This document shows, in pieces, positions 1 through 64,000 of a stretch of DNA of 64,000 bases; position 1 is the first letter of the stretch; the number at the start of each line of letters is the position of its first letter. A program made the position numbers and the translations under genes. Source of the stretch: Alphaproteobacteria bacterium (GTDB lineage Bacteria > Pseudomonadota > Alphaproteobacteria > Bin95); contig OZ219786.1 in the NCBI GenBank assembly GCA_964291285.2, positions 896,001 through 960,000 of the forward strand, written 5' to 3'. Below the pieces are notes generated by a model. That model made no database searches. It was not told the DNA's origin and worked only from the letters and a program-made list of their open reading frames with translations.

Positions 1-89
1 ACGACATCGCGCGCTACGGGGCGCGGCTCGACGGGCTGGTGGCCGACGTCGTCACCGTCACCTCACGCGAGCTTTCGGAGGCCGGGTGA
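1..89 (+). CDS. tolQ: TolQ, C-terminal fragment (runs off window)
   Basis: Frame from base 3 reads [28 protein letters not shown], resembling the TolQ C-terminus; directly upstream of tolR. Confidence 0.8.
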
Positions 90-90
90 C

Positions 91-531
91 ATGGCGGCCT
101 GGCTTGGAGGACCGGGCCGGAGCGGGCGCAGATACCGCCCGATGAGCGAGATCAACGTGACGCCGCTGGTCGATGTCATGCTGGTGCTGCTGGTGGTGTT
201 CATGATAACCGCCCCGCTGCTCACCGTCGGCGTGCCGGTGGACCTGCCGGAGACCGACGCGGCGCAGCTCACCGACCGCGACGAGCCGCTGGTGGTCAGC
301 GTTGATGCCGAGGGCAAGATTTATATTCAGGAAACCGAAGTGGGTCTGGACGGGCTCGCGGCGAAGCTGCGCGCGGTCATGGGCGCGCGGCAGGACGCCT
401 TTGTCTATGTCCGCGGCGACCGCGCCATCGACTATGGGCGGGTGATGGAGGTCATGGGCGCGCTGGCGGCGGCAGGCTTCGACAAGGTGTCGCTGATGGC
501 GGAAGTGCCGCGCGCGGGGTCTTCGCCGTGA
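91..531 (+). CDS. tolR: Tol-Pal protein TolR
   Basis: [26 protein letters not shown] signature; tol-pal context. Confidence 0.95.
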
Positions 532-1457
532 GCCATTCGAGCCTGCTTCTCTCGGCGCTCGCCCATATCGGCCTGCTGATCCTGGCCGCGGTGGGTCTGC
601 CGGCGCTGCACGACCCGCCGGATCCGTTCGAGATGGCAGTCCCCGTCACTGTCACCGTGGTGAGCGAGCGCACGGAAGCGAAAGCGCCTTTGCCGCCGGA
701 AGCGCCGCCGGAGCTTCCGGAGCCCGAGCCGGTCGCAGCCGAGCCTCCGCCTGTCGAAACACCGGCGGCGGACCCGCCGAAACCGGAAGAACCGGTGGAG
801 GTGGCGGCGCTTACTCCCGAACCGCCGAAGCCGGAATCGCTGCCACCCGAGCCCGAGCCGGTGGCTGCACCGCTGCCCCCGAGCCCGCCGGAGCCCGAGC
901 CTGAACCGCCGGCCTCCGACCCGAAGCCGCCGCCCCTGCCGCAACGCTCTCCGCCGCAGCAGGCGCGGGCGAAGGCACCGCCCAAACCTCCGGAACCGGC
1001 GCCCGAGCCTCCGCCGCTGCCGCAGGCCGCGCCCAAGGACCCGCCCGACGAACTGGCGGCATTGCGCAAGGCCGCGAGCGGGGACGACCTCGACAAGCTC
1101 AGAAGTGCGCTCGCGGACAAGACTCCGATTCCCGGCGAGGAGGCCGAGGAGGCCGTGTTCACCATCTCGGAGAAGCACCGGCTGTTCCGGCAACTTTCCC
1201 GCTGCTGGCAGACGATCCCCGGCCTCGCGCCCTCCGAACGTCATGTCGTCGTGCTCCAGGTCGAGCTCGGCCCGGACCGGCGCGTCATCTCGGTCAAGGC
1301 GGTCGACGGCCAAAGCAGCCGCAGCTACCGCGCCGCCCAGGAGCGCGCGCGACGTGCGCTCGGTCATCCGGACTGCGAGCAGCTCGAAGTGCCTCCGGGC
1401 AAGATGGCGCTCTGGAAGTCGTTGAACTTGCGGTTCGACCCGCACCGAATGCAATAG
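528..1457 (+). CDS. tolA: TolA-like protein (TM anchor, Pro-rich linker, C-terminal domain)
   Basis: SALAH TM motif, long PEP-rich stretch, C-terminal CW...LRFDP; lies between tolR and tolB. Confidence 0.85.
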   Translation: MSHSSLLLSALAHIGLLILAAVGLPALHDPPDPFEMAVPVTVTVVSERTEAKAPLPPEAPPELPEPEPVAAEPPPVETPAADPPKPEEPVEVAALTPEPPKPESLPPEPEPVAAPLPPSPPEPEPEPPASDPKPPPLPQRSPPQQARAKAPPKPPEPAPEPPPLPQAAPKDPPDELAALRKAASGDDLDKLRSALADKTPIPGEEAEEAVFTISEKHRLFRQLSRCWQTIPGLAPSERHVVVLQVELGPDRRVISVKAVDGQSSRSYRAAQERARRALGHPDCEQLEVPPGKMALWKSLNLRFDPHRMQ

Positions 1458-1475
1458 ACGAGGAGGCCCGCGACC

Positions 1476-2810
1476 ATGCCGCTCCCGTTTCTCCGCCTTC
1501 TCCTGCTCCCGATGCTGTTCGCAGCCGCCTTGCCGGCCGCGGCGCAGGTGACCATCGACATCACCGAGGGCGTTCCCGATCCGGTGCCTGTCGCAATCGT
1601 GCCGTTCACCGGCGCGGACAGGGAAGCCGCCCGTTTCGGGGATGACATGGCCGGCGTCATCAGCGCCGACCTGGAGCGGTCCGGTCTCTTCCGCGCTCTT
1701 TCCGAGGAGGCCTTCCTCTCCCGCCCGGAGGACGCCGATCTTCGCCCGAACTTCAACAATTGGCGTGTTATCGGCTCTCATCTACTGGTCGTCGGCAAGA
1801 CCTCGATGCAGCCGGACGGCCGTTTGCATGCACTGTTCCGGCTCTGGGATGTGCTCACCCAGCAGCAGGTCGTGGGCGTGACTTACACCACCCTGCCCGA
1901 GAACTGGCGCCGCCTCGCCCACAAGATCGCCGACACCATCTACAAGGAGGTCACGGGCGAGGAAGGCTATTTCGACAGCCGCATCGTCTTCATCTCGGAG
2001 ACGGGCCCCGCGGACCAGCGCCGCAAGCGGCTGGTGCTGATGGACCAGGACGGCGCGCGCGCACGCTATCTCACGGACGGGGCCAATCTGGTGCTGACGC
2101 CCCGCTTCTCGCCGACCAAGCAGGAAATCATCTACCTTTCCTACGACCGCCCGAACCAGCCGCCGAGCGTCCACATCCTCGATATCGACTCCGACCAGCG
2201 CGAAGCGCTCGGCCGGTTCCCCGGCATGCAATACGCGCCGCGCTTCTCCCCGGACGGCAACAGCGTGCTCATTACGATGACCCAGGAAGAAGGCAATTCC
2301 GACATCTTCTCCATGGACCTCGGCACACGCACGCTCACCCGCCTGACGCACACCGCCGGCATCGATGCGGCGGCTTCCTTCAGCCCGGACGGCTCCCGCA
2401 TCGTGTTCGAATCCAAGCGGAGCGGCACCCAGCAGCTCTATGTGATGAACGCGGACGGCTCCGACCCGCGCCGGATCAGCACCGGCAAGGGGCGATTCGC
2501 GACGCCGGTCTGGTCTCCGCGCGGCGACCTCATCGCCTTCACCCGGATCCTGGGCGGGCAGTTCCATATCGGCACCATGCGCCCCGACGGCACCGAGGCG
2601 AGAATCCTCGATTCGGCCTACCATGCCGAAGGGCCGACCTGGTCGCCGAACGGGCGTGTGCTGGCCTATTTCAAGCAGGGCAGCGTCCAAGACCGCCGCG
2701 TGGGATATTCGCCCGGTTTGTGGCAGGTCAACATCATTGGAGGCGCACCGCGCCGGATCGCGACGGAGACGGACGCATCCGACCCGGCCTGGTCGCCGAT
2801 TTCCCCGTGA
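1476..2810 (+). CDS. tolB: Tol-Pal beta-propeller protein TolB
   Basis: Signal peptide, GYFDSRIVFISE, repeated P.FSPDG/P.WSP units. Confidence 0.97.
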   Translation: MPLPFLRLLLLPMLFAAALPAAAQVTIDITEGVPDPVPVAIVPFTGADREAARFGDDMAGVISADLERSGLFRALSEEAFLSRPEDADLRPNFNNWRVIGSHLLVVGKTSMQPDGRLHALFRLWDVLTQQQVVGVTYTTLPENWRRLAHKIADTIYKEVTGEEGYFDSRIVFISETGPADQRRKRLVLMDQDGARARYLTDGANLVLTPRFSPTKQEIIYLSYDRPNQPPSVHILDIDSDQREALGRFPGMQYAPRFSPDGNSVLITMTQEEGNSDIFSMDLGTRTLTRLTHTAGIDAAASFSPDGSRIVFESKRSGTQQLYVMNADGSDPRRISTGKGRFATPVWSPRGDLIAFTRILGGQFHIGTMRPDGTEARILDSAYHAEGPTWSPNGRVLAYFKQGSVQDRRVGYSPGLWQVNIIGGAPRRIATETDASDPAWSPISP

Positions 2811-2895
2811 ATGCCCTTGTGCCGTGTATCGAATGCAGCACAATGGCGCCGATTCGCGGCCGGCTGACATGCCGCGAGACCAAAGGAGAATTCGC

Positions 2896-3420
2896 ATGTC
2901 GATGAAACTGCTGGTGTCGGCGCTGGCGCTGGTGTTCCTCGCCGCCTGCGAGACGGGCTCGAACCTGGATGACGACAAGGCAGGCGGCCAGCCGGGGGCC
3001 ACGGCGGGCGTCCAGGCGGCCAAGCAGGACCAAGCGGTCGACTCGCGGGCGCTGGCGCCTCCGCCGGGCTCGGCAGAAGAGTTGCAACAGGTGATCGGCG
3101 ACCGGGTGCATTTCGCCTACGACCGGCACGACCTCGGCACGGAAGCGCAGGACCAGGTCGCGGCCTGGGCGAACTGGCTTACCGCGCATGGCGGCCTCTC
3201 GGTGGTTGTCGAAGGCCACGCGGACGAGCGCGGCACGCGCGAATACAACCTGGCGCTCGGCGAACGGCGCGCCGCCGAGGTGCGCAGCTACCTGCTCGCC
3301 TCCGGCATCGACGCCAACCGGGTGCGGATTGTCAGCTACGGCAAGGAAAGGCCCGTCGCGGTCGAATCGAACGAGGAAGCCTGGGCCCAGAACCGCCGTT
3401 CGGTGATGATCCTCGACTGA
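2896..3420 (+). CDS. pal: Peptidoglycan-associated lipoprotein Pal
   Basis: Lipobox LAAC, EGHADERGTREYNLALGERRA; AGGAG RBS before ATG 2896. Confidence 0.97.
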   Translation: MSMKLLVSALALVFLAACETGSNLDDDKAGGQPGATAGVQAAKQDQAVDSRALAPPPGSAEELQQVIGDRVHFAYDRHDLGTEAQDQVAAWANWLTAHGGLSVVVEGHADERGTREYNLALGERRAAEVRSYLLASGIDANRVRIVSYGKERPVAVESNEEAWAQNRRSVMILD

Positions 3421-3427
3421 TCCGGCC

Positions 3428-4123
3428 ATGCGCGTTCTCGCGTTCCTGCTGCTCTGCGCCCTGCCCTCGACGGCAGCGGCGCAGACGGCCGACTACGCCC
3501 GGCTGATCGAGAACAAGCTTTCGGCCTATGAACGCGAACTGCGCGCCCTCAACAACACCGTCGAGCGGCTGCGACGCCAGGTCGAAGGCCTGGAGTTGCG
3601 TATGGAGGCGCTGGAAAAAGCGGCCGCAGGGCGGCCGGCGGAAACCGCCGAAAGGCCGGCGGCGGATGCCGGCGCCGCTGCCCCGCCGGTTGCCGGGTCG
3701 GGCGAGACCGGAGCGCAACCGCCGGCCACGCTGCCCGAAGGCGACGCCCTGGAGTTGTACAAGCAGGGCCGGAACCTGCTGCTTCAGGCGCGCCTGCCGG
3801 AGGCCGAGCAGGTCTTTACCGCTTTTCTGGATGACTTTGCCGGGCATGAACTGGCCAACAATGCCAGGCACTGGCTTGCGACCAGCTTTGCCGGACAGGG
3901 CAAGCACGACGCTGCCGCGCAGCAATTCCTGCTCGCTTACGAAAAGGATCCGGAAGGTCCCAAGGCTCCCGACAACCTGTTGAAGCTCGGGCGGGCGTTC
4001 GCCGCGCTCGGCAAGGAAGAGGAAGCCTGCATTGCGTTGTCGCGGCTCTCGCGCAAGCACAAGCAGGCGCCGTCCGCCGTAATCGCCGCCGCCGACGCCG
4101 AGCGCCGGCGGCTGAAGTGCTGA
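3428..4123 (+). CDS. cpoB: Tol-Pal associated TPR protein CpoB/YbgF
   Basis: Signal peptide, coiled coil, TPR with KAPDNLLKLG; follows pal. Confidence 0.9.
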   Translation: MRVLAFLLLCALPSTAAAQTADYARLIENKLSAYERELRALNNTVERLRRQVEGLELRMEALEKAAAGRPAETAERPAADAGAAAPPVAGSGETGAQPPATLPEGDALELYKQGRNLLLQARLPEAEQVFTAFLDDFAGHELANNARHWLATSFAGQGKHDAAAQQFLLAYEKDPEGPKAPDNLLKLGRAFAALGKEEEACIALSRLSRKHKQAPSAVIAAADAERRRLKC

Positions 4124-5400
4124 CGCCCGACCCGCCGCCCTCCGACCCGGTATTCGATTGCGCGATGGCGCGGCTGGGCCCGTTCGAGGGTGCGCCGCGC
4201 ATCGCCGCCGCCGTCTCCGGCGGGCGCGACAGCATGGCGCTGGCCCTGATGGCCAGGGCCTGGACCGCCGCGCGTGGCGGGGCGCTTCTGGCCTTCATCG
4301 TCGATCACCGCCTCAGGCCCGAATCCGCTGATGAAGCAGCGGTTGCGGGCGCCCGGCTCGCGCCTTTCGGCATTCCCCATCGCATTCTTACCCGTACCGG
4401 CCCGCTCGCCCTCGGAAACACGCAGGCGGCGGCACGAAGGGCGCGCTACGAGCTGCTCGCCGAAGCCTGCCGGAACGCCGGGGTCCTGCACCTGCTGCTC
4501 GGCCACCATCTGGAAGACCAGGGCGAGACCGCGGCGATGCGCGCGGAGCGCGGCAGCGGCGAGGCGGGCCTTGCCGCCATGGCGCCTGTCTCCGAACTTG
4601 CCGATATGCGCCTGCTCCGTCCGCTGCTGGACCGGCCGCGGCGGGAACTTGAGGCCTATCTGGTCCACCTCGGCGTCGGATGGATCGACGACCCGACCAA
4701 TCTCGCGCCCGCGTCGGCGCGCGGCCGCCTGCGCACCGCCATGACGCCCGCGCAACTGGCCGCGCTGGGCCGGGAAGCGGCCATGCGCGCATCCCGTCGT
4801 CGAGAGCTGGAGGACGGCGCGGCCCATCTGCTCGCCGAGACGGTCGAACTCCATGACAGCGGCGTCGCACACGTCGATATGGCCCGGATGCTTGCCTCGC
4901 CGGACGGCGAGGCCGCGCTCGGCCGCCTGCTTGCGACCCTGGGCGGCAAGGTCCATCCGCCCCGCAGCGCCAGGATCGCCGGCCTCGCCGCGCGCCTCGG
5001 GGAAGAGCCTGCGACGAGCGTTCTGGGCGGCTGCGCCCTGATGCGGACCCGCGCCGGCTGGTGGTGCGGGCGGGAGGCCGGACGGATCGGGGAGGTGCTG
5101 CGGCTTGGCCCCGGCGGACGCAGCCTCTGGGACGGACGCTTCGAGGTCGTCAATCCGGGCCCGTCCCCGGTCGCGGTGGGGCGCCGGCCGCGGGCGGCGG
5201 AGGCGGGGTCCCGGCCCTGGCCCGCCGCGCTCGACCGCGCCCTGCCGGCTTTCTTTTCCGAGGACGGCCGCCTGCTCGAACCGGTCGGCGCGGCATGCCA
5301 TCTTGACGAAACGGCATATCCTTATGCGACATTCCGGCCGCGCGTTCCGCTGGCGGGCCCGGGATTTGCCCTTGTTTCCAGCGGCGCGGAACTTAACTAG
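4117..5400 (+). CDS. tilS: tRNA(Ile)-lysidine synthetase
   Basis: AVSGGRDSMAL PP-loop, VDHRLR, GHHLEDQGET, RPLL. Confidence 0.95.
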   Translation: MLTPDPPPSDPVFDCAMARLGPFEGAPRIAAAVSGGRDSMALALMARAWTAARGGALLAFIVDHRLRPESADEAAVAGARLAPFGIPHRILTRTGPLALGNTQAAARRARYELLAEACRNAGVLHLLLGHHLEDQGETAAMRAERGSGEAGLAAMAPVSELADMRLLRPLLDRPRRELEAYLVHLGVGWIDDPTNLAPASARGRLRTAMTPAQLAALGREAAMRASRRRELEDGAAHLLAETVELHDSGVAHVDMARMLASPDGEAALGRLLATLGGKVHPPRSARIAGLAARLGEEPATSVLGGCALMRTRAGWWCGREAGRIGEVLRLGPGGRSLWDGRFEVVNPGPSPVAVGRRPRAAEAGSRPWPAALDRALPAFFSEDGRLLEPVGAACHLDETAYPYATFRPRVPLAGPGFALVSSGAELN

Positions 5401-5454
5401 GATCGGAAGACCTCCTCACCATTTCCCGCCGGCCGGAGGCTTTTGCTGGAGACG

Positions 5455-7383
<1,929 letters not shown>

Positions 7384-7411
7384 GCGCTCCAGCCGGCGCC
7401 GGTCCCGGCCT

Positions 7412-8245
7412 TTGTCCCGCCAGCCGTCCCGCTTCGCCGGCCTCTCCACCCGGCGGCCCCTCCTCATGGGCGTGGTGAACGTGACACCGGACAGCTTCTC
7501 CGACGGCGGCGACTGGTCCGACCCGGAGGCCGCCATCGGCCGCGGCAGGGCGCTGGCGGCGGCGGGCGCGGACATTGTCGATATCGGCGGCGAATCCACC
7601 CGCCCCGGCGCCGTCGAAGTGGACGAGGCGGAGGAATGCCGGCGCATCCTGCCGGTCGTGGCGGCGCTGGCGGCGGACGGCGTTCCGGTCTCCGTCGATA
7701 CGCGCCATGCCCGCGTGCTGCGCGCGGCGCTCGCCGCCGGGGCCTCCATCGCCAACGACGTCTCGGCGCTCACCGCCGACCCGGCTTCCCTCGATCTCGT
7801 CGCCGATACCGGCGCCAGCGCCGTGCTGGTCCACATGCAGGGCAGGCCGGAGACCATGCAGGACGACCCGCATTATGAGGACGTGGTGGAGGAGGTCTTC
7901 GCCTTCCTCGCCGGCCGTGTTGAGGCCTGCCGGGCGGCGGGCATCGGCCCGGAGCGCCTCGCCGTCGATCCGGGCTACGGCTTCGGCAAGACGCTGGAGC
8001 ACAACCTCGCCCTGCTGCGCGGACTGGAACGCTTCGCCGCGCTCGGCTGCACGGTCGCGCTCGGCGTCTCGCGCAAGGCCTCGCTCGGGCGCATCTCGGG
8101 CGAGCCGGACCCGAAGCGCCGCGTCCCGGAATCGCTGGCCGCCGGCCTGTTCGCACTCGACCGCGGGGTCCGCCTGCTCCGCGTCCACGATGTCGGGGAA
8201 ACCCGGCGCGCGCTTGCGGTCTGGCAGGCGCTCCGCCATGTTTGA
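7412..8245 (+). CDS. folP: Dihydropteroate synthase
   Basis: [39 protein letters not shown]. Confidence 0.97.
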
Positions 8246-9599
8246 GGCCATGGACGGCAGCGGAACACGCCGGCTTTTCGGCACGGACGGCATTCGCGGG
8301 CAGGCGAATGTCGAGCCGATGACGCCGGAGACGGTCATGCGCGTGGCGATGGCGGCGGCGGCGCGTTACGGCGGCGGCGGGCACCGCACCGCGGTCATCG
8401 CCAAGGACACGCGGCTTTCCGGCTACCTGCTGGAGCCCGCGCTGGTCTGCGGTTTCGTGGCGCTCGGCTGGGACGCCGTGACGGTCGGGCCGTTGCCGAC
8501 GCCCGCCGTGTCGATCCTGACGCGCTCGCTCAGGGCCGATCTCGGCGTCATGCTGTCGGCCTCGCACAACCCGTTCCGCGACAACGGCATCAAGATTTTC
8601 GGCCCCGACGGCTACAAGCTCTCCGATGCCGAGGAGCACGCCATCGAGGCCGCGATGGCCGAGGTGGAGGGCCGCCGCGCCGTCCCGGAAGCGCTCGGCC
8701 GCGCCCGGCGCATGGAGGATGCGCAGGGCCGCTATATCGAGGTCGTGAAGAGCAGCTTCCCGCAGGGCATGCGGCTCGACGGCCTCAGGATCGCCCTCGA
8801 CTGCGCCAACGGGGCCGCCTACCGGGTGGCCCCTGCCGTGCTGTGGGAGCTCGGCGCGGAGGTCGTTCCGGTCGCCGTGGCGCCCGACGGCACGAACATC
8901 AACGAGGCCTGCGGGGCCGCGCATCCGGAGACGATCTGCCGGGCGGTGAAGGAGCACGGCGCCGATATCGGCCTCTCGCTCGACGGCGACGCCGACCGCC
9001 TGGTGCTGGCCGACGAAACCGGCAGGGCGGTGGACGGCGACCGGGTGATGGCGCTGATTGCCGCCGCCTGGCAGCGCCGCGGCCGCCTGCAAGGCGGCGC
9101 GGTCGCGGCGACGGTCATGTCCAACCTGGGGCTCGAACGCTATCTGGACGGCATCGGCCTGCGCCTGGAGCGCACCCGCGTCGGCGACCGCTATGTGGTC
9201 GAGCACATGCGCGCCAACGGGCTGAATGTCGGCGGCGAACAGTCCGGGCATATTGTGCTGCGCGACTTCTCCGCCACCGGCGATGGCCTGCTGGCGGCGC
9301 TGCAGGTGCTGGCGGAGCTTGTGGCGGGCGGCAAGCCGGCCTCCGAGGCGCTCGCCCTGTTCGAGCCGCTGCCGCAGCGCCTGGAGAATGTGCGCTACGG
9401 CGCGCGCGACCCGCTCGCGGCGCCCGCCGTGCGCAAGGCGGTGGCGGACGCCGAAGCCCGGCTCGACGGCGTCGGCCGGCTGCTGATCCGCAAGTCCGGC
9501 ACCGAGCCATTGATCCGCATCATGGCCGAGGCCGAGGACGAACATCTCGTCGGCGAGGTCGTGGAGGGGCTGGCCGCGGACATAAGGGCGGCGGTCTGA
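8238..9599 (+). CDS. glmM: Phosphoglucosamine mutase
   Basis: [35 protein letters not shown]; start 8238 or 8250. Confidence 0.97.
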
Positions 9600-9634
9600 A
9601 GGAACAGCAGCCGACGAGCCGGAACGCCCGAATT

Positions 9635-9763
9635 CCCCTCTCCCCGCTTGCGGGGAGAGGACGGGTGAGGGGGCCGGCCGCCAGGCCGGCGGGCGAAGCC
9701 CGGCAACCTTCCGCGCACGCCGCGAGGCCCTCCCCCGACCCCTCCCGCCGGGCGGGAGGGGGG
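9635..9763. repeat. REP/REPIN-like element, family A (129 bp, hairpin at each end)
   Basis: CCTCTCCCCGCTTGCGGGGAGAGG and CCCCTCCCGCCGGGCGGGAGGGG hairpins; inverted copy at 12775-12903, partial copy at 13833-13909. Confidence 0.85.
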
Positions 9764-9827
9764 TAAGCGGGGCGGCGGGGGAGGCCGGGTGGCGGTTGCT
9801 GTCGGCTCCGGTCGACGACCGCTGGCA

Positions 9828-10760
9828 TCATCTCCGGCGGACGGCGCGCAGGAGGCGGCCGTCTATGGCAAGCAGGGCGAGGGCGATGAGCGCCATTCCG
9901 AGCAACTGGCCGGGGCCGACTTCCTCGTCCAGGAAGAGCACGCCCAGCAGCACCGCGCTCGGCGGAATCATCAGCGTCACCAGCATGACATTGCTGCCGC
10001 CGGCGCGCCGCACGATGGCGAAGAACAACAGATAGGCGAGGCTCGTGCTGAGCAGCCCAATGCCGGCCAGCGCGCCCCAGACTTCGGGCGGCGGGGCAGG
10101 GAGGCGCCAGGGTTGCTCCAATGCCAACGCGAGCGGCAGGACGATCAGCGTCGAGCAGCCGACTTGCCCCGCAGCCGCCGTGGCCGGTGGCAGATGCCGC
10201 AACCGCCGCCCCCAGAGGCCCGCCGCGGCATAGGAGACGGCCGCCGCCAGCACCGCTGCACAGCCGGCAAGATAGCCGCCGGAGCCGTCCGGAGCCGCCG
10301 GCCCCACCAGCACGGCGACACCCGCCACCCCGACCGCCACGCCCGCGAGCCGGTTGGCGGTCAGCTTCTCGTCGTTTGTCAGGAAATGCGCGGCAACCAC
10401 GCCGAAGACCGGCGTGGTGGCGTTGAGTACGCTTGCCAGCCCTCCGTCGATCCATTGCTGGCCCCAGACGATGAGCGAGAACGGCAAGGCGTTGTTGAGC
10501 AGGCCCATGACGGCGAGGTCGCGCCAGTCTCCGGGCCGGGCCGGCAGCGCCGCGCGCGTCAGCGCCACCAGCAGCCAGAGGCCGGCCGCGCCCACCGCGA
10601 GCCGCGCCAGCACGATGGTGAAGGGCGGCAGCGCATGGAGCGCCACTTCCGCGAAGAAGAACGACCCGCCCCAGACGAGCGACAGCGCGGCCAGCAGGCT
10701 CCAGGCCGTCATGTCGAGCACGGGCGGGCGAGAGGCGGTCATCGGGGCGTTGTCTTCCAT
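9828..10760 (-). CDS. DMT/EamA family transporter
   Basis: About 10 hydrophobic segments, WGGSF, LNATTP, EKLT...G pattern. Confidence 0.92.
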   Translation of the reverse strand: MEDNAPMTASRPPVLDMTAWSLLAALSLVWGGSFFFAEVALHALPPFTIVLARLAVGAAGLWLLVALTRAALPARPGDWRDLAVMGLLNNALPFSLIVWGQQWIDGGLASVLNATTPVFGVVAAHFLTNDEKLTANRLAGVAVGVAGVAVLVGPAAPDGSGGYLAGCAAVLAAAVSYAAAGLWGRRLRHLPPATAAAGQVGCSTLIVLPLALALEQPWRLPAPPPEVWGALAGIGLLSTSLAYLLFFAIVRRAGGSNVMLVTLMIPPSAVLLGVLFLDEEVGPGQLLGMALIALALLAIDGRLLRAVRRR

Positions 10761-10936
10761 GGCGGCGAACGCCGGATCGCATGCGCCGCCCGTCGGGGCA
10801 GCCCGATTCTTGCGCTTCCCGTTTCCGGCACGCCCGGTTCCATCCCGGCCCGGGCTCTCCTAGACTGCGCATCCATGCCTCGCTGCGTTCCGTCCTCCTG
10901 CTCCCGGCGCAGCCGCGCATCGCCGGGGCTGTATCC

Positions 10937-11725
10937 ATGAGCGCGCGCGGCCGCCTGCTGATCGTCGCCGGGTCGGATTCCGGGGGCGGGGCCGGAATCC
11001 AGGCGGACATCAAGACCTGCACGGCGCTCGGCGGCTTCGCGATGACGGCGGTGACGGCGCTCACGGCGCAGAACACCGAGGGCGTCCACGGCGTCCATCC
11101 CGTGCCGCCCGGCTTCATCGCCGACCAGATGCGCGTGGTGCTGCGCGACATCGGCGCGGACGCGATCAAGACCGGCATGCTGCACGATGCGGAAGTCATC
11201 GAGGCGGTGGCCGAAACGCTGGAGCGGGAGGCGCCGGGCGTGCCGGTCGTCGTCGATCCGGTCATGGTGGCGAAGGGCGGGCACAGCCTGCTCCGCGAGG
11301 ACGCGGTGGACGCGCTCCGCCGGCGGATGCTGCCGCTGGCGGCGCTGCTGACCCCGAACCTGCCGGAAGCCGCCGCGCTGCTGGACGGCCGCGCGCCCGG
11401 CTGGCCGAGCTGGGCGGCGCTTGGCGTGGGCGCGGTGCTGCTGAAGGACGGGCACGGCAAGGGCGCCGTGGTGCGCGACCGGCTGCTGACGCCCTCCGGC
11501 GAGACCCTGTTCGAGCATGAGCGGCTGGATACGAGGCACACCCACGGCACCGGCTGCACGCTGGCGTCCGCCGCGGCGACCGGGCTTGCGCAGGGCCTCG
11601 ACCTCGTTTCGGCGGTGCGCCGGGCCGGCGATTTCGTGCATGAGGCGATCCGCTCCGCACCCGGCTTCGGCCGCGGTCACGGGCCGCTCAACCACCGCCC
11701 CGGCCTCTTCCCTCATCCTGAGTAG
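10937..11725 (+). CDS. thiD: Hydroxymethylpyrimidine/phosphomethylpyrimidine kinase
   Basis: AGSDSGGGAGIQADIKT, KTGML, DPVMVAKGG, HTHGTGCT. Confidence 0.97.
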   Translation: MSARGRLLIVAGSDSGGGAGIQADIKTCTALGGFAMTAVTALTAQNTEGVHGVHPVPPGFIADQMRVVLRDIGADAIKTGMLHDAEVIEAVAETLEREAPGVPVVVDPVMVAKGGHSLLREDAVDALRRRMLPLAALLTPNLPEAAALLDGRAPGWPSWAALGVGAVLLKDGHGKGAVVRDRLLTPSGETLFEHERLDTRHTHGTGCTLASAAATGLAQGLDLVSAVRRAGDFVHEAIRSAPGFGRGHGPLNHRPGLFPHPE

Positions 11726-11842
11726 CGGCCGCGCCAGCGGGCGCGTATCGAAAGCCTGTCCTGAGCTTGTCGAAGGGGATCGCCTCGAACCGCCGGCAGT
11801 CGTCCTTCGATACGCGCCGGCCTTCGCAGAGCGAAGGCGGGG
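11711..11842. repeat. Nested REP-like cluster (family C plus an inserted CCTGAGCTTGTCGAAGG unit)
   Basis: CCTCATCCTGAGTAGC...CGCGTATCGAA pairs with TTCGATACGCG at 11806-11816; related inverted copy at 41083-41124. Confidence 0.7.
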
Positions 11843-11901
11843 GAGCCGGGACCTTGGGCGGCTTGTGCCAGTGTCGAAACAAGGCGAGGACAGGCAATTA
11901 T

Positions 11902-12031
11902 CGTCACCCCGGACTTGATCCGGGGTCCATCCCTGACTGTTCATGTCCGCCGCGGCCGGTGGCGAACGAGATCGACCGCCGAGGCTGCCGAGAGAGCCGG
12001 AGATGGACCCCGGATCAAGTCCGGAGTGACG
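11902..12031. repeat. REPIN-like element, family B (two inverted 30-bp REPs plus about 70-bp spacer)
   Basis: CGTCACCCCGGACTTGATCCGGGGTCCATC ... GATGGACCCCGGATCAAGTCCGGAGTGACG; whole unit recurs inverted at 15268-15397. Confidence 0.9.
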
Positions 12032-12087
12032 GAAAAGGGGGCCGGGGTGACGATATGGGCCGCAGTTCCGGTTTTTCCCGGGCGGGG

Positions 12088-12120
12088 TTGACAAGGGGAT
12101 AAAAATCCCTATATATCCCC
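12088..12120 (+). promoter_or_regulatory. Sigma70-like promoter overlapped by a palindrome
   Basis: TTGACA-17 bp-ATATAT; GGGAT-AAAA-ATCCC and GGGGAT...ATCCCC inverted repeats. Confidence 0.6.
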
Positions 12121-12321
12121 CATACAGGTATGAATCGGGAACGATCGGACAGATGACCTGACGAGGCGAAGCGCGCGCGGCATGGGCCGCATTCTGGCGC
12201 TATTCGGGATTTCGAAGGGCGAAACCGGCCTCCGGGTCGGACAGGGGAGGTGCGCGCGCCGGCCGCCCCTGTGCCGACCGACACGATGGAATCCGGCCCG
12301 CGCGGCAAGGAGGAAGTGACG

Positions 12322-12756
12322 ATGAACATGTCTGAAGAAGCGTATCCGCGGCGGCGGGCCTATGGCGAGGACCTGCGCCGCCTGGCGGTGACGGCGGTGC
12401 TGGAGGAGGGGATGAGCCTGGCGGCCGCGGGCCGGCGGTTCGGCGTGAGCGACATGAGCGTCGCAAGCTGGGTGAAGCGCTGGCATGAGCGCGGCCATCT
12501 GCGGCCCGATGCGAAGGGCGGCGACCGCAAGTCCTGGCGCATCGAGGCGGAGCGGGAGCGGATTTTCCGCATCCTGGAGCGCCACCCGGCGATCACGCTG
12601 CGCGCGCTGCGCGACCGGCTGGCCGCCGAGGGCGCCGTGTTCGGGGCCTCCACCGTGCAGCGCTTCCTGAAGCGCCACGGCCTGAGGCGCGAGCGCCGCT
12701 TCAGCGGCCGCCTCGACACCCTCCGCCGCAAACGCGCGGCCGCCGGGCGCGGGTGA
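12322..12756 (+). CDS. Orphan IS630-family transposase N-terminal (tandem HTH) protein, no DDE domain
   Basis: AYGEDLRR..V..EG.S..AA.RRFGVS...V..WVKR...GGDRKS...P.ITL..L...L....STV.RFLKRHG; AAGGAGG RBS. Confidence 0.8.
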   Translation: MNMSEEAYPRRRAYGEDLRRLAVTAVLEEGMSLAAAGRRFGVSDMSVASWVKRWHERGHLRPDAKGGDRKSWRIEAERERIFRILERHPAITLRALRDRLAAEGAVFGASTVQRFLKRHGLRRERRFSGRLDTLRRKRAAAGRG

Positions 12757-12774
12757 CGGCGCGCCGCCACCGTT

Positions 12775-12903
12775 CCCCCCTCCCGCTGGGCGGGAGGGGT
12801 CGGGGGAGGGCCTCTCGGCGCGCACGGACGGTTGCCGGGCTTCGCCCGCCGGCCTGACGGCCGGGCCCCTCTCCCAGCCTCTCCCCGCAACCGGGGAGAG
12901 GGG
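12775..12903. repeat. REP/REPIN-like element, family A, inverted copy
   Basis: Reverse complement of 9635-9763 with a few changes. Confidence 0.85.
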
Positions 12904-12956
12904 AGCTATTCGGCGGTGGCTCCCGGAGGCGGCCCGGTCGGCGCACAGGGCAAAGA

Positions 12957-13382
12957 TCAGGGCGCGAGGACCGTGAACCCCTCGCGGGACGCCGCTTCGT
13001 TCAGACGTGTGTCGAAGCACACGAAGCCGACGCCGGAAGGGTCCTCCTCCGCGCTTGCCAGCGCCGCCGCAAGCTGGAGGCTGTCCGCCGCCCGGAGCGG
13101 ATGCACGCGGAGCAGGCGCTGCGCCAGATCCCTGACGCGCCGGCCCGGCTGGACTTCGTACCACACCTGCGAGAGGGCATGGAGGCGCCGGATAACGCCG
13201 GACGCTTCGGCCGTCGTCAGGCTCCCCTCGCGTTCGCGCCGCGAAACGGCCGCGACATACTCGACCGTCGATCCCCACCAGACGGCCATGCGGTCGTCCG
13301 CCTCCAGCACGCGGACGGCGAACTGCCGGTGTCTTTCGTCGACGCTGAGGGCGATGAGGGCGGAGGTGTCCCAGAAGTTCAA
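12957..13382 (-). CDS. vapC: PIN-domain (VapC family) toxin
   Basis: FWDTSAL, E, LRAADSLQLAAA, FVCFDTRL acidic residues. Confidence 0.9.
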   Translation of the reverse strand: MNFWDTSALIALSVDERHRQFAVRVLEADDRMAVWWGSTVEYVAAVSRREREGSLTTAEASGVIRRLHALSQVWYEVQPGRRVRDLAQRLLRVHPLRAADSLQLAAALASAEEDPSGVGFVCFDTRLNEAASREGFTVLAP

Positions 13383-13705
13383 CGGCCGCCTTCCAGGCGC
13401 TCTTCCGAGCGTTCCTCCAGCAGGGCGTCCAGAATCCCGGCGCCCGCTCCGAGCGGCGTGTCCAGCACCGTCAACGGGCTCCCCTCCCTGCGGCGCGACA
13501 GCGTTCCCGCGCGCTCCAGCCGGGCAATCCTGGCGTCGCCGTCCACCTCGTCAGCTCCGCTGCCGCCGTCCACGCCCCGTCCGACGGGAACGATGCGCGC
13601 CACGGGGACCGTGCGGTCAAGCACCAGCACCGATTCGCCCGACCGAACCCGGCGGAGATAAGCGCTCAGGCCGTTTTTCACCTGGGAAACCGTAACCCGG
13701 ATCAT
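13379..13705 (-). CDS. Phd/YefM-type antitoxin
   Basis: VTVSQVKNGLSAYLRRVRSGESVLVLDRTVPVARIVP; 4-bp overlap with toxin; alternative start 13738. Confidence 0.88.
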   Translation of the reverse strand: MIRVTVSQVKNGLSAYLRRVRSGESVLVLDRTVPVARIVPVGRGVDGGSGADEVDGDARIARLERAGTLSRRREGSPLTVLDTPLGAGAGILDALLEERSEERLEGGR

Positions 13706-13727
13706 GAGTTCGCTCCCGACTTCCTTC

Positions 13728-13744
13728 CTGGCCATATTAGCCAG
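13728..13744 (-). promoter_or_regulatory. Candidate TA autoregulatory operator overlapping a -10 element
   Basis: CTGGC-N7-GCCAG palindrome; minus strand contains TAATAT. Confidence 0.45.
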
Positions 13745-13832
13745 ATCGACGGGGCCGGACAAGCCGCCTCCGCGCCGTTCGAGGCCGGACGGCCTCCCTC
13801 CGTCATGCCCGAACGGCCCCCTCGCCGCTCCG

Positions 13833-13909
13833 GCCGCCGCCGTTCCCCCCTCCCGCCGGGCGGGAGGGGTCGGGGGAGGGCCTCACGGCGCGCGCGGACG
13901 GTTGCCGGG
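13833..13909. repeat. Family A half-copy; direct repeat of 12763-12839
   Basis: 77 bp with 4 mismatches counted by eye. Confidence 0.9.
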
Positions 13910-13910
13910 A

Positions 13911-15224
13911 TCACAGGGCGAAGGTTCGCCTGAGCCTCGGATAGGCGAGTGCCAGGCCCGCGCCGCGCAGGGCGTAGAACAGCCAGAGCGCGATCCAGAG
14001 GCCGTGGTTGCCGAGCGGGCCCGGCAGCAGGAACAGCCCGGCGGCATAGGCCGCGAAGGCAACCGCCATGGTGACGAGCATCCAGCGGGTCGCCGAGAAC
14101 CCCAGATAGATTCCGTCATACGCATAGGCCCAGACCGCGACCAGCGGCGTCAGCGCGCCCCACAGCATCCAGCCGGCGGCCGCGTCGCGCACCTCCGGCA
14201 GCGAGGTCATGACGGCCACCAGAAGGCCGCCGGCGGCCAGGAAAATGCCGGAGAGCAGCGCGGCCGCGCCGACCGACCAGGCGAGAACGGCCCGTATGAC
14301 CTCCCGGAGCGCGCTGCCGCGGCGCCGCCCGACCGCATCGCCGACCAGCGCCTCCCCCGCATGGGCGACGCCGTCGAGCGCGAAGGAGGCGAAGATGACG
14401 AAATGCACGAGGATCTGGTTCGCCGCGAGCACCGTGTCGCCGGCCGCCGCGCTCTTGGCGAGGAAGGCCGCATTGGCGGTGACGACGCAGAGCGACCTGA
14501 TGGTGATGTCCCGGTTGATCGCGACGAGGCGCAGCAGCCGCACCCGGTCGAACACCGGCCCGCGGCCGGCAGGCAGGCGCTTCAGCCGCCGGCGCACGGC
14601 GACCACGGCGACGGCGAGGCCGAGATACTCCCCGATGAGCGTGGCGAAGGCGACGCCCTCGACGCCCCAGCCGAAGCCCATGACGAACACGACGTCGAGG
14701 ACCATGTTGGTGACGTTGACGGTGACCTGGAGGACGAGCGGCGTGCGCGAGTCCTCCAGCCCGTAGAACCAGCCGATGACCGCGAAGATGGCGAGGTTGG
14801 CGGGCGCGGTCCACACGCGGATGAAGAAGTAGGTGCGCGCGTGCTCCTCGACCTCCGCGCTCGCCTCGACAAGCCCGAAGGCGAGCGCGGCGATGGGCCC
14901 CTGCAGCAGGACGATCAGGGCCGCCGCGCCGCCGGCGAGCGTCAGCGCGCGCCAGAGCATCGCGCGCACCTCGCCCCAGTCCTCCCGCCCGCGCGCCCGG
15001 GCGGTCGGCCCGGTGGTGCCCATCCTCAGGCAGTTGAGCAGGTGGAACAGGAAGTTGAAGATCATCGCGCCGATGGCGACCGCGCCGATGTAATACGCCG
15101 CGTCGAGATGGCCCATCACGGCAGTGTCCACCGCGCCGATCAGCGGCACCGAGACATTGGACACGACAATCGGCCCCGCCATGCGCCAGATGCGCCGCGA
15201 CAGGGCGGGAGTCACGCCTGGCAC
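13911..15224 (-). CDS. MATE family efflux transporter (DinF-like)
   Basis: PLIGAVDTAVMGHL, LRMGTTG, ALDGVAHAGEALVG; about 12 TMs. Confidence 0.93.
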   Translation of the reverse strand: MPGVTPALSRRIWRMAGPIVVSNVSVPLIGAVDTAVMGHLDAAYYIGAVAIGAMIFNFLFHLLNCLRMGTTGPTARARGREDWGEVRAMLWRALTLAGGAAALIVLLQGPIAALAFGLVEASAEVEEHARTYFFIRVWTAPANLAIFAVIGWFYGLEDSRTPLVLQVTVNVTNMVLDVVFVMGFGWGVEGVAFATLIGEYLGLAVAVVAVRRRLKRLPAGRGPVFDRVRLLRLVAINRDITIRSLCVVTANAAFLAKSAAAGDTVLAANQILVHFVIFASFALDGVAHAGEALVGDAVGRRRGSALREVIRAVLAWSVGAAALLSGIFLAAGGLLVAVMTSLPEVRDAAAGWMLWGALTPLVAVWAYAYDGIYLGFSATRWMLVTMAVAFAAYAAGLFLLPGPLGNHGLWIALWLFYALRGAGLALAYPRLRRTFAL

Positions 15225-15267
15225 GCACTGCCGCCCGGTTCAGCCATCATGCCCGAACGCCCCTTTC

Positions 15268-15397
15268 CGTCACCCCGGACTTGATCCGGGGTCCATCTCC
15301 GGTTCTCGCGGCTGCCTCGGCGGGTTGGGCCTGCCCTCCACCGGTTGCGGCAGACGCAGACGGTCAGGGATGGACCCCGGATCAAGTCCGGGGTGAC
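15268..15397. repeat. REPIN-like element, family B, inverted copy
   Basis: Both REP arms and the spacer are homologous to the reverse complement of 11902-12031. Confidence 0.9.
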
Positions 15398-15461
15398 AGT
15401 TGTGGGCCGTGCAGTGCAAAGCCAGCGCCACAGATGTGTGCATGCGGCAGGGGCCGGGGGA

Positions 15462-16751
15462 TCAGCGGTAGACCAGGGTCGGCAGGTAGAGCGCCAGGTC
15501 CTCGTAGGCGATCAGCAGCGCGACCATGACCAGCATGGACACCACGAAGGGGATCGACCCGTAGGCGACGTCGTTGAACTTGCCGCCGCGCGAGCGGATG
15601 CCGTGGACGACATAGAGGTTGACGCCGATGGGCGGGGTGATGAGCGCGGTCTCCATCAGCACGGTGATCATCACGCCGAACCAGACCGGGTCGAACCCCA
15701 TCTGCACCACGATGGGGAAGATCACCGGCACGGTGGTCAGCATCATGGAGAGCGTTTCCATGAACATGCCGAGGATCAGGTAGAAGATCACCAGCAGGAT
15801 CATGAACTCCAGCGGCGTCAGGCCCAGCTCCGCCATGAAGTGGATCATCGCCTGGGTGACGCCGATGAAGCCCAGCACGAAGTTGAGGAACACCGCCGCC
15901 AGGATGATGAGCATGATCATCGCCGTGGTGCGCATGGTGCCCTCGAAGGCCTCGCGCAGCATGGAGAGCCTGAGCGTGCCGGTCGAGGCGGAGAGGATGA
16001 GCGCGAAGCACACGCCGACCGACGCGGCCTCGGTCGGCGTCGCCAGCCCGGCATAGATCGAGCCGACCACCACCACGAACAGCAGGATCGGCGGCACGAG
16101 GTCCGGCAGGGTGCGGATGCGGGTGCGCCAGTTGGTCTCGACGCGCGCCCCGCCCCATTCGCGCCGCCAGAGGCAGGCGACGGCGATGGCGGTCATGAAC
16201 AGCGCCGAAAGGATCGCCCCCGGTATGATGCCGGCGAGATAGAGCTCCGGCACCGAACTGTCGGTCAGCAGGCCGTAGAGGATGAGGTTGATCGAGGGCG
16301 GGATCAGGATGCCCAGCGTGCCGCCGGCCGCCAACGAGCCCAGGAACAGGCGCTCATTGTAGGAGTGGCGTTCGATCTGCGGGTAGGCGACGGTGCCGAC
16401 GGTGGCGGCGGTCGCCACGGACGAGCCCGAAGACGCGGCGAAGATGGCGCAGGAGCCGATATTTGCGTGCATCAGCCCGCCCGGCAGCCAGGACAGCCAT
16501 TGCGCGACGGCGGTGTACATGCGCGCGGCGATGCCCGCCCGGAGCATGATCTCGCCGAGCAGGATGAACATCGGCACCGCGACCAGGATGAACTCCTTGC
16601 TCTTGTCCCAGACGAATTCGCCGATGGCGGGCGTGAGCCGGCCGCCGAAATACATCGAGTCGAGGCCGAAGGAGAGAATGCCGAGAATGGCCGCCACGGG
16701 CACCGCGGCGACCACCAGCAGCATCAGCGCGACGAGGATCCCCACGACCAT
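15462..16751 (-). CDS. TRAP transporter large permease (DctM family)
   Basis: AVPMFIL, SGSSVATAA, GGTLGILIPPS, ITPPIGVNL. Confidence 0.96.
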   Translation of the reverse strand: MVVGILVALMLLVVAAVPVAAILGILSFGLDSMYFGGRLTPAIGEFVWDKSKEFILVAVPMFILLGEIMLRAGIAARMYTAVAQWLSWLPGGLMHANIGSCAIFAASSGSSVATAATVGTVAYPQIERHSYNERLFLGSLAAGGTLGILIPPSINLILYGLLTDSSVPELYLAGIIPGAILSALFMTAIAVACLWRREWGGARVETNWRTRIRTLPDLVPPILLFVVVVGSIYAGLATPTEAASVGVCFALILSASTGTLRLSMLREAFEGTMRTTAMIMLIILAAVFLNFVLGFIGVTQAMIHFMAELGLTPLEFMILLVIFYLILGMFMETLSMMLTTVPVIFPIVVQMGFDPVWFGVMITVLMETALITPPIGVNLYVVHGIRSRGGKFNDVAYGSIPFVVSMLVMVALLIAYEDLALYLPTLVYR

Positions 16752-16755
16752 GGCG

Positions 16756-17352
16756 TCAGTCCTCCTGCACGCTGGTCTGGAGGTTCATGCCATGGGTTTC
16801 GGCCTCGATCTCCTCGGCGACGCTCGGCACGCCGGCGATGCGCTTGACGAGGTCGAGGTCGCTGCGCAGAAGGCCGACCATCGTGTAGAGGAAGACGAAC
16901 AACAGAACGAATTCGAAGAAAACCAGTCCCGACGCCCAGAATAACTGCGGAATCCACAGGGGGGTGGCCAAAGTCGTGATCGAGACCGAGTCCCTGTCCC
17001 AGGACACCTCGAAAGCGCCCCAGGCCCGGTGTGCGAGCACGCCGTTATAGATCAGCAGCAGGGCCACGGCGACCGTGTCCAGAACGGCGCAGACCCAGCG
17101 CGGCAGGAAATTGTAGAGCGCGTCGATGCGGATATTCGCACGGTGGAGCAGGCAATAGCTGTAGGCCCAGGTCGTGCCTGCGGCAAAGACATAACCGGAG
17201 ATTTCGTCCGCGCCGCTCATGGTCACGTTGAAGACCTTGCGGCTGACCACATCGAGCGTGACGAGGATTGCCGCAATCAGCAGGGCGCCGCCGCCGATCC
17301 AGACCGCCCGGCGGGAGATCCACTCGAGGCCCCCGTGTATGCGCTCCAACAT
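16756..17352 (-). CDS. TRAP transporter small permease (DctQ family)
   Basis: 4 TMs, DVVSR, EISGY, NIRID; lies between dctP and dctM. Confidence 0.92.
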   Translation of the reverse strand: MLERIHGGLEWISRRAVWIGGGALLIAAILVTLDVVSRKVFNVTMSGADEISGYVFAAGTTWAYSYCLLHRANIRIDALYNFLPRWVCAVLDTVAVALLLIYNGVLAHRAWGAFEVSWDRDSVSITTLATPLWIPQLFWASGLVFFEFVLLFVFLYTMVGLLRSDLDLVKRIAGVPSVAEEIEAETHGMNLQTSVQED

Positions 17353-17416
17353 GCCACCTCCGTCCCCCCTTGCGTTCCGGCGGGCGCCCGCCGGTCGGCG
17401 CGGGCGTATCGACCGG

Positions 17417-17447
17417 AAAAACGGGGCGCCGCCGCAGCGGCGCCCCG
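17417..17447 (-). terminator. Intrinsic terminator or mRNA-stabilising hairpin after the TRAP binding protein gene
   Basis: CGGGGCGCCGC-loop-GCGGCGCCCCG followed by T5 on minus strand. Confidence 0.65.
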
Positions 17448-17480
17448 GTCGCTCCTGTGCGGGGCCGCGCCCCGGCCGGA

Positions 17481-18557
17481 CTACAGGCTCGCTTCGATCC
17501 CTGCGATCTTGCCGATGGTCGCGTTCCACTCATCGACGCATTTCTGCGTGCCGCAGCGCTCGGCCCAGCGCTTGACGACGAAGTCGGACACGATCTGCTT
17601 CAGCTTGTCGCGGTCGGCGTCCGACACCTCGATCGGCGTCATGCCGCCCGGCTCGCCCAGGTCGCACGGGCCCGAGGCGTTGCAGTCCATGCCGCGCTGG
17701 TCGTTCTTCTGCGCCGCATCCCACATTTCCTCTTCGAGCTTCTCCAGCTCGGCCACGATGAGGTTCTGCGCGTCGGGCGTCAGGCTTTCCCAGCTCTTGT
17801 TGTTCATGACCAGCGCCGACGAGGCGTAGCCCAGCCGGATGCGGATATTGTGGGTCACCACCTGCCACCACTTGGCGTTGTAGGCCGGCAGGGTGCCGGT
17901 GAGGCCGCAGTCCGCCACGCCCTTCTGCAGGGCCGGCACGACCTCGGCGAAGGCGATGGTCACCGCGCTGCCGCCGACGCCCTCGACGAAATCGCCGAGC
18001 GTGGTCGAATAGACGCGGATCTTCTTGCCCTCGAGGTCGTCGAGCGAGAACTGGGTGATACTCTTGTCGCCGAGGTTGCACCAGAGCTGCTGGCTCGGCC
18101 ACGCATACATCATCAGCAGCTTGGCGTCGTATTTCTCGTCGAACTCCCGCTCCAGGATCGGCGTGTAGGCCTCGACGGCCTTGCGGTAGTCGCCGAAGTC
18201 CTGGATGACGCCCGAAAGGTCGGTGCCTTCGAGGGCGGGGCTGTCCTGCGAAATGTAGGTCGTCACGACATGGGCGGCGTCGTAGGTGCCGAGCTTCAGC
18301 AGGCGCATCAGCTCGAAACCGGAGAGGCCGAGCTGGTCGTTCGGCTTGGCGTTGGCGGTCAGCGCGCCTCCGGTGGCCTCCGGCAGTATCTTCTGCCAGA
18401 ACTTGCTCTCGCGCTCCTTCCAGTGGTCGAGGAAGCTCCAGGTCCCGACCACCGTGAACTCCTTCTTGCCATAGTCGGCAGCCCCGGCGACGCCCGCTCC
18501 CAGCGCAATTGCGCCTGCGACGGCGGCCGCGGCAACAGTCTTCATCCCCTGCAACAT
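17481..18557 (-). CDS. TRAP substrate-binding protein (DctP family)
   Basis: Signal peptide, DLEGKKIRV, FAEVVPALQKGVADC. Confidence 0.93.
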   Translation of the reverse strand: MLQGMKTVAAAAVAGAIALGAGVAGAADYGKKEFTVVGTWSFLDHWKERESKFWQKILPEATGGALTANAKPNDQLGLSGFELMRLLKLGTYDAAHVVTTYISQDSPALEGTDLSGVIQDFGDYRKAVEAYTPILEREFDEKYDAKLLMMYAWPSQQLWCNLGDKSITQFSLDDLEGKKIRVYSTTLGDFVEGVGGSAVTIAFAEVVPALQKGVADCGLTGTLPAYNAKWWQVVTHNIRIRLGYASSALVMNNKSWESLTPDAQNLIVAELEKLEEEMWDAAQKNDQRGMDCNASGPCDLGEPGGMTPIEVSDADRDKLKQIVSDFVVKRWAERCGTQKCVDEWNATIGKIAGIEASL

Positions 18558-18683
18558 CTAAGGTTCTCCCGTTTCGGTTAACACCGGCGGCGGCAGTCTG
18601 GCACAGACCCCGCCTGCAAGGAAGCCCGCAGAATGCTAGGCTTCCGGCGGCGGAAGCCGCTTCGAAGGCGTGGGATACAGGCA

Positions 18684-19598
18684 ATGGCGGACGGCAACAC
18701 GGTCGGATTCATCGGGCTCGGCGTGATGGGCGAGCCGATGTGCCGGAACATTCTGGGCAAGTCTGGCCGGCGGGTGCTGTGCCACGACCTCAGCCCCGAG
18801 CCGGCGGCCCGCCTCGCGGCCGAGGGCGCGGAGGCGGCGGAGCCGGAGGAGATCGCGCGGCAGGCCGGAACGGTGCTGCTGTCGCTGCCCGGCGGGCCGC
18901 AGGTGCGCAGCGTCTGCCTGGGCGACGGCGGGCTGGTCGCGGCGATGGGGCCGGGACAGGTGCTGGTGGACTGCTCGACCGCCCCGCCGGCGCTCGCCCG
19001 TGAACTGGCGGAAACCTGCGCCGGGCGCGGCATCGCCTTTGCCGATGCGCCCGTCGCCCGCACCGCGCAGGCCGCCATCGACGGCACGCTGTCGATCATG
19101 GTGGGCGCCACGGAGGAGACCTTCGGGCGCATCCGCCCGCTGCTCGACTGCATGGCCGCCGAGGTCACCCATTGCGGCGGCGCGGGCGCGGGCCAGGCGG
19201 TCAAGCTGCTGAACAACATGGTGGTCGCGATGACGGTGGTGGCGCTTGCCGAAGCGCTCTCGGCGGCCCGCGCGTCGGGGGCGGTGGACGGCAGGGTGCT
19301 GTTCGAGACCCTGGCGCGCAGCTCCGCCGACAGCTTCGTGCTGCGCAACCACGGCATGAAATGCCTGCTGACCGGCGAGCACCCGACCGAGGGCGCCTTC
19401 CCGACCGACTACATCCTGAAGGACCTCTCCTACGCGCTCGACTTCGCGGAAGGCGCCGGGATGGAGATGCGCGCCGCCAACGTCACCCGCGACCTCATGG
19501 AGCGCACCCGCGACGCCGGCTTCGCCCGGAACTACTACACCGCGGTCGTCGAGACGCTCGGCCCGCGCCGGCCGGCGGGCGGCGCGGCAAGCCCCTAG
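18684..19598 (+). CDS. Beta-hydroxyacid dehydrogenase (3-hydroxyisobutyrate dehydrogenase family)
   Basis: GFIGLGVMG, DAPV, GTLSIMVG, KLLNN, KDL. Confidence 0.92.
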   Translation: MADGNTVGFIGLGVMGEPMCRNILGKSGRRVLCHDLSPEPAARLAAEGAEAAEPEEIARQAGTVLLSLPGGPQVRSVCLGDGGLVAAMGPGQVLVDCSTAPPALARELAETCAGRGIAFADAPVARTAQAAIDGTLSIMVGATEETFGRIRPLLDCMAAEVTHCGGAGAGQAVKLLNNMVVAMTVVALAEALSAARASGAVDGRVLFETLARSSADSFVLRNHGMKCLLTGEHPTEGAFPTDYILKDLSYALDFAEGAGMEMRAANVTRDLMERTRDAGFARNYYTAVVETLGPRRPAGGAASP

Positions 19599-20821
19599 CC
19601 GACGCCGGGGATGGGAATCGGAAACGGCGGGTCCTCGTCATCGTCATCGGCCGCCCGGAATTCCGGCGCCGCCATGCCAAACCCCCAGCCGGGCACGGTG
19701 TGGAAGCCGGTCGTCCCCGACGCGGTAAGCCCGTGGCCCGTCTCTCCCACGCCGGGGATGGGCACCGGAAACGGCGGGTCCTCGTCGTCGTCATCGGCCG
19801 CCCAATCGAGCGCGGCGCGGAATTTCGACACCGGCATACCGCCCCACCAACCGGGCGCCGTCCCGTCTATCCAGGGCTGCGGCGTCGGGCAGGGCAGCGG
19901 CCCTGTCGGCCAGGGCAAGGGGCAGGGGCAAGAGCCGCCGGAACTCATGTCGTCGATCCCGCCGGCCACCAGTCTCTGCACCGTTGCGCCCCACCGATGA
20001 TCCGGCATGCGAGCCACCGTCATGGTCATGGCACCCGTTTCCGGGTCGGCGACCTTCGTTCCGGGGGCCGCCCAGCCGCCCGCCGCGCCCATGCTCGTCG
20101 CGATCCACGGCCATGGCCGTGGACAAGGCGGAGAGGGACAGGGGCAGCAACACGGACATGCGTCTTCGACAGGAATCATGTTCACATAGTCGATCTCGCC
20201 GGATACAAGGCTCCGCACCGCCGCATCGGCGCGAAGGCAGTCGAAGCCGATGCGCTCCTCCGCCTTGCCGTAGACCTGCAGCGCCTCGCGCATCATGTCC
20301 TTGAGGAACCGGTCCATATTTCCCCGGTTCAGGACGCCGCCGTATTTCTCCCTGAGGAGGGCGTCCAGGCGCTCCTGCATCTCGCGGTCCGCATTGACCG
20401 GCACCACCATCTGCACCGGCAGGCTCCCTCCGAAAACAGGGCCGTAACCGGCGCCCGTCCCCGTCCAGTAGACCGGACCTCCGAACACCATGGCCGCATA
20501 TCCGGACGCCATATATTCCGGCCACCCGGAATCGTCGTATTTCATCCCGACCGGATAGTCTGGCGGCCGCAAGCCCGGCTCGACCGGCGCCGCCGTCCGC
20601 ACCAACAGGCTCCCTTCGAAAGCGGGGCCGTAACCGGCGCCCGTCCCGATCCCGTACGGACTTGCGGGCGCCACGGCCGTATACCCGAGCGCCGGATTCA
20701 TCCGCCATTCAAGGCTCGCGCCGCCGGCTGCCGCCGACCCCGCCGAACCCAGGACCGATACGCCTGCAACCGCCGCAGCCGCGACGGCCAGACGGAACCG
20801 TTGCCTCTTCGATCTGGTCAT
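19595..20821 (-). CDS. Hypothetical secreted Pro/Cys/Trp-rich protein with three pairs of internal repeats
   Basis: N-terminal signal peptide ending in AAA, AAGGA RBS, repeats preserved in frame; no family recognised. Confidence 0.75.
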   Translation of the reverse strand: MTRSKRQRFRLAVAAAAVAGVSVLGSAGSAAAGGASLEWRMNPALGYTAVAPASPYGIGTGAGYGPAFEGSLLVRTAAPVEPGLRPPDYPVGMKYDDSGWPEYMASGYAAMVFGGPVYWTGTGAGYGPVFGGSLPVQMVVPVNADREMQERLDALLREKYGGVLNRGNMDRFLKDMMREALQVYGKAEERIGFDCLRADAAVRSLVSGEIDYVNMIPVEDACPCCCPCPSPPCPRPWPWIATSMGAAGGWAAPGTKVADPETGAMTMTVARMPDHRWGATVQRLVAGGIDDMSSGGSCPCPLPWPTGPLPCPTPQPWIDGTAPGWWGGMPVSKFRAALDWAADDDDEDPPFPVPIPGVGETGHGLTASGTTGFHTVPGWGFGMAAPEFRAADDDDEDPPFPIPIPGVG

Positions 20822-21552
20822 GTTCCTTGCTCCATCGATGCCGACGGCTTCCCGGCCTCCATGAGTTTCGCCAGGAATTCGGTCAACATCTCGCCCTTCA
20901 CGACAATCTTGCCATTGACGGACTGATTCCGGGTTCGCTTCGGCAGCCCCTTGAGTTGCTCCAACTCCCGATCTCCGATGTCATCACCTTTGAGCCTGTA
21001 TCCGTAGCGGCGCATCCAATCATGTTGCAGGTACAGGTCAACCAGCCCCATGCCTTCCAGAGTGTGGAGCCGATACACCATCGCCTTGCCCACATCCGCA
21101 AGGTCCTGGGCGATCTCCCACCTCCTGCCCGCATAGCCGGCGGCTTCGACCTTGGCTTCGACCTTAGCTTCGGTCTCCGCTACAAGAAGGGATAACACCT
21201 GTACCTGCCGGCATTCGAGGTCGTCCAGCAGCTGGAGCAACCGGGGATCGGACGACAGGACGCGCCACCTGTTACCCGTCCGGGGCCAATGAATATGGCC
21301 CTCGCGGGTACCGTCATCCTTTCTGTGGTCTCCCCACCAACTGAACGCCGACTCCCAAGGCCCAGCCAACTCCCGTGTCAGCAGCTCATAGGACGCGGAT
21401 GCGGCTCCCTCATACGGCGAGACGCGATCCAGCATCGAGAGCCCCTGCCGATTCAATCGACCTTCCAGCACGTCGCCATAGACCTGCGGCGCCAGAAAGA
21501 GGCCGATGCCCCACTCCCTGAATGGCCGCTGCTGAGGATCGCGCTCGCACAT
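20818..21552 (-). CDS. Hypothetical protein with probable winged-HTH domain
   Basis: RQVQVLSLL...WEIAQDLADVGKAMVYRLHTLEGMGLVD; ATG 21552 with AGGA upstream (alternative TTG 21594); 4-bp overlap with next gene. Confidence 0.55.
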   Translation of the reverse strand: MCERDPQQRPFREWGIGLFLAPQVYGDVLEGRLNRQGLSMLDRVSPYEGAASASYELLTRELAGPWESAFSWWGDHRKDDGTREGHIHWPRTGNRWRVLSSDPRLLQLLDDLECRQVQVLSLLVAETEAKVEAKVEAAGYAGRRWEIAQDLADVGKAMVYRLHTLEGMGLVDLYLQHDWMRRYGYRLKGDDIGDRELEQLKGLPKRTRNQSVNGKIVVKGEMLTEFLAKLMEAGKPSASMEQGT

Positions 21553-21710
21553 AACGCGATCCTGAGCCTGCCGCCTTTCGGATCGCAAGCCCAATCGCCG
21601 AAATATTTTCTGGGCCTGTGCGGAAAAATTTTCCTATTCAGCGCGGGACTCGACCGGCGGTCCGGTCTATAGCGGCTGGCGGTCGAAGCACCAGCGCTCG
21701 ATACGTTAGC

Positions 21711-23722
21711 CCGACTTCCGCAACTCGGGGGTCATGAGGATGCTAACTCATTGAATAGCCTTGATCGTCTCCCCGAGGGTCGGCACTACAAGGCGGCGAA
21801 CGGAGAGGCGGCGCCGTGTGCCGTCAGGCGGAGATCCGGGGTGCGGGTTGCTGCGGCCAGGTCATGCCGAGCTGTTGCAGCAGTAGCTCGTGCTCCTTGT
21901 TCGGCCGGGTGTGGCGCGGCAGGACGAGGTGCCGGCCGTCGGTGGTTGGCAGATGGACGTCCACCATCTGGATGGTGGCGAAGGCCTCAAGGATGGCGCG
22001 TGGGGTGAGGCCCGGGGCGCGCGGCCGGGCGAGGTTCTTCAGGGTCACCAGCAGGCAGTAGGCGATGAACGAGACGAAGATATGCGCCTCGATGCGCTCT
22101 TGGCGCTGATGGAAGATGGGGCGGATCGCGAGGTCGTGCTTGAGTTCCTTGAACGCCTGCTCGATCTCGACGAGCTGCATGTACAGATGCCACAGCGTGG
22201 CGGGGTCTTCGGCGACCATGTTGGATCGCAGCAGGTAACGGCCCTCGCGGCGGCGGACCTGGCGCAGCCGGTCGCGCTGCAGGCGGAATGAGAAGCCGTT
22301 GGCGGCGAGTTCGCTGTCGGTCCCGGGCACGGTGATGTCGACCAGGCTCCAGGCCCGGCCGGCCTCCTTCCTGGCGGCGCCGAGCTTGAGCAACAACTGA
22401 TCCCGGCTGTTCGACTGCCCTTGCAACTCGGCCAATCGACGCCACAGCCTCTTCAGCCGGCGCCGGCGCATGCCGCGTTCCTTCACCTGCCGCCCCTCGC
22501 TGCGCACCAGGACGTAGAGCTCGCCATCCTCGACCAGAAGCTTGACAGTCACGGACTGGCGCACCTCCTGCCAGGGCAGGCCCAGGAACACCTTCTCGAG
22601 CCGCGTCAGCCGGCCCTTGGGCGTGCCCACCAGGTAGCGCACCGGCGCCTCGCCCTCGCGCATCGCGGCCAGCGTCTCCTCGGTGGGGATGCCGCGGTCC
22701 ATGATCCACACCCGCTCGGAGCGGCCATACTGATCCTCGATCTTCTTGAGGAACGCCGCCAGCGTGGTGTCGTCGGAGGTGTTGCCCGGCATCACCTCAT
22801 AGGCCAGCGGAAAGCCCTGCGGCGTAACGATCAGGGCGATCACCACCTGCACGCAGTCGGGCCGCTTGTCCCGGCTGTAGCCGAAGCGGCGCTTGTCATC
22901 GAACGGCGGATCGCTCTCGAAGTAGGTCGAGGTCAGGTCGTAGAGCAGCACGTCGAAGCGCGCCTCGAACAGCGTCGCCCAGCGGTCGCGCAGAAACGAG
23001 AAGAAGCCCTGCTTGTGCGCCAGCAGCTTGTCGAGACAGCGATAGAGTGTGTCGTCGGCGATCGCCCGCTCGCCACCCAGAAGATCGCGAAGCGCGCTGT
23101 GCTCATACCAGTGACGGTGAAGGCGCCACTCGCTGCCCGGGTCGATCAGCCGGTAGCAGACCTGGATCTTCAGGATGTCCAGCCACCGCGTGCCTTGCCG
23201 GCTCGCCGGCAGCCGCTCTTCCCAGAAGCGGTCCAGGTCCAGGCGGTCCCACAAGGACAGCGCCAGCCAGCACGCCCCCCACTGGCGCGGGTCGTGAAGC
23301 GCCACCTGCGAGAGGTCGATCTTCACCACTTCGCAAGTCAGCGCCGGCGCCTCCCGGTCCTCGGGAAACAGCGCCATCTGCCGTGATCGCGACTTGCCCT
23401 CCACCACCTCGATCGAGCGGCACCACGCCGCTCGCTGGCTGTCGTTGATCTCCCCGAGATAGAGCACCTGACGCTGAACAACCCGACCGCCGTGGACCCG
23501 GACGTTCTCCACAACGCTCCAGTAGCGGTGCTCCTTGCCGTCCTTGAAGCGTCTCTTGCAGCGCACGAACATCAGCGCAGCGTCCGGATCTTCGCCAGCC
23601 CGATCAAGGGGGTAGGTCGGCACTACAAGCCGGTCCCGAGAGGTACTGCACCGAAATCCGACACTTCTCGCGCCGGAAAACCGTCAAATCAGTCGATTCT
23701 CAAGCCGAGTTGCGGAAGTCGG
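21711..23722 (-). mobile_element. Complete IS1634-family insertion sequence (2012 bp)
   Basis: Perfect 18-bp TIR CCGACTTCCGCAACTCGG (21711-21728 / 23705-23722); 6-bp TSD GTTAGC (21705-21710 / 23723-23728); alternative parse is a 19-bp TIR with a 4-bp TTAG duplication. Confidence 0.93.
21824..23572 (-). CDS. IS1634-family DDE transposase
   Basis: KDGKEHRYWSVVEN, LYDLTSTYFE, GYSRDKRPDC, IMDRG, IEQAFKELK, RIEAHIFVSFIAY. Confidence 0.95.
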   Translation of the reverse strand: MFVRCKRRFKDGKEHRYWSVVENVRVHGGRVVQRQVLYLGEINDSQRAAWCRSIEVVEGKSRSRQMALFPEDREAPALTCEVVKIDLSQVALHDPRQWGACWLALSLWDRLDLDRFWEERLPASRQGTRWLDILKIQVCYRLIDPGSEWRLHRHWYEHSALRDLLGGERAIADDTLYRCLDKLLAHKQGFFSFLRDRWATLFEARFDVLLYDLTSTYFESDPPFDDKRRFGYSRDKRPDCVQVVIALIVTPQGFPLAYEVMPGNTSDDTTLAAFLKKIEDQYGRSERVWIMDRGIPTEETLAAMREGEAPVRYLVGTPKGRLTRLEKVFLGLPWQEVRQSVTVKLLVEDGELYVLVRSEGRQVKERGMRRRRLKRLWRRLAELQGQSNSRDQLLLKLGAARKEAGRAWSLVDITVPGTDSELAANGFSFRLQRDRLRQVRRREGRYLLRSNMVAEDPATLWHLYMQLVEIEQAFKELKHDLAIRPIFHQRQERIEAHIFVSFIAYCLLVTLKNLARPRAPGLTPRAILEAFATIQMVDVHLPTTDGRHLVLPRHTRPNKEHELLLQQLGMTWPQQPAPRISA

Positions 23723-23742
23723 GTTAGCATGAGGAGGAAACC

Positions 23743-24051
23743 GTGAGCAAATCGATCCTGAAACCGGCGGCCGTCTGCGCCGCCCTCGTCGCCGCTGCCG
23801 GCGCGGCGTTCGCCAGCGGCTATCCGCTCGGGCTGCTGCCCGGCTGGCCGGAGGAGCGGACGGCCTCGCAGGCCTGCTTCGAGTATTGCGTCGCGAAGGA
23901 GGGGTGCGCGCCCGGGTGGTATCCCGCGGCGGCGGGACCGCACTATCCGTTCCCTTCCAGCCGGCCCGACGGTTGCACGGCTTACTGCGTCGCGGTGTGC
24001 AGCCCGCTCGGAAGCAGCCTCCCCGACAGCGGGCTCAGGTTCCGATTCTAG
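23743..24051 (+). CDS. Small secreted six-cysteine protein, unknown function
   Basis: GAGGAGG RBS plus GTG, signal peptide ending AFA, two C-x2-YCVA-x(1-3)-C-x-P motifs. Confidence 0.7.
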   Translation: MSKSILKPAAVCAALVAAAGAAFASGYPLGLLPGWPEERTASQACFEYCVAKEGCAPGWYPAAAGPHYPFPSSRPDGCTAYCVAVCSPLGSSLPDSGLRFRF

Positions 24052-24086
24052 CGCACGATCCGTTCCGGTTGGATCGACTTCATTCG

Positions 24087-24135
24087 CCGTCGCCCCGGCC
24101 CCGCGAGGCCCCGGCTCGGGGGGCCGGGGCGACGG
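24087..24135. terminator. Long GC hairpin between convergent genes
   Basis: CCGTCGCCCCGGCCCC ... GGGGCCGGGGCGACGG 16-bp stem; no U-tract. Confidence 0.5.
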
Positions 24136-24181
24136 TCGGGACCTTGTGGACAGGAAAGCAGGATCGCGGCAACTCCATCAG

Positions 24182-24973
24182 CTACACCCGCGCGACGATG
24201 AACAGGCGGGGGAAGGGGTAGAGGGTCTCGCCGCTGTCCAGCCTGGGGTAGAGGGCGCGCAGGCGGGCGGCGTAGGCGGCGAGGAAGCGGTCCTTCTCCC
24301 CGCCTTCCAGCGCTTCCAGCACCGGGCGCAGGCCCGTGCCCTTGACCCATTCCAGCACCGGGTCCGCGCCCTCCAACACCTGGATGTAGCGCGTCTCCCA
24401 GATGTCCAGTTCCGAGACCAGCGGGCGGAACAGGCCGTAATACCAGTCGGCCTCGGCCACCCACTTGTACGCCAGCCGCGCCCGCAATTCGGGCGTGCCG
24501 AAGCCATGCTCGTCGAGGACGTCGCGCATTCCCCTGTGGCTCGGCTCCGACCAGCTCATCGGCATCTGCGCCGCGAACACGCCTCCCGGCGCCAGCGTGC
24601 CCAGCAGGCGCGGAAACAGCGCCTCATGGTCGTCCGCCCACTGGTAGACGGCGTTGGCGTAGAGCAGGTCCACCGGCCGGTCGGGGCGCCAGTCCCGGAG
24701 GTCGGCCCTCGACCAGGCGACGCGGGCGTCCGGGTCCCCGGCTGCCGCTTCCTCCAGCATCGCTTCGGAGAGGTCGTGCCCGCGCACATCCGCTTCCGGC
24801 CAGCGCGCCGCCATGGCGCGGGCGATATCGCCGGTCCCGCAGCCCATATCGACGGCGATGCGGACATTGTCGTGCTCGACCCGCTGGAACAGTTCGAGCG
24901 CCGGCCGCAGGCGGTGCCCGCCGAAGCGCAGATATTGCCCGGGGTTCCAGGCCCCGCCCCCTCTTGTGGTCAT
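24182..24973 (-). CDS. tam: Trans-aconitate 2-methyltransferase-like SAM methyltransferase
   Basis: WNPGQYLRF..HRLRPA, DMGCGTG, EWVKGTGLRP, YPFPRLFIVA. Confidence 0.88.
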   Translation of the reverse strand: MTTRGGGAWNPGQYLRFGGHRLRPALELFQRVEHDNVRIAVDMGCGTGDIARAMAARWPEADVRGHDLSEAMLEEAAAGDPDARVAWSRADLRDWRPDRPVDLLYANAVYQWADDHEALFPRLLGTLAPGGVFAAQMPMSWSEPSHRGMRDVLDEHGFGTPELRARLAYKWVAEADWYYGLFRPLVSELDIWETRYIQVLEGADPVLEWVKGTGLRPVLEALEGGEKDRFLAAYAARLRALYPRLDSGETLYPFPRLFIVARV

Positions 24974-26349
24974 CGACGCTCCCTGCACATTGCGAAATCC
25001 AGCCGGAAGACAGTTCCCTCGCCGCCGGAAGAAATCAACCGGATGGACCCGCCATGGGCGCGCATGATCTCGCGCGCGATCGCAAGGCCGAGGCCTGAGC
25101 CGTCCGGCCGGGTCGAACCCTGGAACGGCCGGAACAGGTTCTCGCGCGCCCGCTCCGGCAGACCGGGGCCGTCATCCGCAACCGTCACATGCACCCGCCC
25201 GTCGCGCAGCCTCGCCGTCGCCGAAACCGTCCCGGCGCCGGCCTCCGCCGCATTGCGGGCGAGATTGGCGAAGACGCGGAACAGCTGCTCCCGGTCGCCT
25301 TCGACCGCCGTCCCGGACTCGATGTCGTTGGTCCACGACACGCCCTTGCCTGCAACGCTCGCCGCGTCGTCGATGAGCTCCGCCAGCGGAACCGCCTCCA
25401 GGGTGAGCCGGGGACCGCCGGCGCGCGCGAAATCCACCACCCGGGTGCAGAGCCCGACCGCCCGGTCGAGCGCCCCCACCAGGGTCGGGACGGCCTTTCG
25501 CACGCGCGGGTCGCGGCTCTCGCCGAGGCTGTCGGAGACAAGCTGGGCCGAGGCCAGCATGTTGCGCAGGTCATGGTTGATCTTCGCCACGCCCTCGCCC
25601 ACCGCCGCCAGATGCGCGCGGTGGCTGAGCGCCGCGTGGAGGCGGCGCTGCATCCCGGCGAGCTGGCGTTCGGCCGTACCGATCTCGTCGCTGCGCTCCG
25701 AGGGGCCATGAATGCGGCTCTGGTCTTCCGGGTCGGCGCCGAAGCGCACCATCGCCTCCGTCAGCCGGCTCATCGGGCGGACCATGAGCCAGTGCAGCGC
25801 GAGGAAGACCGCCGCCGCCGTCAGCGCCGAGATCACCAGCGAGAGCAGCAGGATGCGCTCGGAATAGGCGATCATCTCCTCGCGCATCGGCCACTCGTCC
25901 ATCGTGATCTCGACCCGCGCGCCCGGCTCGCGGGAGGAGGCGCCGCTGACCTGCAGCACCCGGTTCCCCGTCTGGGCGAGCGTGTACGCGGCGTCCCAGA
26001 CCGAAGCGACTGCCATGGTCTCGTCCAGATCGAAGGCGGCGTCCACATCGGGCGGCATGCTGCCGCCGAGCATGTAGGTCGTGTGGTCGCCCACCCTGAG
26101 CTCGACGCTGTAGGCCGACACCTGGCGCAACAGGCGCATTTCCAGCGCTTCATCGACGGCCCTGGTCGGCGCCGCCTCCAGGGCAAGCGCGGCGATATGG
26201 GCATCCGCCAGCCGGTCCGCCAGATAGACGACCCTGAAGCGCGCGATGGACGGCGCGTAGATCAGCAGTTCCGCCAGCATGACGAAAAACACGGTGAGCA
26301 CGAGCAGGCGCGCCGAAAGCGAGCGAAACGAGCGCGGCAGCCGCATCAT
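24970..26349 (-). CDS. Membrane HAMP-domain sensor histidine kinase
   Basis: Two TMs, KINHDLRN H-box, NLARNA, DDGPG, GSGLGL. Confidence 0.93.
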   Translation of the reverse strand: MMRLPRSFRSLSARLLVLTVFFVMLAELLIYAPSIARFRVVYLADRLADAHIAALALEAAPTRAVDEALEMRLLRQVSAYSVELRVGDHTTYMLGGSMPPDVDAAFDLDETMAVASVWDAAYTLAQTGNRVLQVSGASSREPGARVEITMDEWPMREEMIAYSERILLLSLVISALTAAAVFLALHWLMVRPMSRLTEAMVRFGADPEDQSRIHGPSERSDEIGTAERQLAGMQRRLHAALSHRAHLAAVGEGVAKINHDLRNMLASAQLVSDSLGESRDPRVRKAVPTLVGALDRAVGLCTRVVDFARAGGPRLTLEAVPLAELIDDAASVAGKGVSWTNDIESGTAVEGDREQLFRVFANLARNAAEAGAGTVSATARLRDGRVHVTVADDGPGLPERARENLFRPFQGSTRPDGSGLGLAIAREIMRAHGGSIRLISSGGEGTVFRLDFAMCRERR

Positions 26350-27077
26350 GCGGCCGGCGGGGCGCGCCGGAAACGCCTGTAGGCAACCGGCACCAGCGCC
26401 AGCACGGAAAGACCCAGGATCGGCAGCAGGATTTCCGGCTCCAGGATAAGGCCGAGGTCCGGCTCGCCGCCGCTGTCGAAGACCGCGCCCAGCCCGTTGC
26501 CGACGCTCGTATAGACGAAGGTACCGGGAATGATGCCGATGAAGGTGGCGCTGACATAGGTCGCAAGCCGCACATTGGCGAAGGCCGGCGCGATGTTCAC
26601 GAGGAAGAACGGGAAAAGCGGCACCAGCCTGAGCACCAGCAGGTAGTTGAAGGCATTCTGCCGGAAGCCGCTGTCCATGCGTTCGAGCGCGGTCCCGACC
26701 CTGGTGCGCAGCCGGTCGCCGAGCACGGTCTGCGCCGCGACGAACAGGGCCGTCGCGCCGAGCGTGGCGCCGACGACCGTCGCCGCGGTGCCGAACCAGA
26801 GCCCGAAGAAGAACCCGCCGGAAATGGTCGCGACCGCGCCCACCGGCAGCGAGAAGGCAATGACGACGGTATAGCCCGCCAGATAGGCGAGCAGCGCGAG
26901 CACAAGGTTTGCCTCGACCCAGGAGGCCAGCATCTCCCGGTTGTCGCGGAGCGCCTCGAAGCTCAGTTGCTCGTGGAGCCCGGCGGCGAAGAATGCGGCG
27001 AGGCCGGCGGCCAGCACCGCCAGGATCGAAAGCCGTTTCGCCGCGCCGCCGAGCGAGCGCCGTCCGTTGGCGGCCAT
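26346..27077 (-). CDS. TVP38/TMEM64 (VTT, DedA superfamily) membrane protein
   Basis: GGFFFG, GATLGA, LRLVPLFPFFLVN, GIIPGT; start uncertain. Confidence 0.9.
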   Translation of the reverse strand: MAANGRRSLGGAAKRLSILAVLAAGLAAFFAAGLHEQLSFEALRDNREMLASWVEANLVLALLAYLAGYTVVIAFSLPVGAVATISGGFFFGLWFGTAATVVGATLGATALFVAAQTVLGDRLRTRVGTALERMDSGFRQNAFNYLLVLRLVPLFPFFLVNIAPAFANVRLATYVSATFIGIIPGTFVYTSVGNGLGAVFDSGGEPDLGLILEPEILLPILGLSVLALVPVAYRRFRRAPPAA

Positions 27078-27204
27078 CCACACATCTCCGCGTCGTCCGA
27101 GTCCCGCCATCATAGCGTTGACAGCCGAACGGGGTATCTCCATTATCCGGCCATCCGGATGCGGCCGGCGGCCGTAATATCCTCCGCGATGGAGTTCATT
27201 TTCC

Positions 27205-27339
27205 GTGAAACGCACTTTCCAGCCGAGCCGCCTCGTGCGCAAGCGGCGCCACGGCTTTCGCGCCCGCAAGGGGACCGTGGGCGGCCGCCGCGTGCTGAAA
27301 CGGCGGCGCGCCAAGGGGCGCAAGGTCCTCTCGGCCTGA
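27205..27339 (+). CDS. rpmH: 50S ribosomal protein L34 (absent from the ORF track)
   Basis: [44 protein letters not shown]. Confidence 0.98.
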
Positions 27340-27359
27340 GCCCGGCTCCGCCGACCCGC

Positions 27360-27692
27360 ATGGACACCCCCCGGACGCTCAGGAAACGCGCCGACTTCCT
27401 CCGCGTCCGTGCGGCCGGCCGCCGCTGGGCCGCGGCCGGGCTCGTGCTGCAGATGCGCGAGCGTGGCGACGACGGCCCGATGCAGGTGGGCTACACCGTG
27501 TCCAAGAAGGTCGGGAACGCTGTCGAGCGCAACCGGGTGCGCCGGCGCCTGCGCGCCGCCGTTCGCGAGTCACTGGCGCCCCGCCCCGGCAGGGACTATG
27601 TCGTGATCGGCCGCCGCGCCGCGCTGACCCGGGGCTGGGAGGCGCTGACCGGCGACCTCAGGGCCGCCGCCGACCGGGTCGAACGACAATGA
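27360..27692 (+). CDS. rnpA: Ribonuclease P protein component
   Basis: [30 protein letters not shown]. Confidence 0.96.
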
Positions 27693-27922
27693 AGCTGCTG
27701 CTCAAGGCGCCCATCTACGCCTATCGCTGGCTGATCTCGCCCTGGCTGCCGGCGAATTGCCGCTACATGCCGACATGCTCCACCTTTGCGCTGCAGGCCA
27801 TCGATTCGCATGGCGTGCTGCGCGGCGGCTGGCTTGCGGCGAAACGCCTCGCCCGCTGCCATCCCTGGGGCGGTTCGGGTTATGACCCGGTGCCGCCGGA
27901 AGACGGCGCTGACCGCCGCTGA
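27689..27922 (+). CDS. yidD: Membrane protein insertion efficiency factor
   Basis: ISP...CRYMPTCS...[14 protein letters not shown]. Confidence 0.96.
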
Positions 27923-27939
27923 ACGGACGCTTCCGCCCC

Positions 27940-29688
27940 GTGCTCGACAACCGCAACCTCCTCCTAGCGATCGTCATCTCGATCGGCATCCTGCTGGTGT
28001 TCCAGATGATGATGCCGCCGCCGGAGCCGCCGCCCCCGGCGGAGGAGGCCGGCGCGCCCGGTGCGCCGCCCGCGCCCGGCGCGGAGACGGGCGCCATCCC
28101 CACGCCCGGAGGACTGCCCGCCCCGTCCGGCGTCGTTCCGGGAACGCAGCCGGCCGCCCGGCAGCCCGCGGCTGAGGGGCAGGCGCCCCGCATCCCGATA
28201 GAAGACGGTCGCGTCTCCGGCTCGATCCCGCTCGCCGGGGCGCGCATAGACAGCATCACGCTCAAGGATTACCGGCAGACGCCCGACACCGACAGTTCGC
28301 TCATCACCCTCTTGTCTCCGCCCGGCACGCGCGGGGCCTTTTACGCCGAGCTCGGCTGGGTCGCGGCCGACGGGACGACGCCGGTGCCGACCGGCACCAC
28401 ACTATGGGCCACCAACGACCGCCAGCTGAGCCGCGAACGGCCGCTCAAGCTGTCCTGGGACAATGGCGCGGGCCTGCGCTTCTCCCGGACCGTCGAGCTT
28501 GCGGACGACTACCTGCTGACGGTCGAGCAGTCCGTCGCCAACGACACGGCCTTTCCGGTCACGCTCTATCCCTACGGCCTCGTGTCGCGCTCCGGCACGC
28601 CGGAGACCTCGGGTTTCTTCATCCTGCATGAAGGCCCGCTCGGCGTTCTCGACGAAGTCCTGGAGGAGCACGACTACGACGATCTCGTCGACGACGGCGA
28701 GATCAAGGTCGAGAATACGCAGGGCTGGCTCGGCATCACCGACAAATACTGGCTGACGGCCCTCATCCCGGAACCGGGCGAAGCCTTCACGGCGCGCTTC
28801 CTGCACAGGCTCGAGCAGGGCATCGACAAATACCAGACCGATTATCTGCGCACCGCCGTCATCGTGCCGCCAGGCGGGCGCGCCGCAGTGCGCAACCACG
28901 TTTTCACGGGCGCCAAGAAGGCCCACCTGCTGGACCGCTACCGCGACGACCTCGACTTCGCCAAGTTCGACCTCGCCATCGACTTCGGCTGGTTCTACTT
29001 CCTCACTAAGCCGTTCTTCTACGCGCTCTCCTGGCTGCAGGGCGTGCTCGGTAATTTCGGCCTGGCGATCCTGGCGCTCACGGTGGGGGTCAAGCTGGTC
29101 TTCTTCCCGCTGGCGAACAAGTCATACCGCTCGATGAGCCAGATGAAGGCGCTGCAGCCGGAAATGCTGAAGCTGCGTGAGCGCCTCGGCGACGACCGGC
29201 AGAAGCTCAACCAGGAAATGATGGCCCTCTACAAGCGCGAGAAGGTCAACCCGGCCGCCGGCTGCCTCCCGATCCTCATCCAGATTCCGGTCTTCTTCGC
29301 GCTCTACAAGGTGCTGTTCGTGGCCATCGAAATGCGCCACGCGCCGTTCTATGGCTGGATCGAGGACCTGTCGGCGGTCGATCCGACGAACCTGTTCACG
29401 CTCTTCGGCCTGGTGGACTGGGGCCCGCCCTCCTTCCTGCATATCGGCGTCTGGCCGATCCTGATGGGCCTTTCCATGTGGGCGCAGATGCGGCTCAACC
29501 CGACGCCCGCCGACCCCATTCAGGCCAAGATCTTCCAGTTCATGCCGCTGGTCTTCACCTTCCTGCTGGCGACCTTCCCGGCCGGACTGGTGATCTACTG
29601 GACCTGGAACAACCTCCTCTCCATGGCGCAGCAATGGGTCATCATGCGCCGTCACGGCGTGACCCGCACGGCGGCTGGAAAAACCTGA
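27940..29688 (+). CDS. yidC: Membrane protein insertase YidC
   Basis: [42 protein letters not shown]. Confidence 0.97.
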
Positions 29689-29700
29689 GGTCCACGGCCC

Positions 29701-30357
29701 GTGTGCCAGCCCGGCTCGTTGGAAGACACCCTGGAACTGGAGCGCGGCCGGCGGCTCTTCGCCGGGGAGTGCCGCTTCACGGCCGCCGCGGCCGAAGCCG
29801 GCCAGCTTCCCCCGGCCGGACTGCCGGAAGTCGCGTTCGCAGGACGCTCCAATGTCGGCAAGTCGAGCCTCGTGAACGCGCTTACCGGCCGCAGAAGCCT
29901 GGCGCGCACCTCCAACACGCCGGGCCGCACCCAGGCGCTGATCTTCTTCGACCTTGCCGGCCGGCTCGCCCTCGTCGATCTGCCCGGCTACGGCTATGCG
30001 AAGGTGTCGAAAACGAAGGCGGCGGCCTGGACGGCGTTCACCCGCGACTATCTCGCCGGGCGGGCGACGCTTCGCCGGCTCTGCCTGCTGGTCGATGCCC
30101 GGCACGGACTGAAGGCGAGCGACGCCGAGCTGATGGAGATGCTCGACCGCGCAGCGGTTGTCTATCAGGTGGTGCTGACCAAGATAGACAAGCTCGGCCC
30201 CCCGGCGCAGGAGCGCGCCGTGGCCGAGGTCGAGGCCGGGATTGCCCGCCGGGCCGCCGCGCATCCTGCCGTCATCGCCACCAGCGCCCGCGCCGGCGAC
30301 GGCGTCCCCCGGCTCCGCGCCGAACTCGCCGCCCTTGCAGAGGAGCCTGGCCCATGA
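29701..30357 (+). CDS. engB: Ribosome biogenesis GTPase EngB/YihA
   Basis: [19 protein letters not shown]. Confidence 0.96.
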
Positions 30358-31274
30358 CGGAGACTGCCGCCGGTCCGCTTGCCGGCATGCTCGCCGACGG
30401 CATCGCGAAAGCGGCCGTGCTTTCGGAGGCGGTGCCGCATATTGCGCGCTACGCCGGCGCCACCGTCGTCGTCAAATATGGCGGCCATGCGATGGGCGAC
30501 GCCGACGCGCTCGCCGGCTTTGCGCGCGACGTCGTGCTGATGAAGCAGATCGGCATCCACCCCGTGGTGGTGCATGGCGGCGGCCCGCAGATCGGGGGCA
30601 TGCTGGAACGCCTCGGCATCGGCAGCGACTTCGTGGACGGGCTCCGGGTGACGACCGCGGAGACGGTCGAGATCGTCGAGATGGTGCTGGCGGGCCGCAT
30701 CAACAAGGCTGTGGCCGCCGCCATCGGCAAGGCCGGCGGACGCGCCGTCGGCCTCTCCGGCAAGGATGCGGAACTGATAACCGCAAAACGCCTGAAGCGC
30801 ATGCGCCGCGACCCGGAGTCGAACATCGAGAAGGCGCTCGACCTCGGCTTCGTCGGCGAGCCCTCCGGCGTCGATACCGGCGTGATCGACGCGCTGGCGC
30901 AGGCGGGCTTCATTCCGGTGGTCGCGCCCATCGGCCTCGGCGAGGACGGCGAGACCTACAACATCAACGCGGACACCGCCGCCGGGGCCATCGCCGCCGC
31001 CTGCAAGGCGCGCCGCTTCCTGCTGCTGACCGACGTGGCGGGCGTGCTTGACGAGGAAGGCCGGCTCATTCCCGAAATGGACCGCGGCCGCGCCCGGCGG
31101 ATGATCGCCGACGGCGCGATCAGGGGCGGCATGATCCCGAAGGTGGAGACCTGCCTCGACGCCGTCGAGGGCGGGGTCGAGGCGGCGGTGATCCTGGACG
31201 GGCGAATGGACCATGCCGTGCTGCTGGAAATCCTGACGCATTCGGGCGCGGGCACGCTGATCCGGCGGCAATGA
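30354..31274 (+). CDS. argB: Acetylglutamate kinase
   Basis: [34 protein letters not shown]. Confidence 0.97.
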
Positions 31275-31945
31275 ACGACCCGCTTCCCGATCCCGGCCGC
31301 GTGGACTGCTGGATTTTCGACCTCGACAACACGCTCTACAGCCCGTCGGAATGCGATATCCCGGAACAGATGGAAGCGGCGATCTCCGCCTTCATCCAAC
31401 GCCATCTCGGCGTTTCGACGGACGAAGCCGACCGGCTTCGCAGCGTATGGCACGGCCGCTACGGGATGACCCTTGGCGGCGTGATCGCGGAATGCCGTGC
31501 GGACCCCCATGACTACCTCGAGGAAACCCACCGCCTCGATCTTTCCTCGCTTCGACCTTCCCCGCGCCTGCAACGGCTGATTGCCGGACTGCCGGGCCGG
31601 CGCCTCGTCCACACCAATGCAACCGTCGCCCATGCCGAGCGTGTGCTGGACCGGCTCGGGCTCAGCGCGCATTTCGAGGCCGTGTTCGATGTCGAAGCTG
31701 CCGGGCTCCTGCCCAAGCCGGACCCGGAAGGCTACCGGCGCCTGCTCGCCCGCCACGCGGTCGATCCGCGCCGCGCCGTGATGGTGGAGGATATGGCCCG
31801 CAACCTCATCCCCGCCGCCGCTTCCGGCATGACGACCGTCTGGCTGTGCACCGAACGCCCCCAGGGCGCCCGCGGCCTCGATCCCGCCACCGTCCACCAT
31901 ATCGTCGAAAGTCTGGAGGACTGGCTGGACGCAGTGACGGGCTGA
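31271..31945 (+). CDS. Pyrimidine 5'-nucleotidase (HAD family)
   Basis: [22 protein letters not shown]; follows argB. Confidence 0.9.
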
Positions 31946-32021
31946 GTACAAATCGAGCGGGTTTCCGCTGTTCCGGTCGAACGGGTAACTTCATTCTCTG
32001 CCGCCCAGGGAGTTTCGCGCC

Positions 32022-33677
32022 ATGATCCGCGCTTTCGCCGTTGCGGTCCTGTTGTCCTTCGCCGCCGCGCTGCCCGCCGGGGCGAAGGACCGGCTGGTCA
32101 TCGGCATGACCCAGTTCCCCTCGACCCTGCATCCGCTGATCGATTCGATGCTGGCGAAGAGCTATGCGCTCGCGATGGGCATGCGTCCTTTCACCGCCTA
32201 CGACCCGGAGTGGCGGCTCGTCTGCATGCTCTGCGTCGAGCTTCCGACCATCGAGAACGGCGGCGCGGTGCGCGAGACGACGTCGGAGGGCAAGGAGGGC
32301 ATCGCAGTCACCTACGCCATCCGCCCCGATGCGCGCTGGGGCGACGGGGCGCCGGTGACGACGAGGGACGTGGCCTTCGCCGTCGAAGTCGGCAAGCACC
32401 CGCAATCGGGCGTCGCCTCGGCGGAACTCTTCCGGCGCATCCTGGAACTGGAAATCCATGACGACCGCCGGTTCACCCTGCATCTGGACCGGGTGACCTT
32501 CGACTACAACGATGTCGGCGTCCTTGTGCTTCCCGCCCATGTCGACCGCGCCAATTTCGACGCGGATCCTGCCGAATACCGGAACCGGACCGCCTTCGAC
32601 GCCGACAGCGCCAATCCCGGCCTCTGGTTCGGGCCTTACCGGGTCGTCCGCGTGGAACCGGGCGCCGCCATCGAGCTGAAGCGCAACCCGACCTGGTGGG
32701 GCAAGCCGGCGGCCTTCGAGACGGTCATCATCCGCATCGTCGAGAACACGGCGGCGCTCGAGGTCAATCTTCGCTCCGGCGCCATAGACTACATCGCCGG
32801 GGAACTCGGCCTCAGCCTGGACCAGGCGGCCGCGATGGAGCAGCGCGAGGGCGACGCCTGGGACTTCTCCTACAAGGCGGGGCTGATCTACGAACATATC
32901 GACCTCAATCTCGACAATCCGGCGCTGGCCGATGTCCGGGTCAGGCGCGCGCTGCTGCACGCCATCGACCGGGAGACGATTTCGAAGCGCCTCTTTTTCG
33001 GCCGGCAGCCGGTGGCGCACGGGCCGGTCAGCCCGCTCGACTGGGTCTATGACCCGGACCTGCGCGAGACGCCGTTCGACCCGGACGCGGCGCGGAGGCT
33101 GCTGGACGAGGCGGGGTGGACCGGTGATGCGCCGGGCGCGCCCCGCCGCAACGCCGCCGGAGAGCCGCTCCGGCTCGAACTCGGCACCACCGCCGGCAAC
33201 CGCTCGCGCGAACTCGTGCAGCAGGTGCTGCAGGCGGCGTGGAAGGATGTCGGCATCGATGTGCGCATCCGCAACCAGCCGGCGCGGGTGTTCTTCGGCG
33301 AGACGGTCTCGAAGCGGCAATTCCCGGGCCTCGCCATGTATGCCTGGCTCTCGTCGCCGGAGAGCGTGCCGCGCTCGACGCTGCACTCCACCATGATCCC
33401 GACGGCGGAGAACAACTGGTCCGGACAGAACTACACCGGCTACCGGAACCCGGATATGGACAGGCTGCTCGACGAAATCGAGGTGGAGCTGGACCGCGGG
33501 AAGCGGCGCGCGCTCTGGGCGGAGCTCCAGGCCGCCTATGCGCGCGACCTGCCGGTGCTGCCGCTCTATTTCCGCGCCACGCCCTATGTCTTTCCGAAGT
33601 GGCTGAAGGGCGTGACGCCGACGGGGCACCAGTATCCGACCACGCTCTGGATCGAGGAGTGGCGCGCGGAGGAATGA
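32022..33677 (+). CDS. Peptide/nickel ABC substrate-binding protein (family 5)
   Basis: Signal peptide, WGDGAPVT..DV, DVRVRRAL. Confidence 0.93.
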   Translation: MIRAFAVAVLLSFAAALPAGAKDRLVIGMTQFPSTLHPLIDSMLAKSYALAMGMRPFTAYDPEWRLVCMLCVELPTIENGGAVRETTSEGKEGIAVTYAIRPDARWGDGAPVTTRDVAFAVEVGKHPQSGVASAELFRRILELEIHDDRRFTLHLDRVTFDYNDVGVLVLPAHVDRANFDADPAEYRNRTAFDADSANPGLWFGPYRVVRVEPGAAIELKRNPTWWGKPAAFETVIIRIVENTAALEVNLRSGAIDYIAGELGLSLDQAAAMEQREGDAWDFSYKAGLIYEHIDLNLDNPALADVRVRRALLHAIDRETISKRLFFGRQPVAHGPVSPLDWVYDPDLRETPFDPDAARRLLDEAGWTGDAPGAPRRNAAGEPLRLELGTTAGNRSRELVQQVLQAAWKDVGIDVRIRNQPARVFFGETVSKRQFPGLAMYAWLSSPESVPRSTLHSTMIPTAENNWSGQNYTGYRNPDMDRLLDEIEVELDRGKRRALWAELQAAYARDLPVLPLYFRATPYVFPKWLKGVTPTGHQYPTTLWIEEWRAEE

Positions 33678-34636
33678 GCCGTTTTCTCGCCGGCCGCCTG
33701 TTGCAGGCGGCCATCGTTCTGGCCGTCATGTCCTTCATCGTCTATGGGCTGATCGGCCTGATGCCGGGCGACCCGATCGACGCCATGATCGCGGCCGACC
33801 CGGAATTGACCTCGGAGGACACCGAACGGCTGAAGGCGCTTTACGGCCTCGACCGCCCGGTCTGGGAGCGCTACCTCGCCTGGGCAGGCCAGGCGCTTGG
33901 CGGCGATTTCGGCCACAGCCGCATCTACCACCGCCCGGCGCTCGACCTGCTGGCGGAGCGGCTGCCGCACACCGCGCTGCTGATGGGGCTCGCCTTCGCA
34001 CTCTCGGTCGCGATTGCGCTGCCGACCGGCATTTTCGCCGCGCTCAAGGCTAACCGCTTCGCTGACTACGCCGTCAACTTCCTCTGCTTCGCGGGCATTT
34101 CCACGCCGCCCTTCTGGCTTGCGATCATGGCGATGCTGCTCTTCTCGGTCACGCTCGGCTGGCTGCCGGCGACAGGCTATCCCGCGGCGGGCGACGCGGG
34201 CTGGCTGGAGCGGCTGCGCCATCTGGTGCTGCCGGTCGCGGTTCTGGGGCTGCTCTCGGCCGGCGGCATCACGCGCTATGTCCGCGCCTCCATGCGCGAG
34301 GCGCTGCGCCAGGACTATGTGCGCACCGCGCGCGCCAAGGGCCTCTCGCGCGCCGCCGTCCTGCGCCGCCACGTGCTGCGCAACGCGATGATCCCGGTGG
34401 TGACGATCCTCGCTCTCGACATGGGCGCGCTCTTCTCCGGCGCGCTCATCACCGAGATCATGTTCGGTTATCCCGGCATGGGCGCGCTCATCTACAACGC
34501 CGTGATGGCGAACGATTACAACCTCGCGCTCGTCGGCCTCCTGTTCGCGACCTTCACGACGCTCGCCGCGAATATCGCCGCGGACGGCGCCTATGTGGCG
34601 CTCGATCCGCGCATCGCGTTCCGGGCCGGGGCATGA
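33674..34636 (+). CDS. Peptide ABC permease (DppB/OppB-like)
   Basis: PGDP, GLDRP, YVRTARAKG, LDPRI. Confidence 0.94.
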   Translation: MSRFLAGRLLQAAIVLAVMSFIVYGLIGLMPGDPIDAMIAADPELTSEDTERLKALYGLDRPVWERYLAWAGQALGGDFGHSRIYHRPALDLLAERLPHTALLMGLAFALSVAIALPTGIFAALKANRFADYAVNFLCFAGISTPPFWLAIMAMLLFSVTLGWLPATGYPAAGDAGWLERLRHLVLPVAVLGLLSAGGITRYVRASMREALRQDYVRTARAKGLSRAAVLRRHVLRNAMIPVVTILALDMGALFSGALITEIMFGYPGMGALIYNAVMANDYNLALVGLLFATFTTLAANIAADGAYVALDPRIAFRAGA

Positions 34637-35505
34637 GCCCGGCCGCGCTTGCATGGCTGCGCTTCCGCCGCCACAGGGCGGGCCTCGCCGGCGCGGTCTT
34701 CCTGCTGCTGCTGGCCGCCGCCGCCTGGTCCGCGCCGCTCATCGAGGCGGCGCTCGGCATCGACGCCGAGTCGGTGGACCTGTTCTCCCGCTATGCGCCG
34801 CCGTCGGCGGCGCACCCGCTGGGGGCCGACGATCTCGGGCGGGACCTGCTGGCGCGGCTGCTCCGGGGCGGGCAGGTCTCGCTCTCGGTCGGTCTTGCCG
34901 CCGCCTTCATCGCCGCGCTCATCGGCACCGGCCTCGGCCTGCTGGCCGGCTATCGCGGCGGCGCGTTCGACACCGCGCTCATGCGGCTGACGGACGGCGT
35001 GATCGCACTGCCGCTCCTGCCGCTGCTGATCGTGCTGGCGGCTATCGATCCCGCAAAGCTCGGCCTCGACGACGGCACGGACGCCAGCCTCTTCCGCGTC
35101 ATCGCCATCGTGGCGCTGGTCGGCTGGACGACGGTAGCCCGGCTGGTGCGCGCCGCCGCGCTCGCCGCCCGCGCCCAAGACTATGTGCGGGCGGCGCGGG
35201 CCCTGGGCGCCGGGAGCGGGCGCATCGCGCTCCGGCATATCCTCCCCAATGTCGCCTCGCCGATCCTGGTGGCGACGACGCTCTCGGTTGGGAACATCAT
35301 CCTGTTCGAAAGCGTCCTCTCCTTTCTCGGGCTCGGCATCCAGCCGCCGGCCGCAAGCTGGGGCAACATGCTCGCCCACGCCCAGGAGACGATCTGGCAG
35401 GCCCCGCGCCTCGCCGTCTGGCCGGGCCTGCTGATCTTCGCGACGGTGATCGCCTTCAACTTCCTCGGCGACGCCCTCCAGGACGCGCTCGACCCGAGGT
35501 CCTGA
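34633..35505 (+). CDS. Peptide ABC permease (DppC/OppC-like)
   Basis: HPLGADDLGRD, HILPN, LSFLGLG, GDALQDALDPR. Confidence 0.94.
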   Translation: MSPAALAWLRFRRHRAGLAGAVFLLLLAAAAWSAPLIEAALGIDAESVDLFSRYAPPSAAHPLGADDLGRDLLARLLRGGQVSLSVGLAAAFIAALIGTGLGLLAGYRGGAFDTALMRLTDGVIALPLLPLLIVLAAIDPAKLGLDDGTDASLFRVIAIVALVGWTTVARLVRAAALAARAQDYVRAARALGAGSGRIALRHILPNVASPILVATTLSVGNIILFESVLSFLGLGIQPPAASWGNMLAHAQETIWQAPRLAVWPGLLIFATVIAFNFLGDALQDALDPRS

Positions 35506-35512
35506 GGCGCGG

Positions 35513-36595
<1,083 letters not shown>

Positions 36596-36665
36596 ATGTT
36601 CGCTCCCCGCTCGCCCGGAGGCCGTTTTTTGCCCCCGCTCCATTCACTGGCCAATTGCATAGAGG

Positions 36666-36680
36666 GAATATTTCAGGAAC
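36666..36680 (-). promoter_or_regulatory. Alphaproteobacterial-type LexA (SOS) box
   Basis: Minus strand GTTC-N7-ATTC (one mismatch to GTTC-N7-GTTC), about 70 bp upstream of recA. Confidence 0.65.
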
Positions 36681-36717
36681 ACAAGAGAAAATTTCGTGAT
36701 CCTGCAATTCCGGCCGT

Positions 36718-37260
36718 TCAGGCTCCGAACCAGATCGTGGCGCGGGCGATGACGAGGCGAAGCGCAAGGTCGAGCAGTACGATGGCAACGGCGGGGAAAT
36801 GCTTGATCCCGAGGCCGTGGCGGGCGAGGCGCCACTTGAACAGCAGGATCCAGAACCAGGCCGCCATGAACAGCATGGCCGAGATGGGCTCCGGCAGGAA
36901 GCCTGCGGCATTCACCAGCACGACAAGGGTGAAGACCGCGCTTTGCAGCAGGTTCGCCCAGTTGGTGGCGATGATGAACCGCCAGTAGTGCGGGAAGGCC
37001 AGCATGCGCTCGGCTACAAAGACCATGATGAGCGGGAAGGCGGTCCAGGTACAGATGTAGCCGACGATGTCCGCCGCGATGAGCTTGCCCGTCATCTCGA
37101 AACCGTGCGGCACCATGGCCAGCATCAGCAGGGACAGCGGAAATGCCACAACGGCCGCGCGGAACGAGCGCCAGAAATCGCCGAGCGCCGAAACCGGCCC
37201 CGTGTTCCCGCCCGCCAGCGCCAGTGCGGCGGCGCAGCCCGTCCGAATTTCCCCGAGCAT
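36718..37260 (-). CDS. Hypothetical integral membrane protein
   Basis: About 5 hydrophobic segments, FWRSF and NW motifs. Confidence 0.7.
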   Translation of the reverse strand: MLGEIRTGCAAALALAGGNTGPVSALGDFWRSFRAAVVAFPLSLLMLAMVPHGFEMTGKLIAADIVGYICTWTAFPLIMVFVAERMLAFPHYWRFIIATNWANLLQSAVFTLVVLVNAAGFLPEPISAMLFMAAWFWILLFKWRLARHGLGIKHFPAVAIVLLDLALRLVIARATIWFGA

Positions 37261-37359
37261 CCGAAACGCTCTCCCGAGCGGTGTGCCGACTAAAACCTAT
37301 TATGGACATTGATGCCGCATCGATACATCACCCTTAGGTCATCCTGCGGCAGAGGCGCC

Positions 37360-37495
37360 ATAACGGAGGATGACGGCAGGAAAAAGCCGCGCTCGGTGAC
37401 GGCCACCGACAGCGACTGGCGCCTGATCCGCACGCGCGCGCAAAACCCGGCAGGTCGGTCCCGGACCTCACTCGTCGAACGCGGGCTCGCCGCCC
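37360..37495 (+). pseudogene. Ribbon-helix-helix (CopG/MobC-like) fragment
   Basis: KKPRSVTATDSDWRLIRTRA...SLVERGLA; begins at ATA rather than ATG. Confidence 0.45.
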
Positions 37496-37581
37496 TCCAC
37501 TACGAGCGCGAGGACTTCGACGGAGGGTGGCGTGGAGTTCGTCAAGAGTTTCGCCCTGCGTGGCGGGCACCGGCCAGACTG

Positions 37582-37659
37582 GAGATGTGGCCGGTCGGCT
37601 ATCTGGGCCGGCGCGGCTACCAGGTGGTGCGCACCCGCGACGGCCGCCGCGCGGCCTGA
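37582..37659 (+). pseudogene. narI: 3' end of a respiratory nitrate reductase gamma subunit-like gene
   Basis: WPVGYLGRRGYQVVRTR resembles the NarI C-terminal PV.YL.R..YQ.VR motif. Confidence 0.6.
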
Positions 37660-37665
37660 CCGCCC

Positions 37666-37825
37666 ATGGCCGAGATCCGCGTCAACGACCGCTGCATCGA
37701 CGAAGACGCCGTCCTGCGCGAGATGCAGTACCACCCGGCGGAGAACGCCGGCGCGGCGCGCGGCGGCCGAATGGCTGGTGATCCGGGCGCTGCTTCTGGC
37801 CCGCGCCGAGGCCATCGGCATAGAC
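37666..37825 (+). pseudogene. Frameshifted N-terminus of a nar-associated PpiC-type peptidylprolyl isomerase
   Basis: MAEIRVND..IDEDAVLREMQYHPA continues in another frame as AAEWLVIRALLLARAEAIGI. Confidence 0.6.
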
Positions 37826-38010
37826 ATGGCTGCCGCAACGACGCCGCTGGTGCAGTAAGTCCGGGTTCTACGGCTACGGCATGCACACATCTCCCGCACC
37901 TTGCGGGGCCGACTGTCCGACATAGCGTCTTTTTTCTCCCGAAAACCTGCAATCGCGGAACGGGCCGAAACTCCCGGCTCCCCGGCCGCAACCGGAACCG
38001 GAAGAAGGAC

Positions 38011-38070
38011 ATGCCCGGGATTGCCCTGACTGCGGCCCGCATCGAGGCGCTCAGGCCCCGCAAGGCGGTG
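38011..38070 (+). pseudogene. N-terminal stub of a tyrosine integrase arm-binding domain
   Basis: AAGGA RBS plus MPGIALTAARIEALRPRKA; similarity is lost afterwards. Confidence 0.4.
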
Positions 38071-38249
38071 GCGGGGAATCGTGCTTCAGGGCCGATACCG
38101 GGATGCACAATGCAGGACTCATGCTGTTACGCCCCCTCCCGCTCGGCGGAGGGCCCCCGGCGTAACAGGCCTTTGCCGGGCTTCCCCCGCCGCCGCGCTG
38201 GATGCGGCATCCGTTCAGGTTGAAACGGCTTCGCCCGTGAAGCCTCAAT

Positions 38250-38348
38250 CGTCACCCCGGACGGCGCGTCAGCAACGATCCGGGGTCCATCTCCCGGCCT
38301 TTCCGCCAGATCGAAACGGTTGTGGATGGGGCCCGGACGGTCCCGGGC
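38250..38348. repeat. Degenerate family B REP pair
   Basis: CGTCACCCCGGA-long loop-GATCCGGGGTCCATC plus a decayed partner arm. Confidence 0.65.
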
Positions 38349-38357
38349 GTCGGGCGG

Positions 38358-40715
38358 TCACCGGTCGCCCGGATCGGGCATGCGGTATCCGACGCCGCGC
38401 TCGTTGAAGATCCAGGCCGGGTGCTGGGCGTCCTCGCCGAGCTTGCGGCGCAGGTTGCGCACGAAGATGCGGACCAGGTTCGGGCCGGCATGCTCCCGCC
38501 CGGCCCAGACCTGGCGGAGCAGCATGTCGTAAGGGACTACCCGTCCGGCATTGAGCGAGAGTACCCGCAGGAGCGCATACTCGGTCGCGGTGAGGTCCGC
38601 CGCGCGCCCTGCCACCGTGACGCGGCGGCTCTCGTAGTCGACCGCGAGGTCGCCCAGCACGAACGGGGCCGGGCGCTCGCGCTTTCTCAGCGCCGCCCGC
38701 ACCCGCGCGGTGAGCTCGGTCGGCGAGAAGGGCTTGACGATGTAGTCCGCGGCGCCGGCGTCGAGCGCCCGCGCGACGGTCTCGTCGCGGCCATAGACGG
38801 AGATGAAGATGACCGGCAGGTCGGAGAGCTCGGGGATCCGGGTCATCAGTTCGACGCCGTCGGCGCCGGGCAGCGCCAGGTCGAGCAGGACGAGCGCCGG
38901 CTTCTCCGCGCGGATGATGCGTGCGAGCTCGTGATGGTCACCCGTAACCAGGGGCGCGTAGCCCTTGGCCGAAAGCGCGTCGCGCACGAAGCGCAGCGTG
39001 CGCGGGTCGTCGTCGACCACGAGGATGCGGACGGGCTCGGCGGCGTCGCGGGGCGGGCGCGACGGTCCCGGGGCGGCACCGGGCGCCTCGCCGCCGGTGT
39101 CCTCGGCCATCGGCACGGTGAAGACGATGGTCGTGCCCTGGCCGGGGCCGGCGCTCTCGGCCCGGATGCGTCCGCCATGCGCCTCCACCAGCCCCTTGCA
39201 GATCGCGAGGCCTAGGCTGTGGCCCGGCGTCTTGCCCTCCGGTCCGCCGCCTTCGGGGGCGATGTGCTTGCGGAACAGATGCGCCAGCCGCTCCGGCGCC
39301 AGGCCCCGGCCCTCGTCGGAGACCGAGATCGCGACATGGGCGCCCTCCTGCACCGCCGAGAGCCGGATGGCGGACGATTCCGGAGCGTTCCGCGCAGCGT
39401 TGGAGAGCAGGTTGTTCAGCACCTGCACGATGCGCCGCCGGTCGGCCATCGCCCGTGGAAGGCCCGGCGGAAGGTCGATGACGACACCGTGCCGCGCGCC
39501 GCCGCTCAGAAACGTGTTCCGCGCGCGCTCCATCAGGTCGGCCACCTCCGAGGGCTCGGGCGCGACCGAGAGCGTGCCGGCCTCGATACGCCCGGCATCG
39601 AGCAGGTCGCCGATCAGGCCGCGCATGTGGTCGGCCTGCTCGATGATGAGGCGGTGGAACTCGCGCATCTCGGCCGGGTCGAGCGCCGGCGTCTCCTCCA
39701 TCAGCGTCACCGCCGAGCCCTTGATGGCGGCCAGCGGCTCGCGCAACTCGTGGCTCACCAGGCCCAGGAACTCGGTCCGCATGCGCTCGATCTCGTCCAG
39801 CGGCGCGAGGTCCTGGGCGGTCACCACAACCGAGCCAATGGCGTCCCCTTCGGCGGGGATCGGGGTGGCGTTGACCAGCGCCCTGACGCTGCGCCCGTCC
39901 GGCACCGAGAGCACCATCTCCTCGACGCGCACCGTCTCGCCGCTGGTGAGCTGCTGCGCGATGGGGATCTCGCTCAGGGACACCTCGCTCCCGTCGGCGC
40001 GCCGGAAGGACATCACCTCCAGGAGTTGTTCGAGCGGACGGCCGGGCATGCGCAGTCTCTCCACGATCCGCCGCATCTCGCGGTTCAGAGACGCCGCCCG
40101 GCCGCGCTTCACATCGAAGACCACGACGCCCACCGGCGAGGTCTCGACCAAGGCCTCGAGATCGGCCCGCGCGCGCTGCTCGGCGCGGTGCGCGCGCGCG
40201 TTGGCGATCGTTGCCGCGGCCTGGGAGGCGAACAGCGTCAGCACTTCCTCGTCCCCGGCGGTGAACGCTTCGCCGTCGGCCTTCTCGGCGAGGAAGAAGC
40301 TGCCGGCCTCCAGGCCCCGGTGGCGCATCGGCATGCCCAGGAAGGTCCGGGAGATCGTCCAGGCAGCCTCGATGCCGAGCGCGCGGACATAGCCCGGGAA
40401 GTCGGCCACCCGCACCGGCTCCGGCCGGGTGCGCAGATGCTCGAACAGGCGGGCATTGCCGGGCCAGGCGAGCTGTTCGCGCTCCTCCTTCGGCGTGAGC
40501 CCCGAGAATATCGGCAACTGGGGCACGCCCTCCTCGTCGAGGACGACGATGACGCCGTAGCGGGCGCCGGTCAGCGCGCGGGCACTCTCCAGCGCCTCGT
40601 CGAGCACGGTGTCGAGGTCCAGGGTGGCGTTGATGCGCAGGATAGCCGCGTTCAGGGCGGAGATGGCCCCGCGCAGCGCCTCATTCTCCCGCCTCAGCTC
40701 GTCGGACTGCGTCAC
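38358..40715 (-). CDS. Cytoplasmic hybrid kinase/regulator: GAF-PAS-HisKA-HATPase-REC-OmpR-type wHTH
   Basis: LDLDTVL...FTAGDEEVL (GAF), SHELREPL, NLLSNA, LGLAICK, ILVVDDD, LLDLALPGADG, LTATEYALL, RGVGYR. Confidence 0.92.
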   Translation of the reverse strand: MTQSDELRRENEALRGAISALNAAILRINATLDLDTVLDEALESARALTGARYGVIVVLDEEGVPQLPIFSGLTPKEEREQLAWPGNARLFEHLRTRPEPVRVADFPGYVRALGIEAAWTISRTFLGMPMRHRGLEAGSFFLAEKADGEAFTAGDEEVLTLFASQAAATIANARAHRAEQRARADLEALVETSPVGVVVFDVKRGRAASLNREMRRIVERLRMPGRPLEQLLEVMSFRRADGSEVSLSEIPIAQQLTSGETVRVEEMVLSVPDGRSVRALVNATPIPAEGDAIGSVVVTAQDLAPLDEIERMRTEFLGLVSHELREPLAAIKGSAVTLMEETPALDPAEMREFHRLIIEQADHMRGLIGDLLDAGRIEAGTLSVAPEPSEVADLMERARNTFLSGGARHGVVIDLPPGLPRAMADRRRIVQVLNNLLSNAARNAPESSAIRLSAVQEGAHVAISVSDEGRGLAPERLAHLFRKHIAPEGGGPEGKTPGHSLGLAICKGLVEAHGGRIRAESAGPGQGTTIVFTVPMAEDTGGEAPGAAPGPSRPPRDAAEPVRILVVDDDPRTLRFVRDALSAKGYAPLVTGDHHELARIIRAEKPALVLLDLALPGADGVELMTRIPELSDLPVIFISVYGRDETVARALDAGAADYIVKPFSPTELTARVRAALRKRERPAPFVLGDLAVDYESRRVTVAGRAADLTATEYALLRVLSLNAGRVVPYDMLLRQVWAGREHAGPNLVRIFVRNLRRKLGEDAQHPAWIFNERGVGYRMPDPGDR

Positions 40716-41082
40716 GGCTTCTCTCTATTCGAATTCTGTATGTCGTGGGCAAAATTAGCACGTGTTTATCGAAACGACATCGTAAATCTGTAATTCCACA
40801 CGAACATTTAATACATGATGTGCTTGGTATCGGCAAAACTGCAACTATGCGGCTCGACGAAGCGGAAGGCTGACGACCGGGGCGTACCGCTCGGGACCCC
40901 GGACCGGCGCGGTTTTTTTGGGCGAGCGACAGCTCTCGAACGCAAAAGCCGGGGATTGCGGTGGTGATACTCCGGTCGGGTCTCATGGGGCGCCAGGCGG
41001 CGGCATCGACGGGCGCGGACCTCGGCCTCGCCGCCGAACGCGCGCTGGCCCTCGACGCCCGCCTGCGCCCGTAGGAGCCGCT

Positions 41083-41124
41083 CCCTTCGATACGCCTCCC
41101 TCCGGTCGGCTACTCAGGATAAGG
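41083..41124. repeat. Family C REP downstream of dapE
   Basis: CCCTTCGATACGCC...GCTACTCAGGATAAGG is the reverse complement of 11711-11753. Confidence 0.75.
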
Positions 41125-41147
41125 GCAGGAGAGAAGCACGAGCGGTG

Positions 41148-42281
41148 TCAGGAGAGGAAATAGCCCGCGAGTATCTTCTCGTAAACGCGCGTCAGGTTCT
41201 CGAGATCCTCGATCTCCAGATATTCGTCCACCTTGTGGGCCGTCTCGCTCACAAGGCCGAGCTCGACCACCGGGCAGTAGTCCTTGATGAAGCGCGCATC
41301 CGACGTGCCGCCCGAAGTGGAGAGTTCCGGCGTCCGGCCCGTGACTTCGCGCATTGCCTCCGCCGCAAGGTCCACCAGCGGTCCCGGCGGCGTGAGGAAG
41401 GATTCGCCGCTGACCGAGACCTCCAGCCCGTAGGCGTGGCCCTGCCGGTCCAGCGCTTGGCGCAGCCGTTCTTCCAGCCCGGCGCCCGTATGCAGGTCGT
41501 TGAAGCGGATGTTGAAACGCGCCTCGGCGCGGGCCGGGATCAGGTTCGTGGTCGGGTTGCCGACATCGACGCTGGTGACCTGGAGCGACGACGGCTGGAA
41601 ATGCGCCGTGCCCCGGTCGAGCGGCGTCGAAGCGAGGCCGTGCGTCATTTCGAGCAGCGGATGGACGGGATTGTCGGCAAGGTCGGGATAGGCGGCGTGA
41701 CCCTGCACGCCTTCCACGACAAGGTGCGCATTGAGCGAGCCCCGCCGGCCGATCTTGATCATCTCGCCGAAGTGCGCGGGATTGGTCGGCTCGCCGACGA
41801 CGCAGGCGTCGATGCGCTCGCCGCGCGCCGCCAGCCGCTCCAGCATCGGCCGGGTGCCGTTGACCGCCGGCCCCTCCTCGTCGCCGGTGATGAGCAGCGC
41901 GATGGAGCCGGGAACCGGGCCGAGGCGTGAAACGGCGGTGACGAATGCCGCGATCGCCCCCTTCATGTCCACCGCGCCGCGCCCGGTGAGCCGCCCATCG
42001 GCGACCGTCGCCGAGAAGGGCGGCATGCTCCAGTCGGCGGGATCGCCCACGGGCACCACATCGGTGTGCCCGGCGAAGCAGAACAGCGGCCCCTCGCTGC
42101 CGCGCCGGGCGTAGAGATTGTCCACATCCGGCGTGCCGGGCGCGCTGAACGGCATGCGCTCGCAGGCGAAGCCGAGCGGCCGGAGCGCCGCTTCCAGCAC
42201 ATCCAGCGCACCCTCGTCGGCCGGCGTGACGCTCGGGCAGCGGATGAGGGCGCGGGCGAGGTCGAGGGCGCCCGCGGACAT
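41148..42281 (-). CDS. dapE: Succinyl-diaminopimelate desuccinylase
   Basis: [40 protein letters not shown]. Confidence 0.97.
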
Positions 42282-43123
42282 CAGTCGCGCAGCAGGTCGT
42301 TGATCGCCGTCTTGGCGCGGGTCTGCGCGTCCACGGTCTTGACGATGACGGCGCAGGAGAGGTTCGGCCCCGGGCTGCCGTCCGGCAGCGGCCGGCCCGG
42401 CAGGCTTCCAGGCACGACCACCGCATAGGGCGGCACGCGGCCTGTATGCACCTCGCCGGTATCGCGGTTCACGATCTTGGTGGTGGCGGAAATGAAGGTG
42501 CCCATGGCAAGCACCGCGCCTTCGCCGACGATCACGCCTTCCACCACCTCGCTGCGCGCGCCGATGAAGCAGTTGTCCTCGACGATCACCGGCTCGGCCT
42601 GGAGCGGCTCCAGCACGCCGCCGAGCCCGACGCCGCCGGAAATGTGGCAGTCGGCGCCGACCTGCGCGCAGGAGCCGACCGTGGACCAGGTGTCGATCAT
42701 GGTGTTTTCGCCGACCCGGGCGCCGACGTTGACGAAGCAGGGCATCAGCACGGCGCCGGGCGCGACGTAGGCGGAGTGCCGGACCGCGCAGTTGGGCACG
42801 GCGCGGAAGCCGGCCTCGGCGAAGCGCGCCGCGTCCCAGCCTTCGAACTTGGAAGGCACCTTGTCGTACCAGGACGCCCCGTCGGGACCACCGGCGACCG
42901 GGGCGGAATCGACGAGCCGGAAGGAGAGCAGCACCGCCTTCTTGCACCATTGGTTGACATGCCACGCGCCATCCACCTTCTCGGCGACCCGCACCTCGCC
43001 CCGGTCGAGCGCGTCGAGCGCCGCCTCTATGGCCTCGCGCGCCTCGCCCTTCGTGTCCGGCCCGATGGCGGCGCGATCCTCCCAGGCGCGGTCGATTGCG
43101 GCCTGCATGGTCCCGTCGGACAT
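42281..43123 (-). CDS. dapD: Tetrahydrodipicolinate N-succinyltransferase
   Basis: [34 protein letters not shown]. Confidence 0.98.
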
Positions 43124-43238
43124 GGATAGTCCCCTCCCCGGAAAAGGCCCCGGACCATTCCCGAACCGGCCTGTCCTGTCAATGCGCCGGGATCGTGCTC
43201 TATAGTGCGGGAAACGCTGCGGAGACCGGGAGTCCTCC

Positions 43239-43826
43239 ATGCCGAAACGCCTTGAATTCTGGTTCGATGTCGGCTCGCCGACCGCCTATCTCGCCCACAC
43301 GCAGATGCCCGGCATCGCCGAGCGCACCGGAGCGGAGATCGCCTGGAAGCCGATGCTTCTCGGCGGCGTCTTCAAGGAGACCGGCAACACGCCGCCGGGC
43401 ACCGTGGAGGCCAAGTCGGCCTATTACGGCATCGACCTGCCGCGCTTCGCCAAACGCTACGGCGTGCCGTTCCGGCGCAACCCGTTCTTCCCGATCATGA
43501 CGCTCGGGCTCATGCGCGGCTGCCTCGCCGCCCAGCGCGACGGATACTTCAAGACCTATGCCGACGCCGTGTTCACGGCGATGTGGGTCGAGGAGAAGAA
43601 CACGGGCGACCTCGACGTGCTGCGCGAGGTGCTCACGGCCGCCGGCCTCGACGCCGATGCGCTCTTCGCCGCCACGCAGGAGCCGGAGATCAAGCAACAG
43701 CTGATCGCTAATACCGAAGAGGCCGTGGCCCGCGGCGCGTTCGGCGCGCCCACTTTCTTCGTCGGCGACGAGATGTTCTTCGGCCAGGACCGGCTGGACT
43801 TCGTCGAGGAGGCGCTGGCCTCCTGA
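43239..43826 (+). CDS. 2-hydroxychromene-2-carboxylate isomerase / kappa-GST (DsbA-like) protein
   Basis: [25 protein letters not shown]. Confidence 0.9.
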
Positions 43827-43833
43827 CCCGGCG

Positions 43834-44538
43834 TCAGGGGCAGCCGAGCCGGTCCGCCAGATCGATGAAGTCGTCCGCGACCACGGTGAAGCCGGGGTCG
43901 GCCTCCAGATCTGTCATCTGGCCGGGGCCGTGTTCCGTCCGGCGGGGCACGAAGGCGGTCGCCATGCCCTGGGCGGCGGCGGCGTGCAGGTCGCCATTGT
44001 GGGCGGCCGTCATCATCACCTCTTCGGGCGCGAGGCCGAGCGCGGCGCAGCTCAGCCGGTAGGCGTCCGGCTGCGGCTTGTAGGCCCGCGCGACCTCCGC
44101 GCCCAGGATCGCGTCCCAGGGCAGCCGGGCATGGCGGGCCATGTTCACCATGAGCGCGATATTGCCGTTGGAGCAGGTGCCGATGATGTATTTGCGCCTG
44201 AGCCGCGAAAGGCCGAGCACCGCATCCGGCCACGGGTCGAGGCGGTGCCAGGCGCGGTTGAGGTCGTCCTTCTCGGCTTCGCTCAGGCCCGACACGCCGA
44301 ACTCGTCCAGCAGGGCCTCCAGGTTCTCCCGGTGGAGCACGTCGAGAATGGTGTAGGGCCTCGCCCCGCTGCGGACTTCCTCCATCGCGGGCTGGTAGCG
44401 GTCCCGCCAGCGCCGCGCGAAACCGTGCCAGTCAAGATCGTAGCCCCTGGGCGCCAGCGCCTTCCTCGCCTCCCGCGCCACCGAGCCCCGCCAGTCCACC
44501 ACCGTGCCGAACACATCGAACAGAAGCGCCTTCACCAT
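43834..44538 (-). CDS. Haloacid dehalogenase type II
   Basis: FDVFGTVVDW, WHRLDPWPD, SNGN, YKP, AAHNGDL. Confidence 0.92.
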   Translation of the reverse strand: MVKALLFDVFGTVVDWRGSVAREARKALAPRGYDLDWHGFARRWRDRYQPAMEEVRSGARPYTILDVLHRENLEALLDEFGVSGLSEAEKDDLNRAWHRLDPWPDAVLGLSRLRRKYIIGTCSNGNIALMVNMARHARLPWDAILGAEVARAYKPQPDAYRLSCAALGLAPEEVMMTAAHNGDLHAAAAQGMATAFVPRRTEHGPGQMTDLEADPGFTVVADDFIDLADRLGCP

Positions 44539-44672
44539 CGCCGGTCCTCCCCTCCGCAACCGCGCCGACAGACTGCCTCCGCGCCTCCGCGCCCGCAAGC
44601 GCGGGCCGTGCCGGCGGCAGGCGAAATGCGTTAGGCTGCGCGCGCCGGCGGCAGCGGGGGAAGAGCGGGGCG

Positions 44673-46028
44673 ATGCCAGTCTCCATCATCGACAGCGGAA
44701 TCTACGGGAACCTCTTCGGCTCGGACGCCATGCGGGCCGTGTTTTCCGAACGCGGGCAGGTGCAGAAGTGGCTGGACGTCGAGGCGGCGCTGGCGCGGGT
44801 GCAGGGGCGGCTCGGCATCGTCCCGGAAGAGGCCGCGGCCGAGATTTCCGCCAGGGCCGACGCGGACCTGATCGACATGGACCTCATGCGCGAGGAGGTG
44901 GACCGGGTCGGCTACGCCATCATGCCGCTGGTCCACCGCCTCGCCGCCCTCTGCGAGGGGGATGCGGGGCGCTACGTCCATTGGGGCACGACCACGCAGG
45001 ACATCAAGGACACGGGCGTCGTGCTCCAGATCCGCGACGCGCTGGTTCTCGTGGAAGCGGACCTGCTCGCCATTCGCGACGGGCTGGCACGTCTTGCGCG
45101 CGAGCACCGGGACACGCCGATGGCCGGGCGCTCGCATCTCCAGCACGCGCTGCCGATCACCTTCGGCTACAAGGCGGCGGTGTGGCTTGCGCCCGTCGAG
45201 CGGCATCTGGAGCGGCTCGACCAGCTCCGGCCGCGCGTGCTCACGGGCCAGTTCTCCGGCGCGGCCGGCACGCTCGCCTCGCTGCACGGACGCGGGCTGG
45301 AGGTCGCCGATGCGCTGATGGAGGAGCTCGGCCTCGCCCGGCCCGCCATCGCCTGGCACACGGCGCGCGACACCATCGCCGAGACGGTGGCTTTCCTCGC
45401 GCTCGTCACCGGCTCGCTCGCCAAGATCGCGACCGACGTGGTGCTGCTGACCGCAACCGAGACGGGCGAGGTGTTCGAGCCCTTCGCGCCCGGCCGCGGC
45501 GGGTCCTCCACCATGCCGCAGAAGCGCAACCCGGTTTCCAGCGAACTCATCCTCGCCTGCGCCAAGCAGGTGCAGAGCCGGGCCGCCCTCGTCATGGACG
45601 CGATGGCCGCCGACCTCGAACGCTCCACCGGCCCCTGGCATGTGGAATGGGCCGCGCTGCCGGAAGCCTTCGTGCTGGCCTCCGGCGCGCTCGCCCAGGC
45701 GCGGTTCCTCGTCGAGGGCCTGCGCGTCGATCCGGGCGCCATGCGCGCCAACATGGACCTGACGCGCGGGCTGATCGTCTCCGAGGCGGTGATGATGGGC
45801 CTTGCGCCTGCGCTCGGCCGGCAGGCGGCGCACGACCTCGTCTATGAGGCCTGCCGGATCGCCACCGACGAGCGCCGCGCCCTGCTCGACGTGCTGCTCG
45901 ACATGCCGGAGGTGACCGAAAAGCTCGACCGCGACGAACTCGCCCAACTCTGCGAGCCCGGCAACTATGTGGGCGAGGCGCCGGAGATGGTGGACCGCCT
46001 GCTCGCCGGGCTTGCGCCGCGCGGATGA
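44673..46028 (+). CDS. Adenylosuccinate lyase / 3-carboxy-cis,cis-muconate cycloisomerase family protein
   Basis: HWGTTTQD, GSSTMPQKRNP superfamily signature. Confidence 0.88.
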   Translation: MPVSIIDSGIYGNLFGSDAMRAVFSERGQVQKWLDVEAALARVQGRLGIVPEEAAAEISARADADLIDMDLMREEVDRVGYAIMPLVHRLAALCEGDAGRYVHWGTTTQDIKDTGVVLQIRDALVLVEADLLAIRDGLARLAREHRDTPMAGRSHLQHALPITFGYKAAVWLAPVERHLERLDQLRPRVLTGQFSGAAGTLASLHGRGLEVADALMEELGLARPAIAWHTARDTIAETVAFLALVTGSLAKIATDVVLLTATETGEVFEPFAPGRGGSSTMPQKRNPVSSELILACAKQVQSRAALVMDAMAADLERSTGPWHVEWAALPEAFVLASGALAQARFLVEGLRVDPGAMRANMDLTRGLIVSEAVMMGLAPALGRQAAHDLVYEACRIATDERRALLDVLLDMPEVTEKLDRDELAQLCEPGNYVGEAPEMVDRLLAGLAPRG

Positions 46029-46906
46029 GGGTGCCCGACCGGCACACCGCCGCCCGGAACAATGTCGTCGGCGCGCTCTGGATGTGCGCCACGGTGCTCT
46101 GCTTCATGGCGATGGCGGTCGCCGCGCGGCAGCTCTCGGACACCATGTCCACGGCGCAGATCATGGTGTTGCGGAGCTTCGTCGGCCTGTTTGCCGCCCT
46201 GCCGCTGGCGCTTGCCGCCGGGCGCATCGCGACGCGCCGGCCGCTGCTGCACCTCGCCCGCAACGGGGTTCATTTCGTCGGGCAGTTTGCCTGGTTCTAC
46301 GGCATCGCGATGCTGAGCCTCATCGACATGAGCGCGCTGATGGCGACCACGCCGATCTGGGCGACCCTGTTCGCGGTCGCCTTCCTCGGCGAGCGCGCGG
46401 GCTTCCGGCGCTGGGCGGTGATCGCACTCGGCTTCGCGGGCGTGCTGGTCATCCTGCGCCCCCATGCCGTGCCGGTCGAATGGGCGGCGCTGGTGTGCAT
46501 CTTCGGCGCCGCCGGCTATGCGGGCGCCAATGTGCTCTCCAAGGAGTTGATGCGCACCGACACGCCGATCCAGATCGTCCTCTGGATGCTGGTGATCCAG
46601 CTTCCGATCGCGGTGCTCGCCAATTGGGGCCAGTGGACGCCGGTCGTCTGGGAGGACGCCGGCTGGATCGCCATCGTCGGCTTCACGGGCGTGCTCGCGC
46701 ATCTCACCATGAACCAGTCCATCCGCCTCGGCGACATCTCGGTCGTGGTGCCGGTCACCTATATCCAGCTTCCGCTGCTGGGGCTGGTCGGCTTCGTGTT
46801 CTACCTGGAAGTCCCGGAAACGATGGTGCTCCTCGGCGCCGGCATGGTCGTCGCCGGCGCCTGGTGGAACCTTGCCGCCGAAACGCGGATCGCCCGGGGC
46901 CGGTGA
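46025..46906 (+). CDS. DMT/EamA family transporter
   Basis: About 10 TMs, FLGER..RRW...GF.GVLVILRP. Confidence 0.9.
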   Translation: MRVPDRHTAARNNVVGALWMCATVLCFMAMAVAARQLSDTMSTAQIMVLRSFVGLFAALPLALAAGRIATRRPLLHLARNGVHFVGQFAWFYGIAMLSLIDMSALMATTPIWATLFAVAFLGERAGFRRWAVIALGFAGVLVILRPHAVPVEWAALVCIFGAAGYAGANVLSKELMRTDTPIQIVLWMLVIQLPIAVLANWGQWTPVVWEDAGWIAIVGFTGVLAHLTMNQSIRLGDISVVVPVTYIQLPLLGLVGFVFYLEVPETMVLLGAGMVVAGAWWNLAAETRIARGR

Positions 46907-46915
46907 AGAGACGGG

Positions 46916-47743
46916 TCATCGGCCGGCCTGCACCATCACGATTCCGGCCGTGACGACCGCAAGGCCCGCGAGTTCCGGCCATGCGAGGCTCTCGCCGAGC
47001 AGCAGCGCGGAGAAGAGCGCGCCGAGCCCCGGCACAAGGCCCGCGAAGACGCCGGTGCGGCCCGCGCCCAGCACGCCGATGGCGTAGCAGTAGAGCCAGA
47101 TCGAGACGATGCCGCCCAGGATGCCATGGACGAAGGCCTGCCAGGCGAGGGAACCGAACGGAATCTCCAGCAGCCGGCTTTCCCCGAACAGGAAGAAGAG
47201 GGGCAGGAAGGCCGCCGTCGAAACCGTGCTCAGAATTGCCGCCGCGTGGAGCGGCGAGACCTCCGCCCGGCGCGCCGTCACCGTGTAGATGGCCCACATC
47301 CAGGCGCCCAGATGGAACAGCGCATAGCCGCCGAGGCCGCCCGGCGGCGCGTGTCCGAGCGCGGAGACGGCGGTGAGGCCCACGCCCGCCACGGTCAGCC
47401 CGACGCCGGCAAGCCGGAGCCCGCCGGCCCGCTCGCGGAGCAGCAGGATGCCGAGCAGTGCCGTCAGCGCCGGGAAGGTGCCGGGAATGAAGATCGCGGC
47501 ATGCGCGGCCGGGGCGTGGAGCAGGCCCGTGCCGAGCACCAGCGCGAAGGGAATGCCGATGGTTCCCGCCATCGCCACGGTTCCCCACCACCCCGCCTTG
47601 CCAGCCTTGAACCCCAGCCGGAGCGCAACCGGCAGCAGCAGCACGCCCGGCAGACCGACCCGGAGGATCGCCAGGTCTTCCGGGGTAATCGACTCGGTGA
47701 CGGAAAGCCGGGAGAGCGGAAACCACGCCCCCCAGAACACCAT
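46916..47743 (-). CDS. DMT/EamA family transporter (start may lie further upstream)
   Basis: About 10 TMs, LLRER and LLGE motifs. Confidence 0.85.
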   Translation of the reverse strand: MVFWGAWFPLSRLSVTESITPEDLAILRVGLPGVLLLPVALRLGFKAGKAGWWGTVAMAGTIGIPFALVLGTGLLHAPAAHAAIFIPGTFPALTALLGILLLRERAGGLRLAGVGLTVAGVGLTAVSALGHAPPGGLGGYALFHLGAWMWAIYTVTARRAEVSPLHAAAILSTVSTAAFLPLFFLFGESRLLEIPFGSLAWQAFVHGILGGIVSIWLYCYAIGVLGAGRTGVFAGLVPGLGALFSALLLGESLAWPELAGLAVVTAGIVMVQAGR

Positions 47744-47811
47744 CGCCAGAAGCGCGGCCGCGACGGCGCGCGCCTCGCGCCCTCCGGCGGGCCGGGTTGC
47801 CGCCTGCTGTG

Positions 47812-48753
47812 TCAGGCCGGATCGCGCCCGGCGAAGCGGCCCCGGACGCGGAAGCGGTCGAGATAGGTCGGGATGACGGTTTCGATATCCTTCGGCTCGA
47901 TGCCGAGATCGGCGAAGCCGGCCGCGGCCTCGGAGACGACATTGTCGTATTTCAGCGACTCAACCTGGTCCGGCGTGATCGGCGCGCCCGGCACGAACTG
48001 GATGAAGGCGGCCTTGGCCTGCATGACCTGGAACGGCACAGGCACCAGCAGGCGCTTGCGGCCGATCTCCTCCAGCAGCAATTCCATCAGCTGCCTGAAG
48101 CTGTAGGTCTTCGGCCCGCCGAGCTCGAACAGGCCGCCCGCCCGGTCGAGAGCCGCAATCGCGGCATCCGCCACATCGCCCACATAGGCCGGCTGGAAGC
48201 GTGTGAAGCCGCCTCCGACGAGCGGCAGCGCAGGCAGCAGCCGGGCCAGGAGCGCGAAGCGGTTGAAGAAGTCGTCCTCCGGTCCGATGATGAGGCTCGG
48301 CCTGAGAATCGCCGCATCGGGGAAGGCCTCGCGGACCGCCGCTTCGCCGGCGGCCTTGGAGCGGGCGTATGCCGCCGTGGACTCCGCATCCGCCCCGATA
48401 GCGGAGATATGCACGAGCCTGCCGGCGCCCGCCTCTGCCGCGGCGGAGGCGACTTCTCCCGCCCCGGCCGCATGGATGGCGCCGAAGGACTGCGCCCCCC
48501 GGCTGACCAGCACGCCGACGCAGTTGACGACGGCATCGACGCCCTCGACCGCCGCGCGCACGCTTTCCGGGTAGCGCAGATTGGCTTGCACCGGCACGAC
48601 CTGGCCGACGCCGCCCGCGGGCTTCAGGAACTTCGCCCTTTCCGGGTCCCGGCAAGCGACCCGGACACCCGCGCCCGCCGCCGCAAGCCGCTTGACGATG
48701 TAGCGCCCGACGAACCCGGCGCCGCCGAACACCGTTACCCGCATTCCCTGCAT
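47812..48753 (-). CDS. Complex I NDUFA9-family NAD(P)-binding protein
   Basis: TVFGGAGFVGRY, LKPAG.VGQ, YARSKAAGE, RFQP.YVGDVA. Confidence 0.92.
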   Translation of the reverse strand: MQGMRVTVFGGAGFVGRYIVKRLAAAGAGVRVACRDPERAKFLKPAGGVGQVVPVQANLRYPESVRAAVEGVDAVVNCVGVLVSRGAQSFGAIHAAGAGEVASAAAEAGAGRLVHISAIGADAESTAAYARSKAAGEAAVREAFPDAAILRPSLIIGPEDDFFNRFALLARLLPALPLVGGGFTRFQPAYVGDVADAAIAALDRAGGLFELGGPKTYSFRQLMELLLEEIGRKRLLVPVPFQVMQAKAAFIQFVPGAPITPDQVESLKYDNVVSEAAAGFADLGIEPKDIETVIPTYLDRFRVRGRFAGRDPA

Positions 48754-48864
48754 GACCGCTCCCGGACCCCGTCTGCGCAGCCGGCACGGAGTGTAGCGCA
48801 CGCCTTCCCGGCGGCAAAACGCTTCGCTACGCTGACGGCCGCAAACGCAGGGGGAGACCGCGTC

Positions 48865-50634
48865 ATGGCCGGGAAGCAGTTGCGCAGCCGGAATTGGTTC
48901 AACGACCCGCACGATCCGGGCATGACCGCCATGTATATCGAGCGATACATGAACTACGGCATCACGCGGGAGGAGCTGCAGTCCGGCAAGCCCATCGTCG
49001 GCATCGCGCAGACCGGCTCCGACCTTTCGCCCTGCAACCGCATCCACCAGACGCTGGCCGAGCGGATGCGCGCCGGAATCCGTGAGGCCGGCGGCATCGC
49101 CATCGAATTCCCGGTCCATCCGATCCAGGAGAGCGGGCGCAGGCCGACTGCCGCCATCGACCGGAACCTCGCCTATCTGGGCCTCGTCGAGGTGCTGCAC
49201 GGCTATCCCATCGACGGGGTTATCCTGACCACCGGCTGCGACAAGACCACGCCGGCGATGATCATGGCGGCGGCGACGGCGAACCTGCCGGCCATCTCGC
49301 TCAATGGCGGGCCGATGTTCAACGGCTGGTGGAAGGGCCGGCGCGTCGGCTCCGGCACCATCGTCTGGGAGGCGCGCAAGCTGCAGGCGGCGGGCGAGAT
49401 CGGCTATGAGGAGTTCATCGAGATGGTGGCCTCCTCCGCGCCGAGCCCCGGCCACTGCAACACCATGGGCACGGCCACGACGATGAACTCGCTCGCCGAG
49501 GCGCTCGGCATGTCGCTGCCGGGCTCGGCCGCGCCGCCCGCCCCGCACAAGGAGCGCGCGCAATACGCCTACGAGACCGGGCGGCGCATCGTCGCCATGA
49601 TCCACGAGGACCTTACGCCCGACCGCATACTGACCCGCGCCGCCTTCGAAAACGCCATCGCCGTCAACAGCGCCATCGGCGGGTCCACCAATGCGCCGAT
49701 CCACATCAACGCCATCGCGCGCCATATGGGCGTCGAGCTGGCGCTGGAGGACTGGCAGGACTGCGGCTACGACATCCCGCTGCTGGTCAACTGCCAGCCG
49801 GCCGGCGGCTATCTGGCCGAGGACTACCACCGCGCAGGCGGCGTGCCCGCCGTCATGGGCGAACTGCTGCGCGCCGGGAAGCTGAACCCGGATGCGCTTA
49901 CCGTCACCGGCAGGACAACCGCCGAAAATATCGGCGACGCCGCTCCGCTCGACGAGGATGTCATCCGGCCCTACGGGCAGCCGTTGAAGGAGCGCGCCGG
50001 CTTCGTCGTCATGGGCGGCAACCTGTTCGACGCCGCGGTGATGAAGACCAGCGTCATCTCCAAGGAGTTCCGCGCGCGCTTCCTGTCCAACCCCGACGAC
50101 CCCGATGCCTTCGAGGGCCGGGCCATCGTGTTCGACGGGCCGGAGGACTATCACGCGCGGCTCGACGACCCGGCGCTCGGCATCGACGGGACTTCCATCC
50201 TGGTGATGCGCGGGGCGGGGCCGGTCGGCTATCCGGGCTCGGCCGAGGTGGTCAACATGCAGCCGCCGGCAGCCCTCATCCGCCAAGGCGTCACCGAGCT
50301 GCCGACCATCGGCGACGGGCGCCAGTCCGGCACTTCGGGCAGTCCATCCATCCTGAACGCGAGCCCGGAGAGCGCGGTCGGCGGCAATCTCGCCATCCTG
50401 GAGACCGGCGACCGGCTGCGCGTGGACCTCCGCAAGCGCCGCGTAGACATCCTGCAGCCGGAAGAGGTGCTGGCCACCCGCCGCGCCGCCTACGACCCGC
50501 CGCCGCTGGAGAACCACACGCCCTGGGAAGAGCTCTACCGCAGCCATGTGGGCCAGCTTGCGGACGGCGGCTGCCTGGAATTCGCCACCCGCTACCACCG
50601 CGTCGCCGCCTCCCCGCCCCGTCACTCGCACTGA
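48865..50634 (+). CDS. IlvD/Edd-family dehydratase (sugar-acid dehydratase-like)
   Basis: SPCNR, GCDKTTP, GHCNTMGTA, GDGRQSGT. Confidence 0.93.
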   Translation: MAGKQLRSRNWFNDPHDPGMTAMYIERYMNYGITREELQSGKPIVGIAQTGSDLSPCNRIHQTLAERMRAGIREAGGIAIEFPVHPIQESGRRPTAAIDRNLAYLGLVEVLHGYPIDGVILTTGCDKTTPAMIMAAATANLPAISLNGGPMFNGWWKGRRVGSGTIVWEARKLQAAGEIGYEEFIEMVASSAPSPGHCNTMGTATTMNSLAEALGMSLPGSAAPPAPHKERAQYAYETGRRIVAMIHEDLTPDRILTRAAFENAIAVNSAIGGSTNAPIHINAIARHMGVELALEDWQDCGYDIPLLVNCQPAGGYLAEDYHRAGGVPAVMGELLRAGKLNPDALTVTGRTTAENIGDAAPLDEDVIRPYGQPLKERAGFVVMGGNLFDAAVMKTSVISKEFRARFLSNPDDPDAFEGRAIVFDGPEDYHARLDDPALGIDGTSILVMRGAGPVGYPGSAEVVNMQPPAALIRQGVTELPTIGDGRQSGTSGSPSILNASPESAVGGNLAILETGDRLRVDLRKRRVDILQPEEVLATRRAAYDPPPLENHTPWEELYRSHVGQLADGGCLEFATRYHRVAASPPRHSH

Positions 50635-50671
50635 GCGGCGGCGCAGCCCGGAGGCGGCCTGGCCCGCCAAT

Positions 50672-51388
50672 TCAGAAGGTGAGCTTCGCCGCGCCCATCA
50701 TGCGCATCGTGCGGCTGTCCTGGACCAGCAGCGCAACGCCGCCTGCCTCGTCCTGTCCGGTATCGACCTCGATCTCGCCCGCCATCGCCGCGCCGTCCCA
50801 TCGGCCAACCTCGACGATCTCGCGCACGACATTGCTGTAGCTCAGATGCCGGCCGGCGTTCTCGCCGCGCTCGATGTCCTGGTCGAGCTTGCGGGCGAAC
50901 CGCACCAGCTGGATGCGCGCTCCGCCCTCTCCCGCCGGCAGGGAATAGGCGAGACGGCCGGGTTCGCGCCACTCGAGACCGACCGCAACGCGCGCCGCTG
51001 CCAGCGCGTCCGCCTGGGCGATCGCCACCTTGATCCGTTCCGCATCGAAGCCGACCACGTCGTAGCGCCCGTCGATCACCATTTGCGGGGTATAGACATT
51101 GCGGCGGCCGAGCACCGGACTGTAGGCATATTGCCGCTCGGTCCCGTCCTTGGTGGCGAAGGGGTCCGGCCAGCCGAGGCGGTCCCAGTAGTTCACATGG
51201 AAGCCGAGCGCGACCACATCGTCCCGGTCCGCCAGATGGCCGAGGATGCGGTCCGCCGGCGGGCAGGACGAGCAGCCCTGCGAGGTGAAGAGTTCGACCA
51301 CCACCGGCTTCGAGGCGTCGGCCCAGGCGCCGGCGGCAGCAAGCAGGCCGGCCGCGGCGAGCAGCGCGCGGGCGAGAACGGCCCTCAT
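50672..51388 (-). CDS. DUF1223 secreted thioredoxin-like protein
   Basis: VVELFTSQGCSSCPPAD, YWD.LGW.DPF, YTPQMVIDG. Confidence 0.92.
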   Translation of the reverse strand: MRAVLARALLAAAGLLAAAGAWADASKPVVVELFTSQGCSSCPPADRILGHLADRDDVVALGFHVNYWDRLGWPDPFATKDGTERQYAYSPVLGRRNVYTPQMVIDGRYDVVGFDAERIKVAIAQADALAAARVAVGLEWREPGRLAYSLPAGEGGARIQLVRFARKLDQDIERGENAGRHLSYSNVVREIVEVGRWDGAAMAGEIEVDTGQDEAGGVALLVQDSRTMRMMGAAKLTF

Positions 51389-52074
51389 TCGAACACTGCC
51401 ACTGCGCGAATCGGGCTGCCGGTGCCGCCGCGGATCCTGAGCGGGAAGCCGATGAAGCGGAACCGCCCGCGTCCGATCACCGCCTCCAGGTTGGCGAGGC
51501 ACTCCATGTGGGTGATCCGGCGCTCGGCGCAGGCGCGGTGGGCGCGGAAGTTGAGCTCGCCTTCCGGCGCCGGGCTGACCGCCTCGACGCCGAACATGCC
51601 GATCCCCCTGTCGGCGAGCCAGTGGACCGCCTCCGTCGCGAGGCCCGGGAACTCGTGCCCGTAGGCGGGCGTGCCGAACATGCGCCGGTTGACGCCCATG
51701 GCGAGCAGCACGGTGTCGCCCTGGCGGATTTCCTCCCCGGACGCTTCGAGCGCGGCCTCCATCTCCGCCACCGTCACCGCATGGCGGGGCGGCGGCTCGC
51801 CGAGGTCGAGGCAGATGGCGGAGGTGTAGAAGCGCTCCAGCGCCATCCGGTCTATCGATTCCGCCTCCGGGTCGGGGTCGAAATGGCAGAAGGCATCGAC
51901 ATGGGTGCCGGAATGGTCCGACAGCGACATTGTCAGCGACTTCGAGGTGAAGTCGAAGCCGCCGGCGCTCTTGACCTCGGAATGGTCGTTCCAGACCGTC
52001 ACGACCACCGGCGGATGGGACGGGTGGTGGGCGGTGCGGTGGTAAAGCTCGCGGGAGAGGTCGACGAGTTCCAT
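51385..52074 (-). CDS. Cyclase family (kynurenine formamidase-like) metallohydrolase
   Basis: HSGTHVDA, GGTGSPIRAVA. Confidence 0.92.
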   Translation of the reverse strand: MELVDLSRELYHRTAHHPSHPPVVVTVWNDHSEVKSAGGFDFTSKSLTMSLSDHSGTHVDAFCHFDPDPEAESIDRMALERFYTSAICLDLGEPPPRHAVTVAEMEAALEASGEEIRQGDTVLLAMGVNRRMFGTPAYGHEFPGLATEAVHWLADRGIGMFGVEAVSPAPEGELNFRAHRACAERRITHMECLANLEAVIGRGRFRFIGFPLRIRGGTGSPIRAVAVFE

Positions 52075-52919
52075 CAGACCGGCCTGTCCCCTTCCAGCGT
52101 CACCCGGTGCATGGAGCGGCGGTGGCCCTGATAGTCGTTGAGCGCGTAATGCTGCGTGCAGCGGTTGTCCCAGAAGGCGATCGACCCCCGCTCCCACCGG
52201 AAGCGGCAGGTGAACTCCGGGCGCGCCGCGTGGCGGTAGAGATAGTCGAGCAGCGGCCGGCTCTCCTCCACCGTCCAGCCGTCGATCCGCCGCGTGAACG
52301 CCCCGTTGACGAACAGGCACTTGCGGCCGGTTTCGGGATGGGTGCGCACGACGGGGTGGCTGCTCTCGACGGTCTCGTCCACCTCGTTGAGCTTGGTGGT
52401 GCGAATCGCATTGGCGGCGTCGCGGCGGGCCTTGTTCGTGAAGATGTCGGAGCTGTGGATCGCGCGCAGCCCCTCCAGCATTTCCTTCATGCCGTCGGAC
52501 AGCACCTCCCAGGCACGGTACTGGCTGGCGAACATGGTGTCGCCGCCCGCCGGCGGCACTTCGAGCGCATAGAGGATCGAGCCCAGCGCCGGCTCCGGCA
52601 GGTAGGTGACGTCGGAATGCCAGACGCCGCCGATATTGCCGGTCGCCTCGGGCTCCTTCAGCACGGGCAGAATCTCGGGATGCCCCGGCAGCGACTCGTA
52701 ATAGCCGTGGATGTTGAGGTCGCCGAACCGCCGGCCCAGCTCCTTGTGGCTGTCGGGGTCGAGCTTCTGGCCGCGGAAGAAGATCACCTGGTGATCGAGG
52801 AACGCCCGGCGCAGGATGTCCACCTGCTCACCCGAGAGGCGTTCGGCGAGATCGACGCCGCCGACTTCCGCGCCGAGCGCGCCCGCCACCGGCCGAACCT
52901 CTATGCTGTTGGACTTCAT
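52074..52919 (-). CDS. TauD/TfdA family 2-oxoglutarate dioxygenase
   Basis: WHSD, GGDT, HPVVRTHPETG, WDNRCTQH. Confidence 0.95.
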   Translation of the reverse strand: MKSNSIEVRPVAGALGAEVGGVDLAERLSGEQVDILRRAFLDHQVIFFRGQKLDPDSHKELGRRFGDLNIHGYYESLPGHPEILPVLKEPEATGNIGGVWHSDVTYLPEPALGSILYALEVPPAGGDTMFASQYRAWEVLSDGMKEMLEGLRAIHSSDIFTNKARRDAANAIRTTKLNEVDETVESSHPVVRTHPETGRKCLFVNGAFTRRIDGWTVEESRPLLDYLYRHAARPEFTCRFRWERGSIAFWDNRCTQHYALNDYQGHRRSMHRVTLEGDRPV

Positions 52920-52979
52920 GGCGTTCCTCCCCTATCACTCCGGCCGGACCTTACTCTATCACGCTCTCAGCAACCAAGC

Positions 52980-53840
52980 ATGACGATGCCCGAACTCCAG
53001 GGCCGCCTCGACCGGGCGGCCCGGCGCCATGAGACGCCCTGCGGCGACGGCCATATGGTCTGGCGCGAATGGGGCGCCGGGCGCACCGTGCTGCTGCTGC
53101 ACGGCTCCTTCGGCGCCTGGACGCACTGGCTGCGCAATATCGAGGCGCTGGCGGCGCATTTCCGGGTGCTGGCCTGCGACCTGCCGGGCATGGGCGAGAG
53201 CGACCTGCCGCCGATGCCGTTCGATGCGGGCAGCCTCGCGGATATCCTGACGGAAGGACTGGAGCAACTCGCGCCGGAGCCGTTCCATCTTGTCGGCTTT
53301 TCCTTCGGCGGCATCGTCGGCGGCCATGTGGCGGTTCGCACCATGCCGCGCGTGATGAGCTACACCGCCATCGGCTCGAACGCGCTCGGCCTACCGATGG
53401 CCGCCAGGGCGCCGCTGCGCAAGCCCAACAGGACAATGAGCGAGGTGGAAATCCTCGATCTCCACCGCCACAATCTCGGCCTCCAGATGTTCGGCGACCC
53501 CGCGAGGATCGACGCCACAGCACTTACAGTCCAGAACGCCAATACGCGCCGGGCGCGCATCCGCTCCGGCAAGATTCCCGCCGGGGACAGCCTCGCCCGG
53601 CGGCTGCGCGAGATGGCTGCCGCCGGCCTGCCGATCCAGGGCATCTGGGGCGAGCGCGACGCCACGGCCGGCGACCTGCTTCATACACGGCGCGACCTGT
53701 TCCGGGCCGTGCAGCCCGGCTGCCCCTTCCATACCGTTCCCGGCGCCGGCCACTGGGCCGCGTTCGAGGCGCCGGACGAAGTGAACCGAATCCTGATCGA
53801 CAGCCTGCCCGCCATGGAGGTCCCCGCGTGCACGCCCTAG
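52980..53840 (+). CDS. Alpha/beta fold hydrolase
   Basis: LLHG, DLPGMGES, GFSFG nucleophile elbow, GAGHW. Confidence 0.92.
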   Translation: MTMPELQGRLDRAARRHETPCGDGHMVWREWGAGRTVLLLHGSFGAWTHWLRNIEALAAHFRVLACDLPGMGESDLPPMPFDAGSLADILTEGLEQLAPEPFHLVGFSFGGIVGGHVAVRTMPRVMSYTAIGSNALGLPMAARAPLRKPNRTMSEVEILDLHRHNLGLQMFGDPARIDATALTVQNANTRRARIRSGKIPAGDSLARRLREMAAAGLPIQGIWGERDATAGDLLHTRRDLFRAVQPGCPFHTVPGAGHWAAFEAPDEVNRILIDSLPAMEVPACTP

Positions 53841-54496
53841 AAGCCATAGCCACCCGGCGGTCCGTCCGCGCCTTCAGGCCGGACCCGGTGCCGCTGGAAA
53901 TCGTCCACGAGATTCTGGAGGTTTCGGCCCGCGCGCCCTCCGGCACCAACATGCAGCCCTGGAAGGCGCGGGTCGTGACCGGCGCCGCGCGCGAGCGGCT
54001 GACCCGGGCCGCGCTCGCCGCCGGCGCAAACGGCGCGGCGCTGAAGGCGGAGTACAAATACTATCCCGACCGGTTTCCCGAGCCTTACCTCTCCCGCCGC
54101 CGCAAGGTCGGCTGGGACCTCTACGGCCTGCTCGGCATCCAGCGCGGCGAGACCGACAAGATGCGCGCCCAGCACGCCCGCAACCAGATGTTCTTCGATG
54201 CGCCGGTCGGCATCATCTTCAGCGTGGACCGCGTGCTGGAGATCGGAAGCTGGCTCGATTACGGCATGTTCCTGGAGAATGTCATGGTGGCGGCGCGCGC
54301 CTTCGGCCTGCACAGCTGCCCGCAGGTCGCCTGGACGCCGTACCACGAGGTCGTGCGCGAAGTGCTCGGCATGCCGGAGGACGAGGTGGTCGTCTGCGGC
54401 ATGGCGCTCGGCTACGAGGACGAAGAAGCCGTCGAGAACAGCCTGCGCACCGAACGCGCCCCGCTATCCGACTGGGTCTCCTTCCACGAGGAGTGA
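53828..54496 (+). CDS. Nitroreductase family protein
   Basis: RRSVRAF, APSGTNMQPW, FFDAP, GMALGY. Confidence 0.93.
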   Translation: MHALEAIATRRSVRAFRPDPVPLEIVHEILEVSARAPSGTNMQPWKARVVTGAARERLTRAALAAGANGAALKAEYKYYPDRFPEPYLSRRRKVGWDLYGLLGIQRGETDKMRAQHARNQMFFDAPVGIIFSVDRVLEIGSWLDYGMFLENVMVAARAFGLHSCPQVAWTPYHEVVREVLGMPEDEVVVCGMALGYEDEEAVENSLRTERAPLSDWVSFHEE

Positions 54497-54542
54497 CGGC
54501 GCGCCGCAGTCAGGACGGCCTGTTATCCGGGAAGGTTGCGCA

Positions 54543-54690
54543 TTGACGGCCAAGCAATACGACCTCGCCAAGGCGCTTTCCGAACTGCTGTCCCGCCGCC
54601 GGGCAGGCGAGTTCATCACAGCGGAAGAAATGGACGCCCGGCTGAACAGTATGATCGCCGACAAGAAACGCGCCCGTGGCGTTTCCTCGG
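54543..54690 (+). pseudogene. C-terminal remnant of a ParD-like antitoxin
   Basis: ALSELLSRRRAGEFITAEEMDARLNSMIADKKRARGV; N-terminal RHH absent. Confidence 0.45.
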
Positions 54691-54711
54691 TCGGAACGGA
54701 AGCCGGTCCAG

Positions 54712-55470
54712 CTACCGCAGCCCCCCTGTCACGAAGATCGTGTCGGCGGTGAGGTAGCTGGCGCCGTCGGAGCAGGCGAACAGCACCGTCTCGGCGATCT
54801 CCTCGGGCTGGGCCATCCGGCCTATCGGCATCTGCTCGGCATAGGCCTGGAGCACCTCGGACGGCGTGTTGTCGTGGAACGGCGTGTCCACGAGCCCCGG
54901 CGAGATCGACAGGCAGCGCACGTTCCGGCTGGCGAACTCCCGGCCGATACCGAGCGTCATGGTGTGGACCGCGCCCTTGGACGAGGCGTAGTGGACCGAA
55001 TTGCCGGCTCCGCCGATCCTGGCGGCCACGCTGGCGATATTGACGATCACGCCGCCGCCCTTCTCCAGCATGTGCGGGAGGATGGCCTGCGCGCCGTTGA
55101 AGGTGCCGCGGACATTGAGGGCGTAGGTGCGCTCCCAGAGGTCCTCGGTGATCTCCAGGAAGGGCTTCCGGGCGAGCGCCGCACCCGCGGCGTTCAACTC
55201 GAAATCCACCCGTCCGAAATCCGAGACGGCCTGGGCAACGGCTGCATCGACTTCGGCCCGGACGGTCACGTCGCAGGCAACGAATGTCGCCTTCGCGCCG
55301 ACCTGGATGACCTGGTTGGCCGTGCGCTCGGCGGCCTCCGGGTCGATGTCGGCGCAGACCACGTTCGACCCTTCGCGCGCGAACACCAGGGCGGTGGCGC
55401 GGCCGATGCCGCTGCCGGCGCCGGTAATCAGGATGGTCTTGTCCTTGAAATAGTCCGGGTCTCTCGGCAT
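54712..55470 (-). CDS. SDR family oxidoreductase
   Basis: TGAGSGIG, YASSK, PGLVDT. Confidence 0.95.
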   Translation of the reverse strand: MPRDPDYFKDKTILITGAGSGIGRATALVFAREGSNVVCADIDPEAAERTANQVIQVGAKATFVACDVTVRAEVDAAVAQAVSDFGRVDFELNAAGAALARKPFLEITEDLWERTYALNVRGTFNGAQAILPHMLEKGGGVIVNIASVAARIGGAGNSVHYASSKGAVHTMTLGIGREFASRNVRCLSISPGLVDTPFHDNTPSEVLQAYAEQMPIGRMAQPEEIAETVLFACSDGASYLTADTIFVTGGLR

Positions 55471-55507
55471 GGCGTCCTCCTCCGCCGGGCGCGCGGCGAA
55501 TCCGTGT

Positions 55508-56299
<792 letters not shown>

Positions 56300-56381
56300 C
56301 GCCTCATATCCGGGCCGTCCGGTTGAAAAGTGTCAAAGCGGCGAGGCCCGAAGGCCCCGCCAAAGTCCTGTACGGCAAGCC

Positions 56382-57626
56382 TTACTGGCGGCTCGCATCC
56401 GCTTTCAGGAGTTCCACGACGGCATCGCGGTAGCCCTGGAACCAATCGGTCACGGGCACGAATTTGGCGCCCTGGACCTGGAAGATGCGCACCCAGCCGC
56501 CGCCCTCATGGTCAAAGCCGGTGATCTCCATCGGGGGAACGAGGCCGCCCAGCGTGAAGCCCTTGATCTGCTCCATGCCGTGCCTCACGTCCTCGCCGGT
56601 GATGTCCCCGGAACCCTTGGCCTTGATGGCATTCTCGATGGCCTTCAGGTGGATGGCCGCCGCGAAGACGCCACGGTTGTAATAGACCGTGGAGTTCATC
56701 TCCTCCGGCGCATCCTTGCCGTCGGCCTTGTACATGGCGCGGATCTCGTCGAGCACCGGGTAGTCGGAGCCGACGCCGGCGAACTGCATCGCCGAATAGC
56801 CCTCGACACGGTCGAAGCCGCCCGCCGCCGCAATGTCCGCCTCGCCGCCGGCCCACACGAAGCCAAGCACCTTCTCAAGCGGATAGCCGGCCCGCTTGAA
56901 CTCCTTCATCGACACGGACGGCGCCCGCCCGAAGAGATGGGAGAGCACGAAGTCGGCGCGGTAACGGCGCGTGATGTCGAGCACCTGTGCGGACATCTCG
57001 ATGCCGGGAGGCGGCACGGCGAATTCCTTCAACTCGTAGCCGAGTTCGTCGCGCAGCTTGTGCAGCACCGGCAGCGGCTCGCGCCCCGCCGGATTGTCGT
57101 AATAGATGTAGGCGATCTTCTTGCCCTTGAGGTCTCCGCCGACCTGCGTGCGGACATACTCGAGTCCCGCCGCCGCCTGGCTCCAGTAGGAAGCCGCGAT
57201 CGGGAAGATGTAGGGGAACTTCTCGCCATTGGCCGCCGCGGCGGTGCCGAAGCCCGGAGACGTGCCGGGGATCTTGTCCTCGGTCAGCTTCTGCGTCAGC
57301 GCCTGGGTATGCGGCGTGCCGTAGAGGGAGATCAGGACCGCGCCTTCCTTCTTGTGCAGCGCATAGGCCTCGACACCCGCCGGGACCTTGTATTCGTGGT
57401 CGATCTCAAGGGGCTTTATCATGTGCCCCTCGACCCCGCCCTTGGAGTTCACGAGGCTTACATAGTCGTGGTAGCCGGGGCAGAGGAAGGTGCCCACGGT
57501 CTGGGTCGGGCCGGTGCGGTCGCACTGCAGGCCGATGACGATCTCGGCCGCGCCGGCCGATGTCGCCGCCCCCGCCGCGGCCAGTGCGAGGCCCGCGCCG
57601 AAGAGCAGTTTGTCGAGACGTCTCAT
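56382..57626 (-). CDS. Liv-type ABC substrate-binding protein
   Basis: Signal peptide, DRTGP, NSKGGVEG; operon context. Confidence 0.9.
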   Translation of the reverse strand: MRRLDKLLFGAGLALAAAGAATSAGAAEIVIGLQCDRTGPTQTVGTFLCPGYHDYVSLVNSKGGVEGHMIKPLEIDHEYKVPAGVEAYALHKKEGAVLISLYGTPHTQALTQKLTEDKIPGTSPGFGTAAAANGEKFPYIFPIAASYWSQAAAGLEYVRTQVGGDLKGKKIAYIYYDNPAGREPLPVLHKLRDELGYELKEFAVPPPGIEMSAQVLDITRRYRADFVLSHLFGRAPSVSMKEFKRAGYPLEKVLGFVWAGGEADIAAAGGFDRVEGYSAMQFAGVGSDYPVLDEIRAMYKADGKDAPEEMNSTVYYNRGVFAAAIHLKAIENAIKAKGSGDITGEDVRHGMEQIKGFTLGGLVPPMEITGFDHEGGGWVRIFQVQGAKFVPVTDWFQGYRDAVVELLKADASRQ

Positions 57627-57654
57627 TCCACGTCCTCCCTTCGCGTTTCGAGGG

Positions 57655-58722
57655 CTAGTAGGAGAAAGGCCATACCCGGAAGTAGTTCCGGATATTGAGC
57701 CACAGGCGGTTGAGGCCCTCGGGCTCCACCACCAGGAAGAACATGATCAGCGCGCCGAACAGGATGAGGCGGAACTGCGCCGTCACCTGGGCGAGGATCA
57801 CCGGATCGAAGAAGAACGCGCCGATATTGTCCATGAAGATGCGGATCACGATCGGGAACAGCTGGACGAAGATGGCGCCGAAGACTGACCCCAGAACCGA
57901 TCCCAGCCCGCCGATGATGACCATCGCCAGATAGTCGATGGACACGACGATCAGGAACTGCTCGTAGTTGGCGATGCTGAGATAGTAGGTGTAGAGCACG
58001 CCCGCCACGCCGGCGTAGAAGGACGAGATGGCGAAGGCGAAGAGCTTGTAGCGGAAGACGTTGATGCCGATGATCTCGGCTGCGACGTCCTGGTCACGGA
58101 TGGCGATGAAGGCGCGCCCGATGCGCGAGCGCACGAGGTTCATGGTCGCGACGATGGCGATGGCCGCGAACGCCATCAGGAAGAAATAGAGCTCGATCTC
58201 GGTATCCAGCTTTTCGCCGAAGAAGGTCGGGCGCGGCACCTCGATGGACGCCTGCACGCCGCCGGAGATCGCCGGCGTGTGGTTGATGACCCACTCGATG
58301 ATGAACTGCGCCGCCAGGGTGGCGATGGCGAGATAGAGGCCCTTGATGCGCAGCGACGGAATGCCGAACAACGCGCCGACGGCCGCCGCCATGATGCCGC
58401 CCGACGGCACCGCCAGCCAGAACGGCCAGTCGAGCTTGGTAATCAGGTTCGCTGCGGTGTAGGCGCCGACGGACATGAACGCCGCATGGCCTATGGAGAT
58501 CTGGCCCGCATAGCCCAGCAGAATGTTCAGCCCGAGCGCGCCGACGATGGCGATGGCGATCAGGCAGAGAACCGAGAGGTAGTAGGGTTCGAGGAACAGC
58601 GGCACCACGACCAGGAAAAGGACGCCGATCAGCGCGACCGACCACCGCCCCACGGGCAGCGGATAGAAGGCCATGTCCCCCTTGTAGGTCGTCTTGTAAT
58701 AGCCGCTCTCGCGATGGAACAT
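57655..58722 (-). CDS. Liv-type ABC permease (LivM-like)
   Basis: GYAGQISIGHAAF, GLYLAIATLA, GGLGS. Confidence 0.94.
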   Translation of the reverse strand: MFHRESGYYKTTYKGDMAFYPLPVGRWSVALIGVLFLVVVPLFLEPYYLSVLCLIAIAIVGALGLNILLGYAGQISIGHAAFMSVGAYTAANLITKLDWPFWLAVPSGGIMAAAVGALFGIPSLRIKGLYLAIATLAAQFIIEWVINHTPAISGGVQASIEVPRPTFFGEKLDTEIELYFFLMAFAAIAIVATMNLVRSRIGRAFIAIRDQDVAAEIIGINVFRYKLFAFAISSFYAGVAGVLYTYYLSIANYEQFLIVVSIDYLAMVIIGGLGSVLGSVFGAIFVQLFPIVIRIFMDNIGAFFFDPVILAQVTAQFRLILFGALIMFFLVVEPEGLNRLWLNIRNYFRVWPFSY

Positions 58723-58728
58723 GGGGGA

Positions 58729-59634
58729 TCAGATCCTCTCGATGATCGGCTTGCCGAACAGCCCGTAGGGCTTGAACATCAGCATCAGGATCATGAGCAC
58801 ATAGGGCGTGAAGTCCTTGGTGCCGCCGCCCACCATCGGGTCGAGATAGCCGGCAGCCAGGTTCTCGACGACGCCGACGATGATGCCGCCGACGATGACG
58901 CCGACGATCGAGTCGAGGCCGCCCAGGATCACCACCGGGAACACCTTGAGGCCGATGATCGCGAGCTGCGTATCGACGCCGAGCAGGCTGCCCCAGATGA
59001 CGCCGCCGAGCGCCGCCACGACGCCCGCCATCACCCAGGCGAGCGCGAAATAGCGCTGCACATTGATGCCCATAGCCATCGACACCTGGTGGCTGTCTGC
59101 GACCGCGCGCATGGCCACGCCCTTGCGGCTCTTCAGGAAGAACCAGCCGAAGCCGAGCAGGAAGAGCACCGCCGCGACGGCGCCCAAGAGGTGGATCGGG
59201 TTCAGGTAGATGAAGTGGTCGCCGATGATGATCGGCGCATCGTCAATCGGCAGGTTGAGCGGGCGTGTCTCGGCGCCGAAGAAGAACGGCCCGGCACCCC
59301 TCAGCAGCGCTGCAAGCCCGATGGTCGCCATGATGATCGCCACGATCGGCCGCCCGATCATCGGGCGCAGCACCGTGCGCTCCAGCCCGACATTGAAGAG
59401 CACCATGAAGCCGACCGACAGCGAGATCGCGAGCCAGAGCGGCAGGCCGTAGGAGGCCGCGCAGGCGCCGACGATGATGCCCGCGATCATAACGAACTCG
59501 CCCTGGGCGAAGTTGATCGCGTCGGTGGACTTGTAGATCAGCACGAAGCCCAGCGCGATCAGCGAATACATCAGCCCGATCAGGACGCCGGAGACCACCA
59601 GCTCCAGGAAAAAGCCCCAATTGAAATCCGCCAT
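58729..59634 (-). CDS. Liv-type ABC permease (LivH-like)
   Basis: ALGFVLIY, INFAQGE, MRAVAD, PYGLFG. Confidence 0.94.
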   Translation of the reverse strand: MADFNWGFFLELVVSGVLIGLMYSLIALGFVLIYKSTDAINFAQGEFVMIAGIIVGACAASYGLPLWLAISLSVGFMVLFNVGLERTVLRPMIGRPIVAIIMATIGLAALLRGAGPFFFGAETRPLNLPIDDAPIIIGDHFIYLNPIHLLGAVAAVLFLLGFGWFFLKSRKGVAMRAVADSHQVSMAMGINVQRYFALAWVMAGVVAALGGVIWGSLLGVDTQLAIIGLKVFPVVILGGLDSIVGVIVGGIIVGVVENLAAGYLDPMVGGGTKDFTPYVLMILMLMFKPYGLFGKPIIERI

Positions 59635-59650
59635 AAGGGATGCGCTCCTC

Positions 59651-61537
59651 TCAGGCCGCGTCTTGGATCTGCATGCGGTTGTCGATGAAGGCTTCGCGCC
59701 CGTCTTCGAAGGTGACGGCGGTGCGCAGCTCGACGGAGGTTCCGCCGGAATAGAACGCCTCGATCACGTCGGCGTATTTGTCGGCGATGAAGGACCGGCG
59801 CAGCTTGCGCGTTCGCGTGATCTCCGCATCGTCCGCATCGAGGTCCTTGCCGAGCAGCAGGAAGCGTTTCACACGGCCCGCCTCGGGAAGGCCGCGATTG
59901 ATGCGTTCGATCTCGCTGCGGATGAGTTCGTAGGTTTCCGGCTTCTGGCTGAGGTCCATGTAGTTTGTGTAGGCAAGCGCCTGGCGCTCCGCCCAGTTGC
60001 CGACCGTGTTGAGATCGATCGCCACCATCGCGCAGATGAAGGGGCGTTTGTCGCCGAACGACACCACTTCGCTGATATAGGGCGAGAATTTCAGCTTGTT
60101 CTCGACGAATTGCGGCGCATAGGCAGAGCCGTCGGAGAGTTGGCCGACATCCTTGGCGCGGTCGATCACGACGATATGGCCGCGCTCGTCCATGAGCCCA
60201 GCATCGCCGGTGCGGAACCAGCCCTCCTCGTCGAACGCCTCCTCCGTCGCCTCCTCGGCCTTGTAGTAGCCGTTGAACACGCCGGGGCTCTTGACGAGAA
60301 TCTCGCCGGTGTCGGCGATGCGCACCGTTACCCCGTCGCAGACGGGGCCGACCGTGTCCGGATTGGCCTGCCCGTCCGGCTGCACCGAGATCACGCCCGT
60401 GACCTCCGTGGAGCCGTAAACCTGTTTCAGGTTGACGCCGAAGGACCGGAAGAAGCGGAAGGTATCCGGCCCGAGCGGCGCGCCGCCGGTCAGCGCCCAG
60501 CGCGTGCGGCGGAAGCCCAGCTGGTCGCGCACCGGCCCGTAAACCAGGAATTCGCCGAGCCGGTAGCGCAGGCGGAGCCCCGACGGGACGGGCCTGTCCT
60601 CCACCCGGCAGGTCTCCACCTGTTCGGCGACCTTGCGGAAATAGCCGAACACCCGCCGCTTCAGGGCGGAGGAGTCGTTCGCGCGCACCAGAATGTCGGA
60701 GAGCATCATCTCCCACATGCGCGGCGCCGCGATGATGCCCATGGGGCTGAGTTCGCGGAGGTCCCGGCGCAGGGTCTCCGGGCTCTCCGGGCAGTTGATC
60801 GCCGAACCCACCATCAGGGCGGCGCACAGCCCGTAGAGCGAATCCCCGACCCAGGCCATCGGCAGATAGGCGAGGTAGTCGTCGCTCTCCCGCACATCCT
60901 CGGCCTTGCAGTAGATCTCCGCCGTCCGGACAAGGTTCTCATGGCTCAGCATGACGCCCTTGGGACGTCCGGTGGTGCCGGAGGTGTAGCAGATGAGGCC
61001 GATATCCTCGGGCGCCACCTCCCTGCAGAGCGCCTCGAAATTGCCCTTGGCGCCGCGTCCTTCCTCCAGAAGGTCGGAAAACGAGGCCAGGATGTCCTCG
61101 TCGTAATCCGTCATGCCGCGGGGGTCGGAATAGACGATCAGTTCCAGGGCCGGCAATTCCTCGCGGATCGAAAGGATCTTATCCGCCTGTTCCTGGTCCT
61201 CGGCGACGACGACCTTCGCCTCGGCATGGTGGAGCACGAAGGAGAGTTCGCGCGCGATCGAGTCCTGATAGACCGGCACGGCCGAGCCGCCGAGGCACAT
61301 CGCAGCCAGTTGCGCCCAGTAGAGATGCGGGCGGTTGTCGCCGATCACGGCGAGCTTGTCGCCCTTGCCGAAACCGCGCGCCCTGAGGCCGAGCGCGCAG
61401 GCGCGGACATTGTCGGCATAGTCCCGCCAGTTCCATGTCTCCCAGATGCCGTAAAGCTTCTCGCGGATCGCCGGCTTGTCAGGCCGCGTTACGGTATTGG
61501 CGAGCAGCAGCGCGGGAACCGTCCTTGCCTCGGCCAT
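59651..61537 (-). CDS. Long-chain acyl-CoA synthetase-like AMP-binding protein
   Basis: YTSGTTGRPKG, YGSTE, TGDAG, TRTRKLRR. Confidence 0.94.
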   Translation of the reverse strand: MAEARTVPALLLANTVTRPDKPAIREKLYGIWETWNWRDYADNVRACALGLRARGFGKGDKLAVIGDNRPHLYWAQLAAMCLGGSAVPVYQDSIARELSFVLHHAEAKVVVAEDQEQADKILSIREELPALELIVYSDPRGMTDYDEDILASFSDLLEEGRGAKGNFEALCREVAPEDIGLICYTSGTTGRPKGVMLSHENLVRTAEIYCKAEDVRESDDYLAYLPMAWVGDSLYGLCAALMVGSAINCPESPETLRRDLRELSPMGIIAAPRMWEMMLSDILVRANDSSALKRRVFGYFRKVAEQVETCRVEDRPVPSGLRLRYRLGEFLVYGPVRDQLGFRRTRWALTGGAPLGPDTFRFFRSFGVNLKQVYGSTEVTGVISVQPDGQANPDTVGPVCDGVTVRIADTGEILVKSPGVFNGYYKAEEATEEAFDEEGWFRTGDAGLMDERGHIVVIDRAKDVGQLSDGSAYAPQFVENKLKFSPYISEVVSFGDKRPFICAMVAIDLNTVGNWAERQALAYTNYMDLSQKPETYELIRSEIERINRGLPEAGRVKRFLLLGKDLDADDAEITRTRKLRRSFIADKYADVIEAFYSGGTSVELRTAVTFEDGREAFIDNRMQIQDAA

Positions 61538-61550
61538 CGCCCCGTCCTCC

Positions 61551-62348
61551 CTAGTGCGCGGTGCCGAGATAGGCCTGGATCACCTTGGGGTCGGCGCGCA
61601 CTTCATCGGGCGTGCCCTCGGCGATCTTCTCACCCATATCCAGCACCGCGACGCGGTCAGAAATGTCCATCACCACGCCCATGTCGTGCTCGATCAGCAC
61701 GATGGTGGTGCCCCATTCGGCGGAGACGTCGAGGACATAGCGCACCATGTCCTCCTTCTCCTCCTGGTTCATGCCCGCCATCGGCTCGTCCAGCAGCAGC
61801 AGAGTCGGGTCCGAGGCGAGCGCGCGGCCGAGCTCTACGCGTTTCTGCAGGCCGTAGGCGAGCGCGCCGGCCGGCGTCTTGCGCAGGTCCGAGAGCTTCA
61901 GGAAATCGATGATCTCCTCGCAGCGCCGGCGATGGCGGATTTCCTCCCTCTGCGCCGGCCCCCAGTAAAGCAGGGAGGAGAACACGCCGGACTTGAGCCG
62001 AACATGGCGCCCGAGCATCAGGTTGTCGAGGACCGTCAGGCCGCGAAACAGGGCGATGTTCTGGAAGGTCCGCGCGATGCCGAGCTCGGCGATCTCGTTC
62101 GGCTTCAACCGGCCGATGTCCCTCTCCCGGAACAGGATCGCGCCCTCGTCCGGCTTGTAGAAGCCGGACACCATGTTGAGCAATGTGGTCTTGCCCGCGC
62201 CGTTGGGGCCGATAATGGCGAAGATCTCGCCTTTCCTGACGGCGGTGGAGACGCCTGCAACGGCGCGCACGCCGCCGAAGTTCTTGCTCACCCCTTCGAC
62301 CGACAGGGCCGGGCCGTCGTCCGGCCCTCCGTTTATGCCGTCTGGCAT
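61551..62348 (-). CDS. Liv-type ABC ATPase (LivG-like)
   Basis: GPNGAGKTT, RTFQN, LDEPMAG, IEHDM, AYLG. Confidence 0.95.
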   Translation of the reverse strand: MPDGINGGPDDGPALSVEGVSKNFGGVRAVAGVSTAVRKGEIFAIIGPNGAGKTTLLNMVSGFYKPDEGAILFRERDIGRLKPNEIAELGIARTFQNIALFRGLTVLDNLMLGRHVRLKSGVFSSLLYWGPAQREEIRHRRRCEEIIDFLKLSDLRKTPAGALAYGLQKRVELGRALASDPTLLLLDEPMAGMNQEEKEDMVRYVLDVSAEWGTTIVLIEHDMGVVMDISDRVAVLDMGEKIAEGTPDEVRADPKVIQAYLGTAH

Positions 62349-62451
62349 CCTCCCCCCTTGCCGACTCGTATCTGTCACACTGACGCTAGACAGTTCCAGC
62401 GCAAACCGGAAGACAAAAAATCTCGGCCCGCTTCGGGAAAATGGCGGCCGT

Positions 62452-63192
62452 TCAGCCCAGACGGCGCCGATAGAGGGCGAGCAGGCGTTCCCAGTGCCGT
62501 TCCGCCGCCGGCAGGTCGTAGCACCAGCGTTCCGGGAAGGCGAAGCCGTGATGCACGCCCGCATGGATCTCCAATTCGCCCGGAGTGCCCGAAGCGTCGA
62601 ACAGCCCCCTGAGTTCCGCCACCATGTCGAGCGGCGCCAGGTCGTCATGCTCGGCGCAGGCGATGTAGAGCTCGCCCTTCGCGCGGCCCAGCGACAGATG
62701 CGGGCTCTCCTCGGCATCGGAAACCAGCCAGGTGCCGTAGAAGGACGCCGCGGCCGCGACCCGGTCCGGGTAGCGGGCCGCGGCGGCAAGCGCATAGGGG
62801 CCGCTCATGCAATAGCCGTGCGCGCCCACCGGGCCGGGGGCTGCGTCCGCCTGTCCGTCGAGCCAGGCCAGCATGTCGCCCACATCCTCCATGACCGGAG
62901 GGATCGTCATGCCCGTGCGGACCGCCCGCATGGCGGTATGGTCGGCGCTGCCGGCCGTCAGCACGTCCGGGCCGTATTTCGTGTCCCGCCCGGCGCGGTA
63001 ATAGAGATTCGGCAGCAGCACGAAATAGCCGACCGACGCCAGCCGCCGGGCCATTTGATACAGCTCCTCGCGGATACCGGGCGCATCCATCAGGAACAGC
63101 ACGGGCGGGAACGGCCCGCCCCGCTCCGGACGGCAGGTGAAGGTTTCCATCGCGCCCGCGCGCGTTTCGATATCTGCGATCGCCTCGATCAT
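62452..63192 (-). CDS. Dienelactone hydrolase family protein
   Basis: MDAPGIR, GYCMSG nucleophile, HGF. Confidence 0.92.
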   Translation of the reverse strand: MIEAIADIETRAGAMETFTCRPERGGPFPPVLFLMDAPGIREELYQMARRLASVGYFVLLPNLYYRAGRDTKYGPDVLTAGSADHTAMRAVRTGMTIPPVMEDVGDMLAWLDGQADAAPGPVGAHGYCMSGPYALAAAARYPDRVAAAASFYGTWLVSDAEESPHLSLGRAKGELYIACAEHDDLAPLDMVAELRGLFDASGTPGELEIHAGVHHGFAFPERWCYDLPAAERHWERLLALYRRRLG

Positions 63193-63283
63193 CGCGGTCC
63201 CTCTCCCTCCGGTCCCGCTGCACTATACAGTGGCGGGGAAATGGGCCACCATTTTCTCCGGAACCGGACCGGAGGAGCGCCCG

Positions 63284-63841
63284 ATGCACGCTTCGGATAT
63301 CGTCTTCGCCCTCAAGGAAGCTGCGGAAGGCCCGCATGCGCTTCAGAATGTCCGCCGCGTGCTGAACGACTGGCGCGACCGCATCGACGAGATTTCGGCG
63401 GCGCTCGACTTCATTCCCGGCACTGACGGCAACGCCAACCAGGCCTTCTACCGCACGCCGGAGCTCAGCGTTCTCAAGGTGCTGTTCCCTTCCGGACGGC
63501 GGACGCCGCCGCACGACCACGGCTCGTGGGCGGCGATCCTGGTGCTTTCGGGCTCGGAAAAGAACACGATCTACCGCCGCGGCGATGACGGCCTCGAATA
63601 CGCCAACGAGGCCGTGCTGACGCCGGGCGCCATCCTGACCATGCCGGCCGACGCCGCGCATGTGGCTGAATGCCTGGGCGGGGAACCGGCAATCGGGCTG
63701 CATGTCTATGGCGGCGACGTGCTGGGCGTGGAGCGCAGCATGTGGGACCCGGAGACGCTCGAAGAACACCCGCTCGAGTGGGACCATTACGAGATTCTGG
63801 CGCGGAAGGCGTCCGATGCCGGCAAGCCGCCGCTGACCTGA
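63284..63841 (+). CDS. Cysteine-dioxygenase-like cupin
   Basis: TPPHDHGSW, AHV, GLHVYG; GGAGGAG RBS. Confidence 0.8.
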   Translation: MHASDIVFALKEAAEGPHALQNVRRVLNDWRDRIDEISAALDFIPGTDGNANQAFYRTPELSVLKVLFPSGRRTPPHDHGSWAAILVLSGSEKNTIYRRGDDGLEYANEAVLTPGAILTMPADAAHVAECLGGEPAIGLHVYGGDVLGVERSMWDPETLEEHPLEWDHYEILARKASDAGKPPLT

Positions 63842-63899
63842 CGCGCGCTGCGCTTTCCGAGCCTGTTCCAATTTCCATTTCCTGTGCAGAAGGAGAGCC

Positions 63900-64000
63900 A
63901 TGCCCATGGCTGAAACCGGCAAACCCGCCCCGGCATTCCGGGTCGTCAACCAGGACGGCGCGCCCGTCGGCCTGGAGGACTTCGCCGGGCGGAACGTGCT
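63900..64000 (+). CDS. Peroxiredoxin (BCP-like), N-terminal fragment
   Basis: AGGAG RBS; GKPAPAF...NQDG..V.LEDFAGRNV. Confidence 0.7.
   Translation, partial: MPMAETGKPAPAFRVVNQDGAPVGLEDFAGRNV

Follow-up and report, generated by a model that had tools for sequence, protein, structure and literature searches.

A modular orphan protein with a rare acidic, proline-rich motif on an acquired islet of an alphaproteobacterial genome

The window considered here, a stretch of 64,000 nucleotides from an alphaproteobacterial contig (OZ219786.1), contains a reading frame for a 408-residue protein, designated P0001, in which three different modules each occur twice. An initial annotation had offered two readings of this arrangement: a precursor of several short peptides resembling the cyanobactin precursor PatE, or a disordered metal-binding or matrix protein. 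The question raised by the locus is what such a protein might do, and which of its repeated parts carries the conserved function. The features discussed are collected in Table 1.

Table 1. Features of the P0001 locus, with positions in the window
Feature	Coordinates	Strand	Basis
P0001, ORF of a probably exported modular protein	19595..20821	-	408 aa, stop-free frame, GC3, homologues
Signal-peptide-like N-terminus, residues 1-32	20726..20821	-	sequence; hydropathy maximum 2.37; AlphaFold helix 3-33
Modules A (core residues ~59-72) and A' (~121-134), inside DNA repeat D1	20389..20656	-	DNA repeat, shuffle test
Single-copy helical module, residues 143-195, between A' and B	20237..20395	-	AlphaFold helices; homologue identity
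Module B, residues 196-242, Cys/Pro/Trp-rich end	20096..20236	-	sequence, shuffle test
Met-rich module M, residues 243-279, between B and B'	19985..20095	-	homologue alignment
Module B', residues 280-321	19859..19984	-	homologue alignment, shuffle test
Module C, residues 341-360: acidic run + PPFPVPIPGVG + E	19742..19801	-	DNA repeat D2; motif count
Module C', residues 390-408: acidic run + PPFPIPIPGVG, then stop codon	19598..19654	-	DNA repeat D2; homologue identity
Upstream gene P0002/P0031	20818..21552	-	244 aa from ATG; two homologues
IS element, 2020 bp	21707..23726	-	DDE transposase 21824-23623; 22-nt terminal inverted repeats
Small protein of 102 aa with six Cys, exported	23743..24051	+	homologue beside motif gene in L002
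Islet of ~4.6 kb between 3-hydroxyisobutyrate-dehydrogenase-like gene and methyltransferase gene	19599..24181	.	absence in relatives

The gene and its islet

P0001 is a real but orphan gene. Its reality follows from the highest GC3 being found in its own frame (0.81, versus 0.64 and 0.58 in the overlapping alternative ORFs), from its homologues, and from the 4-nt overlap of its start with the stop of a conserved upstream gene. That gene, P0002/P0031, has two homologues (67% and 62% identity), and its ORF is open as far as a TTG at 21594. No paralogues of P0001 or P0002 were found in their own genome. In Pfam, NCBIfam, PHROGs and PADLOC, nothing but sub-threshold noise came up for P0001, for P0002/P0031, for the small Cys protein, for the neighbour in L002 or for the other motif bearers; in the NCBIfam scan, P0001 and P0002 were examined at E<=1 and 18 further proteins at E<=0.05. 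Profile searches of the PDB with the motif, P0001-family and P0002-family alignments returned nothing below E 0.2, and the ESM Atlas yielded no usable match for P0001. Leads from the same atlas linking P0002 to conjugation ATPase-like clusters were weak (0.83) and are distrusted. In a plasmid collection P0001 and P0010 were unmatched, the locus yielding TRAP-transporter DNA only, and weak family-level matches in G030 and G033 (E ~0.01) lacked the motif and were set aside. A near-identical variant of P0001 in run X4 has lost 6 nt in frame and shows further changes, most of them conservative; within the motif described below, it is altered only at both variable positions (V353L, I355V). The habitat hint for the locus is limited to one sponge metagenome run, and no RNA data sets holding the locus were listed.

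P0001 lies on a small acquired DNA islet of low GC3 that carries an IS element. The islet genes were not found at this locus in any of the five genus relatives examined, where the flanking genes stand 2-770 nt apart. The IS element separates the P0002-P0001 pair from the small Cys-rich gene; it lies 113 nt upstream of the TTG that opens the P0002 ORF, and 17 nt away from the small gene. A homologue of the latter, 61% identical, adjoins the motif gene in L002, and the two genes are co-inherited, both occurring in the same two of 37 family genomes. A Pfam scan of the islet genes and of the 21 confident ORFs from 5443 to 40715, a span reaching about 14 kb to one side of P0001 and 20 kb to the other, revealed housekeeping genes only, with no protease, cyclase or other maturation gene. 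None of the genome's seven Peptidase_S8 genes is in this region; the closest one on the same replicon is some 500 kb off. A secretin (PF00263) was not found in this 100%-complete genome, and control genomes gave matches; P0001 is thus probably a protein of the periplasm or cell envelope and not freely secreted.

Module layout and predicted structure

The N-terminus of P0001 comprises five basic residues, an 18-residue Ala/Val/Leu/Gly stretch and Ala-Ala-Ala, so that, judged heuristically by eye and hydropathy, it resembles the signal peptide that had been proposed to precede the modules. The three duplications that had been noted are borne out by local protein alignments of A with A' (score 96, z 11.2), B with B' (score 84, z 8.0) and C with C' (score 132, z 18.2), each compared with 2000 shuffles, none of which reached the observed score. 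Two of them are also evident in the DNA: repeat D1 (82 nt, 82% identity, 20389-20470 / 20575-20656) spans A/A' and repeat D2 (58 nt, 93% identity, 19599-19656 / 19746-19803) spans C/C'.

Module C' is the best conserved in the closest group of homologues, with a mean identity of 0.69 as against 0.06-0.39 in the other modules. Modules A/A' are common to P0001 and P0003 only, the helical module has a mean identity of 0.39 across six homologues, and module B' is alignable to all six (mean identity 0.38). The Met-rich module M is kept in P0004, P0007, P0005 and P0008, and P0026 has two stretches of similar Met-rich character. The doubling of modules A and B is specific to the lineage, and these modules are not cores. 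Module C' ends directly at the stop codon, as had been observed, because P0001 has lost a tail of about 18 residues that its closest homologues carry after the motif, the stop codon standing where these continue.

An AlphaFold model of P0001, built on a 7-sequence alignment, has a mean pLDDT of 40.6, with three helices apart from the signal peptide and nothing structured past residue 206; the helices at 144-160 and 169-190 form a block with pLDDT of 55-63. The protein is accordingly predicted, at the low confidence such an alignment allows, to be mostly disordered, which fits the alternative that had been entertained of a disordered protein. The model of P0002, from 3 sequences, has a pLDDT of 36.6.

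The motif among its bearers

The unit that recurs in module C is an acidic run followed by PPFP-x-P-x-PG(V/I)G, 16-18 residues in all. Its consensus is an acidic run, then P-(P/E)-(F/L/Y/W/M), then the core P-x-P-x-P-G-(V/I)-G, in which the first x is I or L (V in module C of P0001). The strict core was counted 49 times in 26 of the 29 proteins examined, all of the bearers being orphans with one to four strict copies each. The closest group has one or two copies, other bearers as many as four strict ones. The core is invariant over the 49 copies and the flanks differ in length and sequence; in 46 copies the motif is followed by E, K, D or N. The surroundings are otherwise unalignable, and copies may be N-terminal-proximal, internal or C-terminal, 30 of the 49 lying more than 20 residues from the C-terminus and two in P0025 just 5 residues apart. 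Hydrophobic, signal-like N-termini were recognised heuristically in 24 of the 29 proteins. In all nine motif-bearing homologues of the closest group besides P0001, the last motif stands exactly 18 residues from the C-terminus, and the tail has a hydrophobic stretch of about 10 residues and ends in Arg-Ala-Val-His or a near variant. Four other proteins (P0022, P0028, P0029, P0030) likewise end 10-12 residues past a motif.

Nineteen of these proteins are rich in G/A/R/P and ten in F/L/I/M/N/K/Y (0.37-0.47), so that the Pro/Gly-rich motif is kept even against an A+T-type composition. A short unit thus preserved nearly letter for letter in about two dozen orphan, probably exported proteins of organisms of opposite composition, while its surroundings change, bears, as far as sequence conservation can indicate, the signature of a specific and so far undescribed molecular recognition event. 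Its partner or the released peptide, once found, would establish a recognition module new to the bacterial envelope or to contact between bacterium and host. With at most 26 proteins in 5.8 billion clusters, the family is very rare, which limits its general importance unless the partner proves widespread, and a text search of the literature did not find the motif strings. Scans of motif DNA produced two stretches in JGI metagenome contigs with the same chance sequence as L001, a stop codon immediately preceding the match, and five in IMG/VR that were treated as chance, four lying in non-coding-looking frames and one (L023) in an acidic 552-aa frame that has no acidic run.

Known systems and competing explanations

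Cyanobactin precursors are described as carrying the encoded peptides between flanking recognition sequences and as being processed by two proteases, PatA and PatG, from a cluster of about 10 kb and 7-12 genes; leader-guided biosynthesis is mentioned as well (PMC2854353). P0001 has in common with PatE-like precursors that one polypeptide contains multiple copies of a short peptide unit with flanking sequences, and to this extent, a short conserved unit in variable copy number, the multi-core proposal stands. As a cyanobactin-type precursor, however, P0001 fails. Bacterial RiPP precursors as a general rule carry a cytoplasmic leader peptide and not an export signal, whereas its N-terminus is signal-like by heuristic judgement (basic n-region, hydrophobic core, Ala-x-Ala); PatA/PatG-type proteases were found neither among the 21 scanned ORFs nor on the islet; the repeated unit is invariant and the flanks vary, opposite to the pattern of cyanobactin precursors; and at 408 aa it is too long.

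Eukaryotic systems offer other comparisons. Fungal Kex2-processed repeat proteins (KEPs) are secretory-pathway proteins with near-identical short repeats, spacers and varying copy number (PMC7329392, PMC9769878, PMC6339444), the cores being flanked by KEX2 cleavage sites (PMC9769878). Repeated near-identical cores and a signal peptide, heuristically assigned in P0001, are common to both; P0001 differs in being bacterial and in having an acidic run upstream and E/K/D/N downstream of the core, with no uniform site of the KEX2 type. The plant C-terminally encoded peptide (CEP) domain is a 15-residue proline-containing unit with PGVG plus one residue at its end; a secreted precursor contains it once or several times, and its commonest form is DFRPTAPGHSPGVGH with a terminal His (PMC4197245). 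The motif has the PGVG letters alone in common with the CEP domain, the N-terminal half being different; mimicry was rejected, with His after the motif in none of the 48 copies that have a following residue and the first ten positions unmatched. Pro-Pro-endopeptidases (PPEPs) cleave at a Pro-Pro bond and are reported to have homologues confined to two Firmicutes orders (PMC8610288); a substrate of this kind was discounted, Pro-Pro preceding the core in only 33 of 49 copies. The eukaryotic proline-motif classes EVH1, SH3, WW and GYF, compared by eye through their consensus patterns, gave no fit.

We tentatively favour the explanation that P0001 serves as an exported, disordered scaffold on which a conserved short linear motif is presented for docking, and would give it somewhat less than an even chance. 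Under it, a horizontally acquired, Sec-exported and largely disordered protein would have its conserved function located in the rare motif, a putative docking epitope made of a polyproline-II-type stretch with a terminal glycine turn, the acidic flank perhaps steering it. A conserved partner outside the cytoplasm would recognise the motif; avidity could rise as the module is duplicated, to two copies in P0001 and as many as four strict ones in other bearers, and the poorly conserved modules A, B and M may be lineage-specific spacers or accessory parts. Export, docking and envelope location are all inferred, the periplasm or cell envelope being the probable place of action in this organism. The present copy may be impaired, given its lost tail and the IS element in its upstream region. 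The charged flanks, the variable copy number and the copy exactly at the C-terminus fit a processed peptide equally well.

A processed peptide is in fact the main rival to the docking scaffold, if an unlikely one: each C module would be cut on both sides after Sec export, releasing a proline-rich signal or effector of about 11-17 residues, so that P0001 would be the bacterial analogue of a fungal KEP or of a multi-domain precursor of plant peptide hormones. This accords with the short conserved unit repeated one to four times between unconserved spacers and followed by a charged or Asn residue in nearly all copies, with the closely spaced pair in P0025, with the copy that terminates P0001, with the prevalence of signal-like N-termini, and with the definition of KEPs as precursors whose several cores lie between cleavage sites (PMC9769878, PMC6339444). 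Against it, neither protease nor transporter genes occur on the islet or among the ORFs scanned, the S8 peptidases being remote; the flanks do not form a uniform cleavage site, the acidic run varying in length and the next residue being any of four; conservation in the closest group reaches the tail and module B'; and, lacking a secretin, the cell would trap a released peptide in the periplasm unless another route existed. More doubtful still is a reading in which the acidic-PPFPxPxPG(V/I)G unit would itself be what acts, either as the active product or as the epitope that a receptor binds. Its bearers would then form a so far undescribed class of repeat-peptide precursors that bacteria export by Sec, analogous to fungal KEPs and to the precursors of plant peptide hormones; they would be common to host-associated bacteria of very different base composition and directed at a conserved, possibly host, target.

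The remaining explanations are each improbable. A periplasmic disordered 'metal sponge', in which the Met module, Cys-Pro ends, Trp/His and poly-Asp/Glu bind Cu(I)/Ag(I) or hard cations, would draw on the composition of P0001 (4.4% Met, 2.5% Cys, 3.2% Trp), on three Met with His and Trp in residues 258-277, in a module kept in four homologues, on seven Cys within 17 residues of module B and three Cys in B', on the six Asp/Glu in a row that open each C module, and on the predicted disorder. Periplasmic metal sponges of the SilE/PcoE type are marked by a family match and by repeated Met/His metal motifs; P0001 has one Met-rich module with His and Trp, conserved in four homologues. Against this reading, P0001 matches no metal-binding family in Pfam or NCBIfam, the element common to all 26 bearers offers no ligand for soft metals, module B does not keep its number of Cys (one or two in homologues), and an adjacent metal-resistance gene was not found. 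About as improbable is a decaying passenger, an intact ORF without a role in this strain at a degenerating locus. The missing tail, the nearby IS element and the confinement of the motif gene to two of 37 family genomes would agree with decay, but the 408-codon frame is open with its GC3 bias, the overlap with the upstream gene is retained, the variant in run X4 has an in-frame deletion and mostly conservative changes, and both motif copies are intact. Lower still we would place a remnant or variant C-terminal sorting signal, in which a sorting enzyme would act on the motif together with the short hydrophobic stretch after it and a basic end, with the internal copies as duplicated relics. The fixed distance of the last motif from the C-terminus in the closest group, the character of the tail, and the similarly placed ends of P0022, P0028, P0029 and P0030 speak for it; but a membrane helix would need a longer hydrophobic stretch, an Arg cluster is absent, many copies are internal, and P0001 is wholly tailless. 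None of 20 distinct proteins scanned matched an NCBIfam sorting-domain model, and PEP-CTERM and related domains were rejected on this ground together with the short hydrophobic stretch and the many internal copies.

Architecture of the modular protein

Three duplications had been reported in P0001, the 408-aa modular protein, and all three were recovered in place, both as DNA repeats and as protein local alignments. Modules A and A' form an 82-nt repeat of 82% identity and C and C' a 58-nt repeat of 93% identity; local alignment scores for A/A', B/B' and C/C' were 96, 84 and 132 (z of 11.2, 8.0 and 18.2), and none of 2000 shuffles per module pair scored as high. The proposed A-A'-B-B'-C-C' layout holds for the duplicated modules but is slightly too simple: a single-copy helical module (residues about 143-195) follows A', and B is separated from B' by a Met-rich module (residues about 243-279). 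Third-position GC content (GC3) is 0.81 in the P0001 frame versus 0.64 and 0.58 in two long overlapping ORFs, and there is a 4-nt overlap between the P0001 start codon and the end of the upstream ORF. Homologues of P0001 were found in database searches. Three sequencing runs of a single organism contain the entire window with no difference and may be its source; in a fourth run there is a near-identical variant of P0001 that has lost 6 nt in frame and carries a small number of substitutions.

The N-terminus (five basic residues, then a hydrophobic stretch 18 residues long, then Ala-Ala-Ala) reads heuristically as a putative Sec signal peptide, in agreement with the initial annotation. Also as described there, the last copy of module C ends at the stop codon; since homologues continue for 18 residues, the family tail has been lost, and the neighboring dehydrogenase gene now reads into that DNA. 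The suggestion of a disordered protein fits the AlphaFold prediction from a seven-sequence alignment, in which mean pLDDT was 40.6, helices were confined to residues 3-33, 144-160, 169-190 and 199-206, and residues 207-408 lacked predicted structure. No secretin (PF00263) was found in the source genome (G000), which is rated 100% complete, while control genomes were positive. The genome thus lacks a classical type II secretion, type IV pilus or Tad secretin, making a type II route for P0001 unlikely and the periplasm or envelope its likely destination.

A rare motif in dissimilar proteins

Searching all 1.84 billion representatives with HMMER returned 11 proteins at E<=0.001, query included. 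The signal, the helical module and modules B and C are common to the closest of them (P0003, P0004/P0007, P0005, P0008 and P0009), in which copy number varies for every duplicated module (A 0-2, B 1-2, C 1-2). Matches from proteins of very different composition aligned through module C alone, and a profile of this module was therefore built from 11 proteins and searched against 5.8 billion clusters. The motif search proposed in the initial annotation did find bearers, but they are rare: of 8000 candidates scored, 26 proteins reached E<=1.

These 26 and three cluster members were tabulated (n=29). The strict core P-(I/L/V/M)-P-x-P-G-(V/I)-(G/V) occurs in 49 copies in 26 of the 29 proteins; it is absent from P0008, which has a degenerate copy, and from P0015 and P0016. 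In most copies an acidic run and P-(P/E)-(F/L/Y/W/M) come before the core, with Pro-Pro ahead of it in 33/49, and the residue after the core is E, K, D or N in 46/49. The fraction of F/L/I/M/N/K/Y is 0.37-0.47 in ten proteins and 0.21-0.29 in the other nineteen, so the Pro/Gly-rich motif persists in an A+T-type composition. A hydrophobic signal-like N-terminus is present in 24/29 (the five exceptions include short fragments), and motif copies directly follow the signal (P0026), sit in the interior or lie close to the C-terminus. No Pfam or NCBIfam domain scored above threshold in any bearer scanned, the motif profile matched nothing in the PDB, and a literature search did not find any of six motif strings.

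A back-translated motif pattern matched two stretches in 185,579 species genomes. One is real and belongs to L002, a locus in a related alphaproteobacterial MAG; the other is a chance match with a stop codon ahead of the motif, and was also the sole sequence found in the JGI metagenome collection. Matches in IMG/VR were chance-like only. The motif gene is present in two of 37 genomes of the organism's own order/family, G000 and G005, the latter with a contig bearing a 183-aa ORF identical to that of L002, and in one of 401 genomes (G000) in each of two evenly drawn samples, of the class and of the phylum. Pieces of 177, 138 and 168 nt from one sponge-metagenome run cover 19627-20070 with 5, 1 and 1 differences at a depth of 3.6-5.3; this single study points only weakly to a habitat in association with sponges.

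Possible functions of P0001

The initial annotation proposed a multi-core, cyanobactin-type RiPP precursor. As described in PMC2854353, cyanobactin clusters comprise 7-12 genes, and two cluster-encoded proteases cut the precursor at recognition sequences flanking the encoded peptides. No cyanobactin-type protease gene was found on the islet or among 21 confident ORFs scanned (5443-40715), and the seven S8 peptidase genes of G000 all lie away from the locus. Unlike a cyanobactin precursor, P0001 has a signal-like N-terminus, an invariant repeated unit and a length of 408 aa, and the assignment fails on these grounds. A looser repeat-peptide precursor design, of the kind described for fungal KEPs, would suit a polyprotein releasing a proline-rich peptide; P0001 has neither a uniform cleavage site nor a link to any protease, and we consider such release rather unlikely. 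The plant CEP domain shares only the letters PGVG with module C, and the His with which the CEP domain ends follows the motif in 0/48 copies with a following residue.

From sequence, we tentatively favor P0001 as an exported disordered scaffold that may display a conserved short linear docking motif, whose duplication would serve avidity. A periplasmic metal or cation sponge seems improbable, and we would give equally little credence to a decaying passenger gene; that module C might be the relic of a C-terminal sorting signal is more doubtful still.

The islet and its surroundings

Features in and near the islet (window coordinates)
Feature	Position	Strand	Description
Islet	19599-24181		P0001, P0002, IS and small Cys protein genes
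P0001 ORF	19595-20821	-	408 codons, uninterrupted
P0002 gene	20818-21594	-	Directly upstream of P0001
IS	21707-23726		2020 bp, DDE_Tnp_1 transposase, 22-nt inverted ends
Small exported protein	23743-24051	+	102 aa, 6 Cys, no family
Dehydrogenase extension	19560-19598	+	About 9 extra C-terminal residues versus the L002 homologue
Transposase-like ORF	12250-12756		Helix-turn-helix
Adjoining ORF	12957-13382		141 aa
Antitoxin ORF	13379-13762		Phd/YefM-type

The gene content of the window is chromosome-like (ftsH, folP, yidC, recA, a TRAP transporter and others). P0001 lies tail to tail with a 3-hydroxyisobutyrate-dehydrogenase-like gene, 92% identical in L002. In all five other genus members examined, methyltransferase and histidine-kinase genes follow the dehydrogenase-like gene by 2-770 nt, and none of the five shows P0001, P0002 or the small Cys protein; in the window the methyltransferase and histidine-kinase genes lie beyond 24182. 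The intervening stretch, about 4.6 kb long, is therefore an islet that has been inserted. GC3 is 0.81 for P0001 and 0.74 for P0002, and higher (0.92-0.96) in flanking genes.

In L002 this islet occupies the corresponding site. Its 183-aa motif protein matches P0001 only from module B' on (46% identity), the small Cys proteins of L002 and the window share 61% identity, and the ORF overlapping the L002 motif gene upstream is unrelated to P0002. A mazEF-type pair has inserted, and fragments of flanking genes are still present: L002 positions 2200-3104 comprise a PemK/MazF-type toxin gene with a small upstream ORF, and short duplicated dehydrogenase and methyltransferase fragments directly after the motif gene. 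The extra dehydrogenase residues in the window are encoded antisense to the former P0001 tail; the sequence suggests a small deletion at this junction.

Of 37 genomes, two encode the small Cys protein, and these are exactly the two with the motif gene; in both it lies on the islet in divergent orientation, and it is a candidate partner of P0001. P0002 has no family match, a poor predicted model, and two homologues (62-67% identity). One of these and one P0001 homologue are both on 3376-nt contigs, so the pair probably recurs elsewhere. All three P0002 proteins have a mid-protein Glu-Ala-x-Val-type four-residue repeat that varies from 2 to 5 units, while the rest is well conserved. G000 contains 44 copies of the IS that are at least 1983 nt long and 99.9-100% identical, spread over all five replicons, with 11 further partial pieces; this expansion is recent and massive, and would be in keeping with a lifestyle that became host-restricted recently. 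A second small patch of mobile or toxin-antitoxin type, 12250-13762, lies some 6 kb away from the islet.
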